Below are positions 1 to 64,000 of a stretch of DNA of 64,000 nt, piece by piece. The stretch lies in assembly GCA_001643675.2 (NCBI GenBank), contig LSRY02000013.1, forward strand, positions 992,001-1,056,000. Reading direction: 5' to 3'. Under the pieces are notes generated by a model that did no database searches, was not told the origin of the DNA, and worked only from the letters and a program-made list of their open reading frames with translations. A program made the translations under genes and the position numbers. This DNA comes from Monocercomonoides exilis PA203. Lineage: Eukaryota > Protista > Preaxostyla. Positions within the stretch are counted from its first letter, which is position 1; each line of letters starts with the position of its first letter.

Positions 1-79
1 GGGACTTTTTGTTGATTGGCAGCTTCAAACATAAAAAGTGCCAATAAGTAAAAAAGTCCCATTAAAAAGTTGACCCTTC
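1..79. mobile_element. End of a foldback/MITE-like element that truncates the host-family gene
   Basis: 1-10 GGGACTTTTT pairs with 51-60 AAAAAGTCCC, with an inner ATTGGCA/TGCCAAT pair. Three spaced AAAAAGT motifs occur. The minus-strand host-family frame (...CECYLMLHNGLCILPNELVS) breaks at about 80, where this sequence begins. The other end lies outside the window. Confidence 0.5.
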
Positions 80-574
80 ATTGAAACCAATTCGTTTGGC
101 AGGATACATAAACCATTATGCAGCATCAAATAGCATTCACAAAGTCCAACAAGAAGATTTTCGTTTTTCTCACATATTTTTTTTGTTCTCTTCAATTATC
201 ATCCTTTCAAATCTTTCATACACAGAAAATTCTTCAAAGAATACGTTCCATATTCTTTTTAGTACTTTGCAACATCTTAGATACTTTAACAATAATGATG
301 TGTTTTCCATTGTTATTTTCTTTTCTTCAATCATTTCATGAATTTTGTTGAAAATTTTTGTCGTGAAAACAGTTTCGAATTCATTTCCATCCATTCAATC
401 AATTACTTCATTCATTTCTTCGATTTTCTGTTTCTGCTCTTCCTCATTTCAATGTTCATTCTTAGAAAACAATTCTTCATTAAATAAAGATAAAAATTTA
501 AATAGCATCAATCAAGAATTCAAATGCAACAACATTAGCACACCTGTAAACTTTCTTGATAGAACGCAGTGAGA

Positions 575-640
575 CAGGATTTGCTCCGAAATAATGAGTA
601 TTGTTCACGATTTATGGGCGGTTTAAGTGAAAACTTCGCC
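575..640. repeat. DIRS inverted terminal repeat (3' copy); partner at 4996-5060
   Basis: AATAATGAGTATTGTTCACGATTTATGGGCGGTTTAAG (590-627) is the exact reverse complement of 5009-5046. The match extends imperfectly to ...AACTTCGCC and CAGG(A)TTTGCTCC. Confidence 0.93.
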
Positions 641-1212
641 CTCCCAAAATGACGTGGGAAAAAGGGCGAGATGAAAATATAGACAAAAACATTTAGACAA
701 AAATAAGTGTATTTTGAATTGTCCGCTTCACTTCACCACCTTCTTCGCCTTTTTGCCTTGGTCACGAAGACCAGAGGGCAGGGGACATTGCCCCTCGGAG
801 CTTTCTCCTGCAGTCAGTGCAGGGATCCGGTGAGGCGAATATAATCAAGGAGCAGAAAGAAAAACCACTCTCGCTTCCGCGAGGCGTGGAAAAGAAAACT
901 GCATGTTATGCGCTCTGCCTCCTGCTCTTCTGCTGCATCAGCAGAGCAACCCCAATCATCACACACTGCATATTAAATATTCAATTCTTCTCTGTAAAAA
1001 CAATAATAATCTTACAAAGGAGTAGGATCATGCTTGAACTTTTTATTTGTTTCCATGTTTCTCAAAAAAGGTTCTTGGTGTACATTAATATCTTCGGGCG
1101 GTTGATCTTTTCCTCTATCCTTCTATATCTCGCCCTTTTTCTCGTCATATTCCTCCAAATATGTTTCTCTCTGACGCACCCAGCCGCTCTGAGTCTCTCC
1201 ATCCGCGTTAGT

Positions 1213-1309
1213 ATTATTTCGGAGCAAATCCTGTCTCACTGCGTTCTATCAATTCGCAATAGAGCGAATATCCGAACGCAAGAAGCAGGTTTGCTCCTCA
1301 ATAATGAGT
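1213..1309. repeat. Internal complementary region (ICR) of the DIRS element
   Basis: 1213-1252 is the reverse complement of 556-595 (40/40). 1250-1309 is the reverse complement of 5037-5096 (59/60). The two halves overlap at CAA (TTG on the other strand), i.e. the circle-junction sequence. Confidence 0.93.
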
Positions 1310-4300
1310 TTTGAAATCCCTTTTTAAATATTTATTCTTACTTAATTTTATATTTATTTATTTATATATAATGATCTTAAACCCTCCTGCCTAGCACGTC
1401 ATCGTGCGGCGGATGATTAGAGAGCCTGCGGATGAAGGTGCGGCCATTGTCTCTACTCCCTTTATTTCTTGAGGTGTTTCCGAGGTGTTCTCGACCGGGA
1501 ATTCGTTCCTCTTGAGTTCTTTATTATATAACCTTGACTTCTTTCTCCATTCTTCCTCCGGTCTGTGCCCTTCTTTCTCTGTGAGGCAGTGCGTCTGCTT
1601 CCAGTCAGTTCGCTTCCGCTGCTGGGAATTATGAGGGATGTTCTCCGACTCTCGAGTGATCGGAATAAGTTGTGTTGTGATTGAGTTCTTTCTCTCAACT
1701 TTCTCTCTTCTCAGCTCAGGAAGTCTTGTCTCTTTAAATTCTTCCCTTTTCTCATATCTTCATCTCCCCCAGCTTCTGATATATGTATATATATATATAT
1801 ACATATTTGATACAATATTTCATCTCTGAATTTGCATTCTCGATTCACATATCCTTCATTCCTCCACTTATATCCAACTTTTCTTCTTCTCCACGAGGGG
1901 GTTCTTGAAAGTCGATCGTCAACAGGATCCATTTCATATCTTGAACAAGAAAAATGTTTTAAATTTTCTGTCCACTCTTGATCCTTGCTCCCCTCTTGCG
2001 TGTATCTTTCTCGCTTTCCAATCTCAACATTTTCTTCTTGATATGTGTATTATAACTTTATGTCTAATCGAGAGCGCGGTCAAATGATCGTGTATTTCAT
2101 ACTCTCTTAGAATAGCTTCTAACTCTTCTTTTATTCTCTGCATATTTGTAGGCTCACCTTCTTTAATATCAACCGCACGTGTTCATCTTTTTAAAATAAT
2201 CCTGGAAAAATCCAACTCACGTTGGAGCGTTTCTTCTGTATCGATGATTGAGTTTGGATGTTTGTTAATATCGATTTTTATTGTCTTCCTTAATGTTATC
2301 TTTATCTGCACTTCTATTAATGCTGCATTCTCTTTCAATATAGAACACTACCTTCTCAATCTCTCCAGCTCAGCTGGCTCAAACGTTACAAAATTTCTGT
2401 GAGGATAGGGGCTCTCCTCTGTGATGCTTGCGTGTCTATTGAGTTAAATGTGGTGTCTTCCACATTTAGTTAAAATTGTTAATTCCTGCATTGATCAATA
2501 TTGTTTTCCACTTCTCGGCATATCTCTAACGTGAGTTTAGGAGAAGAATCAATATCTTTCTCATTCGTCTCAAATTCTCTGAAAATGTTAATAGACTCGA
2601 ATACTCTTCGTTCAGCTTTATTGATCTCTCCACTTGAAAAATTCGTATTCGATTGGTTCCCAATAAATTCTGCCATAATTCACTTGGCATCTTTTTCAAT
2701 GAGGGGGTCAGTATCACCAGAACTTTGCTTGTTCAAGAATTGTAAATCTTCGCAGAGCTCTCCCTGTATCTCTTTCACTATTTGGGTTACTCAATATTAC
2801 TGCTGATATGTCCTTCGCTCCAACGTATTCTCTCCATGCTTGAAAAGGTTTCCTTCTTATATATTTTCCTCTCCAGTCTAACACTAATTATTTTTCATGG
2901 GGGAAAATTCTAGTCATCATTTCTCACCTCTTTAGAGATCAATCCGATGTTTCTCAATAATGGACTAGTTCAATCTCGTAAATAAACAATTCTATCTTTC
3001 TCTTCCTTTTTAAAGAGGATAGTTTACAAATAATTCCGCTGGGCACCGGATCAATCTGGTGTGCGATTATCTACATATAGTCTTCTCGGTGCGATTGTTT
3101 GAAATATCTCTGCCACTTTTTACGCTTTCGGTGCATAGTCCAGTTTTATCTAAGTCTGGCTGAGTGCGTCTATCGGCATTTTTGCTGAGATATGCGAAGT
3201 CTTCTTTGATATATTTCAGCTGCACTATTCAGCTTTTTTCTGTATCCGCCTCTCGCTGTCTTCCGCGGTCACATGCTCTATCTTCTCCTCGCGATTCTTC
3301 GCGGATTTCACTTCTTCAATCTTCTGGAAAAGTTTCGCTGTTTCTATATCTGCACATATCTCGTAATTATGCACTGTTTTTTATAGTATTATCAAATCGC
3401 CATTTCTCTCAATTTCTTTCTCTCCTTTTCTCACAGCAAACTCGGTTCTCTCTTCATATTAACTTTTTCGATCATCAGTTTTTTGTTGCTCCACTATTAT
3501 CTCGCGACAATCCACAAATTTCTTTTTTCTCTCAGTCCAGTAATATTTAGCGGTTTCCCTTATGTGATAATTTCTCTTATAATGAAACGTATCATTTCGA
3601 ATTATAAATTAATGATATTTCACTTATTCAGTTTTAATATTGTTTCGTAATACAGCTTGTCAATATTTCCTTTGCAAAGCCAAAAGATTTTCAGAGATTT
3701 CTATCTCAATTATCATCTAGCTGCGAAGCGCGGTTCTCTGCTATCTCTCCTCTCATAGTCTTGGTATTGAACGCGGTCTCTCTCTCCTCTCTTAATCTCG
3801 TGGTAAAGCACGACTTTCTATTCTCTCTCTTTTCTCATTATCTCAAGATCCAACTCGGTTTGATTCTTTGTAACTCTCTCCCGAATATGCACAGCTTCAT
3901 TCCAAATAATTATCTTGTAACTGTAATGAAATTATCCTTTTATTAAAACATTGCTGTAATATATGTATCGATTATTACAAATATCCTTGCATTATATAAA
4001 TATAAATATTTCGTCACTGTATTTATCGGTATCTCGCGTAACTGCGCAGCTCTTTTCACAATAAATCTTCTTTTCATATCAAGCAGATTCTCTATTTATC
4101 CATCTCTCGCTTCAATTCTCTGCACCTCTTTTATTTAATCAAATCATGATCTCGCAGTAAAGTGCGGCTCTCTCTTCTCTCTCTGTCTCGCGGCAAAGCG
4201 CGGCTCTCTCTTTTCTCTCTTCAATTTTAGTCTTACGATTAAACACGGTTATGTTCATTGTAGTTATTTCGATACAATGCTTTGTCTCATTTTAATTATA

Positions 4301-4995
4301 TATATTCAAATTGTAATCAAATTATTATTGCTATATAATCACTTCTGAATTAATTTACATCTCGCGGCTATGCGCGGATCTTCTTCCTTACAAATTCTAT
4401 CAATATTCTGTTGTTTCTCGTTGGTTTTGTTTAAATTTGAATTCCACAGCATTATATGAATATATCTCTTCTATATTGTATATATTTTTTATATTGTTTC
4501 GAAATTTCATTAGATAGGTAATTCTTTCTCCAAAATAATCTCTCTGCAATTTGTGGATCTATCTCTTAAAATTCTTGCGATATCAAGCACTTTCTTAATA
4601 TATCGATATCTTGCTTCAATACATTGTTCTAATTCCTTCATTTTGTTTAAACATCTCTCGATTTTTTATAGTTTCTGTTTGGACAATTGTCTCGCTGCAC
4701 AATGTGGCTCTAATTCCAATAATTAACTCACAGATTTTTATAGCTTCTGTTCTTGATAAAATCTCTTCACAATGTGCAGCTTGCCGTTCGACATCTTCGG
4801 CTGTGCACTCTCTTCCATTCCGGATGATAAATTTCATGCTTAAATCCTGGTAAATTTTTCACAAAAATATTCCACTTTGACCAGTGTTAAATTTTGATCT
4901 AATTCACTTCCATCGCAGTCTCTGTGTTCTATTGTAACAGGTTGTTGCTTCATTTTCATTGCGGACAATTTGGATCAACTTTGAATTTGAGTATT

Positions 4996-5096
4996 GGCGA
5001 AGTTAGATCTTAAACCGCCCATAAATCGTGAACAATACTCATTATTGAGGAGCAAACCTGCTCCTTGCGTTCGGATATTCGCTCTATTGCGAATTG
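4996..5096. repeat. DIRS inverted terminal repeat (5' copy) plus terminal extension
   Basis: Inverted match to 575-640 and to the ICR segment 1250-1309. Confidence 0.93.
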
Positions 5097-5419
5097 TATT
5101 ATCCGACTCTCGCATTGAAAATACATTGCAGCGAGAAATTCATGTTGTTTTTATCATTAGAATTGAATGTTCATATCATTGATTGATGAAATTGAAGCAA
5201 GTTTAAACTTGAATCAACCATGAAAATATCTGCGTTCGTACTGAATTTTCTTGTGTAAGCATTTATTACAAAATATTCGGAAGAGAAACAACTCTTTATC
5301 CATTGATCCTTATTTGGTAATGGTTATGATGATCGAATAATTATATTTGAATAAGATTATCCATTGGAAAGACGAGAGATTGGAAAATGATAATTTTCTG
5401 CAGAATTGACAGTATTATT

Positions 5420-5870
5420 TTGTGAGGTGGTACGAGACAGCAACAACGGGAAATTGATTTTGGAATTGGGGGAGATGATTTTTATGAAAAGCATCTTCGA
5501 AGGAAATTTCTTTTTTAAAAATAACATATGAAAATTATAATGTGTGCATTTTTTATTGTTCTTGTTCATTTTAAAGATGTTTCCATCTGTGGTCTTCTCA
5601 GAGAACAAGAATCTGATAAATTACATTAAATGGACATTTCTTTGTTTTTCTGAGGAGAACATCAGAAGAGAGCCGGATACTGGGATACAATCAGCAGATG
5701 GGAATTGCATATTTTCCTTATTTCATTGGAAGAAGAGATGAAAAACAAATTCGACTGAAAAGCATTTGGATGAAGTGGAAAGAAGAATGCCAACAATTGT
5801 GCAGCATTTGGAGAAAATATTTTCTTACTGTGGAAAAAAGTGAATGAAAATATTTAAAGCAGGATATTTT
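5420..5870 (+). repeat. Conserved upstream block co-duplicated with the host-family gene; paralogous to ~62560-63007
   Basis: Shared strings include TTATTGTTCTTGTTCATTTT, TGTTTCCATCTGTGG, CATCAGAAGAGAG and CAGATGGGAATTGCATATTTTCCTTATT, at similar distance upstream of the ATGs at 5115 and 62252. Confidence 0.85.
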
Positions 5871-6116
5871 TTTTTGTGAATAAAGGATGATTGAGAAAGG
5901 AGCACTGCAAAACAAGGGAAAAGGAGATTGACAGCATCGGTGATTGGACAATCTTCTGTTTTCGCAACAGAAAGTGCATGCGTGTTCTTTTGAAGATTTT
6001 TAATAATCAATTAAAATGCAGGGCATTTTGATCTTCTAGAAAATTATCAATTCAATTTCTTCTCTTCATATTTGAGAGAAGTTGCTTTCATGTGGCATGT
6101 CACTTTCGCGATCAAA

Positions 6117-6930
6117 ATGAATAGCGCCTCCCCACCACCAATTGCTCCTTTAATCTTCACGCTTCCTTCGCAAAATGTTGATCAGAGCCACGAAGGAAGA
6201 ATAGCAGAGGAAAATGAAGAAGAAGGTGCGAAAGAAGATATAGATATGATGGATGATATTTTAATGGCAATAAACATAACAGATCCAACAATTTCCTTTT
6301 TCGACTTAAAATTATCAAGATCTGAATTGGAAGATGAAACAACATTTTACAACGAGCTTGATTTTAATCCTGTGATTAGCAAGAGCCCACCCGCAGCAGT
6401 TAGGTCACAGTTCTGGTATCGCGACGCATTGGACAAAGCAGGCGAGCAGGTCGAAAGATATTTTTTCCAGCCCACAAAACAATGCTATTATCCATTCAGA
6501 ACATAAAGATGAAACCAGATTTAGCTCGTGAGATGACAAAAGATGCGTTGTTACTAATGACTCAGGCAATTCAAGAAGCCAGAAGAGCTCGGATACAAGG
6601 CAGATTCGGGTTCACAGCAGCGAAAAAGATGGAGGCAGACACAACGGGAGGCTTATTAACAAAGAGACAACAAGACATTTTGGAGGAGGTTCGTATTGAA
6701 CAGAAGCATGTTCTAAAAGCCACATAGGCGATAAATAACAAGAGAACATTTAACGCTCGAAGATCATCATTCAAAGCAACGCAGGCAAAGGGCTACAGTA
6801 GTCGGCGGTTTTTTCGAAGTTGGACCCGGACGCCTCGAAGTCAACCCTCTTTTCGAAACTCCCAAAGAAGGTCAGCGGAAGCTTGGAGAAGGGGAGTTTC
6901 AGGGCGTTCCGAGGGAGGAAAGAAATATTA
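6117..6930 (+). pseudogene. gag-like ORF1 of the DIRS element (frameshift ~6480, TAG at 6725)
   Basis: ORFs 6072-6506 and 6482-6727, then an Arg-rich tail, immediately upstream of RT. Assignment is by position. Confidence 0.6.
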
Positions 6931-7127
6931 AGGAGCACGCAAAAATAAATTGGAGGCAGAGCTGCAATGTATTTGCAGGAATGGGACAAGATAAAGGGAG
7001 GAAAATTAATCAGACTTTGTGCTCATGTTGAAGGGAAGGACAAAAGAGCAAAAGAAAGATTGGAAAATAGATCATAGGAAGATGGAGCAAACAAATGAGA
7101 TAAGAACAGCAGAGAGTTATCAGAAGT

Positions 7128-8528
7128 GTGCTAAAGGAACAACTCGAAACTAGAATAATCAGCATGAACTTGGAAAACCGGGTCAAATTCGGAAACAATA
7201 TATTTTTGGTCAAAAAGAAGTCGGGAGCTTGGCATCAGATCCTAGATTATCGTCCCCTAAATGCAGCAATGAAGAGGTTACACTTCAAATGCGAGAGCGA
7301 GAGAACTGTAGAACACCTCATCCAAAAAGACGATTATGCAATTACGTTGGATCTTGCTCAAGTATATAACCTCATTCACGTCTCACCAGATTTAAAACCG
7401 AATCTCAGTTTCAAGTTCGAAGGAACAGATTATTCATTCGAAGGAATGCCGTTTGGATTTATGGATGCGCCAAGGATCTTCACAAAGATTATGAGGAAGG
7501 TTACAAGATCCATAAAGGAAAGATGGAACGTGAGAGTGATCGCGTATCTCGACGATATGATAATACTCCACCAGGACAAAGAGTATTTCATAAGAATAAA
7601 GAACCAAGTGATGTTGTTCTTGGAAAGTTTGGGACTTCTGGTTCACAAGGACAAATGCCAGTTGGAACCAACGAAGAGATTCACCTATTGGAGCTTCAAC
7701 TGGGATACAGAGGAGTTCACAACGAGATTGGGAAAAGACAGAGCTTCTTCTCTTGTTGCTCTCCTCAGTCTCTGGGAGAAGAAGAGCGTCAAGGTCAAAC
7801 AAGTTCGTATTAAAGATTTCGCTTCACTAATTGGGAAGATAAATGCAGTTCGCTTTTTCATACAAGAAACATCACTCCGGATGGTGGGCCTGCATCGTCT
7901 GCTCCAGAAGAATGTGAGGACATCAGGATGGAGCGGGATAATGAAGATGAATGCCTATGTTCTGAAGGAGTTACGGGAATGGAAATGGATTCTGAACCTG
8001 AGCATGCCTCGACAATTACAAACAGTATTTTCCCGCCAAGCAACACTCACAACAGATGCATCGGAGCTAGCTTTGGGAGCGACACTTCGAATCAACAACA
8101 GAATTCTGGACTTGCATGCAAAGTTCCACAAATACGCTCGCAGCAAATCTTCAAACAACAGGGAACAGTTGGCTGTGTTATTGGCACTCCATCATTTCTC
8201 ACAAATAATCAAAACCAACAAAATATCTCAACTTCAATTGAGGTCGGACAACAGCTCTGTTCTCTTCAACATCAATCGGTGGAATGCGGGGAAGAATCTC
8301 AGGCCAGTTCTTCGAAAGATATGGAAGTGGAAAGAAGCAACGAAGGTGCAGATGAAAGCTCAACATCTTCCAGGGACACGAAACAGCAGAGTAGATGCAT
8401 TATCTCGACTCGAAAGAGCAGGGTACTACGCCATTAAAGAAAAAACCTTCAAAAAAGTTATATCGCTCACCAAAATCAAACCGAATTTCAACGCCTTTTT
8501 TAGCTCAGCACAATCACAAGATGGATAA
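7128..8528 (+). CDS. Reverse transcriptase + RNase H of the DIRS element (5' part disrupted)
   Basis: Motifs ILDYRPLN, TLDLAQVY, GMPFG..DAPRIFTK, AYLDDM, TTDASELALGA, SSNNREQLAV, RSDNSSV, HLPGTRNSRVDALSR. Confidence 0.95.
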   Translation: MLKEQLETRIISMNLENRVKFGNNIFLVKKKSGAWHQILDYRPLNAAMKRLHFKCESERTVEHLIQKDDYAITLDLAQVYNLIHVSPDLKPNLSFKFEGTDYSFEGMPFGFMDAPRIFTKIMRKVTRSIKERWNVRVIAYLDDMIILHQDKEYFIRIKNQVMLFLESLGLLVHKDKCQLEPTKRFTYWSFNWDTEEFTTRLGKDRASSLVALLSLWEKKSVKVKQVRIKDFASLIGKINAVRFFIQETSLRMVGLHRLLQKNVRTSGWSGIMKMNAYVLKELREWKWILNLSMPRQLQTVFSRQATLTTDASELALGATLRINNRILDLHAKFHKYARSKSSNNREQLAVLLALHHFSQIIKTNKISQLQLRSDNSSVLFNINRWNAGKNLRPVLRKIWKWKEATKVQMKAQHLPGTRNSRVDALSRLERAGYYAIKEKTFKKVISLTKIKPNFNAFFSSAQSQDG

Positions 8529-8860
8529 ATGGTGTTGTGTAGAAAGCCCCATAGCAGAGGACGGGCTGTCAGTTCCTTGCATTCAGGAATGTGTTCTTGC
8601 CCATTCTCCAATTCCGCTGATTCTGATGGTGATTCGGAAAGCACAGCAGGAGAGAGCTCAAGTTGCTCTACTCCTGCTGAACTGGAAAGGCAAGAATTGG
8701 GAAGTTCTTTTGTCCGACAGCAACTTCTTCAGTTGGGAACTGAATTACAATATACAGGAACTGATGGAAGGTCCATCAATGAAGAAGACAGGAGCGAATC
8801 TTCCTCCTGGGAAGCTCAGGTTAATTCTTCTGAATCCCTCAAAAGAAAAGGTCAACAGTT
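8470..8860 (+). pseudogene. DIRS methyltransferase-like domain, frameshifted from RT-RH
   Basis: ...AEDGLSVPC..ECVLAHSPIPLILMVIRKAQQERAQVALLLLNWKGKNW... matches the HPPIPLI / P.W..Q.W pattern that follows RNase H in DIRS elements. The xPPx motif is degenerate (HSPI). Confidence 0.7.
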
Positions 8861-9870
8861 TTGGAAACAAGCCTAACAGGAACGAAAGATTTCAAAGGAG
8901 CTTGGTGAGCAATGCAGACAAGGCGTTGTCCAATCCACATTCGATGGATACCTTTTCTGATTTGCACGTTTTACCGAACAATGGAAACTATGCGGACACA
9001 CAGTAATACCAGACAACCTACCAGAGTGGACTGCAAAATGTGCAGACGTGTTTTTATCCTTAAAGAATAAAGGGGTTAAAGTATCTGTGCTTCAGATGAT
9101 CAGAGCAGCGGTGTCCTTTTTCTCATCGCTCGCATTCAACACAGCCTTGGGAGAGATTCCAATTATTAGAACACTTTTCCGGTCGTTCAGAAGGACAGAC
9201 ACGGTAAGGAAGAAGATAGCGCATGAGATATGGAATCCGAAAACACTGCTTAAATACAATAATGAACTGGGATTCAATTTCAATCTAACTTTCTAAGCAC
9301 TTACACAGAAAGTTATAACTCTTACAATGCTTTTTTCCGCCTGCAGGTTCACTGAATTAGATGGGGTGGACATGTCCCAATCTGCAATAACAGAGGATGG
9401 TGTATATTTGGATACCTCCTTAAAGACATTAAATGACAGAACAGAGATCGCAGTTCCTTTTCCGTCAGAAGTTCCTTTCATTTGCCCAGCTTCAGCAATC
9501 AGAACGTTATGGGAAACTGTTCAAACGAAAAATTGCAGAACTACCCATTTGTTGCTTAACACAGATACCTTTGAGCCTCTCACTGTTTCTGGAATCAGAA
9601 GGCTGGCGAAGGATGCAATGGAAGAAGCAGGAATTCCAAGGAAATTCACGCCTTATTCTCTCAAATCTGCAACTCTATTTGCATAAACAATGACCGACAT
9701 TCAACAGGCACAGATTGCAAAATTCGCTCGTCTTTCACCAAGGACCAATACGTCAGTCAAATATTTCTTTACGAGTCGATTATCCAAATCAATGGCAGAC
9801 GTTATTGTTGCAACAATGAATGAGACAACAATGGAAGGAGAAGGAAGCCACTCAGAAAATGGAGAATAAG
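8860..9870 (+). pseudogene. Tyrosine recombinase of the DIRS element (in-frame stops at 9294 and 9684)
   Basis: RAAVS, EIWNP, LFSACRFTEL (catalytic Arg box), SLKT, FICPASAI, FTPYSLKSA, FARLSPRTNTSVKY. Confidence 0.88.
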
Positions 9871-10399
9871 AAAACACGAATGCAGAAGTTACAAAACAAA
9901 TTCATTCAGAGACTGAGTCGGAAGGCGAATCAATGGAAAGAATAGAGACAGAAGTTCGGAGAACCACAAAGATCCGCTGTGAAAGACCAAAAGATCAAAG
10001 CAGTTCAACTTTCCAAGGAAAATCAAGTTAGATTCAGACAAAAACTACTTCAAAAAGCAAACAGAAGGACCAGGAATCAGACACATTCATAACAAGAACA
10101 AGAGCCCAGTAGCGAAGACTTGAGAAGTCAGAATACGCAGAAACGACAGAATCTCAAATGAGTTGCAGAAGTTAAACTCCAAATTAACTGTGGTCTCTCA
10201 AATATGAAGAGAAGAAATTGAATATCTATTTTCTCTCTCAATTCAAAACAAGTTATTTTTATAAGTTTTTTCAATCATTTTTTCCATTCCAACCAACAGC
10301 ATTTTTTATGTTGAGCGTCATTCCTGGTGACAATCCATTTCAGCAGCATTTTTGCGGATTGTTTGATTTCCACTCCTTCTCCTTCGATAATTTCATTGG

Positions 10400-11210
10400 T
10401 TATCTTTTTGTTGGATAATAGAAAGAACGGCTTCTTTGTTTTTGAGAATTTGTTGTTTGGATGGCTATCATATTCTCATGTTGCAACAAGGAATGGATCT
10501 GCCTTCTGTTGTGATGTTGGCTGCAGAAAAATTCGAATCTATTCATTTTGTCTGAATTTTCTTCAAATGAGTCTTGTTCGCCTGTGCCATTCATCACATC
10601 TGAAGAGCGTCATCGAAATCATCCCATTTTATTTCTCTTTCAGCTTCTTCTTCTTCTTCTCCTCCTCCTTCTTTTTCTTCTTTCTTCTTCTTCTTCTTCT
10701 TCTTCTTCTTCTTCCTCCTCTTCTTCTTCTTCTTCCTCTTCCTCTTCTTCTCTTTCTCCTTTGTTTCATGCATCAACGCCATTTTATCCAACTTCTCCTT
10801 CATCATCATCAACTTCTTCAAATATATCAGCATTACATCTCACAACTTCTTCTGCTTCATTGCTATTGTTATTTTTATAATCATCAACTTCATTTGATTA
10901 GAATTTTTTTCTTCTTTTTTCCTTTCATTTTTCCTTTCCTTTCTTTTTTTATTTTTTAGTTTTGTTCTTTAACGAGAAAGAATCGAAAGAAGAAGAAGAG
11001 GAAAGAGGAAAACTAAAGAGAAGATTTGAATAGATTCTGGTGGAATAGAAAAGAAAATAGAAATTCAACATGTTCTGAGAAGATGAAGATAAATAAAGAT
11101 AAATTGAAGATTAAGAAGAAAGAGAAGAAAAGAAATGATGATGATAAAGAAGAAGATTGAAGAGAAAGAAAGAAAGAGAAAGAAATTTATAGGAAGAAAA
11201 GGAAAATTGA
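10400..11210. repeat. Low-complexity (CTT/GAA)-rich tract, probably a decayed acidic-protein fragment
   Basis: (CTT)n at 10643-10755 and purine-rich 10975-11205. Minus frames have stops between Glu-rich runs. Confidence 0.5.
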
Positions 11211-11685
11211 GTCATTTAACTTCACTTTCAATGAAGCCAAACTGTAGAAATTTGAAGAAGCGCATTTGACTTGATAGAGAAAGAACCAATTTTTATGTTT
11301 TTGTTTCATGTTTTTTTTTTTTAAATTTTAAATGAATTTTATGTAACACTTCAAACAAATGAACTTCATTTCACTGATTTAAAAAAGAAAGCATGTATGT
11401 ATGAATGTATGTGTGAATGAATGTATGTATGTTCTTGTTTACAGAAAGCTTATTTATCTCCATTTAAAAATATATTTATAATGAAAATGATGACTTTTTG
11501 TAATTGGCATAGGGAAAAGGAAAAGGTTATTTTAAAAAAAGGATATCAAAAAGCACAATGAAAAATATCGAAAAATCTCACTCAGGGTTTCAGATGATAA
11601 TTTCGTGGGTGGTTTAACAAAGGGAAAGATTTTCGAAAGAAGGATATTTTTCAAAAGGAATTAAAACGTTGCCAATTTTATTTTT

Positions 11686-13122
11686 TCAAGCATTCACAAA
11701 ATAATCAGAAATTTTCAGCGATAGTCCACTATAAAATTTTTTATTGAGATAACCAAATATTTTATGAAAGCTGGTGATGGCATCTTCGTATCCTTCTTCT
11801 TCCATCTTTTCATGAATCTCCATTTTTAGTGCCTTTCTTTCTGCTTCTTCCATTTCATCCTTCTCCCCTTTTTTAATTGCCTTGAAATTTCAAGAAAAAT
11901 TTTTAAGTTTCCATTTGTATCTTCGTTGCTCATCGTTGGCTTCTGAATCTTCTCCATTAAAAAATCAAAAGCCCCACTTTTCAACAAGCCATTCACCCCA
12001 ATATTGTGGTGTATGATCATAATCAGTAAAGTGGTTTTAAAACTAATGGAAAATATTTTTTTATCTCCTCTTGTTAATCTGAACAGCCGTATTATGCAAG
12101 CAAGTGATGCTATCAAATCTTCATCACTAAACTCAACATCAAGAATTATCTTGTCAACTGTTCTGCTCCATCTTTTCGCAATCCACATGTCCTTCTTTTT
12201 TTCATTTTTCCTCTCCTCTTTTTCCTTCCCCCAATCCACATGCCCCATCAGCTCTTCCATTTCTCTTCTTGCCTCCTTCGCAAAGTGTAATTCATTCATA
12301 ATGATATTAAGCAAGCTTGACTCGTGTTTAAAAATGTTCGTTAATAACATCCAAGCAGACTGATAGGCAAGTCGAGTCAGATTCTGGTGCTTCTGATGAT
12401 ATTTGATTATTTCTTGAAGCTCATTCAAATAAAGTTCTCTTTTCACTTTCTATGCAAAAAATAAGAAAATAAAAATTATAAATCAATCAATAAATAAATT
12501 AACATACATTCCATTGAATAATATCACTCAATGCAAGCAAAGCCATTTCCACTTCTTTTTGATTGTCGCATCTTTCCTCTTTCTTCAACGCAATTTTCAG
12601 GAGACAAGGCACACAAATCGATATCAATTTTGATGAAGGTTCGCAGTTAAGCAAAAGATAGCATTCGCAAAGGTCAGTCAAAAGATTATCATTCTTTTCA
12701 TCTTTTTTCTCTTCCTCTTCAATTATTATATTCTTAAATCTTTTGCACAATGGAGTTTCTTCAAAGCGCAGACTATAAGCATTTTTCAAAACACAACAAT
12801 ATCCAACATGTTTCAACAGCAAAATTGAACTTTCAATCGAAAGTTTCTTTTCTTTGATCATTTTTTGAATTTTGTCGAATATATATCCATTTAAATTATA
12901 AAATAACTCGTATTTATTCATTTCATCAATCACTTCATTCATTTCTTCGATTTTCTGTTTCTGCTCTGCGTCTGTGAATTGTTCCAATTGTGAAAATTTC
13001 TCTAAAAAAAGTGAAAAATCAAAAGAGAAAAAAGTATCCATTTGTAAATTCAACCATTCATTTCTTTGAAAACTTTGCAAACCCTGAAAAATTTGTCTCC
13101 CTGAATGTGACTGAGAAATCGT
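11686..13122 (-). pseudogene. Expanded 3-exon helical-protein family copy 2 (ACG in place of ATG, frameshift ~11870)
   Basis: Exons carry EQKQKIEEMNEVIDEM, CVPCLLKIALKKEE..QKEVEMALLALS and ELYLNELQEIIKYHQKHQNLTRLAYQSAW. The C-terminus EKMEEEGYEDAITSF...ISDYFVNA* is in a shifted frame. Introns at about 13082-13002 and 12506-12450. The frameshift lies in a homopolymer and could be a sequencing error. Confidence 0.8.
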
Positions 13123-14099
13123 AAAATTATTTCAAAACGATTTATTTATTCATTTTCAGAATTGTTATGAAATATTCGAACAAATAGAATTAAAAACAAC
13201 AAATCTTATATCTAATAACACTGACTTCAATGCATTTTCATGTGACGTTGATGTCATTTGCATCAAATCAAGTGAGTCTTTGAACAAAAAAATTTTGTTT
13301 TTGAACAAATAAATAAGGGTGGCCAACCTATAATTTAATAACAGATGATTTTTTTTTGGTGATTTGCAGCATCCTGAGCATGTTTGAGCTGCTTGTGCGC
13401 ACAGCCACAGATGCATCCATGCGAGTTATAGCACTGCAGAAGAGCAGGGATTATATTATCAGATGGATGAGCATTGGCTGTTTGCATCGATTGCTTACAA
13501 AAAGTGAATTGATGGGGAAGTTGCATGAAATTTGAACTTTGCAATATATTGCAAAATATATGGTGCAATATAGGCTGCGATATTTTGAATGAAAAATAAC
13601 TCAAGCAAGATGCAGAAAAAGCGAGGAGAATATCCGAAAGATTGAATTGAACCGCTTTGTCATTTCAGGGAAGTGCAGTGTACTTGGCATATCATTTGAG
13701 CAGGATTTGTTTAACATGGTTTTTGGGGAGAAGGTTGGTTTTGTGGAAAAGGAAAGGGAATTGGGGGTTGGACAATGGAGGAAATGAGCGGAGTGAGACA
13801 CTCAGCAGGCCTTTACAACAATCGCATTAGCATTTTTCATGAAACCCGTTGGAAAGCTATCAGCGAAGACTTGTTGTTGAATTGGGTTTTGAAAAGGAGT
13901 TCATTTCTTATTTATTTGGAGAATGTTTTAATTCATTTGGAATTATGGCCAGCTTCACAATGGATTCTAAGAACAAGAAAGCTGGTTGGACAGATAATTA
14001 CCAATCCTTTGGAGATGGAAAAATATGGAAAAGCCGAAAAGATGGTTCTGCTTTTTTTTCCATTCATTTTTCTTTAAAGGTGTTCTTTCAATGAATGCA

Positions 14100-15593
14100 G
14101 ATTGGCCACGAACATGAATGCCACGAAAAGAAATCTTCTTTTCATTTCGCGAAAGATTCTGAAGTTTTGAGATTATTCTTGTTTGTATTGCATTCAACGA
14201 TGACATTCGTGACTTCTGCCATCTGTGTTGCATGACAATGCTTGACATGAGTTTACAAGAAAGAGAAAAGCAGTTTATTTGGCTTATTTGTGAGAGTATT
14301 CTGCAGAAGCGACTCTTTCACCAAAGCTGATGAGTTTTTTGAGCATTCTCATTCAGAACAAATTCATCCTATCCTGTTGCTCAATATGACTTGGAAAAAC
14401 TTGCATCTTCTATTTTTATTCACCTTCGCTATCTTTTTCAACAGTCTCGCTTCAACAAAAGATGTTCATTGCCAGAATTGATTCATCAATCACATGATCA
14501 AAAAATTCTTCATTTTCTTCTCTTCTCCTTTGAAGTCAACTTCTTTTGTCGTCAACGTCTTCTTCTCTGCCAATATCCTCATCACACATGAAGTTCATTT
14601 GAATTGTTGACATCATTGGACAAGCATAATTTTCTTTTTCTGAGGGAAAAACAGTTCAACCACACAAAGGCAGTCAACGATTTGTTGCTTTCCTTCTTCA
14701 TCTGTTTGTATCTCTCTGACTTTCACATGTTTTGTGATGAAGATTGTTTATTTCATCTGAAATCACCTCATCGAATGAAACTTTTTAATCAATCGACATA
14801 ACGCAAGTTATTTTCAACATCTTTATAAAAAGGATTAAATTCGCTTCACAATTCTCAATTGCTCCACCTTCATAGCCCTAATCATCTTTTGATTCTTCCT
14901 CCTCTTCTTCCTCTTCTTGTTCTCCTTCTCTCCTTCAGTGCTCCTTTCATTAGAAATAATTTTCATTGAAGCCATCTTCTTCAATCATCATCTTCTTCTA
15001 TTTTTTCTGTCGTCTCACAGATATCAGAGGCATTGCTCATAGTGTAATTGCTCTTCGACCGCCTCTTCGTCACCAACAGCCATATGCATCATTTGCATTG
15101 TTTGCGTTTTGTGTTCGATTTGTGCTCGTTTTGTGCTCGTTTTTGGATGGCATTGACGAAGCTGCGAACAATTTGAGAAGAACATTTGGAAATAAACAGG
15201 AGCGCATCTTCATCAAAACATCAGAGAATGCAAATGGCTGAAGGCAGAACAAAAGAACAGCAAATGGATGTTACAATAATCGAGGCAAAATGGAAGCGAA
15301 GTTTGTGTGTCTTCTTTGTTGGTGTGAGACATTGTTAAAAGAGGAACTGTCTTTCTCTTCCTCGACAATGAGAGGAAATTTTCTCATTTTGGTAGGAATC
15401 GGGCAATCATTTTGTGAAAGCCATGAATGAAGATGTGCGAGCAGAGGACGAAAGAGAAATTGGATCCATTGAGAGTTTTCGAGATGGTACACATGAATAA
15501 CAGGGGGAAAAAAATCAGCTTTCATTGAGTTTTGCGGGGCACGCGATTGATGAGATACTCGACATTTAGGAGGAGGAGGAGGAGGAGGAGGAG

Positions 15594-15625
<32 letters not shown>

Positions 15626-16241
15626 GGAAGAGGAGGAAGAAGAAGAAGAAGAAGAAGAAGAAGAAGAAGAAGAAGAAGAAGAAGAAAAAGAAAAAGAGTA
15701 TGTGGGATAAGATGATGAAGATGTTGGAAATGGGATAGGTGTGGTACAGAAAATGCAAGGGACCGATTATATTCACATCATAACTTTCCTCTTTGTCTGC
15801 TATTCAACCATCATCATCATCTTCTTCTGTTTCTTCTTCTTCCTCTTCTTCTTCTTCCTCCTCTTCTTCCTCTTCCTCCTCTTTTTCCTCTTTTTCATCT
15901 TCTTCCTCTTCATCTTCCTTTTCATCTTATTCCACACCTTCTTTCTATTCTTTTTCTTTGCAATTTAGTATCTTTTCATCTGTCATCATATTCCCATAAA
16001 TTCCAAAATAAGCTTATTAGAATACTATCATTCGGAGAAATGCAATCTGAATACTCTATTTCTCCGACAGCTATATTCAGAACATTTCACTCCTTCTATA
16101 AATAGCATTAATTCTTCTTCTTCTTCTTCTTCTTCTTCTTCTTCTTTTTCTTCTGCAAAATTATCATCGTTTACTTCTAATTGAATTTATATTTCTTCTC
16201 CGTCTCGAATTTCTTCACATTCTTCACCTTTCTTTTCTTTT

Positions 16242-16274
<33 letters not shown>

Positions 16275-17140
16275 CTTCTTCTTCTTCCCATTCTTCTTCA
16301 CCTTCTTTATCACCTTCTTCTTGACCTTCTTCCTCTGCTGATAGCGAAGCACTGATCGCATCAAACATCATCATCATAATTATTATCACGTCACTCACTC
16401 AATCACTCACTCACTCACTCCTAACGTCTCGAATAAAGCTTATTCTTCAGATGTGCCAGTTTCAATCAACTTTCATCCTCACTCAACATGCAATTCATTC
16501 AAGATCTCTTTCAACGTCTGCTCTTTTGCCATCTCCTTCTCTTGTCTCTCTCCATTCGCACTCCTCTTCCATCCAGCCACCTCTGCCTCGTCCTCTCCAA
16601 AAGGAATCTTCAGTTTCAGTCACTTCCACAGCACCATCCCAATTGAGAATGGAGCTGATTCTTTTGCTGCTTCCTTGTTCTTGTTCATCTGCAACTCTGG
16701 TGCCTTCCACCTCAGACACTCTTTTTTGAAATCTGAGTCATCCTCAAAGGCCGATGAAAGAAGAGGATATTTTGTGAACATCTTGCTCTTCACAGAAATA
16801 TTGGAGGAAGATTCAATCAGCTGTGGAAGTCAAAGAGAAGAAAGAAGCATCTGAATCATCTGATGAGCAGTCAGAATGAATGGGAATGATAACAAACCAT
16901 ATGCTAAGAGAATTCATAAGATTTGTGGAACCATATTCCTCAAAAGAGGGGGAAAAGTTATCTTCCTCGTCCTCAAAGGCATGAAGAGCTTCATTCACCA
17001 CACGGAACCTGATCTGGATCGCTGCATGCTTTTTATTGGTTCGTTCTTTCAATCATCACAAATATTGATGAAAAGGAGAATATGCTATCTTATCATTGAA
17101 AATATACAAATCGGATTCAATTTATTTATGAATGGCATGC
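14100..17140 (-). pseudogene. Decayed low-complexity protein gene (second expanded family, unknown function)
   Basis: Collinear minus-strand protein-like fragments (KERTNKKHAAIQIRFRVVNEALHAFEDEEDN; LFRPLLAHLHSWLSQNDCPIP; HPFAVLLFCLQPFAFSD) broken by stops and microsatellites. Confidence 0.5.
15567..15698 (+). repeat. (AGG)n(AAG)n microsatellite
   Basis: About 130 bp of pure purine trinucleotide repeat. Confidence 0.95.
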
Positions 17141-18853
17141 ATTCAAACAGAAGATCAGCTTAAAAGCGTCAGAAGTGAAAGCATCAGATGATAGAGATTC
17201 CAAAATTAAGGAAAGAATGAATAAAAAGAAAGAAAGAAAGAAAAGAGATGAAAGGAAGGGATGCGAGGGAAATAGGATGTGGAAATGATGGAAAGGACAA
17301 GAATGATTTTTTTGGAGAATGTTATTTTGATTGAATGGAACAAACACACCGCACCAAAAGAGATGGACAGAATGAGAGAGGAATGAACAAATAAGACTGA
17401 ATTCTATTTCTTGTGGAAGGAAATACGAGGAGGATTTATTGGAAAGGGAAGGGGAGCCAATAGAAAAAGACAGATGAAGATTTATTTGGAGAGAAAATGT
17501 TTGTTTGAAGGGTATTTTGGAGGAAGCAGCAGAAGGTTCAAGCAAACAGGAAAAGAGAATGAAGAAGACAGAGAAAAAGAGATAGCAAGTGAGAGAGAAA
17601 ATGAGAAAACGAGGGGTTTAGGGAAAGAAGGTGGACAGAAGAGCAAGGGTGATGACATGAGAACAAGGAATGAAAAGGAGGGGGAGGAAGAGGCAAGGTG
17701 GAATGGAATGAATAGAAGATGCTATTTCAGAAAGGATACTTACGTTGGAGCAGCTGATAAGATTTAGCAGAAAAGCGAAGAAGAGGAAAGATGGAAAGAA
17801 GGAAAGAGGAATGAAGCAAACGTTGGATCAGCAATAAGAAGGGATCTTGATTTGTTAGGAAGAGGGCGGAGTGAGGAGCAGAGGGAAGCTCTGTTTCAAC
17901 GAGAGCATCACTCAGAATCCATCTTGTCTTCTTTTCCTTCCTCCACCTCATCCCAGCTGCTTTCTTGTTATTTTTTTTTTCTGAAGAAGCTGCTTTGGCA
18001 GCATCAAACTTGGGGGATGAGCCCCATCTTTGAAATTAAAAAAAAGGAATTGTTTTGTTTTTCATGTTTTTATTCTTGTTCATCGGCACAAAGTCCTGTG
18101 CCCCAAACAAAGTGAGCTGCAAAACAAAGCAACCAATACCTTTCACTTTGAATGATTCAACAGTCAAATAAATAAAAAAGAATAAAAAAGTGAAAATATA
18201 TCCAATTCAGCAGAAGTGGGACTTTACAGCTTTCTTGCTGAATGGAAGGCGCTTTCGCCTGAACATGTCAAAAGCGAAAAGCAAAAAGCGAATGGCAATT
18301 TGCGTATGCCGAAAATTCAAAGTTATGGAACATCAAAATAAAGATTTAAAATTTTAAAATTAAAAAAGGTAAAGCCAAGTTATAACTTCAAAAAATAAAA
18401 TCATCATTGCAAAAGTCGAGTTTAACTGTCCATCAAAATGGACAAATCAAAACATTATAAAAATGTGTATTAATCTTTCAACCATCACAAATATCATAAG
18501 CCTTTCTCTCCTCTTCCTCTCCTCCACCTTCAAACTCTTCTCAAGGCTTTTCTGAAAATTGTGAATGGCGAATGAAAAGAATAGTGAATAGTGTTCAGTA
18601 AACAAATATAAACACATATGTCCATGTATATATGCACATGTATTTAATTTCACCATCACCAACAAAATAGCAAACGTTAAATAACAGTGCAAAATTCAAA
18701 ATGATAAAAAGGTTGTTGAATGATTTTCAGTGCAAAATAAATCGAAAAAATAAAAATATCAAAAAAAACATATGTATAAGAATAATTCTCCCCTTCTCTT
18801 CCACCCTTCTTTCTCGCTTTCTCACTTTCTTCCCTTCTCTGAAACCATCTCTC

Positions 18854-21800
18854 TTACACATTGTTGCTCATCTCCTGCTCCTTCTCTCCGCCAACATCCT
18901 CATCATCATCCGAGTTGTACTTCGATCTTCTCTTCTTCACAACCACCACCACCACAATCACTATCACCACCACTGTAATCGCAAACACAATCGGTACCAC
19001 AACTGCCACAACAATCACTCCTATGTTCGTTTTTGGTTCGTCTTTCTTTTCTGGATCTGTTTCTGGCTGTGGCTGTGGTTCTGGTTCAGGTTCTGGCTCT
19101 GGCTCAGGTTCAGGTTCCTTCCTTTTCAGATACTTTTCATACACATCCTCTGGCTCAGCATTGACATCTGCTGCTCCAACAACCCACCCTGCATTCCCTT
19201 CATCGTAGCTCTGCGCAAACTCAAACGCTCCTTCCTGCTTGCCGAACGCATCAAAATCGGCTGCCACAATGCACAGAGATGCTCCTGAATTCCCTTGCCC
19301 CTTGTTCGTCCCATCAATTTCCAGTTTGTTCTCTCTTGGAAGCTCAAGATTCCCACTCGCCTGCTTCATCTCAATATACACCGCCCCAGATTTCCCATTT
19401 TCTGCCTTGCACTCCTTGAATGTGCATGCCTTTTTCCTTCCCATCTTCACCTTCGAATCATCCTCTCCCAGCGATATCTCCAACCCTGCTGTATTCCCAC
19501 TCTTCGACTTCACCTCTTCCATCTTCAGCCCTTCAACAACCACAACCGACCCTTCTGTCTCTTCATTGTTTTTGCTCGCTTTTACCTCTCCTATTGTTTG
19601 GTCACTGATGCTTATCGCTGCTCCATCTTCCACTTCCACCTTCTTCACTTCCACATCATCAATCAAAACTTCCTTTGCTCCTTCAACCAAAAATGGTGTC
19701 GCTTTGAATGAAACTGTTTTCGCATCATCAACACATTTAACTCCGCTCATGGTTAATGATCCTGCACTCATTTTCACAAGATGTATTCCAACTTTTTCTT
19801 CACCTGCATTTGAATGCATCACAGATGGATAAGTGGCTGGTTTTGGTCGAACAAATCTGCAGTTCACAATGCTCAATTCTGCATCTGCACCATCTGTAAC
19901 TATCAATGCAAACATTCCTGTTTCAGTAGCTGTCGGTCCATCATTCTTTACTTGCTTATTTTCCAGTGTTGTTGGGAAGTTAAAGGAAAGGCTCCTGAAC
20001 TCAACTTTTTTCTTGCATGTGAGTAAATTGCCTCCTGTTTTAACATCGCAATCGATCGTAACTTCTGACTCGCTTTCAACATCATTAGTCTTTTGCACAC
20101 CCACAATCGTGATTCCTGATGATTTGTCAAATATTATTGCTTCAGCTTTAAGAGCATCCTTTCCTTCGTCATGTTTGATGATTAAAATAAGGTATCTTTC
20201 ATCACATTCTTTTTTATCAAGCAAATCATATGCTCTTTTCAAGCTTCCAACAGGTCTTTCAAATGTCTTTCCATCACCACCTGAAGCTCCACTTTTGGCA
20301 TATGCAATCGGAGGATCAAAATATCTTGCAGTGAAGTCAACATCTTTGTTTTCAGTTTCTTTTGCTGCAACGAACCATGCATGATCTTTAAGCGTGTAAT
20401 CTTTTGCGAAACTTTTCTTCATCGCTTCTGCAATTTTTTTATGAAGTTCGGTTTTCACATCCAGATATAATCCTGTATTCTTGATCGAATCGCCTTCTCC
20501 TGCACTGCAACTAGAAAAACTCAAATAGCTTCCTGTTGCTGGCCATAGCAATTTGGAAGCATCGGTAATTCCCATCATCTTCAAATAGATTCCACCTGAT
20601 TTCCCATTTGCACACGTGCATGAAAAAAATATTGTCATTCCAGTATTTCCAATCGTAAATGAACTTAATGAATTTTGGCTCTCAACATAAAGTGCCCCAC
20701 TTGTTGCATTCGATGCCTCAGCTGTTGAAGCACATTCCAAAAATGTGCAGAAATCCAATGACACTGAAATAGCAGCATCAACTTTTCCAACAATTTTCAT
20801 CACAGCACTTGAGCTTGAAGTTATCTTTCCCAAATTCAATAATATCAACGAAACCGAATTTGCTCCATCAACCAAAAATGGTGTTGCTGAAAATTTCACT
20901 ACGTTCTCTGAGGTGCACTCAACCTGATTCATCATTAGAATTCCTGCACTCACTTTCACAAGATGAATTCCAACTTCTCCTGTTGTTGGTCGAACAAATT
21001 CGCAATTGTCAATTGTGAGTGATGTTGATTCTGTATCAGCACGGATAAGCGCGAATGGATCTGCATTTGCTTTCAATGTTCCACTGCTTTGTGTTAATGT
21101 TGTTGGGAAGTTGAATGTCAAATATTCAAACGAAACTTCTTTCTTGCACGTGAACAAATCTTTATTTGATTTTGCATCGCAGTCAATTTCAACTTTCTCA
21201 TTTGCATCTGCTGTATCAGCAATTCCTTCAATCACAATTGACGATTCTTTCTCCAACGTAATTGCGTTGGCCTCCAATGCATTGTCATCTTTGATAACTT
21301 TTATTTGATATCCTCCTAAATTTGTTCCCTCTTTCAACAAATTGAACGCTTCCCCTATCGACCCGGCTGGCTTTCCATATTCCGTCCCCAAATCATTTCC
21401 TCCTTTTTTGGCAAACGCAATACTGTACAAATCAATGAACTTCGTCACAAAGTCAACATCGTTTCCATCTGCTCCTTTTGCAGCAATTAACAAATTGTTT
21501 GTTTCGACTTTGTAATCTGCTGCAAAGCTTTTCTTCATCGCTTCTGCAATGTTTTTGTGAAGTCCAACTGGCACCTCCAAATATAATCCTGTGGATTTCT
21601 CTGAACCATATGCTCCAATTGTGCACCCAGTGAATACAAAATTGCTTCCTGTTGTTGGCCATTTTAATATGGAAGCATCGGTCATTCCCGTCATTTTCAA
21701 GTAGATTCCTCCTGATTTTCCATTTGCACATGTGCATCTGGAAAATGTTGTTATTCCATTATTTTTTATAGTAAATGTGCTATCTGCTGAGGTACTTTCA

Positions 21801-24800
21801 ACATAAAGTGCCCCGCTTGTTGCATCGCCTGAAATGCATTCTGTAAATGTGCAGCTGTCCAATGTCACTGAAATGGCTGTATCTGTTTTACCAACAATTT
21901 TCACTGCGGTGCTTGAAATTGATGTGATCTTCTTTAAATTCAACGACGTCAATGAAACTGATGATGCTCCTCCAACCAAAAATGGAGTTTCAGAGAATGA
22001 AACCGCTGTCTCAGCATGAATGCATTCAACCTGATTCATAATCAATGTTCCAGCACTCACTTTCACAAGGTGGATTCCAATTTCTCCTGTTGCCGGTCGA
22101 ACAAATTCGCAATTGTCAATTGTGAGTGATGTTGATTCTGAATCAGCATGGATAAGCGCGAATGGATCTGAATTGTCTTTTAATACATTTATATCTTGAT
22201 CCAGTGTTTCTGGGAAAACGAATATCAAATAACTGAATGTAACTTTTTGTTTGCACGTAAATAGATCATTATTTGATTTTGCATCGCAATTTATCTCAGC
22301 TTTCCCATTTGTGCCGTCTGCATTTGTAATTCCTTCAATCGTGATTCCCGATGCTTTATTAAATTCATTGCATTCTGCTGTAAGTGCATTTTCAGCTTTG
22401 ATAATCTTTATAGCAAATCCTTGGTTGCTCGTTTCTGCAAGCAAATCATACGCTTCTTTCAAACTGCCAATCGGTGCTTCTTGAGAAGCCCCTTCTCCTA
22501 CCCCACCATTCTGAACAAATACTGTCGTCGGTCTATCAAAATATTTTATTGTGAAGTCAACATCTTTGTCATCTGTTTCTTGAGCTGCCACAAACCATCT
22601 ATTATTACTAAGTGTGTAGCTAGTCGCAAAACTGCTTTTCATAGCTGCTGCTATCTCTCTGTGAAGGTCGACTGGCACATCCAAATACAACCCAGTATTT
22701 TTAATTGAATCGCCTTCTCCTGCGTTGCATTCAATAAATTCCAAATTGCTTCCTGTTTCTGGCCATTTCAATTTATCAGCTGCAATGTTTTTCAAATTCA
22801 AATAGATTCCTCCTGATTTGCCTTTTGCGCACGTGCATTTAGAAAATATTGTTATTCTATTATCCCCAACCGTAAATGAACTTCCAGCATTTTCGCTTTC
22901 AACATATAATGTTCCACTTGTTGCTGTTGCTGTATCGCTTGAAATGCATTCCGTAAATGTGCACTTGTCCAATGTCACTGAAATAGCTGTATCTTTTTTT
23001 CCAACAATTTTCAAAACGGCACTTGAACTTGATGTTATCTTGTCCAACATCAATAATGTCAATGAAACCGAATTTGCTCCATCAACCAAAAATGGTGTTG
23101 CTGAAAATTTCACTACGTTCTCTGAGGTGCACTCAACCTGATTCATCATTAGAATTCCTGCACTCACTTTCACAAGGTGGATTCCAATTTCTCCTGTTGC
23201 CGGTCGAACAAATTCGCAATTGTCAATTGTGAGTGATGTTGATTCTGAATCAGCATGGATAAGCGCGAATGGATCTGAATTGTCTTTTAATACATTTATA
23301 TCTTGATCCAGTGTTTCTGGGAAATCGAATATCAAATAACTGAATGTAACTTTTTGTTTGCACGTAAATAGATCATTATTTGATTTTGCATCGCAATTTA
23401 TCTCAACTTTCCCATTTGTTTCATCTGTATTTGTAATTCCTTCAATAGTTATTTGTGAAAATTTACTAAATTCATTGGATTCTGCTAGAAGTTTAGCAAC
23501 TCCTTCACCTTGTTCAATTATTTTCAAGAAAAATCCTTCAGCATTTTCCTCTGCAAGCAATTCATAAGCCCCTTTCAAACTTCCAACAGGAGTATTAAAT
23601 GATTTTCCATCACCTAAAGCACCACTTTTGGCAAATGCAGTTGTTGGTATATCAAAATAAACTTCTGTGAAATCAACATCAGCATCATTTTCTCCTTTTG
23701 CAGCGACAAACCATTTATTCGACGTTATCTTGTAATCTTTTGCAAAACTACTTTTCATTTCTGCTGCTATGTTTTTATGAAGTTCAGTTTTCACTTCCAA
23801 ATACAATCCAGTATTCCTGATTGAATCGCCTTTTCCTGCATTGCAATCAAAAAATTCCAAATGCTCTTTCGACATTGGCCATTTCAATTTGGAAGCTTCT
23901 GTTATTCCCGTCATTTTCAAAAAGATTCCGCCTGATTTCCCATTTTCGCAGGTGCATGTGGAAAAAGTGGTTGGATTTGGACTTTTTATTGCAAATGAAC
24001 TATCTTTCGAAGCACTTTCAATATGTAATGCCCCACTTGTCGCTGTTGTATCGCTTGAAGAGCATTCTGAAAATGTGCAATTATCCAGTAAAACATCAAT
24101 TTGACTTAAACTAGTGATTTTCATGACCGTGCTTGAACTTGATGTAATCTTCTTTAAATATAATAATATCAATGAAATTGATGATGCTCCTTCAACCGAA
24201 AATGGCGTCACTGTAAATGCTGCAGTATTCGTGTCATTAAAACACCCAACTCCTGTAATCGTCACATACCCTGCACTCACTTTCACAAGATGGATTCCAA
24301 CTTCTCCTGTTGTTGGTCGAACAAAGTCGCAGTTAGAAATTGTTAGAGAAAATGACTCTGTATCCGCGTGAATCAGAGCGAATGGATCTGTATTTGCTTT
24401 CGATCCTTCTGTAACGTCAGTTAATGCTGTTGGGAAGTTGAATATCAAGTATTTGAATGTCACTGTTTGCTTGCACGTGAACAGATCACTATTTGATTTA
24501 ACATTGCAGTCAATCTCAACTTTTTCATTCATTCCTGCTGAATTTGTTATTCCTTCAATCGTGATTCCGTTTGTTTTTTCAAATGTTATTGCTTCAGCTT
24601 TTAGAGCATCATTTCCTTCATCATTCCTAATTACTTTTATTGCAAGCCTACTTGAATATGGATTCCCAAGTAATTCATATGCTCCTTTCAGACTTCCAAT
24701 TGGCGTAAAAAACTGTTTTCCATCACTTGAAGCTCCGCTTTTGACAAACACAGTTATCTCCGTATTCGCTGAATCAGCTGTTTGCAAAAATACAGTAAGT

Positions 24801-24832
24801 GCAAAAAATATCGCAGAAATAATTCCTTTCAT
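18854..24832 (-). CDS. 1992-aa type I membrane surface protein with five tandem ~370-aa domains (probable beta-helix fold)
   Basis: Signal peptide MKGIISAIFFALTVFLQTADSA. Five repeats each open with a V/A..KSG...G...P.GSL..AY.LL-type motif. Followed by a (PE)n stalk, a hydrophobic TM segment IGVIVVAVVVPIVFAITVVVIVIVVVVVV, KKRR stop-transfer and a short acidic tail. Intronless and intact. Confidence 0.92.
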   Translation of the reverse strand: MKGIISAIFFALTVFLQTADSANTEITVFVKSGASSDGKQFFTPIGSLKGAYELLGNPYSSRLAIKVIRNDEGNDALKAEAITFEKTNGITIEGITNSAGMNEKVEIDCNVKSNSDLFTCKQTVTFKYLIFNFPTALTDVTEGSKANTDPFALIHADTESFSLTISNCDFVRPTTGEVGIHLVKVSAGYVTITGVGCFNDTNTAAFTVTPFSVEGASSISLILLYLKKITSSSSTVMKITSLSQIDVLLDNCTFSECSSSDTTATSGALHIESASKDSSFAIKSPNPTTFSTCTCENGKSGGIFLKMTGITEASKLKWPMSKEHLEFFDCNAGKGDSIRNTGLYLEVKTELHKNIAAEMKSSFAKDYKITSNKWFVAAKGENDADVDFTEVYFDIPTTAFAKSGALGDGKSFNTPVGSLKGAYELLAEENAEGFFLKIIEQGEGVAKLLAESNEFSKFSQITIEGITNTDETNGKVEINCDAKSNNDLFTCKQKVTFSYLIFDFPETLDQDINVLKDNSDPFALIHADSESTSLTIDNCEFVRPATGEIGIHLVKVSAGILMMNQVECTSENVVKFSATPFLVDGANSVSLTLLMLDKITSSSSAVLKIVGKKDTAISVTLDKCTFTECISSDTATATSGTLYVESENAGSSFTVGDNRITIFSKCTCAKGKSGGIYLNLKNIAADKLKWPETGSNLEFIECNAGEGDSIKNTGLYLDVPVDLHREIAAAMKSSFATSYTLSNNRWFVAAQETDDKDVDFTIKYFDRPTTVFVQNGGVGEGASQEAPIGSLKEAYDLLAETSNQGFAIKIIKAENALTAECNEFNKASGITIEGITNADGTNGKAEINCDAKSNNDLFTCKQKVTFSYLIFVFPETLDQDINVLKDNSDPFALIHADSESTSLTIDNCEFVRPATGEIGIHLVKVSAGTLIMNQVECIHAETAVSFSETPFLVGGASSVSLTSLNLKKITSISSTAVKIVGKTDTAISVTLDSCTFTECISGDATSGALYVESTSADSTFTIKNNGITTFSRCTCANGKSGGIYLKMTGMTDASILKWPTTGSNFVFTGCTIGAYGSEKSTGLYLEVPVGLHKNIAEAMKKSFAADYKVETNNLLIAAKGADGNDVDFVTKFIDLYSIAFAKKGGNDLGTEYGKPAGSIGEAFNLLKEGTNLGGYQIKVIKDDNALEANAITLEKESSIVIEGIADTADANEKVEIDCDAKSNKDLFTCKKEVSFEYLTFNFPTTLTQSSGTLKANADPFALIRADTESTSLTIDNCEFVRPTTGEVGIHLVKVSAGILMMNQVECTSENVVKFSATPFLVDGANSVSLILLNLGKITSSSSAVMKIVGKVDAAISVSLDFCTFLECASTAEASNATSGALYVESQNSLSSFTIGNTGMTIFFSCTCANGKSGGIYLKMMGITDASKLLWPATGSYLSFSSCSAGEGDSIKNTGLYLDVKTELHKKIAEAMKKSFAKDYTLKDHAWFVAAKETENKDVDFTARYFDPPIAYAKSGASGGDGKTFERPVGSLKRAYDLLDKKECDERYLILIIKHDEGKDALKAEAIIFDKSSGITIVGVQKTNDVESESEVTIDCDVKTGGNLLTCKKKVEFRSLSFNFPTTLENKQVKNDGPTATETGMFALIVTDGADAELSIVNCRFVRPKPATYPSVMHSNAGEEKVGIHLVKMSAGSLTMSGVKCVDDAKTVSFKATPFLVEGAKEVLIDDVEVKKVEVEDGAAISISDQTIGEVKASKNNEETEGSVVVVEGLKMEEVKSKSGNTAGLEISLGEDDSKVKMGRKKACTFKECKAENGKSGAVYIEMKQASGNLELPRENKLEIDGTNKGQGNSGASLCIVAADFDAFGKQEGAFEFAQSYDEGNAGWVVGAADVNAEPEDVYEKYLKRKEPEPEPEPEPEPEPQPQPETDPEKKDEPKTNIGVIVVAVVVPIVFAITVVVIVIVVVVVVKKRRSKYNSDDDEDVGGEKEQEMSNNV

Positions 24833-25249
24833 AACAATAGGGTTTTTCAGTGTTTATACCAAAATATGATCGTTTCTCGTATACATTGTATTTTGAATTG
24901 AACACATAAAGGTTATACATAATTTATGGAATCAACGTAATTATGGTTTCAGACTGTAAATGCTTAAGGGATGTTTAAATGGTGTCCGGAGGAGAAAAGA
25001 AAAACACGGAATAATTGTGTTCCATAAAAAAATTTTTGCTAGAAATGTTTTATCGGCTGGGAGACTGATACAGCATGTGTGCAAGCTTATTTCTATCAAA
25101 CGCGCAAACGGAGTACATTTTATTACTGATGGGAAGATGGAGATTTTTTGGTGCATTCGATGATCACAAAGGAACAGATGAAAAACAGATATTGTTGTGT
25201 TATCTTTTTTGATTGATTTTTGTATGGAATGTTTTGGGATATGTCTGCT

Positions 25250-26460
25250 TCATTGAACAAGCGGAGCTTTAGGGATTTGTTATTTCTTTCTCGGGAGCTT
25301 TCAGAAAGTGTGTTTTGAGTTGTTTGGGTTTGGAATATTTTTTGGATAAATTTGTTTTTCAGAGGACATCATTGAAGTTTATGTTTTTTTCTCATGAAGC
25401 TGTTTTGGGGAGCGGAAGATCTGGTTCAGAAGATGGCTGGAAATGGCAGGTAGAATGGAAGGAAACGGATTGAATGGATTTTTCTCAGTTGTTTGTGATA
25501 TTTCTGAGGTTGCTGATGAGAAAAATGTTGGACGTTGGAAAAGATCTTTTAATAGTCCTGATGTTGCATAAACATTATTGGCTGAGATGTTGAAAGATAT
25601 TATGTTGCTGGGGCTCGAATTGAGGCAAGTTTTGGAAGAAGATTGGCTTGAAAAAGTCTTTTGAAAGAAGAAGGAATGGTTGAAAAGACCCTTTGTTTGT
25701 TGATTGAACGATGCGAGAGCTGCACATCATCAGATACAAATCCTCACATTGCCCCAATAGAAGGACTGTTATTTTGTGTGTTTTGTTATTTGAAAGTTGC
25801 TTGGAAGATAGAGGAGAATGAGGAAAGGCAAAAGGATATCGAAATGTCTTTTCTGTGCTAGAATGAAACAGAGGGAATCTTTGTGTGAACTTATTTCTTT
25901 TTTGAGTTTTTTATTTGAAAATTTTTCTTTAATTTAATCAGGATTGAGGCAAAAGAAGTTGGAATAAAGGAGTTTGCAGAAACCATAAAAAGCCTTCAAG
26001 AACATCTGTATTTTAAACATCTTGCCTGACAGTTGGACACAAGAGAGTTGGAAGAGCAATAGGCATGAGCGGAGTGGAAGGGAGGAAAAGTGGAATGAAT
26101 ATCATAAATATTCAAAGCTTGTGGAATACTTGGAGCTTCTTTTTCCATTGACAGTTTTGATGAAGTTGAATTCAAGCAGTTTGCCGAATGGATGGCTCAG
26201 GGACTGTTGAATGTTGTGGAGCTGCTTGGGGAAGCCAGATTGCATCACTCGTTTCGGAGGAAGCAAACTGTTGTTGTGAAATGTCATTCGAATTGCTGCT
26301 TTTCTGGGTTTATGTTCTTTTTTTCAGTTCCAAAGAGATTGAAAGAATGCTCATTCTGTTTTGTTGGCAGGGCAAGTGGAAAGTTTTTGATTGAGAGAAT
26401 TTTGAGTTTAAAGAAATTGGGCACGATGAATGCACAGCAATTGCGAAAGATGTTTTGAGG
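25250..26460 (+). pseudogene. Highly decayed copy of the 3-exon helical-protein family
   Basis: CVFCYLKVAWKIEENEERQKDIEMSFLC aligns with family motif CVPCLLKVALKKEENEETQKEVEMALL and is followed by a T-rich intron-like tract. Boundaries are approximate. Confidence 0.65.
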
Positions 26461-26635
26461 CATGACTTGATTGAAAATATGTTATTTTTTTTGATTCTTT
26501 ATTTTTTCACATCTCATTCAATTCAGAAAGAATGCACGAAATGGAATAAGATTGAAAATGGATTATTTTTCTTTTCTGATTGAAATGATTGAATTATTAT
26601 TGGTGTGTAATAAAAGAAGTTTTTTTTATAAAGAT

Positions 26636-28668
26636 AGGGTAGTTTTTTAATTCGGATAATTTTTTAAATGGGAATGAAAAAATAAAAAAAAATTTATTTC
26701 ACTGTAGCATGTTTGTTTCTAAATAAAAGTTCACTAGTAATAAATATAATCAATCAACTCTCTCTTGATTATTTTTCTGGAATTTTCTTGTTTTCTTTCA
26801 TCTCCAGAATTATCGTCAAAAAAAACTTTTTTTCGTGGAATTTTTCATTTTCTATGGTTTTTCATCCTCAAACAATTTTTTTCCCACAGTTTTTTCATTA
26901 TCATCATTCATTATCTTCTCTTCTTTCATTTTCTTCTGATATCTCCATTCATTCAAAAAATCTTGATCGATTATAATTTTTCCATGAAAATCAAATTTGT
27001 GGTTCTTTTTCTTCAGTGTGACAGAAGGCTCATCAGGTAAGGTGGAAAGAACAGCATGCCATTGATTTGACAACATTCCACTTTTGACAAACGAAGAAAC
27101 AATTGTTTCAGGCAATAAAGCTGTTTGCAGAGCCTGAGAAAGGGTATCTGCAATTGCTTTTCGACAAAGAGAGACAGATGAAGAAGCAGGAACGACAAAT
27201 TTTGTGTTAACACATTTTTTGAAGACGGCCAATACTCCACGGTCGAGAGGCTGAGTGAGGTGTGTGCTGTGAGGGATGAATGTTACCACTTCGATGGAGG
27301 CATTAGCGAATTTTCACCAAATTTCGGGCTGAGCTCTCGATGGATGAGAGTCCTGCAGAAGAAGGCATCTTTCGTCATCTTTGTTCAAAAGAGTTCGTCT
27401 TTCTACGATTCCTGGAAGGAGAACGTCTTCGGAGTATCTTCTAAATATTGCGTCTGTCGTCCAGCCATCGTTATCTTCCCAGATATTTATTGTTGAGCTG
27501 AGCATCACACGCAGTTCGGCTGGAATTTTCTTTGAATGTCATTAAACGATGCTTTTCAAAGAATAACCGTCTGCAGCAGCAGCAACACACAATGTTGCGT
27601 TTGGCATGTTCATGGGCGTTTTGTTGAACCCAACTGGTGAATCGGAAGGATGAACGGCTATTTGTTTTGTGGAATCAGAGAGACAAAAAGAGGATTTGTT
27701 GGTGTTGAAGATGAGAAAAGGAGAGTATTTGTGAGAGTCATGAAGTGATTGAAGAAGAGAGAAGAAAGGTTGAAGAGACTGCTTATTTGAAACAGATAAA
27801 CGTTGAATGTCAACGATATGAGGAATGGATGATTTGAGATCAGGATTGCATTTGACAAACAAATACTGAGTTGTTTTTGAAATTTTGACTTCTTGATCTT
27901 CTTCTTCTCCACTTCGTATTTTTCTATCAGACGGAAATGACTCCATCTTTCATTTTTATTATTAAAAAAAATATTAATTAGAAATATATAAAAATGCAAA
28001 CCAATCGTTTTGTTTGAGCTTAAGAATTACTCACTCCTGTTAAACTTTTTATTTTGATGACTCAGGAAATCACTTCTTTATCTTCTTTCGTGAATAGCTC
28101 TGGAAGACCAACTTTACCCATGGTTCTTCCCTTTTCAACAGCAGTAACGGCTCGGTTTATCGATGAACAAGAGAATTCATTTAGATAAACATCGTCGGTA
28201 ACACGACATTTTCCATCAGCAATTATTGAAGCAATTCGAACTAATCGATTTTTGATTTGATGAAACTGGAAAGATAATATTATATCTCTCAATTTCGTAA
28301 ATCCACTTTCTTCTCTTTGTTTGACAACATTCATCCAAATTTATTATTTGTAATGATTTTATATATTTTTAATAAAATTTTTTTGAAATGAAAAAAAAAT
28401 CTTAAAAAAATTCGATCAAATTCTATCTAAGTAATACCCCTTGCTATTTCCTTATCTCCTCAAGGGAGGCACTAATCAGAGATGGAGGAGCGAACACCCC
28501 CATTTCCCCCCATCAGATATTAGGAATAGTAGTTTAATCTGAAATTCTAATTGCTGACTTTTTCTTATATATCAAAAATATGATAAAATATCCAAAAATT
28601 GGGAAGAAATAATTCATAATTAAAAATTTTGTACGGAAAAAAATGTCCGGATTAAAAAAACCATTCTT
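26636..28668 (-). mobile_element. pogo/DDE_1-type DNA transposon A, disrupted transposase, diverged TIRs
   Basis: Transposase fragments at 26852-28334: FNTNKSS, ATLCVAAAADG, GWTTDAIF, LLLQDSHPSR, IPHSTHLTQPLDRGVLAVFK. Imperfect inverted ends GTTTTTTAATTCGGATAATTTTTT (~26642) and AAAAAAATGTCCGGATTAAAAAAAC (~28637). Confidence 0.85.
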
Positions 28669-29430
28669 CAAGTTTTGCATGCAGTTATTTCCATGGATAC
28701 TGAAAAAGGGATTGATTGAAATTGAAATGTTGAAAATAACTACACACAAGAAGCAGTTGCGCGTCTTGCACATTTCTGAGACATCCTGGTCAATGTTCAC
28801 TAGCAATTCACTTATTCACAAATTTTTATTTGATTCTTTTGTCGTTTTATCGGTTTTTGAATTTATTATTCTTTTGAATAATTATGACGTGTGATAATGG
28901 ATTGTCGATAAGTCGGATGAACAGTATTGAAATCATCTTTTTTTTTGTGTTGAAACAAAAATTCTATAATTGTTTTGTTTTTGTTTTCGATATGTTCCTT
29001 AAGTTCATTAAAATTATATTCAGTATTAATTTTTTTTAGCAACTTTTTCAAATATTTGGAATTGCTATCTTATCTTTGTCAACTTTGTGAATTTTCTCTC
29101 ATAAATTCATTTTTCAAAAAAGAAATCAGGTGAAAACAGACAACACTAATTATTTACTAAATTTTCTTCCAATTTACTGTATGTTTCAAAAAAAAATGGA
29201 AATAATTTTTCCATGTTGTTATCATTTCTTCATAGTTTCCATTCTTTTGAAATTAAAAAAGTTGGAACTGAAATTATAAATGAATATTTTATTTGGGTTT
29301 TGACCTGAAGAATGGAAAACGAAATTTATCTGAAAAGAATACACCAGATAAAAAGATATTGAACGTTCAGATTTTGGCAAAGAGAAAAAATAAAGTAATT
29401 TTTACAATATTTGGAAGAACAAAAACACTT

Positions 29431-29792
29431 TAGTGAGTCACAAATCCGGGACATATTACAAATCCGGGAAAGTGCATAAATTTCAGGTTTGATAAAACTT
29501 TTCGCTCATCCATTTGTTTCAAATTACATAAAGGAAGCATTTGAAGTTAAAAGAATTGCTTTTTTAATATTATACTGTTCGCAAAAACCCTTAATCTTCA
29601 GATTTTTTTGAAACACGAAAGCTGAAGATTAAGGGTTTTTGCGAACAGTATAATATTAAAAAAGCAATTCTTTTAACTTCAAATGCTTCCTTTATGTAAT
29701 TTGAAACAAATGGATGAGCGAAAAGTTTTATCAAACCTGAAATTTATGCACTTTCCCGGATTTGTAATATGTCCCGGATTTGTGACTCACTA
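29431..29792. mobile_element. Perfect foldback MITE: 171-bp arms, 20-bp spacer
   Basis: 29431-29601 is the exact reverse complement of 29622-29792. It begins and ends with TA, and each arm has two CAAATCCGGGA copies 19 bp apart. Confidence 0.93.
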
Positions 29793-32536
29793 TTCATTCA
29801 TTTTTAATGAAGTAATACCCACTGAAAATGGACCATGAATGATGAAAAAACAAAAAATAAAACAGGTGTATTTATTAACAGATGTGTGAGATTATAAAAT
29901 ATATTGCAATAAAATCAATGACACTTGTATTCAGATAGGTTTGTACAGTTTATTTTCAATTTTGATAAAGAATGATGTAGTAATGTGTGAAACAATATTC
30001 AAATGATTTTCACTAAAAAATGCTTGAAAGTTGTGTTATTCTTGATGAAAAGTCGCAAATGTTCAATATCTGAGTGTGAAAAAATGCACCTTATTCTGTC
30101 ACTCTTTGCAATTGATCCATCAAACTTTATCATTTTGCATAATTGAATTCACAGACCTATTTGAAGTTAGATTGAGTGCATGAGGGATACATTTGATGAA
30201 CTTTTGGATTAAAATGATTAAATAAGTTCCATTTTTATTTAACTTAGATAAAAAACATCTTCAACTTTTCAAAAAGAAAAACCGAGATGGCTGAGGAGAC
30301 GAGGCAGTTAGCAAAAAACAGTCGAAGAAAAGTTTGTTTTATATATTTTTTCACATTAGAATATTAACCTGAGATGTTTTTTGTCTTTCTCCAAGGGAAG
30401 GAGGTGGAAAAGAATGAAAATGAATAAAAGCATTATATCTCATAATAAAATGTGATTATCGAGTTGGGAGAGCGAATTCATATGGAAAGTGCAAAGGATG
30501 AAGGGATTGGGAAGGAAATTGGAAATATAATTTTTAACAAAAAAATAGGATGTTTTTAATTGAAAAAGATGGAATTGAACAAAAAACATGAATTAACGTT
30601 TTTCAGAAGAACAAGAAATCGATGCATTTGATGGAGAAACAACTGTTGGAAAAGATAATAAATGAATCCCATGATTAAAACTAGAAAACGAAAGTAATAA
30701 TGAATTGTTGTTGTAGGGAAACATTTGCCAACTGTATATTAAACAGAAAATTGTATTTAAAAATGTTTATAAGGTTTGCTATTGCTTTTTTTGAAGTTAA
30801 TATTATTTTGTTTTAAGAATGCTGAAAGAATGAAAAATTTGATGGCTTTGAAGAATGAAAAGAAGAAATTTAAATTTTCACAACAGCAACAAAGATAAAC
30901 CAATTCTTAGAACTTCAATCTGGATGGCAAATGATAACTTTTTTGTAAGGATCTTTCATTTTTGGTTTGTAAACTCAGATCAAACCTGCTGAGAAGACAA
31001 AGGGATGAAAAAAGAGAATTAAAATTGCATATTCAGCTGAATCGACAGGCAGACATAGTGAAAATTCATCAGTCAAAGGTTTTTCATGCATCAACACATT
31101 TCATCTGATGATGTGCCAGTTGCATCAGAAATGTTTCAATGACCAGTGATTGTTTCATTCAACAAAAAAAATAATGTTTTAACTGATAGCGCTGTTAATT
31201 TTGGTGATTCTTGTTTTGCTGATTCTTCTGCTGGAAATACTGCTGACTTCTTCTCATTTGGCTCAACTACACCACAAGTCACTGCGACAGAGAGAGGAAT
31301 TTTATTACAGGTGTATTTTCATCTTCTTCTTCATATTTTTGAGTAAGCAACATTTTTAAGTTATTTTTTTGATTTGTCTTCTTCCTTCTTTGGTGTACGA
31401 AATGAACTATTATTGAGAGAATCCGTCAAAATCCATTCTTTTTGATCATTGCTCGAAAAGACATCGCTTTTGTTGATTCTTTCTTGGAAATTTGTTCTTC
31501 ATTCACATTCACTTTGAGCAGTTATCACAACAAATATCAAATTATTCGGATGTTTCTGATCCGAAGCCTCCAAAGGTTTTGGATTTGTCATAATATTTTC
31601 ATTGTTGCACTTTATTCAATTCATGTTCACAGTTATCATGAAGTTGAATATACCAAAAATTATTCAAAATGAAAATTTTTTCAAACGTAATTCATTTTTT
31701 TGTAAACGAAATGAAAATATCTAATATTTTCATATGAATAAAAATATTTTGAAATTATTAAAAATTTCTATGAAAAAACAAAAAAATTTTTCTTACTCAC
31801 AAAAAACAAAAACAACACAAAATAATTTCCGATTCAAAAGGAAAAAACTGATTTTCTCAAAATTTTGTGAGAGAGTAAAGTAATTATCATTTGGTTTTAA
31901 ACAATTATTATTTCGAATGCAAACATCAATTTCTTTTAAAAAAATTATTAATTCGTTTGCATATTATCCATTTTAAAAGCAAAAGTTCTCATTTTGTTAT
32001 TAATTTTATTATTTTGAATGCGAAAATTCTCATTTTGAATTATTTTTGGTGCATGAAAAGAAATGAAAATTAATAAAGACTGCACTTTTCAATTTACAAA
32101 ATTATTGTTATTTAGGTTCTATCATTTGCAGCACAGGATGCAACAGAAGCAGTAGCAGAGATTGCCACATGTGCGTCCAACGCACACATGGCTTTCATCC
32201 AAACGATCGATTTAAAGTTTCTCTTGAAATACATAGCTCTTTATAAACAAAGAGAAAAAGCAACTTCCTCTGAGTTAAATATTTTTATGTCAAGAAGGAT
32301 GTGAAAAGTTTGTCCGTCACCTGCTAATAAATCTATTTTTTATTTTTTATTTCTCAAAATGTTTATGAAGAAGATGAGGAGCAGGTGTGAGAAGACGAAA
32401 TAAAAAGTTGATATTGAGAAAGGTTCAATGAGAAGTGAATGAAGCAAGGATGCTTTCAAAATGAGAAACGATTTGTGAGAGGAAAATTATATCAAAGTGG
32501 GACTCGATTGGCTTTATCAAATCTTGAATAACTTAT

Positions 32537-32789
32537 GGGAGATTATTTTTGAAAACATGTTTTATCATTCATAATTTTCGGTTCAGAATTTTCTTGAATA
32601 TTAACCAATGAACGTTGAAAAGTGGAAAGGGTTGTTGAATACATTTGAATCTTTGATTCGGAAAAACCATATGTTTTTTTAACAGTTGTGGTAATTGAAG
32701 CATTTGATTACAAAATCTCTTCTTAATGACAAACTATCTTTGAAAAAACAACACACCGAAAAATGTTATGATTTCAAAAATAATCACCC
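32537..32789. mobile_element. ~255-bp MITE, older copy
   Basis: TIRs GGGAGATTATTTTTGAAAACAT and ATGATTTCAAAAATAATCACCC, flanks TTAT and ATAT. Same family as 35281-35537. Confidence 0.8.
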
Positions 32790-32873
32790 ATATTAACAAA
32801 AGTTTTCTTTGGCTTGCATAACTTTCCTTTTACGATCCGAAAGTCGTTGTTGTAAAGAAAAAAATGAAGTTTT

Positions 32874-32905
<32 letters not shown>

Positions 32906-33399
32906 TATTTTATTTTTTTTATTTTTAATTTTTTATTTTTAATTTTTATGTTTTTCTCAAGGAGGCAAAATTATCACATATGAAACTTTCATTTTATAAA
33001 ATAATAGTGAAGCACCGTAAGCTCTTCAGAATTGTTTGTATATGCAACAACTGCTTTTTAAAAAAAATCATGATGAAGTGTTTATATGTCATTAATGAAA
33101 ACACTGGATTGGTTTCCAAAATATTCTTTCAAATGTTTGAACAAAAAGAAAAAAAGAAAAGAAAACTGTCAAATTTGATTTTTTTTCAAAAACAATTACA
33201 CAAAATGAACAGCAACTGTTCATATTTGTTTGAGCAGAAAACGAACCTTACGATAATAATTTTCAATCAACAATATTCTCCCTCCTCCCACAAATAACTT
33301 CACTCAAATAATCAGGAAGATCACGAATCAGGTTTCATTCTTCTTCCTCATAACCTATAAAACGTTCAAGTTTGAACTCATTGGATTATGAAATATCAT

Positions 33400-35100
33400 T
33401 ATCCTCAAAGATTCTTGATGTTTATTTTCTTTTTGAAGATTTGCTGCTTAATCGGATCGTTTCAGTTTATTTTATAAAGATTCAGTTGATGCTTTTGTGT
33501 TTCAAAGTGATTCATCAGTAGCCTGATCTGGATGATAATGCAATCTTTTCGCTTTTGAAGAATCCTCAAAAACAAAACCTGGAAGTTTTGAGCGATCTTT
33601 CATTTTGAAATTATCTCTTCATCTTTGTTCATAACTGAAGTCCGAGATTTATTTACTTAATGTGTGGTTTTAATTTTATTCATATCGTTTGTTTAAAAAA
33701 TATGTTTGTCTCCTTCTTTTATTTCTAATCTTTTGTTTTCAAAAACTGAATTTGTTGATGATTAATAATTGTTTAATCTTTTATCTTTGAGCTTCTGTTT
33801 GTGAATATGAGTCAAGACATAATTTATCATATTATCTTCAAATATTTCCTTAGTCATCCATCCCTTTTAAGATGTGTGTGATATTTATCTTCATCATTTT
33901 ATTGTCTTCCAATTTCATTCACAAATAATGATGTTTAGAAAATATGAGAATAATAGTTCTTTTTCCGTTTGCCACAACAATTCAAAGCATTGTGAGAAGT
34001 CTGAGAGGAGGGGATTCTAAGAGAGGGAGATATAAACAATCACAAGAAACAATATTCTTTTTTTTTCTTGATTTTCGTTCGATTAGCAACTTGTCTCATC
34101 AAGTTGCAAAATCAATGACACACATGAAATTTTTTTCTTCATCAAATATCTGAATTTTTATTAAATCGACAGTTTTCTTTCTGTTATAAATCCTCTGACT
34201 TTGGCAATAATTTACCGGACAAGATCAACTTGTTAAAGGCTGTTTATGTCTTGAAACGAAATTCTTAACTCGTTCCAAACAAGGAGCTTCTAATTAATCT
34301 TTTATTTTAGCATTTGTTTGAAATCTGATATGAAGGGCCTAAAACAAAAAATTTGGAAAATTGATATTCATTTATTTTAACATTGAAAATCAAACAATCA
34401 TTGGAACATTTGCATGTGCTGGTTGTGTTTGAAAATTGTTCCAATTTGAGTGATTGTTTTTTAAAACAATAACTTTTTTCGAAGTGTTAATTTTTCAAAT
34501 GTTGTTTGCATTTGGGGAGATTTTTTGTATGACAATGCTAAAATAATCACTCCTTTTATATAAAAACATATGTTGTTACTCAAATAAAGCTGCAGATGTA
34601 TTTAATGTGTCTTATCAATATTCAGTGTTCTATTGTTGTAATTCAAGTGCAATGTTCGAACCGAAAATTTTAATTAAATAAATATTCTTTCAAAAATAAT
34701 AACCCATTTTCTATTGTTTCAACCAACTGCAATTCTTAACCTTTTGTCAAATAACATGATCTCCCACCTTTTCCAGTATTTTTTCCTTTTTTACTCATTT
34801 TTTCAGCTCGTTCAGCACTTAAGAATGTATTTCTTAATCCATTTTCTTAATATTTGGTTTGTTTCAGTAATATTTTTCCTATGCTTTGTTACACGAATAA
34901 CTTTTTGAAATCTTAAAATAAACTATATGATATCTGTTGAATTAATCTTATTCTCTTGATAATAATAAATGTGAAAAGAAAAATCAATCCCAGTAGCTGA
35001 TAGAAAATTAACAATCAATATCATTATTCATTTTTTTATTATTGTTTGAATCATAGATAACAGGTTGTGCGGATTATTTAAAATATGCGGATTTAATCCC
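33400..35100 (-). mobile_element. Heavily decayed pogo/DDE_1-type transposon relic, not in the ORF track
   Basis: Minus-strand translation gives LILQLDETSC (~34085-34115), LLTML*IVVANGK (~33960-34000) and KGWMTKEIFEDNMINYVL (~33812-33867) in the correct order. A TIR-like paired AATCCGCA motif lies at 35066-35095. Boundaries are uncertain. Confidence 0.7.
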
Positions 35101-35141
35101 TTTCCATAAATAAAAAATACTCAATTAGGCTAATTTTATTT

Positions 35142-37910
35142 CCGCAGAAAAAAACCTGGGAATATTTCAAAAAACCCGGAGAAGCCTTTTTATAGAATAT
35201 GCATACAAACTTATTCAAAACAATGATTCCTCTGTTATTTCCGCAATTCAAAGCAATATAAAAGCAGGTATGATTCATATGGGTGATTATTTTTGAAATC
35301 ATATTTTTTCATTCAAAAAATTTGGTGGAAAAATATTACTTGAATATCAATAAAAAAAAATTGAAAAGTGAAAAGGCTCATTGAATACATTTTTGTCTTT
35401 GATTCAAAAAAACCATTTGTTTTCAAAAACAATTATCATGCTTTTTCTCTTTTGAATGAAAGTGTTTTTGTGAACAACAAGAAACCTTTGATAAATCAAT
35501 ACCCCGAAAAAATATATGATTTCAAAAATAATCACCCATATATCAATTGAAATCTTATCTATTGTTTCAATATTTATCGAGCTATATGTTTTAATCATTG
35601 AAGGAATTATGAATGCTTTTTGGCTTTGCACAATCGAAAGTTGGAATTTGTTGTTTATTTCTTATATTTCCATGCAACTTGTGTTTGTTCTCAAATGAAA
35701 TTATTTTTATATACAAAACTTTATACCTCAAACATTAATACGAATTAATAAACTTCAATTATTTCTATTTTTTAGACTTTTTTGAAACGAGAATACAATT
35801 GTTATATGAATAACTAATAAAAAAAGATATTCTTCATGATAAATGAACTTTTCAAGGATTTGATTGAGTTGTAATTGTTAGACGTTCAAACCAATGAACA
35901 ATTGTCTGAAGAATGTTCGTTATATCTTCGATATTTTGCTTTGATTATCTGCTTCGTCGTCATAATCGATCCTCATGCATTTTCTTTTCCATTTCATTTT
36001 GTCGCTATTTCTCCTGCAACCGTTTTCTTTTCTTTTCTCCATTTTCTCTTCTTTCTTTTCTTTTCTTTTCAAATCCAATAAATCTTTTCTCGATTGTTTC
36101 TTTTTTTCTTTTCGCAGAACAGAAGCACAGTTGATTTCTTTCATCATTTGAATAGATTCATTTTCACAATATCTTTTTTTTCGTCTTCAATTTTCTTTTT
36201 CTTTGGAGAAAATCTTACAAACAGCTGCTCTTTATTCTCATCGTCATTCAATGATGCTTCCTTTTCAGGCATTTCACTTATTCTTTCAAGAACCGAAGCA
36301 GCTTTGTTTGTCCAAACACACGTCTGCCTGAATGCATGTTTAATATTTGAAGGTGCGACCGCAGCAAAAAGAGCTTCTGGAAGAATATCGAAGATGGAGG
36401 AGCGAAACGCGGCAGAAAAATGATCAGTTGGTTGTTTGAAGCTATTATTATATGTTTTCTTGAACCGTGCAAAAATTGAATTATCGCACGGTTGTAGAAG
36501 ATGGGTTAAATTCGGAGGAAACTTTTTAATGACTATGTTTTTCTTTTTTGCAGCCATTTCAACGACTTCACTGTTGTGAGAAGAATGGTTATCCATCAGG
36601 AACAATGCAAATTTCATTCCTCCATCTTTCATCTTTTTTTCAATATTATTAAGCAAATAATCAAGCATAATTTTTTCGAAGATTTTTGAAGTGATCCATC
36701 CTGAAGATGCGAAGATATAATTGATGTTAAACGATGAAAGCATACGAAATTCCACTGGAATTTTTTTCGCATCCCAAAGAAGAAAAGACGACAAACATGA
36801 GCCATCTGTTCAGGCACATAAACACAATATCGTGTTAGAAGTCTTTTTCGGAGAAGGAGTTGAAAGAGGTTTCTGGTTTTGCATACACATTACCAGTTTG
36901 CGAGAATCCTTACCCGGATGAAGTGAAGTTTCATCAATATTTAAGATACATGATGCGACTATTTCTTTCTTATTCACAATCTGCGAAAGTTCATCAAACC
37001 ACTTTCTTACGGAATCAGAAGATTGGGAAGATATTTTTTCAGCGTCCAATTGCTTTGAAACAGCTGACTTCAATATTGAACTTTTCTGAATAACGTAGCA
37101 TTTCAGCTGTTAAACTTGGTATTTTTTTCACTTCTTCATCTTTTGAGGATTGTTCCATATGCTCCACAATCGAAAAATATTTAAAAAAATCAATTACAAT
37201 AACAAAAAAGAACAAAAACCATTTTGCGCACGTCTTTAACTCTTATTGTTTCACCTTTTGAAAGATGAACAATAACTTGGTTTTCGATTTATTCTATAAA
37301 ATCTTGTGAAATTGTTGGTGATCTTCCGTTCACTTCCGCCTGCCTTTTCTGCTTCTCTGCCGCTATTCCTCTGTACCATGAGCCATTTGATATCGTGCCA
37401 GAATCAACAGCCACTTTTCTTGTTATAATATGATCCTTCCGCAGTTCAAATACCTTTTGAGATATTGTTTTTAACCTTCTTATTTCTGAGGTTTCCAACT
37501 TTTTCCTAAGTTCTGGTAACGACAATTCTTTTGTAATAGCCATTAATATGGGTTTGATTTTTGATCAATTTTAAATGAAAGTGAGTATTAATTATGATTT
37601 TTAGTTAAGGCTTCTAAAAATTGGAAACATCAAAGTGTCGAAAAATTGAGAAAATGAAAAATATGACAATTGGAGAATGCTTAGTTTAATTGCTTTTTGA
37701 GAAATGAATATATTTCAAAATTGAATTTTTTGAACGATGTATATTCAATAACAATGAAATGTGATTTGTTTTTTTTTTTTTTTTATGGATTAATGATAAT
37801 ATGCAACGAGAAATAATGTAATTGTTGAAAATGCTTTTTGGCGTGATAATGGTGAACTGTTTTTCATGAAGTCCGTGTTTTTGAAAAATTCCCGGGTTTT
37901 TTTACAATGG
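35142..37910 (-). mobile_element. pogo/DDE_1-type DNA transposon B with ~40-bp TIRs, transposase frameshifted
   Basis: Transposase at 35920-37543: ILNIDETS, SSGWITSKIF, LFLMDNHSSH, FPPNLTHLLQPCDNSIFARFK. TIRs CCGCAGAAAAAAACCTGGGAATATTTCAAAAAACCCGGA (35142-35180) and the inverse of CCATTGTAAAAAAACCCGGGAATTTTTCAAAAACACGGA (37872-37910), followed by TA. Confidence 0.9.
35281..35537. mobile_element. 257-bp MITE with perfect TIRs and ATAT flanks, nested in transposon B
   Basis: 35277-35304 ATATGGGTGATTATTTTTGAAATCATAT is the exact reverse complement of 35514-35541. Confidence 0.88.
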
Positions 37911-38097
37911 TAATAAAGTTTTTGAATTTGAATAATTGATGGCGTATTCAAAAACATCAGACTATTTGAACATTTTGATTCAAAATGGAAATTTGTTTTA
38001 AAAAATTGTTTCAAAAAAACATTTTGTTATACGAATCGTGTAATGTTTTTTTATTAAAATTTCACGGTCTATTCCCTAAATATTTTGCTTTCATGTG

Positions 38098-38133
<36 letters not shown>

Positions 38134-38566
38134 ATTTAAAGCAAAATTTTATTGAAAAATTATTAAATAACGATAAGAATCAAAATTGTTGCGCTGAACA
38201 AAATCATGAAAGCAATGAATATCATCACATATTGTTCACAGATTTTTTCCACTGTCATTTCAAAAAGCTTAAAAAATGAATTTCTGTTGATAATTCATGT
38301 GTTTCATGTTTATTAATATTCTCATAAATGAGCAACGAAACATCTTAACTTCGTTTTGAAACCTTCCATATTGCACACGTATGCCAAAAGCACAACATTG
38401 TCAATTGCTTCGATAACAAAATAAAAAAGAACTATAAATGCGTTTTCATGAACTATTTTTATATTTTCCATTTCGAGAAAAAAAACTAAAAAATGAATGG
38501 AAGTGAGAATTCGCAGCCACGGGCGCAAGCACCCACAAACTGCTGCCTTCATGTTCTTTTCCTCCT

Positions 38567-39325
38567 TTACTTCGTCAACGAAATGATAGCTTGGATGTAA
38601 TCTCCATCGCTTGCACGAAGTGCCTCGACAGCCTTCGCCTTCGACACATTCGCCTGCTGCATCACAATCTGCAGCTCGTCTTCGTTCAGCCCTGTGACAT
38701 CCACATCTTTGTCGTCTTCTGCCTCTGCTGCTTTCTTGCCCTCTCCTTCCTTTGCTGCCCCAGCTTCAGCGGCTGCACCCACGCCTGCTGCGCCTGCCTC
38801 CTTTGTGATCTTCGAAATTAGATCGTTCATCGCCTCGGGGCTCAGCATCGAAGATGGGATATCGCCCTTGAACTGATCAGCTGCTGCCTGTTGTGCACGT
38901 GATGTCGGATCATCCATGCGCAAAGCGCCAAACACAATGAACGAATCTGACCCGCGCACCTGGAATGTGTCGGGGTTGTCCACGGAGAACAGCACGCTCT
39001 TCTGGCTCTTCACAACCATTTGGCGCACATCTGCAATCTGCTTCAGTCCCAGATTCTTTGCTGCCTTCCTTGCTTTGCGCTCTGCCTTTGTCTGCTTCGA
39101 TTCGTCTCCATGCTCGTGAGCGTGGTCGTGAGCGTGGTCGTGTGCATGATCGTGACCTTCGTGTCCGTGGGCAGCTGCTGCTTCCTTCTTCTCTCCGTCC
39201 TTCTTTTCCTCCGTAACGGGCTCAAGCTCGGGGATTTCGCTGTCGTCCACTGTCTTTTGGATCTCTTCCGCTTTAACCTCTGCTTTGCTCATCTTTGTTC
39301 TTCTTTTCTGGGTATTGGGAATCAT
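38567..39325 (-). CDS. NACA: Nascent polypeptide-associated complex subunit alpha
   Basis: SEIPELE; KQTKAERKARKAAKNLGLKQI..V; LFSVDNPDTF...SDSFIVFG (NAC domain); C-terminal UBA-like DVTGLNEDELQIVMQQANVSKAKAVEALRASDGD...AIISLT. The true start may be the second ATG at 39292. Confidence 0.96.
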   Translation of the reverse strand: MIPNTQKRRTKMSKAEVKAEEIQKTVDDSEIPELEPVTEEKKDGEKKEAAAAHGHEGHDHAHDHAHDHAHEHGDESKQTKAERKARKAAKNLGLKQIADVRQMVVKSQKSVLFSVDNPDTFQVRGSDSFIVFGALRMDDPTSRAQQAAADQFKGDIPSSMLSPEAMNDLISKITKEAGAAGVGAAAEAGAAKEGEGKKAAEAEDDKDVDVTGLNEDELQIVMQQANVSKAKAVEALRASDGDYIQAIISLTK

Positions 39326-39363
39326 CGATCATAGATCAAATAGATTTTGCTTTTTTCGATTGA

Positions 39364-42300
39364 ATGGCCTCTCATCAGCATTCTTATCACCCCCCACGAA
39401 GTTCAGAAAGAGGTCATCATCATCATCATCATGGATTTGAAGAAGAAGATTTATTTGACGACGACGATGATGAAAATGATTGTGTAAATGAAGATGATGA
39501 AATGCAAAGAGATGCACTGTCGGAATCACAATATTCTGTTCCTGCTTCTTCTTTTGAACAATCGTCCTCCTTTAACAATCAAGTTACAAAAAGAGATTTG
39601 CTTAAAGGTTTCCATTCAACAATTGATACACTTACTCTGCTGAAAAACTCTGTATCATTGGAATTTTCTTTCTTGCATCAACTTTGCACTAGTGCTGAAC
39701 CAGTGCAGGTTCAAATAATGCAATTTAAATTAAAAAAAGTTAAAAGGCCAAAAAGGCTTCGTCCATTTTGCTCCCAACACTCTTCAACAGGAAAATTTAA
39801 TGTTCCATCCTCTTCGATTTGGATTCAATCATGGGATAAAATGTCAAAGATTATATCAAAAATTCACAATGAAACTATGTTCCAAATAGAGCAACATATT
39901 GCAGAAATGGAGCTCGTTAGTCTTTTTGAGACACACGAAAAAATGCTGCAGCAAGAAATGGAAAGAAAAAATAAATTACAAGCAGAGGGAAGAATAAACG
40001 GAATTAAGAGAAACAAAAAGAAAAAGAAAAAAACAAAAGGAGTGTATCGGGACCTTGATGGCGGAAGAAAAATTCATAATTTATATAAAAAGGAAATTTC
40101 AGTTATAACGGCCCAATCTGATCGAACTCAACAATCTGAAAAGTATTCCTCTCAATTTTCTTCAATGAGCTCTGCGCAATTGCCGCACATCTTGCAGCAG
40201 AATTATTTATTCACTCCGCAGGCTGTAACTCCTCGAAAGGGATCAGGCTTGAGGCAAATAACCACCGCGGACAATTTGGATGCAGCGTCTGCTCCATCGG
40301 CAATGCTTAGTGTGGAAGAGTCGATTGCAACACAATCACTCAAGACGCATTTAGACGTGCACGCGCAGCCCATCCCCAGGGAAGTGCTAGCTGATGCTGC
40401 TAAACTGTCTTCGCCTCAGCAGCCTGGATTGCCAAGCAGCAGCAGCAACAACAATAACAACAACAGCAACAGCAATGCTAACAGTGGAAGCAATAGAAAC
40501 GGAAGTGCGTCCAACCATGGACGCTTGCTTGCTGAAAAGCGAGTGAGATTAGATGGAAGCAGCAAGGAAGCAGATGGAGAGGACGAAGAGGACGAAGAAG
40601 ATGGAGATGGAGAAAGAGACTCCACTCATTCTGAAGACAGCTCACACGACGACGAGAACATGCTTCAGAATTCGTTCAACGAAGGAGGAGATGAAGATGG
40701 TTCAACGCAAAGCCCACTGCAACAAAAGCAGCAGCAGACATCCGATGAGCAGAAGAAAGGGGCGCAGCGGCTGCTTGCAGAGATCTTTGGGGAGGACGAC
40801 GAAGACAGCCAGGACTTCACCATCTACGGCGAGGACGGGAAGGCAGAGACGCAGACGGTGGGGCAGCGGTTCATGATGAAAGTGCAGGAGTATTCGCTCA
40901 ACAGCACAGAGGTGAAGCCGCTGCTGGAGCGTGCACAGAAGCGGAGTGGTGGCAGATTTGGTGCTGCAAGACTGGGGAATCTGACATCTCTGGATGAGAT
41001 AGGAGAAAGTGCAATGGAGGATGAAGAAGAAGGCGAGGAAGAGGAAGAAGAGGAGGAAGAAGAGGAGGAGGAGGAAGAAAAAGAAGAAGAAGAAGAAAAT
41101 GAGGATGAAGATGAAGATGAGGAGGAAGAGGAGGAAGAGGAAGAAGGAGAAAGCGCAGGGAAAGCGAAAGAAGGAGAACAAAAAGGCGAGAAAGTACGTC
41201 TTTCTCCAGAGCAAAAACAACAATCGGGTCATCCGCCAGCAGAAGGTGCTGCAGAAGGAAAATGGAATCCTGTTCCCGAACGAGTGCTCCCGCGCCATTC
41301 GCCAAAGAGCATCGCGACTGTTTCTTCGTTTGCGTCTCGGTCAATCCTCTCCACCGCCTTCAGCCAGCTCACCGCTGCACACTTCCGCCACCAGAGCCAT
41401 CATCAGCAGCCTCCCCCACCGCCCCAGCAGCAGCCCCAGGTGCCCATTGCGTCGTATCTGAATGCGCCTTCTGTGAGGTCTGCGTTCAACATCCCCATTC
41501 AGATGGAGCTGAACAGAGAGAGAGACCGGATGAGCGGGGTGGGTTCGTATTTGTCCTCGTCTACTGCCGCGGGGTATCGCCACCACAGGCAGTTTGACCC
41601 GAGAGAGGAGAGTGTGTTTGAGATGCCGATGACTGGGGAGCAAGGGTACAACTTTGAGGAAGAGGAAGAAGGAGATGATGATGAGGAAGGAGAGGGAGAA
41701 AAGGAAGGAGAAAATGAAGGGAATGAAGAAGATAACTATGACGATAATGAAGGTGATTATGAGAACCAAAGCAACAGTAGCAAAGGCAAAGGCAAAGACA
41801 AACAGGCAGAGCGAGCTGTGAATGAACTGCCGCCGATGCAGGATGACAATCCACCAGATGTCACAATGCGCGTTGTGCACCACCCGAAGCTGCCGTTCTT
41901 TGATGTGCCTGAAATCACCAAGCAGCTCTCCGAAAAGGGAATAAAAGTGGACAAAATTGCGGGAATGACAGACTTGGACCGCTTTCCTTTCTCGCCTCCG
42001 CTGCAGCCTCAGGAGCAGATACAGATACAGATACAGACACAGACACAACCACAGGCACTGAAGAAACAGACACAACAGACACAACAGACACAAAAGCAGT
42101 CAAAGCAATTGCAACAGAAGCAACAACCCAAAAAGCAGATACATCAACAGCAGGCTCAACAAATACAACAACCTCAACAACCTCAACAGCCTCAGCTATG
42201 CTTCCCACTTCAGCCACAGCTCGGACAAATAAGTCAAATGAATCAGCAGCTGCCACCACAAGGCACATCGCTTGTTCAGCCAGAGCTTACCATTCCTTCC

Positions 42301-42990
42301 CTTCCACCTCCACAAATCAACATGCTCCCTTCTTTTTCTCCTTCACTCTCTGCTTCCATTTCTCCTTCTCCTTCTCCTTCTCCTTCACCATCACCTTCTC
42401 TTTCTCCTCCTCCTCCCTCACTTTCGCCTTTCACTTCGTCGGAATCGTTCTTCTCAGCACATCAAGCTCTTCCTCAGTCTCAGCCTCAACCACATCCTGC
42501 ATCACTTCAGACACTTCCAACATTTCAGCCTTTCTCTTCTTCATTACCATCCTCATCCTCCTCCTCATCTTCTCCTTCCTCTCTGTCTTCCTCTTCAACT
42601 TCTGCTGCTGCTGCTTCTTCTTCTTCTCAACCCATCCCACCCGCTTCAACCGATCCTATTTCATTCAACACTTCCTTTGCTGCCCTCTCCAACTCTCCTC
42701 TGATTGATCCTTCTCTTCTTCAGCTCATCTCTGGCCCTTCCAATACAAACACCACGCCTCAATTGTCATACCCCCCGCAAGTTCCGATCCTACTCACACC
42801 ACCATACAACCCTTCCCAGCAGCAGTTTGCGTTCCAGCCAACGCAGATGCAGCAGACCGGGTTGCCAATGCCCCAACAGCAGGTTCAGCAGCAGCCACAA
42901 CTTTTGATTCCACCATTTCCTTATGCATTTCAGAACCAGTCGCAGGTTCCATCTCAGCCATTTCAATCAAATCACATGCAAGGTAGCTAG
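39364..42990 (+). CDS. 1208-aa hypothetical protein: helical N-terminal region plus acidic, Q/P/S-rich low-complexity tail
   Basis: Uninterrupted ATG-TAG ORF with a basic NLS-like KRNKKKKKKTK. No catalytic domain recognised. Confidence 0.8.
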   Translation: MASHQHSYHPPRSSERGHHHHHHGFEEEDLFDDDDDENDCVNEDDEMQRDALSESQYSVPASSFEQSSSFNNQVTKRDLLKGFHSTIDTLTLLKNSVSLEFSFLHQLCTSAEPVQVQIMQFKLKKVKRPKRLRPFCSQHSSTGKFNVPSSSIWIQSWDKMSKIISKIHNETMFQIEQHIAEMELVSLFETHEKMLQQEMERKNKLQAEGRINGIKRNKKKKKKTKGVYRDLDGGRKIHNLYKKEISVITAQSDRTQQSEKYSSQFSSMSSAQLPHILQQNYLFTPQAVTPRKGSGLRQITTADNLDAASAPSAMLSVEESIATQSLKTHLDVHAQPIPREVLADAAKLSSPQQPGLPSSSSNNNNNNSNSNANSGSNRNGSASNHGRLLAEKRVRLDGSSKEADGEDEEDEEDGDGERDSTHSEDSSHDDENMLQNSFNEGGDEDGSTQSPLQQKQQQTSDEQKKGAQRLLAEIFGEDDEDSQDFTIYGEDGKAETQTVGQRFMMKVQEYSLNSTEVKPLLERAQKRSGGRFGAARLGNLTSLDEIGESAMEDEEEGEEEEEEEEEEEEEEEKEEEEENEDEDEDEEEEEEEEEGESAGKAKEGEQKGEKVRLSPEQKQQSGHPPAEGAAEGKWNPVPERVLPRHSPKSIATVSSFASRSILSTAFSQLTAAHFRHQSHHQQPPPPPQQQPQVPIASYLNAPSVRSAFNIPIQMELNRERDRMSGVGSYLSSSTAAGYRHHRQFDPREESVFEMPMTGEQGYNFEEEEEGDDDEEGEGEKEGENEGNEEDNYDDNEGDYENQSNSSKGKGKDKQAERAVNELPPMQDDNPPDVTMRVVHHPKLPFFDVPEITKQLSEKGIKVDKIAGMTDLDRFPFSPPLQPQEQIQIQIQTQTQPQALKKQTQQTQQTQKQSKQLQQKQQPKKQIHQQQAQQIQQPQQPQQPQLCFPLQPQLGQISQMNQQLPPQGTSLVQPELTIPSLPPPQINMLPSFSPSLSASISPSPSPSPSPSPSLSPPPPSLSPFTSSESFFSAHQALPQSQPQPHPASLQTLPTFQPFSSSLPSSSSSSSSPSSLSSSSTSAAAASSSSQPIPPASTDPISFNTSFAALSNSPLIDPSLLQLISGPSNTNTTPQLSYPPQVPILLTPPYNPSQQQFAFQPTQMQQTGLPMPQQQVQQQPQLLIPPFPYAFQNQSQVPSQPFQSNHMQGS

Positions 42991-43117
42991 CCGCAGTAAT
43001 GTTTTTGCTTAAAAATAAGCAAATTGTGAAATGTTTTATGATTTTGAGTTTTTTGAGTTTTTATCTTTTCAGTTCAGTAATTTATTTTTTTAAATCAAAA
43101 TTCCCACTATTTGTAAT

Positions 43118-43846
43118 ATGACGAAACTTGAGACACCTTGGTCTTTCTGGATTGACAGAAGAACCCCTTTTTCTTCACGCGACGCAAAAGTAAACGAATC
43201 TTACGTCACTTCTTTAAAGCTTCTTGGAACATTTTCGACTATTGAAGAATTTTGGGCGTATTTATTTTCAATTATAATTTTGTTTAAAATTTTCTAAACA
43301 CTTCTTTTGTTGATCACATATTAAATTAGATATCAATCATCTCTTGTAACAGTGGATCAATTTCCAAAAGATGTGGACTTCCATTGCTTTAGAACTCCGA
43401 TTAAACCATGCTGGGAAGAACTTCCAGAAGGTGGAAGCTGGAATCTTCGATTTCGGGAAACATCATTTCGAGTTGGACTTTGGGAAGATCTTTTGCTAGC
43501 TGCTATTGGGGAACAATTCCATGAATCAGAAGTTGTTGGCGTTTGTTTGAGCATTCGTCCAAAAGATGATTGCTTATCGGTTTGGTTCCGACATGCAACT
43601 CCTGACGTCAAGCACAAACTTGAGTTTGAAAGCTTTCTTCAATTTTAATATTGCTTATCAATTGTTATTATTTTATTTACGTTTCTTTTTTCAAGGAACT
43701 CATTTCGACAAGTTCTGAATCTTGATCACACTGTTGCTCTCGAATACAAATCTCATCATCAGCTTCTTCACACCGTAAAGGCTGCGCAGTCAAAGCGTGG
43801 AGCAGATAGCAAAGCTAAATCAGAAGCAAAGAAAACTTCTGTTTGA
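43118..43846 (+). CDS. EIF4E: eIF4E-family cap-binding protein, 3 exons (43118-43257, 43330-43623, 43696-43846)
   Basis: Spliced product MTKLETPWSFW...FSTIEEFWAY...FRTPIKPCWEE...GGSW...WEDLLLAAIGEQF...VVGVCLSIR...LSVW...EYKSH. Both GT-AG introns are phase 2 and keep the frame. Confidence 0.95.
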
Positions 43847-44458
43847 GAAATGCACCATTCAATTTGTTTCACGCCAAGCTCCAGATCAACTTTTACACTT
43901 AGTCGCTTATAAATTGACTAATATTTGGGGAAATAACCCCAATTATTGTGCGTCTTCTTCGTAGCACGTATTTTTTTCACCTTCACATATTTATAATTTT
44001 GATTTTCATTCAAAGATAAAAAAAAAAGCAATTACAAATTTTGAATCGATGAAACAGTTTTCTTTAATCCAACTCATAAACACTCAAAGGTAGTATTTAC
44101 ATAGATTTTCAGTTGGAGATGCGACACACTACGTTTCGCCACAACAGAGAGCATTTCTCGAATTTATTTAAAGAATAAATAACAGCTTGAAAAAAAAATA
44201 CATAAAACAACACATAGAATTATAATTGAAAGCGGATCATAAAGCACACAAAATACTCACAATAAACAGAAAAATAAATGCATATTATAAAAAATAATAA
44301 TAAAATAATAAATAAATAAAGTCAAAAAAATTAAGATAACTAAACTTTTTCATTCAACAAATAAAAAAAGATAAAGAAAAATCATATATAAAAAGGAATT
44401 AAATAAAAAATAAACAAAACATTCGTTATTTTATTTTATTTTATTTTATTCGTTTATT

Positions 44459-46814
44459 TTATGTTTCCGAAGAGGTCCTATCCGTGTCACTTTCATCAAT
44501 CACATTCGCAATCTGCCACGACTCCCCGTCAAATGCTGAGTCGCGCAGTGTTATCAGCGACGAATTCCTCTGTGCACTTTCATAGCTGCTAATCTCCCTC
44601 AATCCAGAGAGAGACCCTGCCATCATTCTGTTCCCTCTTTCGCTGCCTTCCTCGTCAAACGAACTGCGAGAAACGCCTCTTCTTCTCTCAGAGCCTTCTC
44701 TGCTTCCTCTTCCTCTCCCTTCTCTTTCTCCTCTTCCTCCTCTTCCTCCTCTTCTCCATCTCCTCTCCCCTGCTCCTTCACTCCTCTCCGCGCTGGTGCC
44801 TCCATCTGACAAATACGCACTTCTGCCCCATCCGCTCTCGTCACTCGCCACCACATCGCTCAGATCGGACTCGAAACTCGGCTCTGAGTCTGTCAGGACG
44901 CCTGGCGTGGGTGTGCGCATGTTCCGCGCAGCAGTCGAGGCAGTGGAGCGGGAAGAAGGCGAAGAAGAGGAAAGAGCAGAGGAAATGGCTGAGGAAAGCG
45001 CAGCGGAACGAGCAGGGTTCATCACACGGCTCGACTCGTTGTTCAGGGAAGAGGAGGAAGAATAGCCTGAGGCAGAAGAGGAAGAGGAAGAAGAAGAAGA
45101 GGAGGAGGAAGAAGAGGAAGGTGAGGAAGAGAAAGAGGAAGATGCAGGAAACAGCGCCTGCGGTGTGTGCGGAGAAGGCACTGCTGATGGATTGGCAGTT
45201 GAAGTTGCCATCACTCCAACAGTCGGGCTCTGCCCAAACCATCCGAACTGGCTCCTCTTCCTCAGCTCGCTCGTCAGCCTCGCCGACTCTTTCGCTGCCT
45301 CTTTCGCCTTCGCCCGCAGCTCCTCCTGCTCCATCTGCTCCATCTCAGTGGAGGAAGGAGCAGACAGCGCAGAATACGAGGACTCAGACAGAGCGGAAGA
45401 GACAAGAGAACCTGAGGCTGAGCCAGAAGCTGAGCCTGAGGTGGAGCCAGTGGCAGAAGCAGAACACGTTTCAGACGCAGAGGAAGTGAGGGACGATAGA
45501 TAAGATGAAGCACCTCCTCCTCTTTCTCCTCTTTCTCTTTCTCCTCCTTCAAAATCTGCTCTTCCATCATCATCGTCGTTATCATTGCTATCATCATCAT
45601 CTTCTTCTTCTTCGTCTTTGTATCTGCCAACATCTCCCAATGATGCAATAGGAACAAGGCGTGCTCTGTCTTCATCGATGTCGCTCTTGTGCACTCTGCC
45701 TGCTGTTCCTGCTCCTGTTGTTGATGTTGATGCTGCTTCTCTTCGCCTTCTTTCTCTTTCTCTCAAATCTTCACTATTGTTTGCAATACCTCCATATTGC
45801 ACATTAACTCCCTTCCCTTTGATTTCTCTATCATTGCTGAATTTATTATTATTACTATTATTATTATTATTATTACCACTTCCAATGTGATTGTGCATGT
45901 GAATGTGATTGTGCTGCATTGAGTATCTGTGCTCATTGCGGTGCTGATGATGTCTGTGTGTTCCTCGCTCTCTTCTTTCTCTGCCTTCTTCGGTGGAATT
46001 ATCATAATGATCATATTCATCTTCGTTCAACCTCTTCTTCGTCTTTTTCTTTTTCTTCTTTTTCTTCTTCGCTGGCGAGCTGAACTGCTGATTGAATGTT
46101 GGGAAATGAGCAGTTGTTTGGAATGGAGAAGAGGAAGATGAAGAGGAGGAGGAAGATGCCATAAATTGCGATGGAGAAGAGGAAAGAGGTATGAACTGCA
46201 CAGCTGGTATGAGTGTTGTCTGTGTCGCTGCAGTGAGCGCAGACAAAGGGAAAGGCGAATAATACACAGTTGCCTGGTGCTTTGGCGGCTGCAGGCTATT
46301 TTGCTGATTGAAAACGGTTTCTTCTGTTTTGTCTGCTCTTTCGGCGTTGTTTGGGAAATGGCTTTGAAGCAGAAGAGACTGCTGCGGAGTGCTGGAAAGA
46401 GAAGAAAGATATTCAGAATGAGAAGAGGAAAGAGGGTTTTGCTTGGAATTCTGTTGATTTTGTGTGTTTTGTTGGCTTTGTTGTTGATTCTGCTGTTGTT
46501 GCTGAGATGAAGAAGAAGAAGAAGATGATGATGACAATGAAGAATTCTTCGAATTCTGCGAATTTTGAGAAATTTGCGAATTTTGCGAGATTTGTGATGT
46601 TGGCGAAGGAGACGATAGAGTGGAAGCAGACAACATTAAAGAGGAAGAGTAAGAAGAAGGCTGAACTGATGAAGATAACAACCTGTTCTGAGCAGAAGGA
46701 GAATGGCTGTGTAGCAATTGGATGGGAAGAGAGGAAGGTGTGCCACATTCACTGCTGATGTCCTTGTTGTTCCTCATTGCTCTGTCACAGACATCGGGTG
46801 GGAGGGAAGTGGAA

Positions 46815-46855
<41 letters not shown>

Positions 46856-49800
46856 AGAAGATGATGATGAATTTGAAGAAGAGGATGAAGAGGATGAAGA
46901 GGATGAAGAGGAAGAGGAAGAGGAAGAAGCCATCGCTGCTTCTTCAGAAGAAGAGGAGGAGGATTCAGTTGTGTCTGATGTGGCGTATGTGACAGTTGTG
47001 GTTGTTGGAGAGAGAGAAAGTGAATGTGCAGTCAGATGCTGAGAGGGCGATGAATCAGAAGAAGAAGATGATGATGAAGAGGAAGAAGAGGCAGAAGAAG
47101 AGGCGGAGGAAAAGAAAGAAGAAGACAAAGCAGAAGAAGCGACGGATGTCTGAGGCGATTCGAGAAGGAAAGGAGAAACGGAGAAGAAAGAAGAATGGCC
47201 AAGAACAGCTGCTCTATGGCCAGTGGAGATGAAAGGTGTGGAAGTGATTGAAGTGGAAGAGGAAGAAGAAGAGGAGGAGGAAGAAGAATTAGCATTTGAA
47301 GTGGGATGGAGAGGAGAGGCGAGGACAAGAGGGAAGCGTGATTGTTGAGTGATTGTGGTTGGGATGAGCTGGCGAGGTGAAAGTGATTGAGGTGATGATG
47401 AAGAAGAAGAAGATGATGATGGTTGCTTTTGTGTTGGTGAATTGTTCACAGTGGAAGAAGAAGAAGGAGAGGAGAAGGAAGAGGAAGAAGAAGAAGGCAT
47501 AGATTCCCCCAAAGCCTGAGATGAAGCTTGATTCATTTGCAACAATTTTGTCGAATTTCCTTCAGATGAATGATCAGCAGAGGACAAATTCAGTTTCTCT
47601 GTGCTTTCTTCGCTCTGCCCATTTGAAGCTAAGCAACTTGCATCGTTTGGTTTTCCAGTGTTTTCGATGAAGTTTTCGTGGAATGTGCCAACTGGAAGAA
47701 GAGATGGAGGGAGGTTGTGTTCTTCATGTTGTGAGGTGTTGGAGGGGAAGATGAAGGCTGAAGATGAGTTAATGTTTGAAGAAGATGAAGAAGAGGAGGA
47801 GGAGGAGGTGAAAGAAGAAGAAGAAGAAGAAGAAGAAGAAGAAGAAGAAGAAGAAGAAGAAGAAGAAGAAGAAGAAGAAGAAGAAGAAGAAGAAGAAGAA
47901 GAACCAGAAGAAGAAGAAGAAGAAGAAGAAGAAGAAAGAGGCAAGCAAATCCCAGTGTGTATATCAACCTCTGCACATTCATCAGCATCGATGAGTGTGG
48001 GCTCTTCCATCAAAGAATTCACTTTGCTTGCTGATGAATGGCTTGATGCATCTTCTTCGCTCTTTCTGTGGCTGTCAGCTGAAGAGGAATCAGAAGAAGA
48101 AGAAGAAGAAGAAGAAGGGTGAGAAGGATGAGAATGATGAGAAGGATGAGATGGGTGTGTGAGAGGAGAAAGAGGAGAAAGAGGAAATGATGTGGGAGTG
48201 TCTGTTGATTGAATGGGTAGATTGGAATGAGAATGAGATAAAAATAAAGATTGAGGTTGAGGTTGATTTTCATTTTCATTTTCATTTTGTGTCTTTGCTT
48301 TTTCTTCTGCTTTCTTCTGTTCTTTTTTAACTTTATCATTTTCTTCATCACCACTAATAATTCCATCCACCTTGCCAATAGCATTTGCTTCTCCCCTCAC
48401 ATTCTCCTCCATTTCTTCATTGTTTTCCTTTCTCTCTTCAAACACTTGCACTCCTTCTTGTTCAATTTCCTGTGAAATTTTCTGTTCATTCTCTTGAATT
48501 CCCTCTTGAATGCCTTCTTTTATATTCTCCTTCATATTTTCATTCGATTTCTCTTCAATGTTTTCTTTGATATTTTCCTGTATATTTTCCTGCTGCACAT
48601 AATGCACAGGAATAAGAGGATAACAAATAATTCCCGAAGGCGTTGAAAATGCAACATAGCCAGGAATAACTGCTTGTGGCTGTTGTTGCTGTGCTGAAGA
48701 AGCTGCAGCTGATGGCTCTGCTTCCAATGAATAAACAACCCCACAGTTGGATTCTTTGCTCATTGAAGCAAAAGAAGATTGTTGCGATTCTTCATTGTAA
48801 ATAACATTGGAAGCATAACTGTCCTTGTGAATGTTACTGAAACTGTTGAAATTGTTATTCATGCCATTCTCAAAATTGCCTCTTGTTTCGTTTTGCCTTC
48901 TTTCTGCTTCTTCTTTTGGCTTTTTTTCAATCTGTAGTTTTGAAAGAATGATGGCTGTGTCATCGAGTGTTGGCGAAAGAGATTGAATATCCATTTTACT
49001 GTGAAAATCAATTGCATTCTGCTTATTTAACTTCTTGTTCTCTTCCTCTTCCTCCTTCTCCTTCTTCTCTTTTTCATCTTCTCCCTCTTCTTCTCCTTCC
49101 TTCTCTTCCCTTTGCTCTTTTTCTTGTTCCAATTCAACATTTCCCTTTGTTTCCTTCTTTCCTCCATTTCCTTCCTCTTCCCTTGCATTCTTGATATTCT
49201 CCTGCATCTGCAGCAGTTGCATCACTTGCTGGCTCAGCTGCTGTTGAAGCAAATACATCTGCGTCTGCTGAGATTGTGATTGAGATTGTGATTGAATCTG
49301 AGTTTCAAGCTGAGGCTGTACCTGTGCCTGTGCCTGTTGTTGACTCTCTGTTAATGACACTGGTAAAGGTAAAGGTGAAGGCAATGGCAATGGCAACGGT
49401 AATGGAAAAGACAATGAATGGGGAGTTGATAATTCCAATGATGGAGATTGAGATTGCAATTGTGAAAGTTGTAATTGTTGCATTTGTTTCTGTTGTTCAT
49501 TCAACTTGTAAACAGAAGGCGATTTCGGAGGCAGAGCAGCACTAAGCCATTGGGGTTGCTGTGTGTTCTCTTCGTTCTTCATCGCATCTGCACTGTCCAT
49601 ACTGTAGTGTCTAATTTGGGTGTCTGTTAATGATACTAACAATGGAGAGGAAGAAAAGGAAGAAGAAGAAGAAGAAGAAGAAGATGATGATGATGATGAA
49701 TTAACAGCTCCGTTCCCAGCTGTCAATGAAAGAGGCAGTGGAGTCGCATCAACAGGAGTCAATGCTGCTGACAGCACTTGCAGTGGCAAGCCCAGCCCAT

Positions 49801-50126
49801 CCACTGCATATGGAGCAGAACACGTCTGTGACATGAAACTTGTCAGATCTTCTCCATTTCTTCTGGTTTCATTGCTTTCTTTGTGAGAAAGGAGTGTGTT
49901 GTCATCAAGCTGGGGCAATTGAGCAGGATGTGAAAATTGAGGCAAATGAGATAGTTGATTCATCTTATTCATCTGATTCTGCTGTTGATACAATTGAAAC
50001 TGCTGATACTGCTGACACTGTTGTTGTTGTTGCTGTTGTTGGAACTGTTGATGTTGATTTTGCTGATGTAGCTGATTTAGCTGGTTATGCTGTAAATCCA
50101 TTGAGCCATCCTTCATATGAAATCCA

Positions 50127-50157
<31 letters not shown>

Positions 50158-53100
50158 TTGTTGTTCCATTCGACACTGCATTCACAGCCTGGCTGGTTGC
50201 CTGCGAGAAAGACGGGCGCTGAAACGAGAAGAAAGGAAAACGGTGGGCGAGCAGAGAAGAATCGGCAGGGCGGATGAGGGGAGAAGGTGTGACAGGCAAA
50301 GGAACAGAACGCATCTCACACCCGATGGAATAGATGGTGCCCTCATACATCTTCTCTTTCTCTTTCTCTCTTTCTCTCTCTCTCTCTCTTTCTCTTTCTC
50401 TCTCCTTCTCCTTCTCCTTTTCCTTTTCACTGTCAAGAAAGCTATCTGAATTGTCTTTGTCTTCATCATCATCATCATTGTCATTATCATCTTCATCGCC
50501 CTTGCTCTGATTGCCTTCCATTCGCATCTTCTCTTCCATCCGCCGGCGATGCCTCGCCCGTCTTTCTTCTCTCTCTCTTCTGCGCCGCTGGTTCTTCTTC
50601 GCCCTCATCTCTGCTTCTTCTGCTGCCTCTTCGTGTGTTTGAGCGGTTGATATAGGATTAACTGCAGTTTCTGTTGTTGCTATTTCTTTTGATGTTTCTA
50701 TTGCATTTGAAGATGAAGAGGAAGAAGACGTTGATGATGAAGAAGATGATTGAATGACATTGTTTTCTTCCATCAAAAGTTGTTTATCTGTCTTTGAATT
50801 TTCCATTCCCGTTTCTTCTTTTTCTCCACTTTGCCTCATCTTTTCCTCATTTTCCTCGCTCATATTCTTCTTCTTCTCTTCTTCTTCTTCTTCTTCTCTT
50901 TGTCTGCTTCCTTTCTGCCCATCAAGCGCCTTATACTCCGTCTCATTCAGCTCATCCACCATCTTCAGTGTCAGCAGCGCCTTCCTCCTCGTCTCTTCCT
51001 TCTCATTCTTCTCTTCTTCATTGCTCTTCTCATAACCTTTTTCATTCCCTTTCTCTCTGATCTGCTGCAGTTTGTGAAGAATGCCTCGTGTATTCTTGCT
51101 GTTCTTGTGCTTCTCTGCCTCTTTCTCTTCCACTTCCATCTCCATCCTCTCTTCCTCTCCTTCTCCTTCTCCTTCTCCTTCTTCATTTCCTTCTTCTCGC
51201 TCCTCTTTTTCCTTTTCTCCTTCTCCTTCTCCCCTCTTCTCCTTCTCTTTCCCTTTCCCTTTCTCTTTCTCTTTCCTTTCACCTTTCTTCCCCTTGCACT
51301 CCACAATCTTCGTGTAGATGAATGCCTTTCCTTCTTCCTGTTTCGCCGACACCACCAAAAACCCATCTTCTGATTCATCATTCTTCCCTACCTCTGAAAC
51401 TTCACTTGCAGTCTTCTCATTCTTCATCTCAGCTGCCTCTTCTTCTTCTTCTGCTGCTGCTGCTCCTCCTCCTCCTCCTCCTCCTCCTCCATTTTGCTCT
51501 TTCTCTGCTGCTGGATTGGCAAGATGTGTTGATAAGGCAGATGGGAAAGAGTCTGAAGAAGAAGAAGAAGATGATGATGATGACGATGAGGAAGTAGATG
51601 AAGAATATGAAATCAGCTGCATTTTCCCTGTTGTTCTGTCTGAGTTCTGCTTCCCTCCAGTCGGCGATGATGAAATTGCTTCAGAAATCGCATTCGCCAC
51701 AAACAAGGGATCGACTGTATCGTCTTGCTCTTCTTCACCTGATGAGGTATAGTTGTGTTCACCTGTCTCTTCTTCCTCTCTTTCTTCTCTTTCTCTTCCT
51801 TCTTCTTCTTCTCTCTCTCCTTCTTGTTCATCCTCCTCACTCTTCAGTCTGTTCATCTGCAGCGGCTGCTGCTCCTCCTCTGCCCTTCTGCCAATCATCT
51901 CCTCTTCTCTTTTGTCGGCTGCTCGCTTCTCTTCCGAATTCAGCGACGGAATAAAACCAGGCGAAGAAGACAAAGAAATGTGCACGTTTTCTCCTCCGGA
52001 GCTTGCCTCGTTTGCAGACGTTGACGAATTCTTGTTTGCTGAAAGCTCATTCGCTGATAATCTGTTATTATTATTTTTATTATTATTGCTGTTGCTATTG
52101 TTACTGATAATATTGTTGTTCCCATTCTTTGCCCCAAACATCTTTGCTGGCGATCTTTTGCCACTTCCCCTCTCCGCTTTCGCCTTCTTCCTCATCTCCT
52201 CCTCTTTCTTCTGCTTCCTCTCCCTCGCCTTGTCCAGCATCAGCTCCCGCAGGATCTTCATCTGCATCTCATTCTCCCTCGAAATCCTCTCTTTTTCCTT
52301 CTGCTCCTGCAAACGATAGTCCAACTCTGGGCTTTCACACTCACTGCTTGTGGTGTATGCTCTTCGGAGCATTTTGTCTTTGCCTTCTTCTCTTCCTCCT
52401 CCTCCAATTGCTGCAATGGCTTCCACTGCTCTGGCTCTGCTGCCTCCAAATGCATCCATCCCAATCCCAATCCCCATCCCCATCCTTTCTTCCTCTTCTT
52501 CCTCTTCATACTCATCCAGAATCCCGTCGTGCTCTTTTTCCACACTCGATGAGCTGCTTCTGCGCATCTGAGGCATTCCTTTCTTCTTCTCTCCCGCTGT
52601 ATTCTCAATCACTTTTTCCATCGATCCCCCAATCACATTTGTACTTGCACCAAATCGTGAGCTTCCAGGTAAAGGAGGAATCGAAGAAAATAGAGGAGAT
52701 TCACGTTGATTAGAAACGTGTGGATGTTGCAGTGCAACAAAAGCAGGGGGAGATGGTGAGGAAGGCGGCGTGGAGCCAAGTGACTTTCGAATGATTGGTG
52801 ACACATTGTGCGCATAAGGGCGAGTAAATGCGTTGATTCCTCCTCCTCCTCTTTCTGCTTCTCCTCCTCCGCCATCAGTGCTGCTACTGCTGCTGCTATT
52901 CCCAACAAATCCCCTCTGCTCTGTTGTTGCACCTCTGACACGCTCTCCAGGAATCGGCAGGAGCGTGTCTGGCGAGGCGATGGCTGTGGATGCGCTGGCT
53001 GAGATGAACGCCGAGATCTGCGGGGCATATGCAGAAGATGCCTGCAGCACTGCTGCCCGTGTGCCAGCGAAGGAGAACGGAACCTGGCTCTGTGTCTGTG

Positions 53101-55285
53101 TCTGTGTCTGTGCAGTAGCAGTTGCTGTGGAAATGGCTGTTGTGATGACAACAGCGCTGGCAGTGGCAGCAGCTGTCGCCTGCAGCAGTAGCTTGCCATC
53201 TCTCGGAAGTGGAGAGCTTTCCTGTGTGTTGACTGCAGCATGTTCGTTCCCATAGCGCTGCATCTGTTGTTCTGCAGGAAGCTCTGCACTTTCTCTGCCT
53301 GTGTTCTCCTGCACAGCACTCGACTCGCTGTGGGAAAGCGGAAGGGGCTTCTTGGCCTTCAAGCGGAGCGGCGGTAGCCATTCGAAGCGGTGTTTGCGGA
53401 TGACATCGGCGACGCCGTCTTTCATTGCGCCGCTGGTGTTGAAGGCGCGCATCAGGAGATGGTAGAATGGGTGAGAGCGATCGAATATTTGGTAGGACGA
53501 TGGAGAGGAAGGTGAAGAAGAAGAAGGAGAAGGAGAAGAAGGAGAAGGAGATTTGCCAAAGAGAGAGTGAGGAACAGATAGCTCAGAGGCTGGAGATGAC
53601 ATGAGAATATCTTCACACACCATCATCTGCTGCTGCTGTTGTTGTGGCTGAAGCCGCTGCTCAGAAGAAGAAGTGCGCATCAGCGGTGGCATAAAAGCAA
53701 GCTGCTCTTTGGTGTTACTGCATGTGAAGTTATTATTATTGTTATTGTTGTTATTGTTGATATTGTTTGCAGCATTGCAATTGTGTGCGTCAATGCGCAG
53801 AGCCTGCCCCGCACGTGAGAAGGACGAAGGGGCTGCTGAGGATGTGAGGGACGAAAACGGGGAGGCCACATTAGCACCGCCGTCTGTTGGGCACGACACC
53901 TCTCTCTCTGCTCCTTCTCTTGCCAGCGCCAATGTCTGAGCCAATGTCTGTGTCTGTGTTTGTGTCTGTGCAGGAGCCAGCTCTTGTGCCACCTCCCTCT
54001 CAGCAGGCGTCTCCATGCAGCACTCGATCTTCACTGGAACTGCTTCGCCTGACGAGCACGTCTGACAAGTCGGACAAGTGGGATAAGTCGGGCACATATT
54101 CAGTGCTGTCTGTTGTGCAGCAACAGAATCCTCGTGTGCCGTGTCCCCCGCAACAGCCCGGGACGTTGGCAGCTGCTCTGCCTCTCGTCTGCCTTGCTCT
54201 TGAGACAGGACATTGGGAGAGGCATCCAGCAGCGGAGAAGCCTTGGAATTCTGCGCTGTGTTTAGCGGAGAGGTAACAAATGATGCTGGAATAAAAGAAG
54301 CAGACGCAGAAGCAGAAGCAGACGAAGCTGACGAAGCTGACGAAGCAGGCAGCTGAGATTGAAGTGCATTCGGAGGTTTCAGCACAGCAGCAGCAAGCGC
54401 ATTGGGGAATGTTGACAAAGGCCCAATCATCATGTGCACCAAAAGACGACGCAGATAGTTGTAGTTGGGCTTCACTCCAAAAGGTACGGATCGCGTGTAG
54501 CTCATCATCGTCGCAAGTTCAAGCGGGCAATCGTAACAAAGTAGCTCAACGGGAGTTGAGGACTTCATTTCTCCTATTTTCTGATATTTTAAAGGTGGAT
54601 CAGCACATCTAATTCCTTGCCAAGGAAGCTCTCCTTTCAATAAATACAAAAGCAAATAACACACTGACTCCAAATCGTCCTTCCTGTTAAGTTCCATTCC
54701 AAGATGTGCATTAACCGTTGCATACCTTGGAGTTCCTGTAAGTGACTTTCCCGTTCGGAAAGGAATATGTTCGTTCGTATGAGGATCTCTGTATCTTTTT
54801 GACAATCCAAAATCAAGAAGATATACAATATTAGCTCGTCGCCCCAATCCAAAAACAAAATTCTCGGGTTTAATATCACGATGTATATATCCTTTTCGAT
54901 GAAGTGTTTCAAGTCGATTAATGCATTGAATGCCAATGCTTGCAATTGTAGCAATGCTAAATTTTCTTTTCATTTTTTCGAATTGCTCTTCTAAATTTTT
55001 CCCAAGCAATTCAATTATCAGTATGTAAAATCCGTCCTGTTCCCCAAAATATCGTATTTCTGTAAAACCATCCTCCCCTTGTAATTGAGACAAAATTCTG
55101 CTTTCATAACTTAAAAGACTATTTCTAGATTTCACCTCAAACTTTGCCGCCAAATGTTCCTCTGTTTGGGTGTCATAAACCTTAAAAACCCAACCAAAAC
55201 TTCCTTTTCCAATTCTTTTTCCTCTGTCCAATGAGTAACGCCTATTTATCAGCGTGGGAATTTGGCCCAAAGAGACATTATCCAT
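44459..55285 (-). CDS. CK1: Casein kinase 1-family kinase with ~3300-aa low-complexity C-terminal extension
   Basis: IGKGSFG, AAKFE, ELLGKNLEEQF, IHRDIKPENF, LLDFGLSKRY, KSLTGTPRYATVNAHLG, RKDDLES and LPWQG in the first ~290 aa. Single open frame of 10.8 kb. Confidence 0.95.
47813..47936 (+). repeat. (GAA)n microsatellite encoding poly-Ser in the CK1 tail
   Basis: About 40 GAA units with one CCA interruption. Confidence 0.95.
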
Positions 55286-55961
55286 AATGCTTATTATCTT
55301 TTAATAAGCAATCACACAACCGTGAAATAAATATCTTTTAATGATCTATAACCGTAATATTTATCAAATTTTTAAAAACCAAATTTTTTAATATTGTTGA
55401 AACTATAACTTTTTTATTTGAGAAGCTTGAAAAGCAAGATAATAAAAATTTCATTGATACGCGAGGAATAGAAGAAATACCCAAAGAGTGATCCATTTTA
55501 AAAAAAAATAAAATAAAAAAATTCTGTTCTGGTTTTGGCTTTGAAGGAAACCAAAATAATCTTTCATGAAAATTTTCACAATTGCAAGTTGAACACAATT
55601 GCAATAACTTTTGCAATTTTTACAAAATAATTACATTTTAATTTAATTTTTTTATAGTTAAATTATTTAATTATTTTTTTATTTTTCATGAGAATGCTAA
55701 TTTATTTCGATGATGCTATTTCAGAAAAAGATTGATTCAAATTTTTGTTTTTTTTAGAAAATAATTGAATTTTGTTCAATATTGTGAACAAAACCCATAT
55801 CACATTTGTTTTAAGTTTGTGTTAAAAAACTTCTCTTAAAAATCTCACTTTGAATATTTTTAATCAATTTTTGCATTGATGCTATTTCCAAACATATGTT
55901 TTTGAAATTTATATTGGAATTTTTTTTCAATTAGGCTTTATTTTTAAGTTCATTTGTACAT

Positions 55962-57437
55962 ATGGATGAAAACCTTTCAAGTTTGATGGTCATTTTTTTG
56001 AAGCAATTGATTGTTGATATTCTTCATGATCACAGAATTGCTTTCAGAGCTTGTATGCTGTCCTATCGAAGATCAAATACAGAAAAAATTTGAAATGAAA
56101 AGGATGATAGATGAAATAGATGGCGAAGGTTTTGGTTCTGTTTTCAAAGAACTACTCAGTGAAATACACAAAATGATCGAAAAAAAGAAATTGTCTTTGG
56201 AAAATGCAGTTTTTATGTTGAAACATATTGGATATTGCAAGACATTGAAAAATCCTTCTCTCAATGCGCATTATTATTTACCGCTAATAAACAGCTTCAT
56301 AATAATTATTTCTGAAGAAGAGAAGAAAAAAGCATCAAAGAACGAAAAACTAATTCTTGAGCTATGCGAATGTATTTTTCTTCTTCAATGCTATGATTTT
56401 TACAACGGAGTTCCTGAAGAATGGCTTTCATTATGTGTTCCTAACCTTCTGAAAGCTGCACTGAACAAGGATGAAAGCGAGGAGATTAAAAAGGAAGTGG
56501 AAATGGCTTTGCTGTCATTGTGCAATATCGAGCATTTCGTATGAGAATTTCATTTTCCTTTTTCATGTTTTTTTTTTCACATTTTATTTTTATTTTTTTA
56601 AAGAGCATTGAACAAAAGTTGTATTTGAATGAAATCAAAGAAATTATCCTGTATCATCAGAAGCATCATAATCTATCATTTCTTGCGTATCAATCTGCTT
56701 GGATGTTTTTTGAAAACAGATTGCATTATGAAACTGAATTGGTAAGTGTATTCACAAATGAATTGCATTTCACGAAGGAAGCAGGAAGAGAAATAGAGGA
56801 GTTGACGGGGCGTGTAGATTGGATGAAAAATGAAGATGAGTTGGAAAGAATGAAAGAAGTGTGCATAATCAAAAGGTGGTTGGATTCGATAAGAAATTTC
56901 CTATTTTTTGACAGTGCTGAAGAAAGTGAAAACATGGAAATCAAAAAGAGTACCCTTAATCTGTTCAAGGTTGCAAAAGATGATGTCAAAGGAATACGCC
57001 TTCAATGTATTGAGCTGTTAATATTTTTTGCATCACAGGAAAGCGTTCATGCAGACGCTTTCTTATGTGATGCTGCTGATATCGCTTTTGATGAAATGCT
57101 TCGATCGACACTTGATGATATGATGACAGAAAATGTTATGCAGTTCTTTTTCTCTCTTTTGAGAAAATTGAGCATTGAAAAGGAGGAGAAGAAGAAAAAG
57201 AAGAAAAAGAATGTGAATGGATCATTAACATTTGCAAAGAGCTCCGTGGATGAAAAATGCAAAAAAGAAAAGAAAGAGACAAAGAGCGAGACAAATTCTG
57301 ATAAGCTGATACTTGAAAAGTTAGAGAAAGAAGGCTTCGAAGACATTATGATCAGTTGCTCTAATGTGCTTCCCATCTTAAACTTTGTGTCCAATGATAA
57401 TCCATATGATCTTTCAGATTATTTTTTTTCTAATTGA
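55962..57437 (+). CDS. Expanded 3-exon helical-protein family, apparently intact copy (55962-55980, 56036-56538, 56604-57437)
   Basis: Family motifs KKEVEMALLSL, LYLNEIKEIILYHQKHHNLSFLAYQSAW, NELHFTKEAGREIEEL, EKLEKEGFED and LSDYF. GT-AG introns at the family positions keep the frame. Exon 1 is a prediction. Confidence 0.8.
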
Positions 57438-58025
57438 GAATATGAAGATTTTTATCAATGAAAAGATTCATTTCAGTTGTCAATAATAAATCAATATTTT
57501 TTATTCTCCAGAAAACTTGTTGTACATATTTCAAATGACTGTCAATCATCTTGAAAATGAGCTGCTTCCCAGCCATAATCTCTATAATATTCTTTTATTT
57601 AAATGACTGGTCCTATTCCTCATTGTCAAGAGAAAAGCTTTTTTCTTTAACAATTTGATGCAAAATATTGAACAAATTATTGATGTTTCCTTCCAAATTA
57701 TCAGATCTTTTTTTTTTTTGAATCTCATCTTAATGATAGTTAAAATAGAACAATAGACAATATATAAATTCTCAAACGACAATTTGCTATGCATTTTCCG
57801 CTTTGAAACAATGTTGAATTGAAAAAACTTTCTCTTTTTAATCAACCATAATTATTTCAAAAGCAATATCAAAATTGAGAATTTAATTCGAACGAGAATA
57901 CCATAGTTAACAAATTGAGATATGTGATATTTTTGGAAAAGATGTGAATTATCGAAATTTTTTTTGATTATTTGTTCGCTCTTATTAAAAGAAAATGTGT
58001 TTTCTTAGCAATAACTATAATTGAA

Positions 58026-59431
58026 TGGCACTACCAACACAATTTTCCAGAAATTGAAGGATGCAGTTTTTTGTTTTTTAGTTTGTTTTCCTTAGCGAAA
58101 CGATTTATTACCATTGTTGTATTTTAGAGAAAAAATGCTGAACTTGAGAGTTGCTTCCCAACGAACAAAAACAGAAAATTTGAAATGACAAAATGATTAA
58201 TGAAATGAATGAAAAAGAAATGCATTTTGTTTTTGCAAAAAAGGTGTTCTATGTTATGGAGGAAATGACAAAAGAATAATATTTATCAATAAGAAATACA
58301 AATTGGTTGTTGAAGCACTTTGAATATTCGATGCTATTGTTATATGTGATGGTCTATTGCAAAAAAAGTTTTTCATTGAATGAAAGATTAGAAAAGATGA
58401 TTGTAAAAGAAGATAAGAAAAAAATGAAAGGATGAAAAGTGTCTTATTGACATTTGCAAATGCTATCTTTTGCTTTAATTAGAATTTTCATTGAAATTGC
58501 GTTCAATTTGTGTGCCTTAATTCTGAAAGTTGTGTTGAAGAAAGAGGAAAACGAGGAGGCTCAGAAAGAAGCGGAAATGGCTTTGCTGGCTTTGAGTGAA
58601 ATTGAGTTTAACATTTGAATGTTGTTATTTCATTTTTGATATTATTGATGTTATCTTATTTCTTATCAGTTTGTCAAAAAAGAGCTGTATTTGACTTAAA
58701 TCAAAGAAATCATCAAATATCATCAAGAACATCACAATCTGACGCAGCTCGCCTATCAGTCTGCTTGGAGGATTTTAATTAACCGAGTTTATTGTGATGA
58801 TAGTTTAGAAGACGCTGTTTTAAAAGAACTTCATTGTGTGAGAGAGGCAGCAGGAGAAATCGAAGATCTGTCAAAGAGTGTGGATTGGAAGAGAAAAGAA
58901 GAAGGAAGAGAAAAGGAAGCAAATGAATTGCTTTTAATCAGGAGATGGGTCCAAACATTTTGTAATTTCTTTTCTTCATGCAAATTGTGGAACGAAGAAC
59001 TTGCTGGAATTATCAGCAGTATTGTTCGAGTGTTTCGATTATTAAATGATAAATACCCATTTACAAGATTTGTATGCATTTGTTCATTTGACATGGCAGC
59101 AAGAAATAGAAATGCGAAGATTGATGTCTTGTTGAAAAGCGGAGCCATTGATGCAGTTTTTGAGGAGATTCAGCGGCAAACACTGGAAGAAGAAATAGTA
59201 AATGAATGTTTGATTTTATTTATGGTTATTTCAAGTAGAATATAATTTAAAGAGAAAGATGAAATGGAAGAAGCAAAAAGAAAGATAACCAAAAGGAAGA
59301 TATTTGAAGGGATGGAAGAAGAAGGATGCGAAGACATCATCACAAGCTTTTATGAAAAATTTGATTTTCTTAACAGACACTATTATTATGGATAATCCTT
59401 AAATATTTCAGATTATTTTGTATTCGTTTGA
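58026..59431 (+). pseudogene. Expanded 3-exon family pseudogene
   Basis: Same motifs (QKEAEMALLALSEI, YHQEHHNLTQLAYQSAW, EGMEEEGCEDIITSF, ISDYFVFV*) with several stops and frameshifts. Confidence 0.9.
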
Positions 59432-59499
59432 ATCAAAAGCGCTTTTAATGTTTCAAACTTTTCGGAAATTGTATTTGTTCAGTCATAAAAAGAGAGGAA

Positions 59500-60070
59500 A
59501 CGAAAGAAGAAGAAGACGAAGAAGAGAGGAGTACATTTATAGATAACCGAAATGAGTCTTTTTCATCAATAATGTCAATACCAATTCATTCGTTCTACTT
59601 CTTCTTCCTTCTTCTTCCTTCTTCTTCCTTCTTCTTCATTCTTCTTCATTCTTCTTCATTCTTCTTCTTCTTCTTTTCTTTCTTCTCTTTCTTTTTCTTA
59701 CATTACTTCTTCTTCTCCTTCTTTTTCTTCATTTTCTCCTTCTTCTTCCTCTTCTTTCTCTTTTTCTTCTTCTTCTTCTTCTTTTCCTTTTTCTCTTTCA
59801 ATTTTTTCCACTTCCTCATTTTTGATCATCTTTTCTCTTCCCTCTCTCAACTCCTGATTCAAATGGCCAGATGATCCTGAACTCCTCTTCCTCTTTGCAT
59901 CTTCCCGCAGCTTCTTCTTCATTCTGAAGATACCTGCTTTGTTCGCCTGGATGGTGCTTTGCAATGCTCTAAGAAATGAAACGATTTGGATGGAAGGAAA
60001 CTGGGAAGACTCCTTCAAAGGCAGATGCTGTCAGGTACACAAGCAGAAAAGAATGATAAATGTGAATGCC
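59500..60070 (-). pseudogene. Low-complexity Glu/Lys-rich gene fragment
   Basis: Fragment KESSQFPSIQIVSFLRALQSTIQANKAG... runs into a (GAA)-rich tract and lacks a clear start. Confidence 0.35.
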
Positions 60071-60822
60071 TCCACAAGCGACAATACGATATCTCCTGTA
60101 TTTTTGAGGAGTGTCCAAAGAAAGAATAAATATTTTGCATTAACACATTCAACGAGGAGGTTGATGAAAACGAATAAAACAGATAAATCGAATAAAACAA
60201 AGGAAAAGAAAAGAAAAATAAAGAGAAAGAGAAAGAACGACTGGGTTGATTGTGAGAAGAAGAAAAAGTTCATTTTCCACAGCAGATACAGCATTCCACC
60301 ATTTCTCGCAACTTCAACTTGAATAGGATTCGATGAAATGTTCAAAGATTGCTTTTGATTATTTGTTTGCCATTTATCCGAAACTTAATATTACAAATGA
60401 CGAATTTTTGAAATTTTGTGGTTGAATTCTTCTCTTTCATTGCTGATCAAAATATTTTTGCGGCATTTCTTTCGTTTTAACTTTTTTTTTAACTCACAAT
60501 TTAAAGGGATTTCTAGAATTGGGAGGAATAAAAAGAATCAAAAGGAGAGATTCAAATTGGAACAAAAGAGAATTGGAGAAGTTGAGGGTATTTGAATAAA
60601 TGCGAAAACAACAAATAAAACACATGTTTGATTGAGTGAGAAATGGGAAAAGAAATGACTGCGGGGTGAATTTTGAATGAAGAAGAAAAATCAATTGAAC
60701 TATCAAAACATAACTGCTTTGACTGTTTCTCTTCGTTTCAAAAAGATGAAAAAGTGAATTGAACTGTGAAATGATTTCAAAAATGAAAAATCATTTAATA
60801 AAATATTATTGATCTCAGTTTC

Positions 60823-62252
60823 TCAGGCATTCAAAAAATAATCAGAAATATTCAACGATTGTCCATAGAAATATTTGTTATTCAGAAAATAAAATGTTCC
60901 ATAAAAACTTGTAATGGTATCTTCGTATCCTTCTTCTTCCGTCTTATTAAGAATTTCCATTTTTATCTTCTTTCTTTTCACTTCCTCCATTTCGTCTTTC
61001 TCCTTTTCTTTCAATTCCCTTGAAACATTTAAAAAGAATCTCAAGAATTCTCACATCATGCAACCATCAAATGTTTGATCGCGAATTTCCTCCAAAATGA
61101 AATCAAAAACTCCACCTTTCAGCAAATCATTGAAAACAATCAAAAATGGCTGGTAAATAATCATTTTCACAAAAATGCCACAACATCGAAAGACAATATC
61201 ACTGTGATTCTCCCTTGCTACTCTGCATAATCCTGTCATGCAATCAATCAAATCAGAAAATTCTTCATCATAAATCTCGAAACATTCAAAGAAATTGCAA
61301 CATATGTCCAACCACCTATCAACATTTAAAAACTCGTTCGTTTTAAATCCTGCTTTTTCCCAAGTGTCTTCCTTTTCCTTCCAATCCAAGTGTTCCACAA
61401 GCTCTTCCAACTCTCTTGCTGCCTCCTTCACAAAATGCAGTTCATTCACAATCACTCCTGTTAAATCGTTGTCTTCGAGATATCTGCGCATCAAAATGCT
61501 CCAAGCTGATTGATATGCAAGCTGCGTCAGATTACGATGCTCTTGATGACATTTGATAATTTCTGCAATCTTTTCCAAATACTTCTTTTTTTTGATCTCC
61601 TATTTAAAAGCAATAAAGGAAAAATATTAAACTCTAAAAAGCAAAGATAAGGTCATACATTTCCTTTTCTTAAGCAACTCAAAGAAAGCAATGCCATTTC
61701 CACTTCTTTTTGTGTTTCTTCATCTTCCTGTTTGTTCAATGCTACTTTAAGAAGGCATGGCATGCAAATAGGTATCAATTCTGTATTTAATGTGTTGTCA
61801 AACAAAAGGTAGCATTCGCACAGATCAACAAGAAGCTTTTCGTTCTTTTCTTCTTTTTTCTCGTTTTCGAAAAAAATCATCTTTTCAATTCTTTTGCGCA
61901 GCGAAGAATAGCGAATGTAACTGAACAAATATTCAACTAAAACTGATCCATATATCAAATGTTTCAACAGCATAATGACATTTTCCATAGATATTTTCTT
62001 TTCATCAATCATTTTGTCCATTTTATCGAACATTTCTTTTGTGAAAGTCCAAAAAAATTCATTTCCATCCATTTCATCAATCACTTCATTCAGTTCTTCA
62101 ATTTTCTGTTTTTGATCTTCCTCTCTGCAATGCTCCAGTTCAGAAAATAATTCTTTTATGAAAAAAATAAAGAAAAAATTCGACAATCAAAAATTCAAAT
62201 GCAGCTTAAATTGAAGACCTGTGAACTTTTTTGTGTTGTTCTTCTCCTGCAT
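60823..62252 (-). pseudogene. Expanded 3-exon family copy with a single in-frame TGA (61051-61053)
   Basis: Exon 1 MQEKNNTKKFT|GT, exon 2 ELFSELEHCREEDQKQKIEE...EVEMALLSLS, exon 3 reads ...GCMM*EFLRFFLNVSRELKEK...ISDYFLNA* in one frame. Confidence 0.85.
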
Positions 62253-63007
62253 TTTTGAAAACAGAATGAGTGTGGAAAATAACAACATTATAATCATTCA
62301 CGTTGAATTCGCATATGAACAGATGGAAGAAATTGGTGGAAAAAAATTATCAAAATAGAAATGAAAAAATGAATGTTCATACAATGTCTTTTTTCATTTG
62401 CATTTTTTGAGAAGCTGTATCAAAGAGAAACAACACAATATCTTTTCAGGATTATTGTTACGGATCCTTTGATCAAAAGAAATATTTTGTGCAAGAATTG
62501 CAACAGGCCTAATGTGAAAATGATGAATGAATAATTGATGCAAAATGGGCTGTTTCAAACTTGGTGGAACGATACAGCGAAGGAGGGATATCGTTGATGG
62601 AATTGTTTGAAATGATTTTTAAGAAAAGCATCTCACAAAGAAATTCAACAATTTTTCAAAAATCATAATATCTGCATGTATGCATTCTTTATTGTTCTTG
62701 TTCATTTTGAAAATGTTTCCATCTGTGGCCTTCTCAGGGTGCAAGAATCAGATAAATGACGTCAATGAACAATCTTTTGCCTTTCTGAGGTGAGCATCAG
62801 AAGAGAGTCGGATGCTGAGATACAATCGACAGATGGGAATTGCATATTTTCCTTATTCAATTGAGAGATGAGAAGAAAAACAAATTCGATTTCAAAGAAT
62901 ATGGATGAAGTTGAAAGAAGAAGATTCCCAACAATTGAACAGCACTTGAAAAGAAAAAATAATTTTCTTGGGGGAAAAAAGTGGATGACAACATCGAAAA
63001 CAGGATA

Positions 63008-64000
63008 CCATCGTTCTTAAACCCGGTTCTTTTTCTAAAACTGGGGAATATTCTTCTATGATAATTCACACAAAATTTCCTTAAGTTTAAAGTGAATTTT
63101 GATTATATTTTTTGAATAAAAAATCAAAACATCCTGATTAATAACAATCTTTATATTTAATCATGAAAAAGTTAAAACACACACACTTTTTCAAGAAGTT
63201 AATTGAATTGGATTGAACAGTAAAAATCTAAATAGTACTGAAATTCTTCGCAAAGTTTGCATCATCATCGTACGAAATTAAAAGTCGCTTTTTCTTAACT
63301 TTTCTTTCTCTCAATTCATATATGTTTAATGTTTTCTCATAATTCAAACTCTTTTGATTTGGCTCATTTATGTTGCTCAGCAATTTCCTTAACTGATTTC
63401 TGGATTGTTTTACTTTTTTCGTGCGCATTTTCACAGGAATGCTGTCATCCTTTCTGTCTTGAAAATTTGAAACAGATGTTTCCTCGCTTTCTACTGGCTT
63501 CATGTTGCTGCGATCCATATGGCATGTTCTTGTTTTTATCCTTTTGTTTGTGAGAGAAAATTTTCCAAACAACTCCGAGTCCCAGTTTGATTTTTTTTTC
63601 TATTCTCTGCGAAATGGGTGAACCAGAAACTCTTGACAGAACAGGTGCTGCCATCACAGGCCAAATACCAGTTTTCTGAAACGCGCTTTTTATTGTTGAT
63701 GGAGATGTTGAAGAAGTGAGTGCTTCAGGAAGAACTTTTGCTAATTCACTTCGAAATGAAGAGGAAGAATGTGGTTGCGGTGGGTTGAAATTGTCATTAA
63801 AAATCTTTTTAAATCTTGCAAATATGCTGCTGTCGCATGGCTGAAGAAGATGAGTGAGATTTGGAGGAAATCTCATCATTATTATTCCTTGTTTATCTGT
63901 GCATTTCTCAATTTTTTCATTGATGTGAGAAGGATGGTTATCAAGAAGGAAAACAGCTTTTGGCATATTTAAGAGTTTCATTTTTGTTTTAATCGAAGGA
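63008..64000 (-). mobile_element. pogo/DDE_1-type DNA transposon C, 3' part (runs off the window)
   Basis: FLLDNHPSH and FPPNLTHLLQPCDSSIFARFK at 63445-63981. TIR TA|CCATCGTTCTTAAACCCGG...AAAACTGGGG starts at 63008, the point where homology with the 5420-5870 block ends. Confidence 0.9.

Follow-up and report, generated by a model that had tools for sequence, protein, structure and literature searches.

A DIRS1-like element of Monocercomonoides exilis that has lost its reverse transcriptase and has probably been multiplied in trans

Introduction

Monocercomonoides exilis PA203 carries a non-autonomous DIRS1-like element of 4541 bp at positions 556-5096 of the window (the whole stretch of 64,000 nucleotides analysed here, from contig LSRY02000013.1), with its sense on the minus strand. 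The element has had its reverse transcriptase (RT) deleted, its recombinase is dead, and it has very probably been multiplied in trans by the enzymes of full-length relatives. The comparisons below show that it keeps the putative cis requirements: termini with short inverted terminal repeats (ITRs), an internal complementary region (ICR) in which the complements of the two ends are joined at CAA, and a module of ~570 nt.

Whether excavates have DIRS1-like elements was described as uncertain in 2011 (PMC3266345), and the M. exilis genome paper, in which 35% of the assembly consists of unclassified repeats, makes no mention of DIRS (PMC8767320). Dictyostelium DIRS-1 needs its ICR, and a truncated DIRS-1 is served by RT in trans; the Dictyostelium assay was unable to show that every DIRS protein, the recombinase included, works in this way (PMC7192593).

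Structure of the element

The features are as follows, in the sense direction (window coordinates).

556-5096, minus strand: whole element, with the terminal trinucleotide CAA in sense (TTG on the plus strand) at both ends
5037-5096, minus strand: 5' terminus (left extension and beginning of the left ITR), matched by its complement in ICR arm 1250-1309 at 59/60
4996-5056: left ITR arm, pairing with 580-640; exact 38-nt core at 5009-5046
4117-4995, minus strand: 'type B' 5' untranslated-like region, without gag/ORF1 homology
3172-4116, minus strand: stop-riddled N-terminal, pre-RT part of the pol ORF, holding remnants of a 36-bp tandem repeat
3171/3172, minus strand: deletion junction, marking the loss of all of RVT_1 and RNase H (pol residues about 400-870)
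2916-3171, minus strand: remnant of the pol tail beyond RNase H; in a full-length relative this part is pol residues about 857-958
1456-2679, minus strand: tyrosine-recombinase pseudogene, with about 39% amino acid identity to intact family recombinases
1213-1313, minus strand: ICR, with 1250-1313 matching the 5' end and 1213-1252 the 3' end
641-1212, minus strand: conserved 3' module, bounded by the ICR and the right ITR; its GC-rich core is about 230 nt long
580-640: right ITR arm, pairing with 4996-5056; exact core at 590-627
556-595, minus strand: 3' terminus (end of the right ITR and right extension), complementary to ICR arm 1213-1252 at 40/40

Homology among sister copies begins and ends exactly at 556 and 5096. 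The longest exact inverted match, 38 nt (590-627 against 5009-5046), lies within a 61-nt ITR of 90% complementarity, so that the element has the ITRs of the DIRS1-like order. As in that order, two ICR arms complementary to the termini lie near the 3' end and overlap on the 3-bp circular junction, here 1250-1252, CAA on the plus strand. The arm for the 5' end matches at 59 of 60 positions over 1250-1309 and at 62 of 64 over 1250-1313. An earlier note on this DNA had reported the 38/38 ITR core and ICR matches of 40/40 and 59/60, all of which were reproduced. All of ten elements compared at their target sites have CAA at the 3' end, and the triplet that precedes the 5' end is CAA or TAA (three each) or GAA, AAA, CTA or AAG (one each). 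No target-site duplication extends beyond the junction trinucleotide in these ten, which is again DIRS1-like.

The longest minus-strand ORF within the element is 78 amino acids, in agreement with the ceiling of about 80 noted earlier, and the element is without coding capacity for its own replication. ORF1 of the full-length relatives gave no tblastn match in the 5' region (4117-4995). In that region, at about 4636/4637, the window copy also has a deletion of its own, of 62 bp, that is seen in none of the sister copies. The 3' module is probably a cis-acting signal. Some relatives have a small sense ORF there, truncated in the window, and single-base indels between aligned relatives argue against a conserved protein. 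Of 123 pairs in its predicted fold, one shows a compensatory change; the region varies too little for structure to be either supported or refuted.

Sister copies and the lost RT

At least three close sister copies lie at unrelated sites (C35:114787-119457, C21:756623-761273 and C59:317526-321887). With the window copy they are 94.3-97.9% identical to each other (divergence 2.1-5.7%), the identity being uniform along their length except in the 5' 500 nt. Homology stops at the element ends, beyond which the flanks are unrelated. All four lack RT and RNase H at the same junction, and the family thus includes several copies at different sites with common disabling lesions. Near-identical copies elsewhere in the genome, sharing both the stops and the RT deletion, were what the earlier note had predicted.

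A 209-nt probe across 3171/3172 matched end to end at 30 genomic places (75-100% identity), and at 10 RT-bearing places it matched only from the junction base onward. A separate comparison gave the same count (~30) of junction-bearing copies, about half of which were included in the base-by-base examination. The shared junction shows that an ancestor lost RT and RNase H in a single internal deletion, and that the shortened element went on to reach about 30 copies.

No RT core and no YxDD motif are found in the element, and the family's own RT/RNase H protein gave no tblastn match between 4022 and 3215. The lack of YxDD had been noted previously; an RT core in 3350-4600, which would have spoken against the earlier proposal, was looked for and not found. 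RT and RNase H of the DIRS/Ty3 type, while absent from the window element, are carried by full-length relatives with the same ends, which makes the window element a family derivative and not a coding member.

What remains of pol lies on both sides of the junction. The pre-RT segment is collinear with its counterpart in L039, an older element that bears RT (68.5% over 955 nt). Two clear 36-bp repeat units are present at 4144-4220 and degenerate ones extend as far as about 3494; two units are missing from the window copy. Part of this segment, 3172-3696, was initially unmatched in full-length relatives and was considered as lineage-specific or captured sequence, an idea given up on its identification as the pre-RT pol of older RT-bearing copies. 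The peptide KFVDCRE (about 3520), once taken for an RT motif, is encoded by a degenerate repeat unit in this pre-RT pol: its DNA scored 18 against the 36-bp unit, compared to 7.9 ± 1.5 for shuffled sequences, none of 500 reaching it. Against the RT domain-1 DNA of a full-length relative it gave no alignment, and the score was reached by 384 of 500 shuffles. The supposed RNase H remnants correspond to pol residues 857-958, which lie downstream of the domain that Pfam recognises as RNase H (residues 749-843). This pol-tail remnant was found by tblastn at E 3e-9 and is 76-77% identical to full-length relatives by blastn. In the relatives the pol tail beyond RNase H (about 857-1016) occupies the expected place of a methyltransferase-like domain.

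The recombinase pseudogene

The recombinase pseudogene spans three frames, with at least nine in-frame stops and at least three frameshifts. An intact family recombinase finds it by tblastn at E 5e-39, and a Pfam search of ten stop-free pieces of the window element gave no relevant match, recombinase included; the remnants are detectable only with the family's own proteins. Of 17 window stops in recombinase-homologous frames, 16 are stops in all four close copies and one in three of the four. Fifteen window stops were also checked in relatives that are 77-83% identical, in each of which 5-9 are stops. Those opposite recombinase residues K48, D79 and E166, and one at window position 1713, are common to 6-8 of the nine sequences compared. 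Several stops shared with relatives only ~80% identical indicate that the dead gene has been copied for a long time. The shared stops show that the recombinase was a pseudogene before the last copying rounds of the window sub-lineage, which also lacks a gag-like ORF. The earlier proposal that the coding region decayed before this copy inserted and that the element was copied in trans is thus upheld by shared lesions at other sites, except that RT was lost by clean deletion and not by decay.

Full-length relatives and candidate helpers

Full-length relatives, in which the RT/RNase H and recombinase frames are open, carry Pfam RVT_1 (E 9e-28), RT_RNaseH (E 1e-9) and Phage_integrase (above the gathering score), in the gene order ORF1, pol, YR; their pol includes a 36-bp tandem repeat that varies. 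In termini and ICR they are 96-100% identical to the window element, so that the intact DIRS with the same termini predicted earlier does exist, and the genome holds a coding partner whose cis signals match. More than 100 RT matches are present in the genome, and among those listed 19 of 108 are stop-free in the probe. Pairwise divergence of the full-length relatives is 2.1-5.1%, compared to 2.1-5.7% among the sister copies of the window element, which makes the two groups equally young.

Between the window element and young full-length relatives only the cis signals are conserved. Identity is 98% in the 5' terminus, 80-100% in the last 720 nt and 80-97% in module 641-1212, and 96-98% in the ICR (96-99% when set against the ICRs of full-length relatives in general); it is 70-82% in the region adjacent to the 5' terminus and 42-72% in the recombinase region. 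We infer the identity of the helper sub-family only from the matching cis signals and the similar age. C33:909346-915253 was considered as the closest autonomous kin and rejected as a helper; its RT has stops and its recombinase region carries nine of 15 window stops. Its 5' end differs from its own ICR by six mismatches, and it may be a hybrid. Two RT-less relatives, C48 and C34, have an uninterrupted recombinase frame. Identity patterns between sub-families are mosaic and show frequent recombination in the family.

Covariation of the ICR and the termini

Across 12 elements, mismatches between each ICR and its own ends total 26, compared to 43.9 ± 4.1 when the ICRs are permuted among the elements; none of 20,000 permutations was as low, a statistic inflated to an unknown extent by the shared descent of the 12. 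In one full-length copy a private G>A occurs at the 5' end and again in the ICR. Residual ICR/end mismatches per 89 nt are 1, 4 and 3 in three full copies, the window copy having 1. As estimated from copy divergences, these mismatches lie within the range expected of neutral decay since insertion.

Alternative explanations

DNA-level spread without reverse transcription, by Crypton-like excision and reintegration with a recombinase supplied in trans, or by ectopic recombination or segmental duplication, is unlikely. The open recombinase frames of the RT-less C48 and C34 would suit such a cycle, as would the recombination evident in the mosaic patterns, but flanks that are unrelated right at the element ends do not fit segmental duplication. 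Moreover, a copy number of ~30 is not reached by cut-and-paste by itself, and a DNA-only cycle would make no use of the ICR, yet no part of the element is better conserved, and it covaries with the termini.

It is very improbable that an autonomous DIRS inserted at this locus, lost RT and gathered its stops afterwards. Decay in place would account for the absence of any ORF over 78 amino acids and for the private indels, but copies at three other loci have the very same junction and 16 of the 17 stops, and the coding decay is far older than the ICR/end identity (1 mismatch in 89 nt). Shared lesions could be mimicked by gene conversion between scattered copies that had each decayed independently, and the sub-family mosaicism does reflect sequence exchange, but it is scarcely credible that a 4.5-kb tract with an exact junction was carried into about 30 loci, stopping precisely at the element ends, and the close copies are uniformly identical apart from the 5' 500 nt.

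Probable copying in trans

For copying in trans by the enzymes of full-length relatives, the mechanism would follow by analogy the model that Cappello et al. gave for DIRS-1, which was tested in PMC7192593. A sub-genomic transcript would be packaged and reverse-transcribed by RT/RNase H from co-resident full-length elements, which presumably also supply Gag. The missing ends would then be rebuilt on the element's own ICR, and a recombinase provided in trans would integrate the resulting circle at a short NAA-like target, without target-site duplication. RNA-library contigs cover only about 2507-2864, 4636-4835 and 1175-1233 at a depth of 3-6, with possible DNA carry-over; no junction-spanning or empty-site joints were found in the assembled contigs of four public runs. 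With its 62-bp deletion, two missing repeat units and one private ICR mismatch, the window copy may itself no longer be competent.

The types of element found in the genome are the following.

C48, C34: RT-less, with an open recombinase frame
Window lineage: RT-less, with a dead recombinase
C33, C8: RT-bearing, with the same dead recombinase
C36 type: gag-less, with open pol and recombinase frames
C1, C13, C30 type: full-length

It is quite possible, though we put it forward tentatively, that partly defective, mutually complementing DIRS lineages form a long-lived community in this genome, in which the RT-less lineage, of single origin and about 30 copies, persists by recombining again and again with whatever coding sub-family is active, thereby refreshing its termini, ICR and 3' module.

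Relation to known elements

The window element resembles DIRS-1 and DIRS1-like elements (Cappello et al.; Poulter & Goodwin; PMC3266345; PMC7192593) in its ITRs with terminal extensions and in its two ICR arms near the 3' end, one per terminus, overlapping on a 3-bp circular junction; the full-length relatives likewise encode RT/RNase H and a tyrosine recombinase. It differs in lacking RT/RNase H and gag, in having a recombinase pseudogene and in its short ITRs (61 nt), while the relatives differ in the ORF1-pol-YR order with a variable 36-bp repeat in pol, and in their metamonad host.

Non-autonomous elements of the DIRS order are already known, and the principle is not new. TOC1 of Chlamydomonas reinhardtii is a non-autonomous DIRS retrotransposon (PMC9940879), and SIRE of Trypanosoma cruzi is a truncated derivative of VIPER (PMC6681497). 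SIRE too is derived from a tyrosine-recombinase retroelement and retains both parental ends, but it is about 0.4 kb long and its mobility is debated, whereas the window element is 4.5 kb with long non-coding remnants of pol and recombinase. TOC1 is similarly an enzyme-less element of several kb that multiplies beside coding relatives; in the window lineage, by contrast, the founding deletion is mapped to the base and diversification has reached about 75% identity. TOC1 also belongs to a branch of the DIRS order with split direct repeats, not ITRs plus an ICR. Goodwin and Poulter are said to have described, in 2004, TOC3 as a coding relative of TOC1. The analogy with LARD and TRIM derivatives drawn in the earlier note is apt, despite the DIRS-order precedents: in these, too, coding capacity was lost, terminal cis signals were kept and the proteins of autonomous partners amplified the element. 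LARD and TRIM belong to another order, with LTR strand transfers in place of an internal ICR and a DDE integrase in place of a tyrosine recombinase.

Significance

The element provides a natural example of a classic ITR/ICR DIRS1-like element multiplying after the loss of all its enzymes, with ~30 descendants, and it belongs to a well-structured DIRS1-like family now documented in a metamonad. Such elements would otherwise be missed in annotation or masked as unclassified repeats. The conserved regions outline the minimal cis needs: about 60 nt of the 5' end, then the ICR together with the ~600 nt that follow it. All DIRS functions, including that of the recombinase, appear to be suppliable in trans, compared to reverse transcription only in the laboratory. 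If the complementing community is real, it would be natural evidence that every DIRS protein, the recombinase included, works in trans.

Termini and internal complementary region

The earlier note described, at window 556-5096, a DIRS element with a dead coding region, and inferred copying in trans by an autonomous partner. The stretch matches this description, and the matches reported for the core of the inverted terminal repeat (ITR; 38/38) and for the two arms of the internal complementary region (ICR; 40/40 and 59/60) were reproduced, the former by repeat search and direct count. The main parts of the element, whose sense strand is the minus strand, are as follows.

580-640 and 4996-5056: ITR, 61 nt, 90% complementary
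590-627 and 5009-5046: exact ITR core, 38 nt
1213-1313: ICR, two arms sharing three overlapping bases; the first complementary to 556-595 (40/40), the second to 5037-5096 (59/60; 62/64 over 64 nt)
2679-1456, minus strand: pseudogene of the tyrosine recombinase
~3171-2916, minus strand: retained tail of the pol (RT/RNase H) frame
4144-4220: units of a 36-bp tandem repeat

In the sense orientation the element starts with CAA-TTCGCAAT and ends with TCTAT-CAA, and its ICR corresponds, in reverse complement, to the 3′ end joined via a single CAA to the 5′ end. This joint corresponds to the 3-bp circular junction known for DIRS1-like elements (PMC3266345). At element junctions the 3′ triplet is invariably CAA and the one preceding the 5′ end is mostly NAA, a pattern compatible with integration by a recombinase with a loosely specified core.

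Copies in the genome

A search of the genome (82,301,135 bases in 101 contigs), in which the window is C7:992001-1056000, gave 216 matches to the element. The multiple near-identical copies that the earlier note had named as support are represented by three, full length or nearly so, at C35:114787-119457, C21:756623-761273 and C59:317526-321887 (C-numbers denote contigs), the last truncated at its 3′ end. With the window copy they make four close copies of 94.3-97.9% pairwise identity, in which homology is confined to the region between the termini and the flanks are unrelated. The window copy has privately lost 62 bp at ~4636/4637 and two 36-bp repeat units at ~4221; these bases are present in every other relative. 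Two copies lacking RT (C69:558471-562809 and C69:534397-538738) lie ~20 kb apart in opposite orientation and, since they share their ORF pattern and have equal identities to the window element, seem to stem from an inverted segmental duplication and not from separate insertions.

Four public sequencing runs were compared with the element, all as assembled contigs. The DNA runs cover it in short pieces. Two RNA-library runs (“synthetic metagenome”) gave low-depth contigs on ~2507-2864, 4636-4835 and 1175-1233, which are not counted as evidence of transcription; one continues across the privately deleted 62 bp, and thus derives from a sister copy.

Coding relatives

Many genome hits were limited to the 3′ 1.08 kb of the element, and extension of these revealed full-length elements of 6.3-7.6 kb. 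They encode an ORF1 of 333-412 aa without a match in Pfam, a pol ORF in which RVT_1 (E as low as 9e-28) and RT_RNaseH are recognized, and a recombinase ORF that matches Phage_integrase over the gathering score. Their RT/RNase H segment is found at no fewer than 108 listed places, in 19 of which the 383-aa probe is stop-free. Over 4.3 kb, divergence among four full-length elements is 2.1-5.1%, a range shared by the window’s sister copies.

RT-bearing copies have two kinds of 5′ region (L033:1806-8067 vs L034:1869-8159, L-numbers being extracted loci). The first carries the 333-412-aa ORF1; the second (C36 type, common to the RT-less lineage) has none, so that, even where the pol and recombinase frames are open, some copies may need the gag of another element. 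At the pol start of full-length relatives there is a 36-bp tandem repeat array, encoding (AALCRETEREEK)n, all three frames of which are open. Its length differs greatly between elements, from <1 kb in L033 (2760-3500) to ~1.6 kb in L035 (6069-7661). A second retroelement family, with RT/RNase H only 38-41% identical to that of the DIRS family, gave five hits, all stop-free over the probe (C31:753655-754788, C17:729206-730339, C36:1244406-1245539, C8:320875-322005 and C14:1657548-1658678).

A single founding deletion

The longest minus-strand ORF of the window element is 78 aa, in agreement with the limit of ~80 aa noted earlier, and ten stop-free pieces gave nothing in Pfam. In tblastn with the family proteins, ORF1, RT (pol 476-638) and RNase H (pol 749-843) had no match in the element; remnants of the 36-bp repeat, the recombinase pseudogene and the pol tail following RNase H (pol 857-958) were found. 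The supposed RNase H remnants of the earlier note thus give way to this tail. Its putative RT N-terminal motif, KFVDCRE, fares no better: it lies ~350 nt upstream of the junction 3171|3172, and the significant alignment of its DNA is to the 36-bp repeat unit, not to the DNA of the RT motif in a relative.

Over 955 nt (68.5%), window 4116-3180 is collinear with what directly precedes the RT domain in L039, an older RT-bearing copy whose RT homology starts ~140 nt past the end of the similarity; on the other side of the junction, homology with every RT-bearing copy starts exactly at 3171. A 209-nt probe centred on 3171|3172 matched end to end at 30 genomic places (75-100% identity); at the other ten listed places it matched only from the junction base onward, each directly downstream of an RT hit. 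An independent probe from the pre-RT segment gave the same copy count. It follows that a single deletion of pol residues ~400-870 founded an RT-less lineage, now of ~30 copies, whose members have come to differ at as many as a quarter of their bases. The absence of RT noted earlier therefore stands, and its attribution to decay does not, since one clean deletion removed the domain.

Shared decay of the recombinase

The recombinase pseudogene is ~39% identical to the family protein and spread over three frames, with at least three frameshifts and in-frame stops opposite K48, K62, D79, D111, E166, A219, Y241 and S279 and another within an insertion. The alignment of the four copies was used to check all 17 stops shown by tblastn in the recombinase-homologous frames: 16 are common to all four copies, the sharing that the earlier note had proposed to look for, and the remaining one to three. 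Eight lie upstream of the recombinase start codon and are thus not counted as lesions of this gene; for the nine within the coding sequence the picture is the same as for the full set. Fifteen were also checked in relatives 77-83% identical in the recombinase region (RT-less C29, C8b, C25a and C40; RT-bearing C33 and C8), each of which has 5-9 of them, including those opposite K48, D79 and E166. Since stops are common to such distant relatives, this recombinase type was dead long before the window sub-family arose, yet was still copied.

Two of 14 RT-less copies examined (C48 and C34) retain a recombinase frame without interruption, with 94-95% identity to that of young full-length elements. 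Their 3′ halves are 91-94% identical to those elements and their 5′ halves are of the RT-less type. More generally, the nearest relative of RT-less elements varies between parts; C18a is ~90% identical to the window element in the pre-RT segment and only 66-71% in the recombinase region. The simplest account of the mosaicism is recombination between RT-less and coding lineages, such as template switching between co-packaged RNAs would yield. The RT-bearing copy C33:909346-915253 (L037 + L008), with six mismatches between its 5′ end and its own ICR and an ICR 99% identical to that of the window, is probably a hybrid of two sub-families.

Conservation of the cis-acting regions

Identity between the window element and young full-length elements, by region
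5′ terminal 59 nt: 98%
5′ region: 70-82%
Recombinase region: 42-72%
ICR: 96-98%
600 nt next after the ICR: 80-97%
Last bin: 100%

ICR and termini covary. An A of young full-length copies is replaced by C in RT-less copies, at the 5′ end and in the ICR alike; a one-base indel at the 3′ end has its counterpart in the ICR; and a private G>A in one full-length copy is present in both 5′ end and ICR. Among 12 elements, mismatches between own ICR and own termini sum to 26, compared with 43.9 ± 4.1 for permuted ICRs, and no value this low occurred in 20,000 permutations, a test inflated to an unquantified extent by shared descent. Of the close copies, the three full ones have 1, 4 and 3 residual mismatches per 89 nt, numbers that match a rough estimate in which ends were perfect at insertion and later decayed at the element-wide rate.

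The best-conserved long stretch of the family lies between the ICR and the right ITR (641-1212). Its GC-rich core of ~230 nt (~730-960) is nearly invariant across sub-families. Relatives differ there by single-base indels in the alignment, which argue against a conserved protein; stem-loops are predicted, with almost no covariation.

Insertion sites

In a paralogue, C7:480844-481902, the two flanks of the window copy (92% and 85% identity) adjoin each other. Because ~20 nt at the insertion point itself have diverged, this gives only an approximate empty site. The flank is part of a very large host gene family, for which a first look gave 976 candidates and the parts tested had no match in Pfam, and the element lies in or directly upstream of the 5′ end of a member (window 100-555 and 5097-5700). 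Six further DIRS insertions (L002, L008, L021, L034, L035 and L036) have a member ~0 to 1.3 kb away. A target preference is possible. Beside another copy, a 318-aa open frame (L033:8522-9475, minus strand) matches the TPD motif protein of Pfam (PF14811, E 1.6e-14) and presumably represents a host gene.

Mechanism and significance

In the DIRS-1 model the transcript stops short of the extreme ends. The ends of the cDNA pair with the ICR, on which they are completed to give a circle with a junction complementary to the ICR, and the recombinase then integrates this circle. Work in Dictyostelium found the ICR indispensable and RT active in trans on a truncated element, the full trans cycle not being shown there (PMC7192593). 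In this scheme the window element has all the cis parts and no proteins. Having multiplied without proteins of its own, it would have obtained RT/RNase H, recombinase and probably Gag from other elements. The proposal of copying in trans is thus supported, with the corrections described, by the shared stops and deletion and by intact relatives with nearly the same 5′ end and ICR.

In the genome paper for M. exilis PA203 the figure for repeats is 46%, most of them unclassified, and DIRS is not mentioned (PMC8767320); a literature search found no paper linking Monocercomonoides exilis and DIRS. Non-autonomous elements of the DIRS order are already known, among them TOC1 of Chlamydomonas (PMC9940879) and SIRE of VIPER (PMC6681497), and the window element adds a member. 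The analysis here fixes the founding junction exactly and counts its copies, shows how deep the shared decay of the recombinase goes and that ICR and termini covary, and adds a conservation profile and the finding that helpers and passengers are of equal age.
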